The translations under genes and the position numbers were made by a program. From Acutalibacteraceae bacterium (lineage in GTDB: Bacteria > Bacillota > Clostridia > Oscillospirales > Acutalibacteraceae), in the NCBI GenBank assembly GCA_045605425.1, contig JAZUQA010000021.1, forward strand, positions 1 through 32,000: a stretch of 32,000 bases of DNA, in the 5' to 3' direction. The notes beneath the pieces are model-generated. The model searched no databases. It was not told where the DNA came from and worked only from the letters and a program-made list of their open reading frames with translations. Positions 1 through 32,000 of the stretch are shown one piece after another; the first letter of the stretch is position 1; every line of letters starts with the position of its first letter.

Positions 1-1
1 T

Positions 2-178
2 GAGGTTGCGGAGCTTATCTGTCTTGGCTACACTAACAAGGATATTGCAAAAACCCTTGTCATTTCCGAGCATACCGTGAAGGATTATGTAAAAGATATT
101 TATTATACTCTGGCGGTTCACAGCCGTTTGGAGCTTGCCGCCCTTGTAAACAATTACCGCCTGGCAAACAAAAAATAA
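2..178 (+). CDS. LuxR/FixJ-type HTH DNA-binding domain, the C-terminal end of a regulator truncated by the window edge
   Basis: Reading from position 2 gives EVAELICLGYTNKDIAKTLVISEHTVKDYVKDIYYTLAVHSRLELAALVNNYRLANKK, ending at TAA 176-178. This is a typical LuxR_C helix-turn-helix pattern. Confidence 0.7.
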   Translation, partial: EVAELICLGYTNKDIAKTLVISEHTVKDYVKDIYYTLAVHSRLELAALVNNYRLANKK

Positions 179-415
179 CAAACTGAAGTCAGTGCAGATG
201 TTGAAGCTGAATCCGCTCTCTCTGTTCTTTCAAAGAGAGAGCTTGAGGTTGTTGAACTTATTGCCGGCGGCTACAGTAACGCAGACATTGCAAAAATACT
301 GTTTATTTCAGTTCATACCGTCAATGACCACACAAAAAATATCTACCGCAAACTGAACGTTCACAGCAGATATGAACTCACGGCACTTGTCAATAAAATA
401 ATAATCAAAAAATAA
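179..415 (+). pseudogene. Second LuxR-type HTH reading frame with no canonical start codon, in frame with the upstream LuxR ORF after a single TAA
   Basis: The same frame stays open from 179 to TAA 413-415. It translates as TTEVSADVEAESALSVLSKRELEVVELIAGGYSNADIAKILFISVHTVNDHTKNIYRKLNVHSRYELTALVNKIIIKK. I checked every codon in this frame and found no ATG, GTG or TTG. Confidence 0.5.
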
Positions 416-584
416 ACCAACAACAAAGCCGGTGAATTTTCTTGATTTGGATATCTGCTGACAAAAAAACCATAAAACCGCATGATGAGGGATACGGGTC
501 TCCGGTGGAAACCTCTGCAAAGCAGAAGCACCTACCGAGCCGGCAGGCAAGACCAAGTCCTTCTGCCCCTGTCAAAGAACAAAG

Positions 585-630
585 CGCTCACAAACGGCTC
601 TGTATAGCCAAGTGTGAGCGTTTTTCTTTT
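585..630 (+). terminator. Rho-independent terminator; the reverse strand also has a weaker T-rich tail
   Basis: Stem cgctcaca (585-592) pairs perfectly with tgtgagcg (613-620). The loop holds an inner ggct/agcc pairing, and tttttctttt follows at 621-630. Confidence 0.6.
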
Positions 631-782
631 GCGTTTCTTGTTGCTTTTCCCAATAGTTTTTTATCTGCTTTATGCCGCTTTTGCCTGCTTTATGCAAAAA
701 TGCAAGTCAAGATGCAAGTCAAAACAGGCGATAAATACCGTGTTGGTTTTTGCTGTTGGTATAGATTATTTTTTCGTGGTGA

Positions 783-965
783 TTACTTAATAAGCTGCCA
801 GCCGTCTGTTACGGTTTCGTTGTTTTCGTCAAGGTGGGAAATGAGCTGATAGCGGTTTCCGTTAAGGTCGGTTGCTGTGCCGTCCTCGTATGCAATAATA
901 AAAGTGTCGTTCTCAAGGACGGCAACGTACATATGGTTATTATCGTAAAACTTTTCTTTAAGCAT
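783..965 (-). CDS. Small hypothetical protein (60 aa)
   Basis: An internal ATG at 965 in the 783..1043 ORF is preceded by AAGGAAG 7 nt upstream. Product: MLKEKFYDNNHMYVAVLENDTFIIAYEDGTATDLNGNRYQLISHLDENNETVTDGWQLIK. I recognise no family. Confidence 0.5.
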   Translation of the reverse strand: MLKEKFYDNNHMYVAVLENDTFIIAYEDGTATDLNGNRYQLISHLDENNETVTDGWQLIK

Positions 966-1089
966 GGTATAACTTCCTTTCTCACAGGCAGCAAAAACCA
1001 ACACTTTTGCCGCCCGTGAAAAGGCAGTTTCACTTAATGTCAAAAAATATAAAAAAGTTACTCTGTCTGCATATTAACAGCACCAGGAT

Positions 1090-1123
1090 ATAAAAAACTG
1101 CGGCACATAGAAATGCACCGCAG
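1090..1123 (-). terminator. Rho-independent terminator downstream of the XRE-lipase gene
   Basis: On the minus strand, cugcggugca/ugugccgcag forms a 10-bp stem with two G-U pairs (plus 1098-1107 and 1114-1123). UUUUUU follows (plus A-run 1092-1097). It starts 21 nt past the stop codon at 1144. Confidence 0.65.
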
Positions 1124-1143
1124 TCGGGAATAAATTACAGGTT

Positions 1144-2781
1144 TCAGTTTCTGGGTAGAGCGTCAACTATTGCCATATGGTCGGTATAGAAGCTGTGGGT
1201 CTTCTGCACGTTGCCGTTCATACCGATTACTGTGCCGTGGTCGCCGTCAAGAGTCGGGAAAACATACCACTTGCCACGCTCAATTTCGGTATCGGCAGTG
1301 TAGCTGAACATTTCTTCATCACTCGGACACTGTGCGGAAACGACGTTTACAAGACCGTCGTTTGGAAGCCAGCTTTCGTCAATTTTAATTGCTGCAGAGT
1401 CGCTTGTATCCGTATATCTGCCAATAAGAGTTGCAACGGGCATAAGCACAAGCAGAGTGGATTTTCTCGGAAGCTGATGATTGGAAATTACGGATTTTTC
1501 CGTTGTACAGTAGGCGTAGGAGAAATAATAGACGCTGTCAACCGTTTTTATTGTTTTGTTAAGCTCAACAGCACCGTCGGGTGACAAATCGTAAAATGCG
1601 TTGTCCGTACCTGTGCTGAATTTCTGATTGATAAGCGAAAGCGTTTCGCTTGTACCGGATTGGATGCCGAAGTGGTCAAGATTGAAATCTATCAGTCCGC
1701 CTTCAATAACATCCGTCACACCGCCTGCGGCATAGAGCACGCCGAGTGCTGTCTGAATAAGATTGTACCTGTCCACAACGTAGTAAAGCGTTGAACCGTT
1801 ATGCGGTGAACAGAGGGTTGTAACGCTGTTGATATATTCGCCCTTACCGCCCGTGAAAAGCTCAGAAACCTCGTCACCGCTTGCTTGCTGCTCTTCGGGG
1901 CTGCCGTATTCAAGCAGACTTGTGAGAAGGCGTATTGTATTGCCGCCGAAGGAATGGCCGATAAGGTTTATTTTCTGAAGCTGACCGCCCTCGGTTTCTG
2001 TACCCCAGCCTTCGACGAGCTTTGCCGTATATGTTTTTCCGTAGCGGTCGTGGCCGTGGATTTTTGAATGTGCCTCGCCATAGTCAACCCTTGTACCCGT
2101 AAGCTGGGCATAAAGCTCACACGCTCTGTCCCACGCACTTGAAAACGGACCGACATTGGCTTCCGCCACCTTTATATCTACTGAACGCAGGTATGTTGAA
2201 AGGCTGCCCGTAACCGAGCCCCAGTAGGGTGAAAGGCTGTTTATGCCTGCACCTTCTCCCCAACCGCCCATGCCGTGAACAAGCACATAAGGGTAGGCAA
2301 CGGGAGGCTCGGTGAATTTTGCCCACAGTCTTTTATAGCCGCCGAGCGGAATGGGCAGAACTATTGCAAAAACAAGAATAACCGCAAGCACGCCTGCAAT
2401 CGCTTTAAGATAGGCAGGCTTTTCCTGCTTTTCGCCGTCCTCTTCCTGATGTAAAGTCTGGTTTACATCGGCCGAATCCGTTGAGTCTGCGTAGGTTTCG
2501 GCAGCTTCAGCCTCTTCATCGCAGGGAATTTCGCCGATAATTTCCTCTTCCAGAACATCGTTATATACTGCGCTTGCGTGGTCAGTCTTACCCTTGAGCA
2601 GGTAATCCGTGGTTACGCCGAAAAGCTCGCACATTGCAACCGCCTTGTCTATATCGGGCATAACGTTGCCTGTTTCCCACTTTGAAACTGATTGGCGTGA
2701 CACACCTAATTTTTCGGCAAGCTCCTCCTGGGAAAGACCGCTCTTTTTACGCAGGTCTAATATTCTTTCACCTAAATTCAT
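1144..2781 (-). CDS. Fusion protein: N-terminal XRE/Cro-C1 HTH, acidic linker, one transmembrane helix, extracytoplasmic triacylglycerol-lipase-like alpha/beta hydrolase domain
   Basis: I chose the ATG at 2781 (MNLGERIL), which has GAGG upstream, over the ORF-track start at 2865. HTH: LRKKSGLSQEELAEKLGVSRQSVSKWETG. TM helix: AIAGVLAVILVFAIVLPIPLGG. Lipase motifs: YPYVLVHGMGGWG (oxyanion region) and nucleophile elbow GHSFGG. It is a paralog of 6642..7904. Confidence 0.85.
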   Translation of the reverse strand: MNLGERILDLRKKSGLSQEELAEKLGVSRQSVSKWETGNVMPDIDKAVAMCELFGVTTDYLLKGKTDHASAVYNDVLEEEIIGEIPCDEEAEAAETYADSTDSADVNQTLHQEEDGEKQEKPAYLKAIAGVLAVILVFAIVLPIPLGGYKRLWAKFTEPPVAYPYVLVHGMGGWGEGAGINSLSPYWGSVTGSLSTYLRSVDIKVAEANVGPFSSAWDRACELYAQLTGTRVDYGEAHSKIHGHDRYGKTYTAKLVEGWGTETEGGQLQKINLIGHSFGGNTIRLLTSLLEYGSPEEQQASGDEVSELFTGGKGEYINSVTTLCSPHNGSTLYYVVDRYNLIQTALGVLYAAGGVTDVIEGGLIDFNLDHFGIQSGTSETLSLINQKFSTGTDNAFYDLSPDGAVELNKTIKTVDSVYYFSYAYCTTEKSVISNHQLPRKSTLLVLMPVATLIGRYTDTSDSAAIKIDESWLPNDGLVNVVSAQCPSDEEMFSYTADTEIERGKWYVFPTLDGDHGTVIGMNGNVQKTHSFYTDHMAIVDALPRN

Positions 2782-2891
2782 TGCTGCACCTCGTTGTTTG
2801 GCTTTGTGATTCAATTGTATAGCAAATACATATAAAAGTCCAGCAAGTCGGGTTGGAATTTGCATTTTTTCAAAAAAATATATAAAATTTT

Positions 2892-2911
2892 ATGTAAACT
2901 TCGGTTTACAT
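2892..2911. promoter_or_regulatory. Perfect 8-bp inverted repeat ATGTAAAC-N4-GTTTACAT in the divergent intergenic region; candidate operator
   Basis: atgtaaac (2892-2899) and gtttacat (2904-2911) are exact reverse complements. The repeat lies between the XRE-lipase gene (minus) and the GH13 gene (plus). Confidence 0.4.
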
Positions 2912-2935
2912 TTGTGATTTTTTTCGGTTTCGGTA

Positions 2936-2964
2936 TTGTTAAGTTTAAAATTCTTTGATATAAT
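2936..2964 (+). promoter_or_regulatory. Sigma-A-type promoter for the GH13 gene
   Basis: TTGTTA (2936-2941), 17-nt spacer, TATAAT (2959-2964), with an extended -10 TG at 2956-2957. AAGGAG at 2994-2999 precedes the ATG at 3009. Confidence 0.6.
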
Positions 2965-3008
2965 TTTGTTTAAAAATAAATATTCTTTATTTTAAGGAGT
3001 GTTGATTT

Positions 3009-4673
3009 ATGAAAAAAACTCAATGGTACAAGGACGCTGTGTGCTACCAGATATGGCCCCGCTCATTCTGCGACGGCAACGGCGACGGTATAGGCGACCT
3101 TGAGGGCGTACTCTCAAAGCTCGACTACCTTAAAGACCTTGGCATCACCTGCATCTGGTTCTCTCCTCTCTATTGCTCACCCAATGCTGACTACGGCTAC
3201 GACATTTCCGACTACAGAAACATCTCACCCGATTACGGCGACAACGAGCTTTTCAGGAAGGTGCTTGACGAGGCTCACAAGCGTGGTATGAAGGTTATTA
3301 TGGACCTTGTTGTAAACCATTCCTCCGACGAGCACGAGTGGTTCAAGCAGGGTATTGACAAGAACAGCAAGTACCACGATTACTATATCTGGCGTGACGG
3401 CAAAAACGGCAAGCGTCCCAACAACTGGTCCTCACTTTTCGAGGGCAAGGCATGGGAATACTGCCCCGAAAACGGCCAGTACTACCTGCATCTTTTCTCC
3501 AAGAAGCAGCCCGACCTTAATATGGATAACCCTGCCGTAAGACAGGAAGTTAAGGACATTATGAAATTCTGGCTTGATATGGGCGTTGACGGCTTCCGTG
3601 AGGACGTTATCACCTTTGTTTCCAAGCGTGAGGGTCTGCCCAACGGTGTCCCCATTCCTCAGGCCTGCGGTATGGAGCACTATGCTGACGGTCCGCATAT
3701 TCACGAATACCTTCAGGAATTCCGTCAGGTGCTCAATGAATACGACTGCTTCGTTGTCGGCGAGGCACCGATGATGACTCCCAACAAGGCGCTCAAATAC
3801 ATAAAAGAGGGCCCCGGTATGGAGCTTGATATGATGTTCCACTTCCAGCACATGGAAGCAGACTGCCTGTTCACGGAATTTATGGCTATGCCCTTCAGCC
3901 TCAGAAAGCTCAAGAAGGCTTTCTCAAGATGGCAGTACGGACTTAAGGACAAGGCATGGAACGCACTGTATATGGAAAACCACGACCACCCCAGAATTAT
4001 CTCACGTTACGGCAGCGAGAAATACAGAACAGAAAGCGGCAAATCCATTGCCAACTCTTATATGCTTCAGTGCGGTACTCCCTTCATTTATCAGGGTCAG
4101 GAAATCGGTATGGTAAACATTCACCTGCCCAAGGTTGAGGACTACATGGACGTTTTTGCAATCAACAACGGCAAAACCCTTAAAATGCTCGGTATGTCCG
4201 AGGAAAAGGCAAACGAAAGACTCAAAAAGGTCAGCCGTGGCAACGCACGTACACCCGTCCAGTGGGACAGCAGCGAAAACGCAGGCTTCACAACAGGCAC
4301 ACCGTGGATGCCCGTCAACCCCAACTACAAGGACGGCATCAACGCCAAAGACGAAATGGAAAACCCCGACTCAATCTTCAACCATTACAAGGCTCTCATC
4401 AAGTTCCGCAAGGAAAACCCGATTATTGCCAAAGGTGACTACAAGGAATACAACGAAATGAGCAAGGAGCTTTACGTATACTCCAGAAGCTACCAGGGCA
4501 AGAAGATGCTCGTAATCTGCTCCTACTCCGAGAAGTGTGTAAACTTTACCGCTCCCGCAGGCTTTGACCTGACAAAGGGCACACCCATTTTCTGCAACTA
4601 CAAGGATAACCCCGCATCCGCAAGCAGCTTCACGACACGCCCCTACGAAACCAGAGTTTATCTTTTTGACTGA
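3009..4673 (+). CDS. GH13 alpha-glucosidase (oligo-1,6-glucosidase / trehalose-6-P hydrolase-like subfamily)
   Basis: N-terminus WYKDAVCYQIWPRSFCDGNGDGIGDLEGVLSKLDYLKDLGITCIWFSPLY. Conserved GH13 regions DLVVNHSS, GVDGFREDVI, VGEAP and MENHDHPR. Confidence 0.92.
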   Translation: MKKTQWYKDAVCYQIWPRSFCDGNGDGIGDLEGVLSKLDYLKDLGITCIWFSPLYCSPNADYGYDISDYRNISPDYGDNELFRKVLDEAHKRGMKVIMDLVVNHSSDEHEWFKQGIDKNSKYHDYYIWRDGKNGKRPNNWSSLFEGKAWEYCPENGQYYLHLFSKKQPDLNMDNPAVRQEVKDIMKFWLDMGVDGFREDVITFVSKREGLPNGVPIPQACGMEHYADGPHIHEYLQEFRQVLNEYDCFVVGEAPMMTPNKALKYIKEGPGMELDMMFHFQHMEADCLFTEFMAMPFSLRKLKKAFSRWQYGLKDKAWNALYMENHDHPRIISRYGSEKYRTESGKSIANSYMLQCGTPFIYQGQEIGMVNIHLPKVEDYMDVFAINNGKTLKMLGMSEEKANERLKKVSRGNARTPVQWDSSENAGFTTGTPWMPVNPNYKDGINAKDEMENPDSIFNHYKALIKFRKENPIIAKGDYKEYNEMSKELYVYSRSYQGKKMLVICSYSEKCVNFTAPAGFDLTKGTPIFCNYKDNPASASSFTTRPYETRVYLFD

Positions 4674-4674
4674 T

Positions 4675-5334
4675 ATGCTGGGCTTACGGAAACGTGACGA
4701 TTACAAGACACAGATAGTTTTTATAAGGCACGGCGAGTCCTGCGGAAACGTAGGGCTCGCAACCCCTGAGGGCTTTCACCCCGATGACCCTCCGCTGACG
4801 AAAAACGGACTTGAGCAGGCAAAGAAGCTGTCCGCCTGTTTTGAAAAAGGAGAGCTTGCGCACATTTACGCAAGCCCGCTTACCAGAACGGTACAGACCG
4901 TTTACCCAACAGCGGAAAAACTAGGGATGAGAATTGAGCTTTTGCCCGACCTTATGGAAATAGGCACACGCATAGCAGGCTGTGAGCGTGAAATGCTGGA
5001 AAGGGATTTTCCGCTCAGCATTCCCTGCACAAGTGAGCCGACACCCACAGGCGGCACATTGCTTCTGCCCGAAAACGAAAGTGCCGAAATGCTTGCCGCA
5101 AGAGCCAAACGCTGTATTGACTATATCAGAAACAATTACAGTAACGGCGAAACGGTGATAGTGGTTTCCCACGGCACATATTTCGGCTACCTGATAAGGG
5201 AATGTCTTGAAATCGGCAGTAACGAAACCTTCAACTGGGAGGCTGACAACTGCTCAGCAACCTGCATTGTTCTGCGCAAGGACGGCAGAAAGCCGCTTTT
5301 GCGCACCGCAAACAACACAACTCATCTGCTTTAA
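4675..5334 (+). CDS. Histidine phosphatase family protein (phosphoglycerate-mutase-like)
   Basis: RHG motif in IVFIRHGESCGN, then later SHGT. I preferred the ATG at 4675, 2 nt after the GH13 stop, over the TTG at 4666. Confidence 0.8.
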   Translation: MLGLRKRDDYKTQIVFIRHGESCGNVGLATPEGFHPDDPPLTKNGLEQAKKLSACFEKGELAHIYASPLTRTVQTVYPTAEKLGMRIELLPDLMEIGTRIAGCEREMLERDFPLSIPCTSEPTPTGGTLLLPENESAEMLAARAKRCIDYIRNNYSNGETVIVVSHGTYFGYLIRECLEIGSNETFNWEADNCSATCIVLRKDGRKPLLRTANNTTHLL

Positions 5335-5360
5335 AAATTTATTTAGGGGAAATATGGGAT

Positions 5361-6584
5361 ATGAAAAAAAATAAAAAAGGCAAGGGCAAGGCGAAAAAGG
5401 TTCTTGCCTATATCGCCGCTGTTATTGTGATTCTGACGGTGGGCACCGTAATTGCAAACGTAATTTTATCAAACAAAAACATTGAGCTTGCAGGCACTTT
5501 TGAAACGGTAGAGGTTGAAAACCAACTTGTACCCGAAAAGGATGCAAACGGCTTTTATACCTTCACAACTGACGAAGAATTCAAGGTAATGCAGATTTCC
5601 GACGTTCACATAGGCGGTGGATGGATGTCCTACAAAAAGGACTCAATGGCACTCAACGCCGTTGCCGCAATGATAAAAGCGGAAAAGCCTGACCTTGTTA
5701 TTGCTACAGGAGATATTGCCTACCCGGTACCGTTCCAGGCAGGCACATTCAACAATATGACCGGTGCAAAGACCTTTGCAGCGCTTATGGAAAAGCTCGG
5801 CGTTTACTGGACTGTTTGCTTCGGCAACCACGACACGGAAAGCTACAGCTACTATAACCGTGAAAAGGTTTCCGCATTTTATGCAGACAGCGGTTTCAAG
5901 TACTGCCTTTATCAGCCGGGTCCCGAAAGCATTGACGGCTACGGCAACTACGTAATAAACGTCAGAAACACCAAGGGCGAGCTGACACAGGCGTTGTTCA
6001 TTATGGACAGCCACTCCTATCTCCCTTCTGACCCGTTCGGAATGTTCTGGAAGTACGACAACATTCACGAAAACCAGGTTACGTGGTACGAGGAAACGAT
6101 TGAAAACCTGACAGTGCAAAACAACGGCAAGCCCTTTACATCAAGCCTTTATATTCACATTCCGCTTACAGAACACAAGGATGCGTGGTTTGAATATTTC
6201 AACAACGGCAAGAATGATACGGAAAACGTAAAGTTCTTAGGCGGTGATGCAGGCGAGGACGAAGAAAATATGGTTTACTGCGGTGTCGGCGATGACAGAA
6301 TGTTTGAAGCTATGCTTGAAAAAGGCTCAACGAAGGCTGTTTTTGTCGGACACGACCACAAGAACAATTTTATGCTCGAATATAAAGGCGTAACAATGAG
6401 CTACAGTATGAGTATCGACTACCTCGCCTACCCCGGAATTTATAAAGAGGGTATACAGAGAGGCTGTACAATAATCAACTACGCCCCCAACGGTAATTTT
6501 GAAATAGTAAAAGAAAACTATTACCAGGATAAATACCCGTCCCAATACGAAAAAGAGCAGGTAACGATGACACCTGTTGAATAA
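5361..6584 (+). CDS. Membrane-anchored calcineurin-like metallophosphoesterase
   Basis: N-terminal TM helix VLAYIAAVIVILTVGTVIANVIL. Metallophosphoesterase motifs ISDVHIG, GDIAYP, GNHD and GHDHKN. Confidence 0.85.
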   Translation: MKKNKKGKGKAKKVLAYIAAVIVILTVGTVIANVILSNKNIELAGTFETVEVENQLVPEKDANGFYTFTTDEEFKVMQISDVHIGGGWMSYKKDSMALNAVAAMIKAEKPDLVIATGDIAYPVPFQAGTFNNMTGAKTFAALMEKLGVYWTVCFGNHDTESYSYYNREKVSAFYADSGFKYCLYQPGPESIDGYGNYVINVRNTKGELTQALFIMDSHSYLPSDPFGMFWKYDNIHENQVTWYEETIENLTVQNNGKPFTSSLYIHIPLTEHKDAWFEYFNNGKNDTENVKFLGGDAGEDEENMVYCGVGDDRMFEAMLEKGSTKAVFVGHDHKNNFMLEYKGVTMSYSMSIDYLAYPGIYKEGIQRGCTIINYAPNGNFEIVKENYYQDKYPSQYEKEQVTMTPVE

Positions 6585-6593
6585 ACAACAACT

Positions 6594-6634
6594 AAGGCAT
6601 ACACGACTACCAATCGTGTATGCCTTGAATTTTA
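6594..6634. terminator. Bidirectional intrinsic terminator between convergent genes
   Basis: A perfect 13-bp stem, aaggcatacacga (6594-6606) / tcgtgtatgcctt (6614-6626), with a 7-nt loop. It is followed by gaatttta and sits between the stops at 6584 (+) and 6642 (-). Confidence 0.65.
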
Positions 6635-6641
6635 GCAATAT

Positions 6642-7904
6642 TTACCTGCTGTTTGCGGTTTCTATCATTCCGAAGTAGAAGTCCTCAAAGGTTGTGGGGT
6701 AGTCCTTCGTACCGCAGAAATCGAAGTGGTCTGTGCCGTACATTGTGTCGAGGTAGTACCATCTGCCGGGTTCAATTTTTTCGTTTGCCGCTATTGCTTC
6801 CTCGTAATCACGGGCTGTTGCGGCATCGCAAAGCGGATAGAGTGCAGAGGCAAGTGGCACAATTCCGTCGTTTACTGCCCAGTCGCCCTCGATTTTTACG
6901 CCGTCAATTGTCATACCCGTTGTAAGGGCGAGCATTGCACCAGAGATATAGAAAATCGGGTTGAGTGAGCTTATGGGATACTGCAGACCAAAAAGGCCTT
7001 CCTTGGTTGCAGCGGTTGAATATGAATAGTAATACGTGTTGGGAGCGAGCTTGATTTTTTCATTGAGCTCTCTTGCGCCACGAAGTGTCATATCATAGCC
7101 GCAGTTGTCGTTATATTTGCAGAAGTTATATATACCCTTGAAATCCGGCAGAGCTCTGAATTCGTCCTGCGCAGGGGTAAGCCCGAACTGACTTAACTGG
7201 AAGGAGAAAACGAGGAAATTGTTACCAAATATACCGCCAAGAGCATTAAGTGCCGTTGCAAGCAGGAGCATAGTCACCTGAGGGTCAACAAGGTAATTTG
7301 CAACCTGTGAACCGTTGTGGGGACTTGAAAGAGTGATACAAGCGTGAACGCTGTCGTGACCACCCTTGAAAAGCTCGCTTGTTTCTTCACCCGTTGCGGC
7401 AAGCTCCTCCTCACAGCCGTAAGCCATAAGGGAGGTAAAAAGCCTTACCGTTTCGCCGCCGAAGGAATGACCGACAAGATTAATTTTATCCTTCATATTC
7501 CACGGCTCATCCATAACCGCCTTACCTTCATAGCTGAAGCCGTAACGGTCATGTCCGTGGGCTTTGGAATGAGCCTCACCGTAATCGACAACCGTACCCG
7601 TAAGCTGTGCATAAAGCTCACACGCTCTGTCCCAAGCACTGCTCAAAGGACCGACAGCAGGCGCATAAGCCTCAATTCCGTTTTCGTTGAGTATTTTTAT
7701 AAGGTCCGTATCATTCAGACCGAGACCGCCGCCCCAATAAGGCGAAAGCGAATAAAATTTGTTATCCGGTGCCCAACCGCCCATACCGTGAACAAATATG
7801 TACGGATAATCCGTTTTACCGTCATTTGCGGCATAAGAGCTTATTGCAACCGACGAGAAAAGCAAGGTAAACACAAGAAGCAAAGCGGTAATCTTTTTTA
7901 TCAT
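6642..7904 (-). CDS. Secreted triacylglycerol-lipase-like alpha/beta hydrolase
   Basis: Signal peptide MIKKITALLLVFTLLFSSVAISSYA. Motifs YPYIFVHGMGGWA and GHSFGG. It shares the block SSAWDRACELYAQLTGT.VDYGEAHSK.HGHDRYG with 1144..2781. GGAG lies 7 nt upstream of the ATG at 7904. Confidence 0.85.
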   Translation of the reverse strand: MIKKITALLLVFTLLFSSVAISSYAANDGKTDYPYIFVHGMGGWAPDNKFYSLSPYWGGGLGLNDTDLIKILNENGIEAYAPAVGPLSSAWDRACELYAQLTGTVVDYGEAHSKAHGHDRYGFSYEGKAVMDEPWNMKDKINLVGHSFGGETVRLFTSLMAYGCEEELAATGEETSELFKGGHDSVHACITLSSPHNGSQVANYLVDPQVTMLLLATALNALGGIFGNNFLVFSFQLSQFGLTPAQDEFRALPDFKGIYNFCKYNDNCGYDMTLRGARELNEKIKLAPNTYYYSYSTAATKEGLFGLQYPISSLNPIFYISGAMLALTTGMTIDGVKIEGDWAVNDGIVPLASALYPLCDAATARDYEEAIAANEKIEPGRWYYLDTMYGTDHFDFCGTKDYPTTFEDFYFGMIETANSR

Positions 7905-8011
7905 TTTGTTTCTCCTTATAAATTACTTTTCTCTATTATAATAAGTTTGTAATATTTGTGCAATAGCGTGTTACCTTAAGTTGACAAATTATTGTTGCGC
8001 TAAACTGTAAT

Positions 8012-8040
8012 TTGACACACACTTACTTATAGTATATAAT
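8012..8040 (+). promoter_or_regulatory. Consensus sigma-A promoter for the ThDP-enzyme gene
   Basis: TTGACA (8012-8017), exactly 17 nt, TATAAT (8035-8040). Confidence 0.65.
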
Positions 8041-8072
8041 ACATTATAAACTTAACTTCTTCGGTGATGAAA

Positions 8073-9878
8073 ATGAAAATCAAGGTTTCAAATTATATAT
8101 CACAGTTTCTTGTTGACAACGGCATTGACACGCTGTTTACGGTTACGGGCGGCGGTGCAATGCACCTCAACGATGCTTTCGGACATCAGGAGGGCTTGCG
8201 CTGTGTTTATAACCACCATGAGCAGGCGTGTGCAATAGCGGCAGAAGCGTATGCGAGAATTCACAATAAAATTGCAGGTGTCTGCGTTACAACAGGTCCG
8301 GGCGGCACAAACGCCATTACGGGTGTTGTGGGCGGCTGGCTTGATTCTATTCCGATGCTGATTATTTCGGGTCAGGTGCGTTATGACACAACGGCAAGAG
8401 GCAGCGGACTTAACCTGCGTGCAATGGGTGACCAGGAATTTGACATTACAAAGGCCGTTGACTGTATGACGAAGTACAGCGAAATGGTTGTTGACCCGTG
8501 GCGGATAAGATACTGCCTTGAAAAGGCGCTCAAAATTGCCCAAAGCGGCAGACCGGGTCCGTGCTGGCTGGATATTCCGATGAACGTTCAGGGCGCATAC
8601 ATTGAAACAGACGAGCTTATCAGCTATGACGAAGAGGAAGAAGAGCTCCCCTGCCCCGTAAGCGATGAAACTGCTGACAGGGTGCTCGACCTTATTGCAG
8701 AGAGCAAAAGACCCGTTTTTAATGTAGGCAACGGCGTGAGAATTGCGAGTGCACACGAGGTATTTTACCGTGTTGCAGGTAAGCTGAACATTCCCGTTGT
8801 TACGGGCTGGAACAGCATTGACTGCATTGAGGACGAGCACGAGCTTTATGTCGGCAGGGCAGGCATTATGGGCGACAGACCGGGTAACTTTGCCGTGCAG
8901 AACAGCGACTTACTGCTGAGTGTCGGCAGCAGGCTGAGCATAAGACAGGTCGGCTACAACTACCAGACATGGGCAAGGGCTGCGAAGAAAATTGTTGTTG
9001 ATATCGACAGCGAGGAACTGAAAAAGCCGAACGTCAATGCAGATTTTCCGATTCGGGCCGATGCAAAGGATTTCCTTGAAGCTCTTGAAAGAAGAATTGA
9101 CGAAAGAAACTTCAGCTTCCCGAAATCCGACTGGCACGACAGATGCACCGACTGGAAAATAAAATACCCCGTTGTGCTTCCCAAGCACTATGAGTGCGAA
9201 GAAGCTAACGTATACGCTTTCATAAAAGAGCTGAGCAGTAAGCTGAACGAAGGCGACGTTACGGTGGTCGGCAACGGCTCTGCCTGCGTTGTGGGCAGCC
9301 ACGCTTACGTTATAAAGCAAAAGCAGAGGTTTATAATAAATTCCGCCATTGCTTCAATGGGCTATGACTTGCCTGCGGCTATCGGTGTTGCCGAGGCCGA
9401 AAAGGATAAGGATATTATTCTTATCACGGGTGACGGAAGCATACAGATGAATTTGCAGGAGATGCAGACAATACTGCAAAACCGTCTGCCGATTAAGACT
9501 TTTATGATAAACAACGGCGGCTACCACTCGATCAGGCAGTCGCAGAAGAATTTCTTCGGTGAGCCTTTGGTCGGTGTCGGCCCCGAAAGCGGTGACCTTA
9601 GCTTCCCCGATATGTCAAAGCTCGTGCCTGCATACGGTATGAAGTATTACCGCATTGAGAAAAACAAAGAGCTTTCAAAGGTTATTGATGCGGTGCTGAA
9701 AGAGGAGGGTCCCGTTTTCTGCGAGGTTATTGTAAGCCCCGAGCAGAAATTTGAGCCCAAGGCTTCGTCAAAACGTCTTGAGGACGGCACCATTGTTTCC
9801 GCTCCGCTTGAAGACCTTGCACCGTTTCTGAGCAGAGAAGAACTTAAAGAAAATATGATAATTGAACTTGTTGATTAA
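8073..9878 (+). CDS. Thiamine-diphosphate-dependent enzyme (acetolactate synthase / benzoylformate decarboxylase superfamily)
   Basis: N-terminal PYR domain TVTGGGAMHLNDAF and TTGPGGTNAITGV. ThDP-binding motif GDGSIQMNLQEMQT...NNGGY. The start is uncertain: GTG 8064, ATG 8067 or ATG 8073. I chose 8073 because GGTGA sits 5 nt upstream. Confidence 0.85.
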   Translation: MKIKVSNYISQFLVDNGIDTLFTVTGGGAMHLNDAFGHQEGLRCVYNHHEQACAIAAEAYARIHNKIAGVCVTTGPGGTNAITGVVGGWLDSIPMLIISGQVRYDTTARGSGLNLRAMGDQEFDITKAVDCMTKYSEMVVDPWRIRYCLEKALKIAQSGRPGPCWLDIPMNVQGAYIETDELISYDEEEEELPCPVSDETADRVLDLIAESKRPVFNVGNGVRIASAHEVFYRVAGKLNIPVVTGWNSIDCIEDEHELYVGRAGIMGDRPGNFAVQNSDLLLSVGSRLSIRQVGYNYQTWARAAKKIVVDIDSEELKKPNVNADFPIRADAKDFLEALERRIDERNFSFPKSDWHDRCTDWKIKYPVVLPKHYECEEANVYAFIKELSSKLNEGDVTVVGNGSACVVGSHAYVIKQKQRFIINSAIASMGYDLPAAIGVAEAEKDKDIILITGDGSIQMNLQEMQTILQNRLPIKTFMINNGGYHSIRQSQKNFFGEPLVGVGPESGDLSFPDMSKLVPAYGMKYYRIEKNKELSKVIDAVLKEEGPVFCEVIVSPEQKFEPKASSKRLEDGTIVSAPLEDLAPFLSREELKENMIIELVD

Positions 9879-9897
9879 CAAAATCATAGGAGAAATT

Positions 9898-10314
9898 ATG
9901 AAAATAAATATCAAAGATATAATGTATTACGGAAGATATTATACTGATATTACATCAGAACCGTACTGGTGGTTTGGTAAAGATGATTATCAGATATATT
10001 CTTCGGAAAACTTAATTAAAGAGTATTCATACAAGGATACGGATGATATATTACAATCCGGGTATTTTATACCTATCTTTCAAACAGATATTATCGAACT
10101 GGAAAAAAGATTTTTAGCAGAATATAATTCCAGACCACTCCAAGATAAAACAGAAAAACTCGTTACCCAAGCAAACGGTAATTTTGATTTAGCCTTCAAA
10201 ACATTAATTGAGGTTGAAGAAGGAATGTCAGAAAACTGGTATGATTTTGAAAGAGAAAATTTGTATAACGACGCTGTGAATTGGTGTCAAAAGCATAATA
10301 TAAAATATCAATAA
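9898..10314 (+). CDS. AT-rich orphan hypothetical protein (138 aa)
   Basis: AGGAG (9888-9892) lies 5 nt before the ATG at 9898. Product: MKINIKDIMYYGRYYTDITSEPYWWFGKDDYQIY... I recognise no family. G+C is only 12/60 and 19/60 in lines 9901 and 9961, against 34/60 in line 9541 of the neighbouring gene. Confidence 0.6.
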   Translation: MKINIKDIMYYGRYYTDITSEPYWWFGKDDYQIYSSENLIKEYSYKDTDDILQSGYFIPIFQTDIIELEKRFLAEYNSRPLQDKTEKLVTQANGNFDLAFKTLIEVEEGMSENWYDFERENLYNDAVNWCQKHNIKYQ

Positions 10315-10324
10315 CAAACACTTG

Positions 10325-10363
10325 AGCACCTGAACGTTGTATTCGTTCAGGTGCTTATTTTTG
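10325..10363 (+). terminator. Rho-independent terminator
   Basis: A perfect 12-bp stem, agcacctgaacg (10325-10336) / cgttcaggtgct (10344-10355), with a 7-nt loop, followed by tatttttg. Confidence 0.7.
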
Positions 10364-10487
10364 TGTCTATTCATGAACAAATTATTAACATTTTGAATTT
10401 TTGCCGATTTTGTCAACCTTTTTGTGTAAAAAAACGGGCTGTACCCCTTTTGAGTGGGAGGAGTTTTTGAAAAGTGTTAAAGAAACT

Positions 10488-10514
10488 TTGAGTAAAGTAA
10501 GTTAACTTTACAAT
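10488..10514 (+). promoter_or_regulatory. Candidate promoter for the phage head module
   Basis: TTGAGT (10488-10493), then TACAAT (10509-10514). The spacer is only 15 nt, so this is a weak call. Confidence 0.3.
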
Positions 10515-10573
10515 TTCGTGTAATTTCCGCCGCACGGAAAAAACTTCTCTACTAAAGCAAGGAAGGTGAAAAA

Positions 10574-11062
10574 ATCGCAAAGAAACCCTTAAGCAAAAGA
10601 GAAAAGCTGTTTTGCTTAAACTACGCTTATCTTCGCAACGGAAGTGAAGCGGCTGCAAGGTCGGGCTATACGCTAAACCCGAAATCTGCCTCGGTAAAGC
10701 TGCTTTCACGCAAGGAAATAGCCGAGGAAATTGCCGCTGTTTCTAACCGCTTCAAGCCTATGCAGACAGAGGCAGCAACAGGCTACAAACGGCTTGCCTT
10801 CGGGTCTGCAGCCGATGCGCTGAGCCTGCTTTTCCGTGAGGAAGCACCGACAAAAGAGGAGCTTGCCGAAATGGATTTGTTCAACGTTTCCGAAATCAAA
10901 CGCCCCAAGGGTGGCGGACTGGAAATCAAGTTTTTCGACAGGCTTAAACCGCTTGAAAAGCTTGCTGAAATGAGTGAAGGTGAGGCTGCGGCCGCTCTGC
11001 CGTTTTACGAGGCACTTAACAGCTCAGCAAAGGCACTTTACGGGAGAGATGCGCTTGAGTAA
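10574..11062 (+). CDS. Terminase small subunit (Terminase_2-like), start codon non-canonical or lost
   Basis: The frame is open from the stop at 10553-10555. It encodes ...KKPLSKREKLFCLNYAYLRNGSEAAARSGYTLNPKSASVKLLSRKEIAEEI..., a typical TerS N-terminal HTH region. The first ATG is at 10760. The only plausible upstream start is ATC 10574, 5 nt after GGAAGGTG. Confidence 0.6.
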   Translation: MAKKPLSKREKLFCLNYAYLRNGSEAAARSGYTLNPKSASVKLLSRKEIAEEIAAVSNRFKPMQTEAATGYKRLAFGSAADALSLLFREEAPTKEELAEMDLFNVSEIKRPKGGGLEIKFFDRLKPLEKLAEMSEGEAAAALPFYEALNSSAKALYGRDALE

Positions 11063-12341
11063 AGCAAACAAACTTTACAGCACCTTCAAGCCTTTCTCCG
11101 AAAAACAATTGACCGCACTCACCTGGTGGTGTCCCTCTTCGCCCTACAAAATGCGTGATGCAATCATCTGTGACGGTGCGGTAAGGTCGGGCAAGACGCT
11201 TTGTATGTCAATTTCGTTTATCGCCTGGGCTTTTTCCGCTTTTGACGGCACGGCATTTGCAATATGCGGCAAAACGGTAACCTCGCTGAGAAGAAATGTT
11301 ATTACTCCCCTGCTGCCCGTACTCAGAGAGCTTGGCTTTGAGTGCACCGAAAAGGTATCCAAAAATCTTATTGAGATTTCCTTTGACGGCAGAGTAAACA
11401 GTTTTTATCTTTTCGGCGGTAAGGATGAATCCTCCGCATCACTTATTCAGGGTATGACCCTTGGCGGCGTTTTGCTGGACGAGGTTGCGCTTATGCCACG
11501 CTCGTTTGTTGAGCAGGCACTTGCCCGCTGCTCGGTTGAGGGCTCAAAATTCTGGTTCAACTGCAACCCCGACAATCCGCTTCACTGGTTTCACGAGGAG
11601 TGGATAAAGAAAAGCGAAGAAAAAAACTGCCTTTACCTGCACTTTTTAATGCAGGACAACCCCTCGCTTACAAAACAGATTATGGAGCGCTACCGCAGCC
11701 TTTACAGCGGTTCGTTCTACGAGCGTTTTGTTGAGGGCAAGTGGGTGGCTGTGCAGGGGCTTGTTTACCCGTTTTTCTGTGAAAGCAGAAATGTCTGCGA
11801 AGTGCCCGGCGGCGAATTTGACCGTTACTGCATTTCGTGCGACTACGGCACGGTAAACCCTTGTTCCTTCGGGCTGTGGGGAAAGCAGGACGGAATATGG
11901 TACAGGCTGGATGAATATTACCACGATTCACGCTTGCTCGGGGAACAGAAAACGGACGAGGAGCACTACAGCGCACTTGAAACCTTAGCAGGTGAAAGAA
12001 AAATTGACTCCGTTACGGTTGACCCGTCTGCGGCAAGCTTTATTGAGTGCATACGCAGGCACGGGCATTTCCGTGTTGTTCCGGCAAGAAACGATGTGCT
12101 TGACGGAATAAGAAAGGTATCCGAAGCGATAAAGGGCGGCAAAATCAAAATCTGTTCACCCTGCCGTGACATCATACGTGAATTTTCGCTGTACCGCTGG
12201 GAGGACAACTGCACAAAGGACACCCCGAAAAAGACTAACGACCACGCAATGGACGACCTGCGCTACTTTGTGACAACGCTGATGGAAACGGGCAGCAGCG
12301 AATTTTTTGCCATTGCACAGGAAAGGAATGAAAGGCTATAA
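11049..12341 (+). CDS. Terminase large subunit
   Basis: Walker A CDGAVRSGKT and Walker B GGVLLDEVAL. The C-terminal nuclease region contains CISCDYG and NDHAMDDLRY. I preferred the ATG at 11049, which overlaps the TerS stop at 11060-11062, over the ATG at 10974. Confidence 0.85.
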   Translation: MRLSKANKLYSTFKPFSEKQLTALTWWCPSSPYKMRDAIICDGAVRSGKTLCMSISFIAWAFSAFDGTAFAICGKTVTSLRRNVITPLLPVLRELGFECTEKVSKNLIEISFDGRVNSFYLFGGKDESSASLIQGMTLGGVLLDEVALMPRSFVEQALARCSVEGSKFWFNCNPDNPLHWFHEEWIKKSEEKNCLYLHFLMQDNPSLTKQIMERYRSLYSGSFYERFVEGKWVAVQGLVYPFFCESRNVCEVPGGEFDRYCISCDYGTVNPCSFGLWGKQDGIWYRLDEYYHDSRLLGEQKTDEEHYSALETLAGERKIDSVTVDPSAASFIECIRRHGHFRVVPARNDVLDGIRKVSEAIKGGKIKICSPCRDIIREFSLYRWEDNCTKDTPKKTNDHAMDDLRYFVTTLMETGSSEFFAIAQERNERL

Positions 12342-12382
12342 GAAAAAGTAAAAAGAACACCGCCGAAGCCGAGGTCTGCTCG

Positions 12383-13465
12383 GTGCAGACGGGACACGCA
12401 CAAAATCCGTTTGCGTTTCTGGAAAGCTATTCGGCACTCGGCAGGCAGCAGCTTCGGCTGTATTCCGCACTCAGAGATGCCGTACCGATTATTGATGCGG
12501 CGATTATGAAGCTGGTAAGGCTTACGGGCGGATTCAGCATCCGATGCACAGATTCAGCCGCCCAGGATACGCTTGACCGTTTTTTCAGCAGCGTAAATGT
12601 CAACGGCAACAGCCTTGGACTCGAAAGCTTTGTATCAAGCTATTTTGAACAGCTTCTCACCTACGGCACGGCTATAGGTGAAATTGTAACGGATAACACG
12701 GGGCTGCCCGTTGCACTTTTCAACGCACCGCTTGAAAATATTGAATTAAAGCGAAACGCAAACGGCATTGACATAGACATTTTCACTATCCGCTCCGGTA
12801 TGGCTGAAAAAGTTAAATACCCCGAGCTGATTGTTATGTCAACGCTCAACCCCAGACCCGGTGAGCTTTGCGGTAATTCACTTTTAAGCGGTCTGCCCTT
12901 TGTTGCACAGACGCTTATGCAGATTTTCAGAACAACGGGCACAAACTGGGAACGCCTGGGCAACACACGCTTTGCCGTAACCTACAAGCCGACAAACGAT
13001 GCACTTGACAAGGCTTACGCCAAGGAAAGGGCAATGCAGGTTGCAAAGGAATGGAGCAACGCCATGAGCAGTGAAAGCGTAAGAGATTTCGTTGCCGTGG
13101 GTGATATTCAGATTAAGGCTATAGGCTCGGAAACACAGATTCCCGACAGCGAAATACCCGTAAGACAGCTGCTTGAACAGATTGTTTCAAAGACGGGCTT
13201 ACCGCCGTTTCTGTTGGGGCTAAGCTGGTCGAGCACGGAGAGAATGTCCTCACAGCAGGCAGACGCCCTGACAAGCGAGCTTGAAGCCTACCGCAGAATA
13301 CTCACTCCTGCAATAACAAGGCTTGCAGACACCTGCCTGAGGCTTTTCGGGCTTGCAGGAAGCGCCCAAATTATCTGGGACGACATAATGCTGCAGGATA
13401 TGGTTGAGCTTTCCCGTGCCGAGCTTTACTCCGCACAGGCACTTAAATTAACCAAGGAGGACTAA
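12383..13465 (+). CDS. Phage portal protein
   Basis: It sits immediately after TerL and is 360 aa long, with a GTG start 9 nt after GAGG. The acidic/helical C-terminus (SSQQADALTSELEAYRRIL) is portal-like. The family call rests on synteny and general resemblance. Confidence 0.7.
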   Translation: MQTGHAQNPFAFLESYSALGRQQLRLYSALRDAVPIIDAAIMKLVRLTGGFSIRCTDSAAQDTLDRFFSSVNVNGNSLGLESFVSSYFEQLLTYGTAIGEIVTDNTGLPVALFNAPLENIELKRNANGIDIDIFTIRSGMAEKVKYPELIVMSTLNPRPGELCGNSLLSGLPFVAQTLMQIFRTTGTNWERLGNTRFAVTYKPTNDALDKAYAKERAMQVAKEWSNAMSSESVRDFVAVGDIQIKAIGSETQIPDSEIPVRQLLEQIVSKTGLPPFLLGLSWSSTERMSSQQADALTSELEAYRRILTPAITRLADTCLRLFGLAGSAQIIWDDIMLQDMVELSRAELYSAQALKLTKED

Positions 13466-14445
13466 TGGAGAAATTACAGAAAAATGCACCGTCGGGAGTT
13501 GAATGCTCTTTTATCCCGACGGATAAAGACCTTGAGCTTATCAACCGCTACACGGTAAAGGCGCTTGAGGCAGACGAGGTTTTCTGCTTTAATCTCACGC
13601 TTTGTGACAACGAAATCGACAGGGATTTAGAGCGTTTCAGCGTTGAGGCACTTACCGCACTTGCACCGATGTTTGAGGGCAAAACAGGTATTGCAGACCA
13701 CAGTATGAAGACTCAAAACCAGCACTCAAGAATTTTTAAGACCTGGATTGAAGAAAGCGAAATCCGCAAGACTTCAACGGGCGAGAACTACACCGCTCTA
13801 AAGGCGAGGGCATATATCCCCATAACGCCCAAAAGCGAGGAGCTTATTGGGCAGATAAAGTCGGGGATTAAAAAGGAAACGAGCATAAGCTGTGCCGTGA
13901 GCAGTCACATCTGCTCGGTGTGCTCGGCAGAGATTAAAAAAGGAGGCTGTAAGCACCGCAAGGGCGAGCTTTACGACGGCAGGGTGTGCCACACCGTGCT
14001 TAATAAGCCGACAGATGCTTACGAATTCAGCTTTGTTGCCGTGCCTGCCCAACCCGAGGCAGGTGTGACAAAGAGTTTCACCGTGCCCGAGGGTATGGAG
14101 CTTGACAGAATTGGAAAAGCCGCAACAGGCTGCGACGCAATTACGCTGAGCATTGAGGCTTTTTCTCAGCTTACCCAAAAAATTCACAACCTGCAGGAGC
14201 TTTCAAAGGATGCCGAAAAATACAGAAAAGCACTTGAAGCAAGAGTTGCAAGGCTTGGCGCAATGGCTGTTCCCGAGCTTAATTCAGACGAGCTTGAAGG
14301 TGTTTGCAAGCAATTATCCACAGACAGCCTTACAGCACTTGAAAAGGCGTTTTCGGCAAATGCGGCAAAGCGTTTTCCGCTCGCACCACAGCTTGGCACA
14401 TTCACAAACACAAACAAAACCGACAATAAGGAATTCAAAATTTAA
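13465..14445 (+). CDS. Prohead serine protease (HK97/S78-like) with a C-terminal coiled-coil scaffold-like extension
   Basis: Protease-like blocks GKTGIADHS (His), KKETSISCAV (Ser) and AYEFSFVAVPAQPEAG. The C-terminal 120 aa are heptad-rich (LTQKIHNLQELSKDAEKYRKALEARVARL). The start overlaps the portal stop (TAATG). Confidence 0.65.
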   Translation: MEKLQKNAPSGVECSFIPTDKDLELINRYTVKALEADEVFCFNLTLCDNEIDRDLERFSVEALTALAPMFEGKTGIADHSMKTQNQHSRIFKTWIEESEIRKTSTGENYTALKARAYIPITPKSEELIGQIKSGIKKETSISCAVSSHICSVCSAEIKKGGCKHRKGELYDGRVCHTVLNKPTDAYEFSFVAVPAQPEAGVTKSFTVPEGMELDRIGKAATGCDAITLSIEAFSQLTQKIHNLQELSKDAEKYRKALEARVARLGAMAVPELNSDELEGVCKQLSTDSLTALEKAFSANAAKRFPLAPQLGTFTNTNKTDNKEFKI

Positions 14446-14457
14446 GGAGGATAAAAT

Positions 14458-14802
14458 ATGTCAGTTTCATTCAAAGGTATCAACGAACAGGTAGTCACAT
14501 TCAAAACAGAAGAGGAGCTTGCAGCAGGCACGCTTGTAACCGTATCGGATAACGGCACGGTAAGCCCCTGTGCGGCAAACGGCAAGATTGTGGGCGTTGT
14601 TGTTTCAAGCAGAGAAAGCATTGCCGCCGTACAGATTTCGGGCTTTGTTACCCTGCCCTATTCGGGCTCTGCACCTGCACTCGGTGTTACGGCAATCGCC
14701 GCCGCAAGCGACACAAAAATCAAGGCGGACGCAACAAACGGCAAGCTCGTCACCGTAGTGGAAACAGACACAGCGGCACTCACAGCAGGCATTCTGCTTT
14801 AA
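14458..14802 (+). CDS. Head decoration / DUF2190-like small capsid protein
   Basis: 114 aa, rich in Gly, Val and Ala in a beta-type pattern (GTLVTVSDNGTV...GKIVGVVVS...VQISGFVTL). It lies between the protease and the MCP. AAGGAGG precedes the ATG. Confidence 0.5.
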   Translation: MSVSFKGINEQVVTFKTEEELAAGTLVTVSDNGTVSPCAANGKIVGVVVSSRESIAAVQISGFVTLPYSGSAPALGVTAIAAASDTKIKADATNGKLVTVVETDTAALTAGILL

Positions 14803-14824
14803 TGAAAGGAAGGAGTAAATAACT

Positions 14825-15829
14825 ATGGCAAATTTTGACAACATCAGACTTGAAAAGGGACTTTACTGCGGCGGCTCATTCACCTCTGCTCTTGAGAGCA
14901 TTGACCCGTCCGAAAACTACAAGGACAGTGCTCTGGAGGGACTTGACGCCTATCAGCGACAGCTCAAGCGTTTTGACATCAAGGTAAGCGGCAGCGGCAG
15001 CGACGTTGTTGAAAAGTTTTTCAAGACAAGCGACAGCGCAACACTTTTCCCCGAATATGTTGCAAGAGCAGTAAGACAGGGCATGGAGGAGGCGAACGTA
15101 CTTCCCAAGCTTGTTGCAAGCGTTACCAACATTGATTCGCTTGACTACCGCTCAATCACAAGTATTCCCACAGACGACGACAAGGCACTCAAGGAGGTTG
15201 CCGAGGGCAGCACAATTCCGCAGACGGTTGTCAAGACCCGTGAAAACCTTGTAAAGCTCAAGAAGAGAGGCAGAATGCTTGTTGCTTCTTACGAGGCAAT
15301 CCGTTTCCAACGCCTTGACCTTTTCACCGTAACACTCCGCCAGATTGGCGCATACATCGCAAAGGCACAGCTTGCCGATGCAATTGACGTTATCGTAAAC
15401 GGTGACGGCAACGGCAATGCTGCCGCCGCAACAAATGCACTTTCCTCGGGCACTCTCGGCTATGCCGACATCGTAAACCTCTGGAAGGACCTTGACCCGT
15501 ATGAGATGAACGTGCTTATTGCAAACAATGCGGATGCGGTAAATATGCTCAACCTTCCCGAATTCAAGGATTCTGCGGCAGGCCTGAGCTTCCACGCAAC
15601 GGGCAAAATGATTACGCCTATCGGTGCAGAGCTCATCCGTTCTTCTGCTGTTGAAAGCGGCAAAATCATCGGCCTTGATAAAACCTGCGCACTTGAAATG
15701 GTAAAGGCAGGCGAGGTTATGACCGAATACGACAAGCTCATTGACAGACAGCTTGAACGTGCCGCAATTACCTCAATTGCAGGCTTTGCAAAAATCTTCA
15801 CAGACGCATCCCGTGTGCTTGAAGTTTAA
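14825..15829 (+). CDS. Major capsid protein (HK97 fold)
   Basis: 334 aa at the canonical position with a strong SD (GGAAGGAG). It has an E-loop-like segment TVVKTRENLVKLKKRGRMLVASYEAIRFQ and a C-terminal IDRQLERAAITSIAGFA. Confidence 0.8.
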   Translation: MANFDNIRLEKGLYCGGSFTSALESIDPSENYKDSALEGLDAYQRQLKRFDIKVSGSGSDVVEKFFKTSDSATLFPEYVARAVRQGMEEANVLPKLVASVTNIDSLDYRSITSIPTDDDKALKEVAEGSTIPQTVVKTRENLVKLKKRGRMLVASYEAIRFQRLDLFTVTLRQIGAYIAKAQLADAIDVIVNGDGNGNAAAATNALSSGTLGYADIVNLWKDLDPYEMNVLIANNADAVNMLNLPEFKDSAAGLSFHATGKMITPIGAELIRSSAVESGKIIGLDKTCALEMVKAGEVMTEYDKLIDRQLERAAITSIAGFAKIFTDASRVLEV

Positions 15830-15848
15830 TTTACGGGGGTAAGGCGCT

Positions 15849-16217
15849 TTGATCGGTAACCATACTGTACTTAACGGATTAAGGCAGCTTATGACCCTCG
15901 ACGAGAAAGAGGCAGAGAACGCTCTGCCTCTTTGCTCACTCTGCCTTAACGAAATAAAAAAACGCCTGCGTGAGGGCGCAGACGAAAACGACAGCCGCAT
16001 TGCCTCATGTGCGGCGGCACTCGCCTTTTACCGCATAGCAATCAGAAACGCCGTTGATTCGCAGGGCACTACCAGCTTCAAGGCAGGCGATGTTACGGTG
16101 AGCCGTTCTCCTGCGGCGGCGGTTGAACTGGCGGTTGCGGTAAGGGACGAGACCTTTGCCGCAGCGGCAGACCTGATTGAAGACCAAAGCTTTGTTTTCA
16201 GGCAGGTGGGTGTATGA
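15849..16217 (+). CDS. Head-tail connector (gp6-like DNA-packaging/adaptor protein)
   Basis: 122 aa, helical, directly after the MCP. The TTG start follows GGGGGTAAGG. An alternative ATG exists at 15891. Confidence 0.5.
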   Translation: MIGNHTVLNGLRQLMTLDEKEAENALPLCSLCLNEIKKRLREGADENDSRIASCAAALAFYRIAIRNAVDSQGTTSFKAGDVTVSRSPAAAVELAVAVRDETFAAAADLIEDQSFVFRQVGV

Positions 16218-16543
16218 AAATTAAAAAGCTGCTTGACACCTACGGCAGAACGGTTGAGCTGAACTCAGCCGAATCCGCAAAAAAATACAAGGCGTTTATT
16301 CAGCCGTTGAGATATAAAAACAAAATGTACCTTGACGGCGTTTACACGCAAATCGGTTTCAACAGCCAGGGACACTACCTTTACATAGGTCCTCCCGACC
16401 CTGACCTGACACTTGCTGATGACGGGGCTTTCCTGTTTGCGGACGAAACAAAATACCAGATTGACCGTGCGGAAAGGGTTTACAACGGCGACAGGGTATT
16501 TTATATCTGGGCAATTATAAGAACGATAGTGGAGGTTGAATGA
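16214..16543 (+). CDS. Head closure / head-tail joining protein
   Basis: 109 aa with an ATGA overlap onto the preceding gene. The pattern resembles Phage_H_T_join-type proteins (KAFIQPLRY...YQIDRAERVYNGDRVFYIWAIIR). Confidence 0.5.
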   Translation: MKIKKLLDTYGRTVELNSAESAKKYKAFIQPLRYKNKMYLDGVYTQIGFNSQGHYLYIGPPDPDLTLADDGAFLFADETKYQIDRAERVYNGDRVFYIWAIIRTIVEVE

Positions 16544-16544
16544 T

Positions 16545-17387
16545 ATGTCAAATTCAATAAGCGCAATGCCCAAGGACATTGTAAAATGGCTCAATGAACA
16601 GACGGAGGTTTTCGGCAAAATAAAATTCCTCACGGAGTTTCCGCCCGTACCCAAGGCGACACCGCTTAAAAATCCGATTATATCGGTTGGACTTGACAGC
16701 GTTAAGATTTCCGACTTTTTCGTTGAGAACAGCGAGGGTGAGCTCGTGCCCGATGAATACTGCCGTATGGCGGATATAAGGCTGCGTTTTTCAATTCACG
16801 TGCCCTATTCAATGGGCGGCACAGCCTGCCACGATGCGTTCACGAGAACAGTTGACTGCCTTTCCTTCAAGAGTGACCTAAACCTTGTTCAGTCGGGCTG
16901 TGAGGCTATAGTTGCCGACAGGGAAACGGACGCCTTTGTTATGAAAAGCTGGGCAGATGTTCAGGCGCAGTTCTGCCCTGCGGAATCAAGCGAAATACAG
17001 TACGAGGCTTTTCTGCCCAAAACGTTTTTCTGTGCCTCGCATATGAACGACACCGACCTGCACGTATCGAAGGAAGAAAAGGCGAAATGGAATTCGTCCA
17101 TTACAATCGGCTCGTATTTCGGCACGGGTGAAGCCAGCCGAAGCATTAACCTCGGCTTTAAGCCCACCGCTGTTATTGTAATCCCCTCACTCGTGCCGCT
17201 TTTCTATACGGCAACGGGAGCCTCCTACTGTATGAGCGGCATTGCGGCGAAGAGCTATTCGAGCGCAGGTGTTTATATAAACGACAGCGGCTTTACGATA
17301 AAACAGAGCACATCCGAAAACTACGGCGATACCTTTGTTTTGCTCAATAAGCTCAACATAGATTATTGCTATATCGCACTTAAATAA
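16545..17387 (+). CDS. Neck / tail-completion-like N-terminal domain fused to a C-terminal domain of unknown function; last gene of the module
   Basis: GGAGG (16531-16535) lies 9 nt before the ATG at 16545. The N-terminal IVKWLNEQTEVFGKIKFLTEFPPVPKATPLKNPIISVGLDSV loosely resembles the conserved start of tail-completion/neck proteins. The C-terminal SYFGTGEASRSINLGFKPTAVIVIP... is unassigned. Confidence 0.4.
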   Translation: MSNSISAMPKDIVKWLNEQTEVFGKIKFLTEFPPVPKATPLKNPIISVGLDSVKISDFFVENSEGELVPDEYCRMADIRLRFSIHVPYSMGGTACHDAFTRTVDCLSFKSDLNLVQSGCEAIVADRETDAFVMKSWADVQAQFCPAESSEIQYEAFLPKTFFCASHMNDTDLHVSKEEKAKWNSSITIGSYFGTGEASRSINLGFKPTAVIVIPSLVPLFYTATGASYCMSGIAAKSYSSAGVYINDSGFTIKQSTSENYGDTFVLLNKLNIDYCYIALK

Positions 17388-17407
17388 AAAATAATAAAGA
17401 ATAAATG

Positions 17408-17436
17408 TTGATTTTTGCGCCCGTGTGAGTTATACT
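17408..17436 (+). promoter_or_regulatory. Sigma-A-type promoter for the DHDPS-family gene
   Basis: TTGATT (17408-17413), 17-nt spacer, TATACT (17431-17436). It begins 20 nt after the last phage-module stop. Confidence 0.55.
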
Positions 17437-17475
17437 GTAGAAAAACTAAAAATTCAGAACCGAGGGTTAAAAATT

Positions 17476-18387
17476 ATGGCAAACAGAGCTTTCGACAACA
17501 AAGGCGTTTATTCACTTCTTCTCACTCCGTTCAAGGAAGACCGTTCAATCGACTTTGAGGTTTACAAAAAGTACGTTGAGTGGCAGTCACGTCAGGGCGC
17601 ACAGCACCTTTTCGCTTGCTGCGGCAGCTCCGAAATGACAACACTTACTCTTGACGAGAGAATTGAGCTTGCTACACTTGCTGTTAAGCACGCCAACGGC
17701 ACTCCCGTTGTTGCCACCGCTAATATCGAGCCCACATGGCACGGTCAGCTTGAAGAAATCAAGCGTATGGAGCAGACCGGCGTTGAAGGCCTTGTTTTTG
17801 TTACAAAGGGCTACTGCGACAATAACGACAGAATGTTTACATACCTTTCAGAGCTCGCAGAGCACACAACTCTCCCCATCATTCTTTACGAGTTCCCCGG
17901 TATGCAGCCTCACCTTATGGATGCTGAATGCTACGGCAGACTTGTTGAAACAGGCAAGTTTTACGGCATTAAGGACACAACCTGCCGCATTGAAAGAATC
18001 AAGGAAAAGATTGCCGTTCAGGGTGACTCCGCTGTTCTTCAGGCTAACATCCCCTACCTTATGGAAGCATACGAGGCAGGCGCAAGAGGCGTTATTGCAA
18101 CACCCACAAGCTGCGGTGCTTACCTCTTTGCAAAGATGTATGACGAATTCTTTGTTCAGAATGACCGAGAGGCAGCCAACCTTACCCACCAGCAGATTTG
18201 TGTGCTTGACAATGCTATTGATTCCGGCTTCTGTGCAAGCGCAAAGTACCTCGTCAGCCTTTGCGGCATAGAGGGCTTCAACTGGTACACAAGAGGCAAC
18301 CACGAGCTCAACCCCCAGAGACTCAAGTCACTTCGTGTGTTCTTCGACTGGGCAAAGGCAACAGGCTTCAAGTTCTATAACGACTAA
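17476..18387 (+). CDS. Dihydrodipicolinate synthase / N-acetylneuraminate lyase family class I aldolase
   Basis: GVYSLLLTPFKEDRSIDFEVY..., CCGSSEMTTLTLDER, and the Schiff-base lysine context FYGIKDTT. The ATG at 17476 has GAGGG upstream. Confidence 0.85.
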   Translation: MANRAFDNKGVYSLLLTPFKEDRSIDFEVYKKYVEWQSRQGAQHLFACCGSSEMTTLTLDERIELATLAVKHANGTPVVATANIEPTWHGQLEEIKRMEQTGVEGLVFVTKGYCDNNDRMFTYLSELAEHTTLPIILYEFPGMQPHLMDAECYGRLVETGKFYGIKDTTCRIERIKEKIAVQGDSAVLQANIPYLMEAYEAGARGVIATPTSCGAYLFAKMYDEFFVQNDREAANLTHQQICVLDNAIDSGFCASAKYLVSLCGIEGFNWYTRGNHELNPQRLKSLRVFFDWAKATGFKFYND

Positions 18388-18417
18388 TAAAACACTATTC
18401 AAAAGGCGGTATCTAAA

Positions 18418-19005
18418 ATGGCCGATAACAACAGCTTTTCCATTTCAAGAAAGGGCTATACCTGCTCTGAGGTTGATGAATTTATCAGCTATGCACGCCA
18501 GTCGGAAGCACAGCTTCGTGAAAGCTACGCTTCGCTGCAGGAAAAATACGACACTCTCCACGAGGAGAATTCAAAGCTGCGCAAGGACTGTGCTGTTCTT
18601 GCGGCTGCACTGCAGAAGCTGCGTGAGACAGCTCTTACGGAAGAAAGCAGGGACGACACAAATCTGCGTGAAGAAAATACTGCTCTCAAAGCCGAAAACG
18701 AAGAGCTTAAGGCAGAGCTTGAAGTAATCCGCAACGAAGGCACTGAGGCGGCAAAGCTTTACGGCAACACGGCTTCTAAAATGATTGAAGAGGTTGCGCA
18801 ACTTGTGCAGAAGCTTGAAAAGGACGCACAGCGCAAGGCAGACGCAATCACGGTAGCTGCACGCCTTGAGCAGGAAAAGGTAAACCTCATCAAAGAACAG
18901 GTCAACCACGAGGTACGCAGCCTTATGTCAATGCTTGAAAGCTTTGCAAAGGATACCGAAAACGAAAGTGCTGTTGAAGTAATTGACGAGGACGAAACCG
19001 AATAA
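18418..19005 (+). CDS. DivIVA-domain coiled-coil protein
   Basis: N-terminal DivIVA signature FSISRKGYTCSEVDEFI, followed by a long heptad-rich coiled coil. Confidence 0.8.
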   Translation: MADNNSFSISRKGYTCSEVDEFISYARQSEAQLRESYASLQEKYDTLHEENSKLRKDCAVLAAALQKLRETALTEESRDDTNLREENTALKAENEELKAELEVIRNEGTEAAKLYGNTASKMIEEVAQLVQKLEKDAQRKADAITVAARLEQEKVNLIKEQVNHEVRSLMSMLESFAKDTENESAVEVIDEDETE

Positions 19006-19011
19006 AAACAA

Positions 19012-19040
19012 AAGCCACACTCAACTGTGTGGCTTTTATG
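19012..19040 (+). terminator. Rho-independent terminator
   Basis: Stem aagccacac (19012-19020) / gtgtggctt (19027-19035), 6-nt loop, then a T-rich tail. Confidence 0.6.
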
Positions 19041-19058
19041 ATAAAGGAAAAATCAGCT

Positions 19059-19727
19059 ATGAGAATGAGAAAAAAGAAATATCTTGAGCAGCGCCTGAAC
19101 GAATGCGGCGACAACATAATTCAGCTTTTCAGCGATGACCGCAATTTTATGACGGCTATTGAAAAGAAGGAATATTTCGATTTCAAGGAGATTTTCGGCA
19201 ACGACAAGCCTGTTGTGCTCGAAGTCGGCTGCGGCAAGGGCAAATTTGCCTGTGAGCTGGCAAAAGCAAACCCCGAAATCAATGTACTTGCGCTTGAAAA
19301 GGTTGCAAACGTTATTGTTGCGGCAAGTGAAAGGGCAAGGGAAGAAAAAATCGAAAACGTGCGCTTTCTTCACGGCGGTGCAGAGTACCTTGAAAAATTC
19401 ATTGCGCCCAAGTCAATCGAGCGCATTTACCTTAATTTCTCCTGCCCCTACCCCAAGAATTCCTACGCCAACCACCGCCTTACCAACGCACGCTTTCTCA
19501 AAAGCTATGCGGTAATTCTCAAGGACGGCGCAGAAATCCACCAGAAGACGGACAATATGCACTTTTTCGAGTATTCGCTTGAGCAGTATTCCGCCTTCGG
19601 CTTCAAAATCAAAAACATATCCCTCGACCTGCACAACAGCGGCTTTGAGGGCAACATAGAAACAGAATACGAGCATCGCTTTGCTTCGCAGGGCATGCCG
19701 ATTTACAGAGTGGAAGCGTATTTATGA
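19059..19727 (+). CDS. trmB: tRNA (guanine-N7)-methyltransferase
   Basis: SAM-binding VLEVGCGKGKF, then NVLALE, IYLNFSCPYPK and the TrmB-type C-terminal YEHRFASQGMPIY. I chose the ATG at 19059 because the ORF-track start at 19029 lies inside the terminator. Confidence 0.85.
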   Translation: MRMRKKKYLEQRLNECGDNIIQLFSDDRNFMTAIEKKEYFDFKEIFGNDKPVVLEVGCGKGKFACELAKANPEINVLALEKVANVIVAASERAREEKIENVRFLHGGAEYLEKFIAPKSIERIYLNFSCPYPKNSYANHRLTNARFLKSYAVILKDGAEIHQKTDNMHFFEYSLEQYSAFGFKIKNISLDLHNSGFEGNIETEYEHRFASQGMPIYRVEAYL

Positions 19728-20374
19728 AAACCTGTTTACTTGTCGGCGGCGGAGATTTTTACGCCGAGGGCTTCAGACCCGAAAAGGAAAACTTAATAAT
19801 CGCCGTTGACGCAGGCTACGAAAGGCTGACAAAGCTCGGAATTACTCCTGACCTTGTTGTGGGTGATTTTGACTCGCTCGGCTTTGTGCCCAACCACCCA
19901 AACACCGAAACACACCCGAGCGTTAAGGACGACACGGACACCATGCTTGCCGTAATAAAAGGCATTGAGGCAGGCTGTGACCGTTTTCTGATTTACGGCG
20001 GCACAGGCGGACGGATTGCACACACCTTCGGCAATATTCAGGTGCTTGCTCACCTTGCAAAGGAAGGTAAGCAGGGTTTTATTATTGACAAGGACTATGT
20101 AATAGCTGCCGCAAAGGACTGCACGCTCACTTTTTCAAAAGAAAACAGCGGATATATTTCCCTGATTCCCTGGGGAAGTGAAAGTTGCGCCCTGACACTA
20201 AAAGGGCTTAAATATGAGCTTGAGGGTGCTCCCCTGCCAGGTGACCGTCCTTTAGGTATCAGCAATGAATTTACGGGTAAAGCCGCCGAAATCACGGTAC
20301 ACGACGGCACAGCGGTAATCATAATCGAAAGCTCAGGCATACTGCCCGAAAGAGAGGAAACAGATGGCAAATAA
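19724..20374 (+). CDS. thiN: Thiamine pyrophosphokinase
   Basis: LVVGDFDS and KDDTD motifs, with a C-terminal thiamin-binding-like beta domain. ATGA overlap with trmB. Confidence 0.8.
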   Translation: MKTCLLVGGGDFYAEGFRPEKENLIIAVDAGYERLTKLGITPDLVVGDFDSLGFVPNHPNTETHPSVKDDTDTMLAVIKGIEAGCDRFLIYGGTGGRIAHTFGNIQVLAHLAKEGKQGFIIDKDYVIAAAKDCTLTFSKENSGYISLIPWGSESCALTLKGLKYELEGAPLPGDRPLGISNEFTGKAAEITVHDGTAVIIIESSGILPEREETDGK

Positions 20375-21023
20375 AATTTCCGCCGCAATTTTTGACCTTG
20401 ACGGCACGCTTATTGACTCAATGCCGATATGGAACGACCTGAGCTTCAACTTTCTCACCGCCCGTGGCGTTACGCCAAAGCCCGACTTGCGTGACAGGGT
20501 TTCGACAATGTTTCTGCGTGAATCCTCGCAGTACGTTGTGGACGAGTACAACCTTGACTGCACGGCAGAGGATGTTTTAGCCTTTATGCACGAGCAGATT
20601 GACAATTTCTATATCAACCTCGTGCCCCCAAAAGAAGACGTTATACCGTTTCTTGAACGCTTAAAAAAAGCCGGAATTAAAATGTGCGTAGCAACGGCAA
20701 CGGAAAGAAGGCTCGCAATTCCTGCCCTTGAGCGCAACGGTATGCTGAAATATTTCGACCGGATTTTCACCTGCGCAGAATTGGGAGTCAGTAAAAGAGA
20801 CCCGTTGATTTTTGAAAAGGCACTCCAATTTCTCGGCACGGAAAGCCGGGAAACCTATGTGTTTGAGGATTCACCCCACGCAGTTGAAACTGCGGCAAAG
20901 GCAGGCTTCCCTGTAGCAGCGGTTTACGATGAGTCAGCCGCAGGCAAGGAAAAGGAAATCCGAGAGCTCAGCAAGGTGTTTTTTTATAAGTATGAAGAAT
21001 TGAACGATTTTTTTGATATATAA
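20364..21023 (+). CDS. HAD-superfamily hydrolase (beta-phosphoglucomutase-like subfamily IA)
   Basis: Motif I AAIFDLDGTLIDS, motif II ATAT, motif III/IV K...FEDS. Confidence 0.85.
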   Translation: MANKISAAIFDLDGTLIDSMPIWNDLSFNFLTARGVTPKPDLRDRVSTMFLRESSQYVVDEYNLDCTAEDVLAFMHEQIDNFYINLVPPKEDVIPFLERLKKAGIKMCVATATERRLAIPALERNGMLKYFDRIFTCAELGVSKRDPLIFEKALQFLGTESRETYVFEDSPHAVETAAKAGFPVAAVYDESAAGKEKEIRELSKVFFYKYEELNDFFDI

Positions 21024-21030
21024 CAAAGCA

Positions 21031-21072
21031 GGACAGCACAGTTCACCCATACTGTGCTGTCCTTTATCTCTT
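21031..21072 (+). terminator. Rho-independent terminator
   Basis: A perfect 11-bp stem, ggacagcacag (21031-21041) / ctgtgctgtcc (21052-21062), followed by tttatctctt. Confidence 0.65.
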
Positions 21073-21108
21073 CCCGGAAAAACTATACTTTTTCTGCTTC
21101 ACCTCCCT

Positions 21109-21990
21109 TTACTTTAAAGTATAATCTTTGCAAATGGCTGTTGCTTCGCCGTTTTCATTGAAAACGATATCCACAACACCCATTGCTTTAACCCCGTCGG
21201 TGTACTCAACGGTAAAGGTAACCGTGTCATTAAAGGCTGAAAAAGATATACCGTTGTTTTCCGACAGAGCTTTTAACATTTCGTCCGTGTGCTCCCAGTA
21301 AAAGCCGTCTGTTTTACTGTTGAATTCCTCACCGCTGACAACGATTTCGTGGCCGTGTTCGGGAGCAGAAAAAACAGGTCTGCCTACAGAATAAACAAGC
21401 TGACCGTATTCGGATGTGTTTTTCACCGTTACGGTTTTTACGTTTCTGCCTTCCTCCAAATTCAGCCTGAATTCGTTGACGGAATACCGGGTCAGGTAAA
21501 TTTCATCTGTACCGTCGGTATGGCTTCTGCCCCTGAAAAAGCCCTCTTCGTCACGGTAAGCGTAAATTCCGTTATCAAGGTCAGTGCGTACTTTTTTCTT
21601 TTCGCTGTCTGTCAAACTTCGGATGTCGGTTACAATTAATTTGATGCCACAGTCATATCCCTTATTGATTTCAAGCGGTACAGCGGTCTGTTTTTCTTCT
21701 GCATCACCGTAATAAGCACCTGCAAGCACAACAAAACCGCTCATCATATCAAGCACCGTATTCTGTGTGGTGCTTTCGGTAGATTTTTCCGCTTCGGTTA
21801 CAGGTCGTTTTCCGACCAAGCCCGTGCCCAAAACAATAATTGCAATAAAGCACAGAGCAATAATCGGGTTGGTTATTCTTTTAGGCTTTGCTTTAGAAGC
21901 ACCGCCTATAACCTTTGCTTTGAGCCTGTTTTTCATATGTACATCGGGCTGAATATCATCAATTATACTTATTAATTCTTCCTTTTTCAT
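21109..21990 (-). CDS. Single-pass membrane protein co-transcribed with the ECF sigma factor (putative anti-sigma factor)
   Basis: ATGA overlap with the sigma gene. It has a cytoplasmic N-terminus of about 40 aa, a TM helix IIALCFIAIIVLGTGLV, and an extracytoplasmic domain of about 230 aa. There is no zinc-binding anti-sigma motif, so the function is inferred from context only. Confidence 0.5.
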   Translation of the reverse strand: MKKEELISIIDDIQPDVHMKNRLKAKVIGGASKAKPKRITNPIIALCFIAIIVLGTGLVGKRPVTEAEKSTESTTQNTVLDMMSGFVVLAGAYYGDAEEKQTAVPLEINKGYDCGIKLIVTDIRSLTDSEKKKVRTDLDNGIYAYRDEEGFFRGRSHTDGTDEIYLTRYSVNEFRLNLEEGRNVKTVTVKNTSEYGQLVYSVGRPVFSAPEHGHEIVVSGEEFNSKTDGFYWEHTDEMLKALSENNGISFSAFNDTVTFTVEYTDGVKAMGVVDIVFNENGEATAICKDYTLK

Positions 21991-22472
21991 TGCGCATAAT
22001 CCTCCAATTCGGGTTTTAACATTTCTCTGCCCCGTTGCAAACGCTTCTTTACTGCAGCTTTGCTTATTCTGAGTATTCGGGCAATTTCCTCAACGGAATA
22101 GCCGTTGTAATAGTACAGCAGCACCGCAATTTTGTATTTGGGCGGCAGGGCAAAAACGCTTCGCAAAATGTCCTGCCGTGCATCGTTTTCACAGTATACG
22201 GAAAGAGAAACATCCTCCACACTTATGTTTTTTCTGCCTGCCTTTTTAAGCAAATCGAGGCAGGCGTTTTGTGTTGTTCTTATAAGCCACGCCTTTTCGT
22301 GGTCAGCACTGCTGAATTTATTTTTACTGTAAAAAAACTTTGTAAAAACATCCTGCAGCACATCCTCGGCATCAGCGCTGTTGCCGAGATACAGAAAGGA
22401 TATTCGGTAAAGCATTACCGCATAAAGATTGTATTTTTCTTCAAATTCTTTTTCGAGATCCCGATTCTTCAT
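21987..22472 (-). CDS. ECF-type RNA polymerase sigma-70 family factor
   Basis: Region 2: DAEDVLQDVFTKFF...WLIRTTQNACLDLLKK. Region 4 HTH: YNGYSVEEIARILRISKAAVKKRLQRGREML. AAAGGAGGAAG lies upstream of the ATG. Confidence 0.85.
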   Translation of the reverse strand: MKNRDLEKEFEEKYNLYAVMLYRISFLYLGNSADAEDVLQDVFTKFFYSKNKFSSADHEKAWLIRTTQNACLDLLKKAGRKNISVEDVSLSVYCENDARQDILRSVFALPPKYKIAVLLYYYNGYSVEEIARILRISKAAVKKRLQRGREMLKPELEDYAQ

Positions 22473-22536
22473 AGCTTCCTCCTTTCATATATAAAACGAG
22501 TGAGGAATGCTGTTGGTGACAAACTGTTAATGAAAA

Positions 22537-22666
22537 ATGAATAATGAAGCCGCTTACGCTGATGAATAATGAATAATTAAGGAAGGGCTACGCCCTTACC
22601 CATTATTATAATTCGGGTACGGGTGTCCCGCCTACAATTATTCATTATTCAATATTCATTATTCAT
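22537..22666. repeat. Nested inverted-repeat array of the motif ATGAATAATGAA
   Basis: Forward copies are at 22537-22548 and 22562-22573. Reverse copies are at 22641-22651 (11/12) and 22655-22666. The inner arms form a perfect 16-bp inverted repeat, tgaataatgaataatt (22563-22578) / aattattcattattca (22636-22651), around a 57-nt GC-richer core. Confidence 0.7.
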
Positions 22667-22683
22667 CATTCATTTCAACAAAC

Positions 22684-22724
22684 TACAACAACAAAAAGCC
22701 CCGGGCATTTACTGCCTTGGGCTT
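22684..22724 (-). terminator. Rho-independent terminator of the alpha-galactosidase-like gene
   Basis: On the minus strand, aagcccaaggca/ugcccggggcuu forms a 12-bp stem with 2 internal mismatches, followed by uuuuuguuguug. It starts 11 nt past the stop. Confidence 0.55.
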
Positions 22725-22734
22725 TTCGTGTTAA

Positions 22735-24453
22735 TTATTCAAAATACTTTTTCCAATCGTCGCCGGAGAGGATTTTGCCCTCTGCGAGGTTGAAGGTGAA
22801 GGTTTCCTGCTTGCCGTCCTTTTCGGTTACGAGGCGGATTACCTCGCTGTTAACATATTCGGCGCTGATAATCTTTTCGTCTGTCTTTTCAAAGAACTTT
22901 CGCACGAGTGTCTGTGCCGCCTTGTCGTAATCGGCTGCGTTATCGGAAACGAAAAGAACGTTACCGCAAAGGTTATTTATTTTACCGAGGAGGTACTTCT
23001 GCTCGTTAGTGAACTGGAGCTTATTAATGCGCATCATCAGCACATCGGTAAACTTCTGGTTGTTCTTTCGCAGGAAGAATACGTCGGGGTCGTTCATCCA
23101 TACTCTGCCGTTCATATGGCGGCGGAATATCGAGTTATTTATTGCGCTTCTTGCGCTGAGCATTTCGTTAGCAACCTGAATACGGTTGTAGAACAGACCG
23201 TCGTAGTAAAGGTCAACGTCACAGCTGATACGGCAGGCATCAACAACACCCATAGCAGGGCCAATCGGCACACCGCAGCCAAGGAAGAGCTTATCGCCGA
23301 CGCACTCACGAAGGAACGCCATAGCGTCGCACATAATCTCGCCTCTGCTCTTGCCGTGTCTGGGCTTGATACACTGGCTGTAGAGGAAATCGAGCTTGAC
23401 CATATCGTAGCCCCAGTCGTTGAGGACAGTATCAAAAACTTCCTTGAGGTAAGCTCTTACTTCTTCGTTGTAAATATCAAACGTATAAGCGCCGCCCCAG
23501 GCAATACAGCCAACCATAGGCTTGCCGTTGGTGTCCTTGATAAGCCAGTCGGGGTGTTCCTTTGCCATACGGGAAATCTTCTGGCAGTTGAAGGGAGCAA
23601 GCCAGATACCTGCCTTGTAGCCCTTGTCGTGAATTTTATCGGCAATATACTTCATACCGTTGGGGAACTTTGCAGGGTTGGGGTCAAGCCAGTCGCCAAT
23701 AAAGGTTTCGTAGCCGTCATCAATCTGGAAGATATTGACCTGGTCTTTATAAGCATCAAGTCCGTCAAGGTCACGAAGGATAATATTTTCGTCAATATCC
23801 TGGAAGTAATTGTACCAGGAGGTATAACCGCTCATTGTGCCGTGTCTTGTTTCGGGCATATCCCACAGACCGAAGTAGTTGTCAAAGACTTCCTCGTAGC
23901 CGCCCTCAAAGTAAACAATATCGAACACCTCAAGCGGACCCGTGAGCACCTTGCCGAGCAGGTCCTTTGTAAAATAGAAGCGGTTTTCGTTCATCTTTAC
24001 CTTAAAAATTGTGAAGCCTGTTTTTTCGGTAAGTGAACCCCAGAGCTTAACACTCTCGCCGTTGCGGATATAGGTATAGCAGTGGCTGTGGAATTCGCCG
24101 GGCTTTTCGGAATATTTAACAATCCACTCGTCACCCGTTTTTCTCGCAATGCCCTTTGTGTACTCGGAAATATTTGCCAGCTTAATGCAGCCACGCATAA
24201 TTTCGTTTGCCTTGTATTCCCTTGTCTTTGTCCAGGACTGGTAGCCGTTGCCGAAGAACAGGTCGCCGGGCTTGAATTCATAGGGCATTTCGGAATAGAA
24301 TTCTACAAGCTCAATTGTCTTTTTCGGAACAATTGTAACCTTGTAGCTGTTGTCCTTATTTTCAATTTCAAGGCGGTAAAATTCGTTCTCCTTGTCGTTG
24401 GTAGTGAACTGCTTGCCGCCGAATTTAAAGCTTACGGTGTACTTTTTATCCAT
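22735..24453 (-). CDS. Clan GH-D alpha-galactosidase-like glycoside hydrolase (GH36/GH27-type)
   Basis: SGYTSWYNYF, FQIDDGY, nucleophile-type MVKLDFLY and acid/base-type WMNDPDVFFL. I preferred the ATG at 24453 (GGGAG 8 nt upstream) over the GTG at 24471. Confidence 0.8.
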   Translation of the reverse strand: MDKKYTVSFKFGGKQFTTNDKENEFYRLEIENKDNSYKVTIVPKKTIELVEFYSEMPYEFKPGDLFFGNGYQSWTKTREYKANEIMRGCIKLANISEYTKGIARKTGDEWIVKYSEKPGEFHSHCYTYIRNGESVKLWGSLTEKTGFTIFKVKMNENRFYFTKDLLGKVLTGPLEVFDIVYFEGGYEEVFDNYFGLWDMPETRHGTMSGYTSWYNYFQDIDENIILRDLDGLDAYKDQVNIFQIDDGYETFIGDWLDPNPAKFPNGMKYIADKIHDKGYKAGIWLAPFNCQKISRMAKEHPDWLIKDTNGKPMVGCIAWGGAYTFDIYNEEVRAYLKEVFDTVLNDWGYDMVKLDFLYSQCIKPRHGKSRGEIMCDAMAFLRECVGDKLFLGCGVPIGPAMGVVDACRISCDVDLYYDGLFYNRIQVANEMLSARSAINNSIFRRHMNGRVWMNDPDVFFLRKNNQKFTDVLMMRINKLQFTNEQKYLLGKINNLCGNVLFVSDNAADYDKAAQTLVRKFFEKTDEKIISAEYVNSEVIRLVTEKDGKQETFTFNLAEGKILSGDDWKKYFE

Positions 24454-24535
24454 TATTGTCGCTCCCGTCACATTAATAAGTTTATTTTAGCAGAATTCAC
24501 CCCAATAATCAACTATAATAATTATAATTATTCCG

Positions 24536-24564
24536 TTGTTTTCGGGCACGGCTTGTGATAAAAT
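24536..24564 (+). promoter_or_regulatory. Sigma-A-type promoter for the esterase gene
   Basis: TTGTTT (24536-24541), 17-nt spacer, TAAAAT (24559-24564), with an extended -10 TG (24556-24557). Confidence 0.5.
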
Positions 24565-24594
24565 ATAGTCATATTTTTCCGGAGGTGTATCACC

Positions 24595-25572
24595 GTGGAC
24601 AAGGACGTTTACAGAAAAGGTATATCAAGGCAGCTCAACCTCAACACGCAGGAAACACTTGCAATGATTGCGACTTACCGACCTACTCCCCGTGGGGTTG
24701 AACACGAAAGCCGTGTACCGTACGGAGAAGGCAGACTCAACTACATCAAAACCTACTGCCGCAAGGACTTGAAAGCTATCAGAAAGCCGCTGTTTTTGTA
24801 TATTCACGGCGGCGGCTGGATTTCGGGCGTTACCGCAATGCGCAACCCATATATTATGAACTGGGCTGAGCTTGGTTTTTTCACCGCCTCTGTCAGCTAT
24901 TCCTACGCACCGCAGAAAGTCTTTCCGACACAGCTAAAGGAAATATTTGCCGCAATTGATTATATTTTTGACAATGCAGAAAAATATAACATTGACACCG
25001 ACAATATTGTTATTGCGGGCGAAAGCGCAGGCGGTTATTTTATTTCCTATGTCGCCTGCTACGGCAACGACCCCGAAACGCTGAAAAAACTCGGTATTGA
25101 GTTCAGACACGCAGGCAAGCTGAAAATAAAGGCGCTCGTTTCACACAGCGGCTGTGCTGACCTGAGAAGAATATTCGACAGCAGCAAAAAGCAGTCCGAA
25201 TTTCCGTTTATCAAAATGATGACGGCAACCTTTTTCGGTATGACGGAGGCTGAATTTGCAGACTATCTGAAAGCCGAGGAAAGCCGACTTGCAATTCCTG
25301 TTATCACGCCGTCTTTTCCGCCCTCATACCTTGTGTGGTGTGTAAAGGATTTGCTGCAATACGAAAGCTTTGATATGGCTGCCGACCTTGAAAAAGCAGG
25401 TGTTGACCACGCTCTTTACAAGGGCGACAAAAAAATTGCAAAGCACGCCTGGTCAATCGTAACCCGATTCAAAGAGGGCAGGGATTGCCTTGCCGCAACA
25501 TACGACTTCATTCTGCCCTATCTGCCCGGATATTTTGAAAAAATCAGCGGCAAGTGGTTATTTAAGAGTTGA
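24595..25572 (+). CDS. Alpha/beta hydrolase, hormone-sensitive-lipase-type carboxylesterase (Abhydrolase_3-like)
   Basis: Oxyanion motif YIHGGGW and nucleophile elbow GESAGG. The GTG start is supported by GGAGG 9 nt upstream. Confidence 0.85.
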   Translation: MDKDVYRKGISRQLNLNTQETLAMIATYRPTPRGVEHESRVPYGEGRLNYIKTYCRKDLKAIRKPLFLYIHGGGWISGVTAMRNPYIMNWAELGFFTASVSYSYAPQKVFPTQLKEIFAAIDYIFDNAEKYNIDTDNIVIAGESAGGYFISYVACYGNDPETLKKLGIEFRHAGKLKIKALVSHSGCADLRRIFDSSKKQSEFPFIKMMTATFFGMTEAEFADYLKAEESRLAIPVITPSFPPSYLVWCVKDLLQYESFDMAADLEKAGVDHALYKGDKKIAKHAWSIVTRFKEGRDCLAATYDFILPYLPGYFEKISGKWLFKS

Positions 25573-25597
25573 TTAAATCTTATTTTTATAGTAAAAT
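25569..25597 (+). promoter_or_regulatory. Sigma-A-type promoter for the oxidoreductase gene
   Basis: TTGATT (25569-25574, overlapping the esterase stop), 17-nt spacer, TAAAAT (25592-25597). Confidence 0.5.
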
Positions 25598-25632
25598 ATT
25601 TAAAGTTTTTATAAATCAAAAGGAGAACTGTT

Positions 25633-26664
25633 ATGAGCAAAAAATTAGTTGTAGGCAACATCGGTATGATGTTCGGTATGGCACACGTTGAAGGCGCACT
25701 GGCTTACGACGATGCAGAAATCGCACTTATCTGCGACTGTAACGAGGAAACCCTGCGCAAGGCAGGCGAAAAGTACAATATCCCCGTTGAGAAGCAGTGC
25801 ACGGATTACCACGATATTATAAACAACAAGGATATCAACGTTGTTTCCGTTGCTATCCCTGACCAGCAGCACAAAAAGGTTGTTTCCGAGCTGCTTCGTG
25901 CAGGTAAGCACGTGCTTTGTGAAAAGCCCCTTGCGCTCACCCGTGAGGATATTGAGGAAATCGTAAAGGTTGCGGACGAATCAGGCTGCAAATTTATGGT
26001 CGGTCAGATTTGCCGCTTCACACCTTCCTTTATCAAGGCAAAGGAAATTATTGATTCAGGTCTTATCGGCGAGGTTTACTTCGTTGAAAGCGAATACGCA
26101 CACGACTATATGAAGATAGTTGAGAATGCAGACGGCACACAGCACTGGCGTGCTGACCCCAAGCGCCACGGCGTTATCGGCGGCGGCTGCCACGCTGTTG
26201 TCCTGCTTCGCTGGCTTGCAGGTGACCCCACGGAGGTTTTTGCCTACGGCACACACCTTATGCTGCCCAAGGTTGATTATGATGACGCAACCATCGCACT
26301 TATGAAATTCAGCGACAGATGTATGGGCAAGGTTTTTGTTTCCACGGGCTGCAAGCGTGACTATACAATGCGCACCGTTATCTACGGCACAAAGGGCACA
26401 ATCATCTGCGACAACACCTCACCCACAATGCAGCTTTTCGTTGCCGACGAAGAAGGTGTTGCACCCGAGAAGCCCGAAATCATCGAGCTTGAGGTCAACA
26501 ACCACAACGCCGTAAAGGAATTTGAGGTATTCGCAGATGCCATTCTCAACGGCAAGCCCATTCCCACAGACGCAAGAGAAGGCGCAAAGACTGTTGAGGT
26601 CTGCCTTGCAATTGTTGAATCAGCAGAAAAGGGCGAGAAGGTTTACCCCAATTACAACTTCTGA
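25633..26664 (+). CDS. Gfo/Idh/MocA family NAD(P)-dependent oxidoreductase
   Basis: N-terminal Rossmann-type segment and the family motif VLCEKPLALT. AAAGGAG lies upstream of the ATG. Confidence 0.85.
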   Translation: MSKKLVVGNIGMMFGMAHVEGALAYDDAEIALICDCNEETLRKAGEKYNIPVEKQCTDYHDIINNKDINVVSVAIPDQQHKKVVSELLRAGKHVLCEKPLALTREDIEEIVKVADESGCKFMVGQICRFTPSFIKAKEIIDSGLIGEVYFVESEYAHDYMKIVENADGTQHWRADPKRHGVIGGGCHAVVLLRWLAGDPTEVFAYGTHLMLPKVDYDDATIALMKFSDRCMGKVFVSTGCKRDYTMRTVIYGTKGTIICDNTSPTMQLFVADEEGVAPEKPEIIELEVNNHNAVKEFEVFADAILNGKPIPTDAREGAKTVEVCLAIVESAEKGEKVYPNYNF

Positions 26665-26813
26665 TTTTTGCATTTTTTACATATTTTGCGGTTTTAGAAG
26701 CTCAAATTTTTAATATTGAAATATCGGTTTTTTTATTGAAAACTATATACATATTAAAAAAATTGTGCTAAATTATTTATGTTAATTTTATTGAGCACAA
26801 GGGAGTGTTTACA

Positions 26814-27497
26814 ATGACAAAAATTTATGAAGGCAAGACAAAGGACGTTTACAGCCTTGAAAACGGCAACGTAATGCTCAAGTTCAAGGACGACTGCACA
26901 GGCAAGGACGGCGTTTTCGATCCGGGCGAGAACACAGTCGGTCTTACAATCGAGGGCATCGGCAAGGCTAACCTCAAGTCCTCTATTCACTATTTCGAGC
27001 TTCTCAAGCAAGCAGGCATCAAGACCCACTACGTAAGCGCAAACATTGACGAGGCTACAATGGAGGTTCTTCCCGCAAAGGTATTCGGCCACGGTCTTGA
27101 GGTTATCTGCCGCCTTGTTGCTACAGGCAGCTTTATCCGCAGATACGGCGATTACATTGCAGACGGCACACCTCTTGTCGGCGGCTATGTTGAGTGCACC
27201 TTCAAGGACGACGCTAAGGGCGACCCGCTTGTTACAGGCGAAGGCCTTGCAGCACTCGGTGTTATGACTCCCGCTATGTTCGACAGCCTTAAGGAGCAGA
27301 CACTCAAGATTACAAAGATTGTTGCTGACGACCTTAAGTCCATCGGTCTCGACCTCTGGGACATCAAGTTCGAGTTCGGCTACAACAACGACGAGGTTAT
27401 CCTCATTGACGAAATCGCTTCCGGTAATATGAGAGTTTACAAGGACGGCGTTATCGTTGACCCCGTTGAGCTTACAAAGTACATCAACGAAAGATAA
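26814..27497 (+). CDS. purC: Phosphoribosylaminoimidazole-succinocarboxamide synthase (SAICAR synthetase)
   Basis: [10 protein letters not shown], the P-loop-like region, and [13 protein letters not shown] chose the ATG at 26814 (AAGGGAG 8 nt upstream) over the GTG at 26805. Confidence 0.9.
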
Positions 27498-27513
27498 GCC
27501 AATAAAAAATTCA

Positions 27514-27559
27514 CACGGCAGCTTCACAAAAGATGAAGCCGCCGTGTTTTTTGTTTTTA
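27514..27559 (+). terminator. Rho-independent terminator after purC
   Basis: Stem cacggcagcttca (27514-27526) / tgaagccgccgtg (27534-27546) with 1 mismatch, followed by ttttttgttttta. Confidence 0.7.
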
Positions 27560-27560
27560 T

Positions 27561-28808
27561 TTAGCTGTTGAAAATATAGTCGCAGATACGCTTTGTTGAG
27601 TTGCCGTCACAGGCTGACATAAAGTCGTTTTTGAAGTTAATTACCCTTTGCTTGTCAAAGCCGGTTTCAAGGCGCTTTACTTCGTTTATGATGCCCTCGG
27701 TATCTTCTACAATTTCGCCGGGAACAAAGCTTCTGTAATCGAAATAGAAGCTGCGGTCGTTCTCGTACTTTTCAAGGTCGTAAGCGTAGAACATCATCGG
27801 ACGTTCAAGCAGTGAATACTCGAAGATAAGTGAGGAATAGTCGGAAATAACAATATCAGCCGCACACAGCGCCGTGTCAATATTTGCCGAATGTGAAACG
27901 TCATAGAGGAAGCCGCTGTATTTTTCCTGCTGTTCCTCGGTGAGCTTGAATGCCTTTGCGGTGAGCGGATGAAGCTTCATAACAAAGGCGTAATCCTCGT
28001 GAAGATTGTCATAGAGCGCATCAAGGTTAAGGGTGTTACGCATATAGGAATTTCTTAAGCTATTGCCACGGAAGGTGGGAGCGTAAAGGATAACCTTCTT
28101 GCCCTCAATACCGGGACAGAGCTGGTTGAGAGTGTCTCTTCCGCTTTTTACAAAGTCGGGGTCAAAATAAACATCCGTTCTCGGTGTGCCCAGCGGCTTT
28201 ACCGTTTTTTCGTCGCAGTTAAAGGCTTCGGCATAGGCAAAGCTGACCTTGGGCGAAGAAACGCAGACATTTGTGTATGTATTATGCACGGGGAATTTAT
28301 CGAGTGAACTCTTGTTTGCACCCCATTTTTTATCTACCGTAGAGTAGCCCCACATTTTGAAAGCACCGCAGGCGTGCCAGAGCTGGACAATATCCTGACC
28401 CTCACGGGGCTTGTTGGCAAAAGCGGGGAAATAATAGTCTACAAGGAAAAGTGCACGGCAGTTGCCGAACTCCTTGAAGAAGAACTCGCAGTCGATAAAC
28501 TTGGCAAGCTCGTTGAGAATCTTGTTCTTGTAGCGGTTGTCGCCCTCTCCCCTGTTGACTGTAACACAGTTGTAGCCTCTGCCCTCAAGCTCCTCTTTAA
28601 TGCACCTGAGGTTGTCGGGAAGGGTTTTATAAAGGCTGGAATACGCAAGAACGACCTTTTTTTCGTCAATAGGCTGTTTTGAGTATTTCTTATAATAGTG
28701 AGGCCACAGGTGATAGTACCAGAAGCTTCTTCTGATGTCGCCGAGCCTTTTCATAAACTTACGCTTGAAAAGTCTTAAGATATTTTTTACAGCAGTCATT
28801 TTACTCAA
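27561..28808 (-). CDS. CDP-glycerol glycerophosphotransferase family protein (TagB/TagF-like teichoic-acid-type polymer synthesis)
   Basis: Family blocks ILYAPTFRG, KLHP, VISDYSSLIFEYSLLERPMMFYAYDLEKYENDRSFYFDY. The start is uncertain: TTG 28808 (11 nt after AAGGAG) or ATG 28799. The ORF-track start at 28883 lies upstream of the predicted promoter. Confidence 0.8.
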   Translation of the reverse strand: MSKMTAVKNILRLFKRKFMKRLGDIRRSFWYYHLWPHYYKKYSKQPIDEKKVVLAYSSLYKTLPDNLRCIKEELEGRGYNCVTVNRGEGDNRYKNKILNELAKFIDCEFFFKEFGNCRALFLVDYYFPAFANKPREGQDIVQLWHACGAFKMWGYSTVDKKWGANKSSLDKFPVHNTYTNVCVSSPKVSFAYAEAFNCDEKTVKPLGTPRTDVYFDPDFVKSGRDTLNQLCPGIEGKKVILYAPTFRGNSLRNSYMRNTLNLDALYDNLHEDYAFVMKLHPLTAKAFKLTEEQQEKYSGFLYDVSHSANIDTALCAADIVISDYSSLIFEYSLLERPMMFYAYDLEKYENDRSFYFDYRSFVPGEIVEDTEGIINEVKRLETGFDKQRVINFKNDFMSACDGNSTKRICDYIFNS

Positions 28809-28838
28809 GGTAAATTCAACTCCTTTTTTCAAGAGGAT

Positions 28839-28867
28839 ATTATATACTATAATGTAATAAATTGCAA
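28839..28867 (-). promoter_or_regulatory. Sigma-A-type promoter for the TagF-like gene
   Basis: On the minus strand: TTGCAA (28867-28862), 17-nt spacer, TATAAT (28844-28839). Confidence 0.55.
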
Positions 28868-28912
28868 GTGTAATTAAGAACAAAGCACTTGCGTGATTAA
28901 TACCGGGGTGCT

Positions 28913-28956
28913 CCTGAAAAATGAAAAAGAGACTATCGGGAAAACCGACAGTCTCT
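28913..28956 (-). terminator. Rho-independent terminator of rpmB
   Basis: On the minus strand, agagacugucgg/ccgauagucucu forms a 12-bp stem with one mismatch (plus 28928-28939 and 28945-28956), followed by a U-rich tail uuuuucauuuuu. Confidence 0.65.
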
Positions 28957-28973
28957 AAATCAACAAAATTGCG

Positions 28974-29162
28974 TCAGATAGCGCGGGTAACCTTTCCTGA
29001 ACGAAGGCAACGGGTGCAAGCATAAACTCTCTTGGGAGAGCCGTTTACAACAGCCTTAACACGCTTGATGTTGGACTTCCATGTTCTGTTGGAACGTCTG
29101 TGGGAGTGGGAAACCTGAATACCGAAAGCAACGCCCTTACCGCAGAATTCACATTTTGCCAT
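28974..29162 (-). CDS. rpmB: 50S ribosomal protein L28
   Basis: MAKCEFCGKGVAFGIQVSHSHRRSNRTWKSNIKRVKAVVNGSPKRVYACTRCLRSGKVTRAI is a full-length L28 signature. AAGGAGG lies upstream. Confidence 0.95.
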   Translation of the reverse strand: MAKCEFCGKGVAFGIQVSHSHRRSNRTWKSNIKRVKAVVNGSPKRVYACTRCLRSGKVTRAI

Positions 29163-29205
29163 TGGTGAAAACCTCCTTTTAAGCTTTTACTAAACGAACA
29201 TTAAG

Positions 29206-29234
29206 TATTTTAGCAGATTAAACACTAAAATGCA
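29206..29234 (-). promoter_or_regulatory. Sigma-A-type promoter for rpmB
   Basis: On the minus strand: TTGCAT (29234-29229), 17-nt spacer, TAAAAT (29211-29206), with an extended -10 TG. Confidence 0.55.
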
Positions 29235-29302
29235 AGAGCTTTTTTATATTTTTTCGTTTTATATAAGTTGTATTAAAAAAACAACGCTTGTTTAGGCAAA
29301 AA

Positions 29303-29623
29303 TCACATTTTTGTTACTGCTTCAAGCTGCTCACGCAGCCAGTTTATGGCCTGTGCCGTGCCCTCATCGTCAGCCGGGAAAAACTCTTCGGTGATTTTTT
29401 CCTTGTCAACAATGTCATAGGACTGCCAGCCGATGTAATACGAAGCGCTGATTTTGTTGCCGTTTTCCTCGTCCACCTTAACGGTGAGTCTGTAGCGGAA
29501 GCGGTCGTCAAAAACGCCTGTATTCTCCTTATAGGTTACGGAGCCGTACCAGATGTTGGGCTTACCCCAGATGGGCACGGCACCGAGCAAGTATTCATAA
29601 GTTATATCGGGTATAGTGTTCAT
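29303..29623 (-). CDS. Hypothetical protein (106 aa) downstream of the fucosidase gene
   Basis: GAGGAA lies upstream of the ATG at 29623, with a 13-nt gap after the GH29 stop. I recognise no family. Confidence 0.6.
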   Translation of the reverse strand: MNTIPDITYEYLLGAVPIWGKPNIWYGSVTYKENTGVFDDRFRYRLTVKVDEENGNKISASYYIGWQSYDIVDKEKITEEFFPADDEGTAQAINWLREQLEAVTKM

Positions 29624-29636
29624 AAAAGTTCCTCAA

Positions 29637-30983
29637 TTAATATGCGGCAATTGTTTCGAGCTCCGCTCTGCCTCTGGAAGCGGTGATGACAATTTTGAAT
29701 GCATCACACTCTGACTCCTGCACACAGATTTTTCTGTTGCCGACGGTTGTGTAATTCTCGTAAGAGGTTTCCCACAGACCGTCCTTTCTGCCGATTATTC
29801 TGAACGAAGCAATACGCTGACCGTTTGCAATATTCTCACGAAGCTCAAAATAGTTTATCTTCTTTACTTCACCCAGCTCAACAAGGTATTCTGACTGCGT
29901 AGGAGAAATGTGAGTGCAGGTGATTTTTGCACCCTCGCAAAGGTTCACGGCAAATGTGCTGCGGATTTTATCACCCAGCTCTTTCAGACGGGCAATATCT
30001 CTCGGGTCAAACTTACCATTTGGCATAGGCGGAATGTTAAGGTTGAAGGTTGTGTTTGCGCCGACAGAACGCAGATAGGTATTGAAAAGCCTTTCAAGTG
30101 AATGAGGCTCCTCCTCTGGGTGGTAAAACCAGCCCGGACGGATTGACATATCTATTTCGGACGGACAGAAAACAAGACCCTCGGAATACATAATGTTTTC
30201 AAGGCTGCCTATATCGCAGTCACAGTTTGAGTGGTAAGGAATACCGCCTTCAAGCAGTGCACCCTCGGTCTGCTTTTCGCAGTAGCAGCAAAGCTCGTGG
30301 GGGACAACTGCCCACTCGGAAAGCCTTGCGCTGCCGCTTTCGTTGCCGCACCAGCGCAAATCGGGACCGTCATCCTTGAATATTGTAGCATTGGGCTGAT
30401 ACTTGCGCACAAGCTCAAAAAACGATTCAAATTCATAAACCTGCTTTTTGCCGCTGGGACCCTCGCCGCAGGCGCCGTCAAACCAGACGTGAAAAACCTC
30501 GCCGTAGTTGGTTAGCAGCTCGGTTAACTGCGCACGGTAAAGGTCATTATATTCCTCCGTGCCGTAGCAGGCAGCATTTCTGTCCCACGGGGAAAGGTAA
30601 AAGCCGAACTTTATGCCTCCCCTTCTGCACGCTTGGGCAAGCTCACGCACAATGTCGCCCTTGCCGTTTTTATAGGGACTGTTTTTGATTGAATGCTCGG
30701 TAGTAGCAGTCTGCCACAGGCAGAAGCCGTCGTGGTGCTTGGCGGTGATGACTGCACCCTTCATACCTGCGGATTTTATAGCCTCAACCCACTGGTCGCA
30801 ATCAAGCTCTGTTGGGTTGAAAATTGCAGGGTCTTCCTTGCCCGTACCCCATTCAAGACCCGTATATGTGTTGGGGCTGAAATGGATAAAGGCGTAAAAC
30901 TGTGTTTCACTCAGGCGCTCAAGCTGACGGGCAGTCGGCTTCACCTTACCCGCATTTTCAATAAATTCGTTAAAAGAAATCAT
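29637..30983 (-). CDS. GH29 alpha-L-fucosidase with a C-terminal beta-sandwich domain
   Basis: FIHFSPNTY, ITAKHHDGFCLWQT, FGFYLSPWD (nucleophile Asp context) and WFDGA. Confidence 0.9.
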   Translation of the reverse strand: MISFNEFIENAGKVKPTARQLERLSETQFYAFIHFSPNTYTGLEWGTGKEDPAIFNPTELDCDQWVEAIKSAGMKGAVITAKHHDGFCLWQTATTEHSIKNSPYKNGKGDIVRELAQACRRGGIKFGFYLSPWDRNAACYGTEEYNDLYRAQLTELLTNYGEVFHVWFDGACGEGPSGKKQVYEFESFFELVRKYQPNATIFKDDGPDLRWCGNESGSARLSEWAVVPHELCCYCEKQTEGALLEGGIPYHSNCDCDIGSLENIMYSEGLVFCPSEIDMSIRPGWFYHPEEEPHSLERLFNTYLRSVGANTTFNLNIPPMPNGKFDPRDIARLKELGDKIRSTFAVNLCEGAKITCTHISPTQSEYLVELGEVKKINYFELRENIANGQRIASFRIIGRKDGLWETSYENYTTVGNRKICVQESECDAFKIVITASRGRAELETIAAY

Positions 30984-31807
30984 TTTGTTACAGCTTCCTT
31001 CTGCTCTTTTGCAGGCTTAGCGTCAATGATCTTGTTAATGTCGAACTTGCCCTTGTGGCGGTAGGGATAAACAAGCAGGAATACATAGGCAAGGATACCG
31101 CCGATTGAGTTGCAAAGCAGATCCTCCATAGTATCCATAAGAGCCCAGCGGTAGGCAAATGTTTCTTCTGTCCAGCCCTCTGCCCAGAGGCTCTCACTTA
31201 TAACGTGAGGGATAATATGCGGATTTTCAAGGAAATCCTTGCCGTAGGTTTCGGCTGCTGCCACTGCCTCCTGGTAGCACCAGTGCTGGGCATCGGAGCC
31301 AAAGAACTGGTCAAGAACGAACTCTACGATTTCCCAGGCGTTACCCGCAATAAAGGAAACACCGAAGGCAGCAAGAGCAACAAGCGGAACGTGGTGCTTG
31401 ATTTTATCACGAATCTGCATAGCGGTGATTGCTTCATAGCCGAAGAGAGCACCTGCTATACCGCCGAATATATGGAAAATAAGGTCGTAATAACGGAACG
31501 AATAGTAAAGGTTGACGTATGCGCCGCAGAAGGATGCCATAAAGAAGCCGATAACGGAAATATCCTGAATATAGGAAGGCAGATAGTGCATAAAGTTTTT
31601 CTTGCTTGTTGCCATACAGATTTCCCAGGCGAACATACCGACAAGGTTAGCTGCCATCTGCTTTACCATCATAGGTCTGCCGCCAAGCGGAGTGAAACCG
31701 AACAGCGAATCAAGAATACCGAAAATCATAATGGCACGGAAAATCCACCACCAAACGATTTCTATCGGCTTTGCGTTAGCCTTAAGTCTTGAAATGTAGT
31801 TTTTCAT
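30980..31807 (-). CDS. Multipass membrane protein (possibly DUF2238/YjdF-like)
   Basis: There are 6-7 hydrophobic segments. The motifs YYDLIFHIFGG and NAWEIVEFVLDQ loosely recall the YjdF family. ATGA overlap with the GH29 gene, and GAGGGAGAAAG lies upstream. Confidence 0.7.
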   Translation of the reverse strand: MKNYISRLKANAKPIEIVWWWIFRAIMIFGILDSLFGFTPLGGRPMMVKQMAANLVGMFAWEICMATSKKNFMHYLPSYIQDISVIGFFMASFCGAYVNLYYSFRYYDLIFHIFGGIAGALFGYEAITAMQIRDKIKHHVPLVALAAFGVSFIAGNAWEIVEFVLDQFFGSDAQHWCYQEAVAAAETYGKDFLENPHIIPHVISESLWAEGWTEETFAYRWALMDTMEDLLCNSIGGILAYVFLLVYPYRHKGKFDINKIIDAKPAKEQKEAVTK

Positions 31808-31858
31808 AAATCTTTCTCCCTCAATTTTTAATGTTGTAATAAGCCGTACAACAATGTA

Positions 31859-31887
31859 AGTTTACCAAACAAAAGCCAAAAAGGCAA
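31859..31887 (-). promoter_or_regulatory. Candidate promoter for the membrane-protein/GH29 operon
   Basis: On the minus strand: TTGCCT (31887-31882), 17-nt spacer, TAAACT (31864-31859). Confidence 0.4.
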
Positions 31888-31928
31888 GAGTAAATTATTA
31901 TCTTAAGAAAATTGTAATAATCAGTCAT

Positions 31929-31969
31929 ATAAAAACTCCCCCGTGCCCGGTTACCCGGGCAGAGGGGAG
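31929..31969 (-). terminator. Rho-independent terminator of a minus-strand gene lying beyond the right edge
   Basis: On the minus strand, cuccccucugcccgg/ccgggcacgggggag forms a 15-bp stem with 1 mismatch and 1 G-U pair, loop guaa, followed by uuuuuauaug. One minus frame has a TAA at 31977-31979 just upstream. Confidence 0.75.
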
Positions 31970-32000
31970 AAAAACATTATGTTTTACTGCCGCAATGCAG

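Follow-up and report, generated by a model that had tools for sequence, protein, structure and literature searches.

A phage-derived head-and-neck operon of Acutalibacteraceae, probably maintained by its hosts as a reduced GTA-like viriform

Classical gene transfer agents (GTAs) and viriforms (RcGTA, BaGTA, VSH-1, Dd1, VTA), as well as PBSX of Bacillus subtilis, are vertically inherited structural gene clusters under purifying selection. They are small relative to a phage, devoid of integration and replication modules, and all of them are tailed. RcGTA is a multi-locus system with accessory loci. A precedent for GTA-like packaging in gut Oscillospirales is FpGTA of Faecalibacterium prausnitzii, whose ~40 nm particles show no visible tail and contain 8.4-8.9 kb of host DNA, and whose genes form two operons 125 kb apart (Borodovich et al., Nat Commun 2026, PMC12946183). 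DNA from Acutalibacteraceae features prominently in a mouse VLP 'transductome', and the lysis genes of a Coprocola GTA candidate form a cluster of their own, 3.6 kb long (10.64898/2026.07.08.737213). Phage-inducible chromosomal islands that form capsids (cf-PICIs) encode TerS, TerL, portal, protease, major capsid protein (MCP), adaptor and connector, and in addition modules for regulation and replication, an HNH endonuclease, and either an integrase or a recombinase. They carry neither tail nor lysis genes, and the capsids they release are tail-less. Moreover, they are mobile, with identical copies across species, and their adaptors and connectors diversify toward helper tails (He et al. 2025, bioRxiv 10.1101/2025.02.11.637232).

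In this study, we describe a block of nine intact, co-oriented genes at positions 10574-17387 (+) of the window, i.e. the whole 32 kb stretch of DNA that was analysed. ORF calls reveal no interruptions and the order TerS, TerL, portal, a protease/scaffold-like gene (gene 4), a minor capsid protein (gene 5), an HK97-type MCP, two small neck genes (g7, g8) and a 280-aa fusion protein (g9), directly upstream of DHDPS-divIVA-trmB-TPK. Pfam and PHROGs searches of all large ORFs found no integrase, repressor, replication, tail or lysis genes in the window, nor did it contain tRNA genes or flanking att-like repeats. A preliminary description of this DNA had already listed the nine same-strand ORFs and the missing functions, and HMM searches bear out its assignments of TerS, TerL, portal and MCP. 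Since this operon without a tail has been kept at a single chromosomal site, with purifying selection acting on it in dozens of Acutalibacteraceae species from the gut, we consider the block probably not a dead prophage but a head-and-neck operon of phage origin that its hosts have domesticated and maintain, in other words a reduced GTA-like viriform of this family. No earlier description of this head-cluster family was found in the literature searched; the new element here is the comparative evidence, namely fixed site, selection and co-divergence.

Like FpGTA, the block is a chromosomal phage-derived operon (TerS, TerL, portal, scaffold/protease, MCP, small conserved proteins) of a gut Oscillospirales host, without integrase and replication genes and near-ubiquitous in the host clade. 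In contrast, the MCP of FpGTA carries an N4-gp56 family annotation and comes with a Prp-like protease, whereas the window MCP is of the HK97/Phage_capsid_4 type and its TerL of the PBSX family. As the capsid family differs, the likeness is an analogy only. A further FpGTA operon encodes baseplate, fibre, RBP, holin and endolysin, while in the window the baseplate is deleted and a fibre domain is fused to the terminator; FpGTA particles have been observed, while the window's family is known here from its genes. With the classical GTAs and PBSX the block shares small size, vertical inheritance, purifying selection and missing integration and replication modules, and its fuller relatives (sheath, tube, baseplate) resemble miniature PBSX-type myovirus particles. 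Unlike those tailed systems, the block has no tail in cis.

TerS (10574..11062, +) matches Pfam Terminase_2 above the cutoff (7e-9) and includes the N-terminal HTH region. A start at 10488, where the block had first been taken to begin, is impossible because of an in-frame TAA at 10553-10555. Past this stop the frame contains no ATG, GTG or TTG. The probable start is a non-canonical ATC at 10574, 7 nt past the SD AAGGAAGG (10559-10566). AT[A/C] is conserved at this position through the whole DHDPS-linked clade and aligns with the ATG/TTG starts of other clades, in agreement with the earlier remark that TerS lacks a canonical start codon. RcGTA TerS is without a DNA-binding domain, whereas the Terminase_2 domain of the window TerS is complete including its N-terminal region, and packaging could therefore be pac-specific, not random. 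TerL (11049..12341, +) overlaps TerS by 14 nt. It belongs to the PBSX family (NCBIfam TIGR01547, 3e-53, above cutoff), with further matches to Pfam Terminase_6N/6C and phrog_2 (1e-46), and carries the Walker A motif GAVRSGKT. The portal protein (12383..13465, +) matches phrog_30703 over its full length (7e-118); the Pfam Phage_portal match (2e-6) is under the gathering cutoff. The dN/dS values are 0.17 for TerS, 0.07 for TerL and 0.10 for the portal.

Gene 4 (13465..14445, +; phrog_16951 of unknown function, 1e-91; dN/dS 0.12) consists of an N-terminal protease-like part with a Cys-rich insert and a coiled coil at residues ~205-326. It had been called an S78-like protease with a scaffold-like coiled coil. 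The coiled coil holds, as residues 210-300 retrieve coiled-coil proteins only in a PDB profile search; Peptidase_S78 goes undetected, as Pfam gives no match. From its position and the invariant H79, S140 and YEWSFVAVPAQ motif, which we take to resemble S78 proteases, it is a putative prohead protease. With phrog_4588 ('virion structural protein', 2e-21) as its PHROG match, gene 5 (14458..14802, +) is a minor capsid or decoration-like protein. The HMMs give no DUF2190, as formerly proposed, and the sole Pfam match, XM1_gp53_minor_capsid, is weak and below cutoff (7e-4). With the highest dN/dS of the nine genes (0.29), gene 5 is dispensable in some lineages: it is missing from L017, L019, L021-23, L025, L076 and the type C loci. 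The MCP (14825..15829, +) is of the HK97 fold family (Pfam Phage_capsid_4, 3e-17; phrog_3922, 4e-96; NCBIfam HK97 MCP barely above cutoff). It is 84-98% identical within the syntenic clade, has a dN/dS of 0.07 and is better conserved than the adjacent housekeeping genes.

By position and size, g7 (15849..16217, +, TTG start) is a putative head-tail adaptor and g8 (16214..16543, +) a putative head-closure or stopper protein. This fits the two connector/head-closure proteins of the preliminary description as to position and size; their family identity finds no HMM match, with nothing in Pfam, PHROG, NCBIfam and PDB sequences. Both are conserved, g7 in position, length (120-122 aa) and an invariant KAGD motif (dN/dS 0.22), g8 in length (about 110 aa) and the motif QPLRYKNKMYL (dN/dS 0.17). 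The last gene, g9, probably starts at ATG 16545 and had rightly been taken for a neck-like fusion protein. Its N-terminal domain (16545..16985, +; AF2 model, pLDDT 83.7) is predicted to have a gpU-like tail terminator fold, with Foldseek PDB matches to the E217 gateway (8fvh_M, 6e-6), the pyocin R2 collar (6u5f_A), lambda gpU (3fzb), T5 p142 and the SaPI1 neck (9mu3_D). A linker follows (16986..17033, +; residues 151-166, pLDDT <50), which is the junction of an ancestral deletion. The C-terminal domain (17034..17387, +; model pLDDT 91.6) is a predicted beta-sandwich from the short fibre gene that ends the baseplate module of relatives. Its model has no PDB match. In BFVD it matches domains within phage proteins of 500-1455 aa, among them proteins annotated as tail fibres and a DUF7483 protein, at E 2e-4. 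Both g9 domains are under purifying selection (w 0.10).

At least 86 species-representative genomes, almost exclusively Acutalibacteraceae/Oscillospirales MAGs, contain a relative of the MCP, and the comparative data are drawn almost entirely from MAGs. The block belongs to a large Oscillospirales family of small clusters of structural genes that have a PBSX-type TerL and an HK97-type MCP. Relatives form a reduction series, its direction being given by parsimony and a midpoint-rooted NJ tree: clusters with sheath, tube and baseplate (12-14 kb), clusters with tube and baseplate, the window type, and clusters with a tail terminator only. Added in the fullest versions (12-14 kb) are a tail terminator, a sheath, a tube and a baseplate of Mu/P2 type that includes a short fibre. 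The type A and A+ relatives (among them L046, L077-79 and L154; IMG/VR UViGs of 12-14 kb) share with the window homologous genes from TerS to g8 in one order, an MCP of 58-70% identity, the terminator, the fibre C-terminal domain and the upstream leader motif. Unlike the window, they still encode a tube, LysM, hub, gp25-like, Baseplate_J and gp48-like proteins and a stand-alone fibre. The A+ type additionally has a sheath (Phage_sheath_1 and _1C in L154-type loci) and a 265-aa possible tape measure.

Alignment with these relatives reveals the origin of g9. The N-terminal domain aligns with their stand-alone terminator gene (138-175 aa), and residues ~38-156 of a fibre ORF, found in L046 and L077-79 at 4.9 kb downstream of the terminator, share 35-38% identity with the C-terminal domain. 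Between terminator and fibre, L046, L065 and L077-79 encode Baseplate_J (8e-44), hub, gp25-like, Mu gp48-like and LysM proteins. By this comparison, the window lineage lost about 4.9 kb in a single ancient deletion, which took out the genes between terminator and fibre and fused the terminator in frame to the C-terminal beta-sandwich of the fibre. The deletion is ancient because all fusion-type relatives have the same, single g9 junction. In one of them, L084, a linked regulator together with an endolysin-like CW_7 cassette comes right 3' of g9; accessory genes thus move around.

The arrangement block-DHDPS-divIVA-trmB-TPK recurs in 27 other species-level genomes, and the nine genes are intact, with near-constant lengths, at about 80 loci, each from a species-level genome. 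The dN/dS (NG86) of the nine genes is 0.07-0.29 versus 0.05-0.20 in the flanking host genes, and dS is similar in both. Distances of head and host proteins are correlated (Mantel r = 0.72; 0/2000 permutations as high), the head proteins diverging at 0.72 times the rate of the flanks. Judged by these comparisons, the block is vertically inherited at a fixed chromosomal site under purifying selection. Among the origins first considered, a domesticated capsid producer is thereby favoured. A very recent clean deletion is refuted by the conserved site, the dN/dS values and the co-divergence with the flanks; the shared junction indicates an ancient deletion, with purifying selection since. Close relatives do not carry an ordinary full prophage at this site; tail-bearing relatives are remote ones at other sites, and they too are only structural clusters of 12-14 kb.

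Upstream of TerS lies a conserved non-coding element (10410..10463, +; TTGTCAACC..GTAAAAAAA..GT-N..CTTTTGAGTGGGAGGAG) with the core motif at 10447-10463. The consensus GTKYNNSCTWWKRGTGARAGG, with an A-run and a palindrome 5' of it, precedes TerS at 46 non-identical loci from several clades. The element is promoter-like; no sigma-70-like site is predicted at 10410..10463, and Rfam gives no match. Its GAGGAG (10458-10463) forms the 5' arm of a leader stem. In the window's subclade a specific leader insertion (10464..10549, +) ends with the pairing 3' arm CTTCTC (10544-10549); in other clades the 3' arm (CCYYTCR) lies 10-40 nt past the motif, with compensatory changes. Element and stem point to dedicated regulation of the operon. 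The palindrome GTAAAG-N8-CTTTAC occurs exactly twice in the 32 kb, at positions conserved in 7 genomes with differing loops. The first copy (10492-10511) lies inside the leader insertion, a position kept in L002, L004-6, L010 and L018. The second (11059..11078, +; direct repeat D11) covers the TerS stop codon (11060-62), 10 nt past the TerL ATG. At the other end of the block, the host-type promoter proposed 20 nt downstream is a 9/12 consensus match, and such matches are no commoner there than in shuffled sequence.

We propose that the dedicated promoter and structured leader would turn the operon on in some cells. The AUC/AUA start codon may keep TerS synthesis sparing, with TerL translation coupled to it. 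MCP, portal, protease-scaffold and minor capsid protein would build a small prohead, which TerS/TerL would fill with host DNA by a headful mechanism, and g7 (adaptor) and g8 (stopper) would close the portal. A hexameric g9 ring could then cap the neck and display six fibre-type domains that bind a cell surface, so that DNA-filled capsids would be shut by a terminator-fibre collar. A neck capped by g9 would therefore make a tail-less particle. A tail terminator normally joins the tail, not the head, during assembly, and is not known to assemble on a stopper without a tube. Particle release would require lysis functions from elsewhere. DNA might enter by the recipient's own uptake machinery, or the particles might have another DNA-export role; we know of no route by which such a neck-only particle gets DNA across the wall of a Gram-positive cell.

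Release, if it occurs, demands lysis genes somewhere, which also speaks for a tailed, multi-locus GTA: the genes for tail, fibre, holin and endolysin would lie in other parts of the genome, and their products would assemble onto these heads. The distant FpGTA operons, the separate lysis cluster of the Coprocola candidate and the cassette after g9 in L084 agree with it. We nevertheless hold it unlikely: the fibre C-domain was fused to the terminator, not relocated, and both domains are under selection; and a finished tail does not usually dock on a neck that its own terminator already caps. In IMG/VR, wherever a related Baseplate_J locus has enough sequence upstream of it, it is attached to head genes of this family, and no stand-alone baseplate operon of this lineage was seen there. 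Rather less probable is that the capsid machinery was co-opted beyond gene transfer, for DNA export or disposal (eDNA for biofilm, altruistic lysis), as a phage-packaging decoy or as a protein/DNA nanocompartment. Purifying selection shows usefulness, not purpose, the block encodes no delivery apparatus, and PBSX-type particles package DNA yet kill rather than donate (PMC12946183). However, retention of TerS, TerL, portal and a complete neck suggests DNA-filled sealed particles, and the fibre-type surface-binding domain on the neck suggests interaction with a target cell.

Improbable, too, is a capsid-forming satellite whose DNA-filled, tail-less capsids would take tails from helper phages, whether co-resident or co-infecting, its own integrase having been lost or never needed. 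The genes do match the cf-PICI packaging module, again without tail and lysis genes, the TerS DNA-binding region is retained, and the palindrome pair bracketing terS could be a pac site for self-packaging. Against this, integrase, AlpA-type regulator, replication module and HNH endonuclease are all missing, so the block fails as a cf-PICI. Instead of near-identical cross-species copies it has a fixed site and co-diverges with its host over 27 species; g7 and g8 are conserved, whereas cf-PICI adaptors and connectors evolve fast to match tails; and the block carries its own tail terminator. The earlier suggestion of a tail-hijacking satellite or half a cf-PICI is thus disfavoured. A decaying prophage remnant, intact by chance, is scarcely credible: most phage functions and the canonical TerS start are missing, but all nine genes are intact and under selection in about 80 species-level genomes, the MCP surpasses its housekeeping neighbours in conservation, and the unusual start is itself conserved clade-wide.

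The terminator-only form of the block also occurs in MT835508, a contig of 46.7 kb from human faecal samples that is labelled 'Bacteriophage sp.'. We rejected this contig as a phage; it is plain bacterial chromosome (SecY, RnfC, NrdD).

The nine genes of the block are co-oriented, uninterrupted and tightly packed between about 10.57 and 17.39 kb on the forward strand, according to ORF listing and translation. The TerS and TerL genes overlap by 14 nt, and stop and start codons overlap at the portal/gene 4 and g7/g8 boundaries. Five of the nine gene products were identified by HMM searches. TerS matches Terminase_2, and TerL matches Terminase_6N/6C and the PBSX-family model TIGR01547 (3e-53, 181.6 bits versus a cutoff of 105). 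The portal protein belongs to phrog_30703 (7e-118), the gene 5 product to phrog_4588 (virion structural or minor capsid protein), and the major capsid protein (MCP) is of the HK97 type (Phage_capsid_4 and phrog_3922, 4e-96). Gene 4 has a single HMM match, phrog_16951, a PHROG of unknown function, and coiled-coil matches in its C-terminal third. Its invariant His and Ser residues and the motif YEWSFVAVPAQ resemble an S78-type prohead protease, a likeness that no HMM supports. It also carries a Cys/His cluster, CxxC...CxH...C (C150, C153, C162, H164, C175), which may form a metal site or disulfides. No informative relatives came out of PDB sequence-profile searches with g7, g8, gene 4 or the MCP, and g7 (122 aa) and g8 (109 aa) matched no family in HMM searches either; from their position, g7 would be the adaptor and g8 the stopper.

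Pfam and PHROGs searches found no phage gene among the other large ORFs of the window, which are ordinary cellular genes or unmatched. The cellular genes include a TPP enzyme, a DHDPS-family protein, a DivIVA-like protein, TrmB, thiamine pyrophosphokinase (TPK), a HAD protein, an ECF sigma factor and glycosidases. Modules for integration, excision or replication were not found by these searches in any large ORF of the 32 kb. There are no tRNA genes or att-like flanking repeats around the block, and its GC content is not distinct from that of its surroundings. The nine ORFs, their HMM matches and the lack of any other phage gene, tRNA or att-like repeat thus confirm the preliminary description of a capsid and packaging module devoid of tail and integrase genes at 10488-17387, with gene names and coordinates corrected.

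The block occupies a fixed locus. As in the window, the genes DHDPS-divIVA-trmB-TPK(-HAD) lie directly 3' of the nine-gene block in 27 species-level genomes, and loci sharing these flanks are referred to as DHDPS-linked. Reading frames and lengths of all nine genes are kept in about 80 loci, with the exception of gene 5. Median pairwise dN/dS (NG86) is 0.17 for TerS, 0.07 for TerL, 0.10 for the portal, 0.12 for gene 4, 0.29 for gene 5, 0.07 for the MCP, 0.22 for g7, 0.17 for g8 and 0.10 for g9, compared to 0.05-0.20 for the flanking host genes. Since dS is near saturation in many pairs, the analysis was limited to 0.05 < dS < 1.5, and the closest pairs are reported too; dS to the closest relatives is equal for block and flanks (0.2-0.7). 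Protein distances of head and host genes are correlated (Mantel r = 0.72, 0/2000 permutations), with the head proteins changing at 0.72 times the rate of their neighbours. The block is inherited vertically with its host, and its structural genes are under purifying selection. With its locus fixed, its divergence in step with the host and its dN/dS at the level of housekeeping genes, the block offers unusually clean evidence of domestication. Gene 5, which has the highest dN/dS, is cleanly absent from a DHDPS-linked subclade (loci L017, L019, L021-L023, L025 and L076; L-numbers denote related loci from GTDB, IMG/VR and GenBank) and from the terminator-only loci described below, the other eight genes being intact.

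The last gene, g9 (16545-17387), is a fusion. Its AlphaFold model, built with 46 homologues, has a mean pLDDT of 83.7 and shows two domains, between which residues 151-166 form a disordered linker. The N-domain has a tail-terminator fold; Foldseek searches against the PDB matched the E217 'gateway' protein, the collars of pyocin R2 and diffocin, lambda gpU, T5 p142 and the SaPI1 neck. The C-domain, modelled alone with a pLDDT of 91.6, has no significant relative in the PDB by Foldseek. In BFVD it matches domains within phage proteins of 500-1455 aa, including annotated tail fibre proteins and a DUF7483 protein, at moderate support (Foldseek E about 2e-4, TM about 0.5). The origin of the two halves is seen in five more distant relatives (L046, L065 and L077-79), where they are separate genes about 4.9 kb apart. 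In these loci a terminator gene of 138-175 aa directly follows g8, and the g9 C-domain constitutes the last ~118 residues of an ORF of 156-177 aa that closes a baseplate module. Between them lie genes for a tube-like protein, a LysM/DNA_circ_N protein, a baseplate hub (phrog_177), a gp25-like sheath initiator, Baseplate_J (8e-44) and a Mu gp48-like protein. All fusion-type g9 proteins, the most divergent clades included, have one junction in common, and because this junction is identical throughout, sequence comparison indicates that a single ancestral in-frame deletion made the fusion. A literature search found no description of a terminator-fibre fusion. Among the invariant residues of g9 are C76, C98, H99, C122, C147, C166, H169 and H176 (283-aa numbering), which may be metal sites or disulfides; either would be unusual for terminators, as for prohead proteases.

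Architectures were compared in 80 GTDB species-representative loci and in 80 plus 80 IMG/VR loci, almost all of them on contigs of metagenome-assembled genomes, with the linkage of block and host genes read directly from single contigs. Four architectures, which we call A+, A, B and C, are built on a common core from TerS to g8. In A+ clusters, which span 12-14 kb, the core is followed by a terminator, a sheath (Pfam Phage_sheath_1/_1C), a tube, a possible tape measure of 265 aa, a baseplate and a fibre. Type A is without the sheath and without a gene of tape-measure size. Type B, with the fused g9 of the window, accounts for the majority of GTDB loci and is found in at least four different chromosomal contexts. 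In type C the terminator only is left, followed by host genes, and this arrangement arose at least twice. A neighbour-joining tree of TerL, portal and MCP shows type A as basal and paraphyletic and type B as one large clade plus L044 and L060, with the DHDPS-linked loci monophyletic; the tree has midpoint rooting only, so parsimony and the usual architecture of phages are the main grounds for the direction of the series. The family comprises at least 86 GTDB species representatives and 485 IMG/VR stretches, and more than 8000 MCP relatives are present in the protein collection. A literature search found no description of this cluster family. We regard it as a widespread GTA-like family that has not been described so far, of which the window shows the putative tail-less end-state.

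The upstream region of the block is conserved as well. A strong terminator at 10323-10357 ends the preceding gene. Predictions gave neither a sigma-70-like promoter ahead of terS nor a terminator separating g9 from the DHDPS gene. In 46 non-identical loci from several clades (e.g. L050, L052, L057, L061), terS is preceded by a conserved non-coding element. In the window it extends over 10410-10566, and it is made up of a small palindrome followed by an A-run and the motif GTKYNNSCTWWKRGTGARAGG, located by IUPAC scoring. At its 3' end the motif contains TGARRGG, which forms the 5' arm of a stem whose 3' arm, CCYYTCR, stands immediately before the Shine-Dalgarno sequence. The arms are compensatory between clades (GAGAGG/CCTCTC, GAAAGG/CCTTTC, GAAGGGGA/TCCCTT), and in most loci the stem predicted by RNAfold falls on the same nucleotide; the subclade of the window has an insertion of ~80 nt inside it. 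Rfam families were not found in the window or in the terS leader. The element may be a dedicated promoter with a 5' leader hairpin. The hairpin with its A-run, 5' of the motif, was also considered as the terminator of the upstream gene. For most loci this reading was rejected, the T-run being on the wrong side; in some type A loci the structure does look terminator-like.

Downstream of an in-frame stop at 10553-55, the TerS frame contains no ATG, GTG or TTG. ATC, replaced by ATA in most relatives, stands in frame 7 nt after the strong Shine-Dalgarno sequence AAGGAAGG (10559-10566). AT[A/C] is kept across the whole DHDPS-linked clade (L002-L027, L076) and aligns with the canonical starts of other clades, which suggests a conserved weak AUC/AUA initiation codon for terS. 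A frameshift at the A6 run is unlikely, since this run is not conserved (L008, L010, L017) and the in-frame AT[A/C] is. Two copies, and no more, of the palindrome GTAAAG-N8-CTTTAC are present in the 32 kb, one in the terS leader (10492-10511) and one across the stop codon of TerS, 10 nt downstream of the TerL start (11059-11078). Both copies are found at the same positions in six related genomes (seven in all), with differing loops. The pair could represent operators or pac boxes bracketing terS; alternatively, the palindrome hairpin could make translation of TerL dependent on that of TerS.

A domesticated GTA-like particle producer, cut down to head and neck, is the best explanation of the block. 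The block shows the genomic features of a GTA or viriform, i.e. a chromosomal cluster with no integration or replication genes, vertical inheritance and purifying selection. The dedicated control region would drive expression of the operon, and a small prohead would be assembled and then matured. PBSX-type TerL, together with scarce TerS, would package DNA, presumably of the host, by a headful mechanism. The portal would be closed by g7 and g8, and g9 would assemble on g8 with no tube in between, capping the neck with a ring that exposes six fibre-derived domains. Release and uptake would have to follow. The window encodes no tail or ejection apparatus, and the modelled fibre-type domain on g9 is the only candidate adsorption device in it. 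A further-reaching version seems to us possible, and on balance rather unlikely: a self-contained, truly tail-less DNA particle in which a terminator ring with fibre-derived receptor-binding domains replaces the tail, the neck docks on the cell and the competence machinery of the recipient takes the DNA. Such a particle would be of a new kind, the end-point of a stepwise, selectively maintained loss of the tail among domesticated phage particles in gut Clostridia, and might explain some of the GTA-like packaged DNA of 4-6 kb, so far unexplained, in gut viromes.

Other readings have to be weighed against that of a reduced particle producer. The particle may serve a role other than transfer, such as DNA export, a decoy or a compartment, and selection alone does not discriminate against such roles. 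The block might also be one part of a multi-locus tailed GTA, with tail and lysis genes unlinked in the same genome. Two observations make this less likely: the fibre domain is fused to the terminator, and in IMG/VR every Baseplate_J relative of the lineage whose upstream sequence covers 6 kb or more is attached to head genes of the family. No stand-alone baseplate operon of the FpGTA-II kind (FpGTA being the gene transfer agent of Faecalibacterium) was found in IMG/VR, the apparently 'head-less' ones all being truncated contigs.

An element that steals tails in the manner of a capsid-forming phage-inducible chromosomal island (cf-PICI) would have a similar gene content. Of the cf-PICI packaging set, TerS, TerL, portal and MCP are confirmed in the window; protease, adaptor and connector are presumed. 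There is no HNH endonuclease, and a tail terminator of its own is present in addition. The integrase/recombinase, AlpA regulation and replication modules that define cf-PICIs (10.1101/2025.02.11.637232) are absent from the window. cf-PICIs are mobile, with excision and near-identical copies across strains and species, whereas the block is fixed at its site and its divergence tracks that of host genes (dS 0.2-1). Selection and co-divergence likewise argue against a horizontally mobile satellite, and by these features the block is not a cf-PICI. A recent remnant under relaxed selection, which the preliminary description had considered beside a domesticated producer and a satellite, is ruled out by the intact frames and lengths, a dN/dS of 0.07-0.29, equal dS and co-divergence; frames, lengths and dN/dS likewise contradict a decaying one.

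The producer also differs from other known systems. With PBSX-like defective prophages it shares the PBSX-family large terminase; their contractile tail (sheath, tube, baseplate) and lysis cassette are absent from the window, and a tail is found in distant relatives only. Encapsulins are HK97-fold shells without portal or terminase, whereas in the window portal, TerS and TerL are intact and under selection; the block is not an encapsulin. FpGTA has an MCP of the N4-gp56 type and a Prp-like protease, in contrast to the HK97-type MCP and PBSX-type TerL of the window. NCBIfam, which names the N4-gp56 family, reports no such model for the window MCP, and no Prp-like gene is present in the window. 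Judged by the published proteomics-table annotation and NCBIfam, the block is not a member of the FpGTA family, because capsid type, protease and TerL differ.

GTA-like packaging has newly been recognised as widespread in gut Oscillospirales, with genes known only for Faecalibacterium (PMC12946183; 10.64898/2026.07.08.737213). FpGTA particles look tail-less, measure ~40 nm and contain 8.4-8.9 kb of host DNA (PMC12946183). Packaging of 4-6 kb was reported for other Oscillospirales, where no gene cluster was identified (PMC12946183; 10.64898/2026.07.08.737213). Acutalibacteraceae DNA made up ~10% of one mouse VLP transductome, and a candidate GTA of Coprocola has a 14 kb core and a 3.6 kb lysis cluster (10.64898/2026.07.08.737213). 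The window indicates that there is a second family of small phage-derived clusters, which is unrelated to the first and very widespread. Graded and repeated loss of the tail with retention of the head raises the question of what a head-and-neck-only particle is selected for, and whether and how DNA is delivered. The terminator-fibre fusion, the conserved leader/promoter element and the conserved non-AUG start of terS are testable handles of the family.

The head block is also present on five contigs recorded as 'Bacteriophage sp.' and derived from human faecal samples. One of these, MT835508.1 (L001, 46.7 kb, 'UNVERIFIED: Bacteriophage sp.'), is bacterial chromosome encoding SecY, RnfC, NrdD, ABC transporters and MCRA; it carries a terminator-only block in an arrangement nearly identical to that of Eubacterium sp. 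CAG:180 (L072). As the one hint at packaging of host DNA, it fits bacterial DNA in a VLP preparation and, equally well, contamination; the contig may also have been mis-filed. In one fusion-type lineage, represented by L084 (IMG/VR UViG_3300029434_000346, 6620-11055) and also by L085, L089 and L092-93, g9 is followed by same-strand genes for a 210-aa Sigma70_r4+HTH_3 protein, a CBM_5_12 protein, two small ORFs and a 285-aa endolysin-like protein with CW_7 repeats. By its predicted domains this set, absent from the window, may represent a regulator and a lysis cassette linked to the block. The closest relative of the window, L002, has an insertion of ~4 kb (12765-16786) exactly between g9 and the DHDPS gene, so this junction tolerates insertions. 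Considered as tail genes, the inserted genes were rejected: lying on mixed strands, they include those for an M23/SH3 peptidase, DUF6120 and a PadR regulator.

Further upstream in the window, two paralogous Lip_C genes are found on the reverse strand (1144-2865 and 6642-7904), one of them with an N-terminal Xre-type HTH. HTH-Lip_C homologues with 40-53% identity occur within a few kb of the head block in L032, L034, L036 and L047-L061, where the flanks are otherwise different. This could be a coincidence arising from a large paralogous family or a real association. A 150-aa ORF at 9862-10314 has a GC content of about 37%, compared to 46-50% around it, and matches nothing in Pfam or PHROGs. This ORF, which overlaps the end of the TPP-enzyme gene, precedes the strong terminator upstream of the block and is found among the relatives only in L005, with 94% identity.
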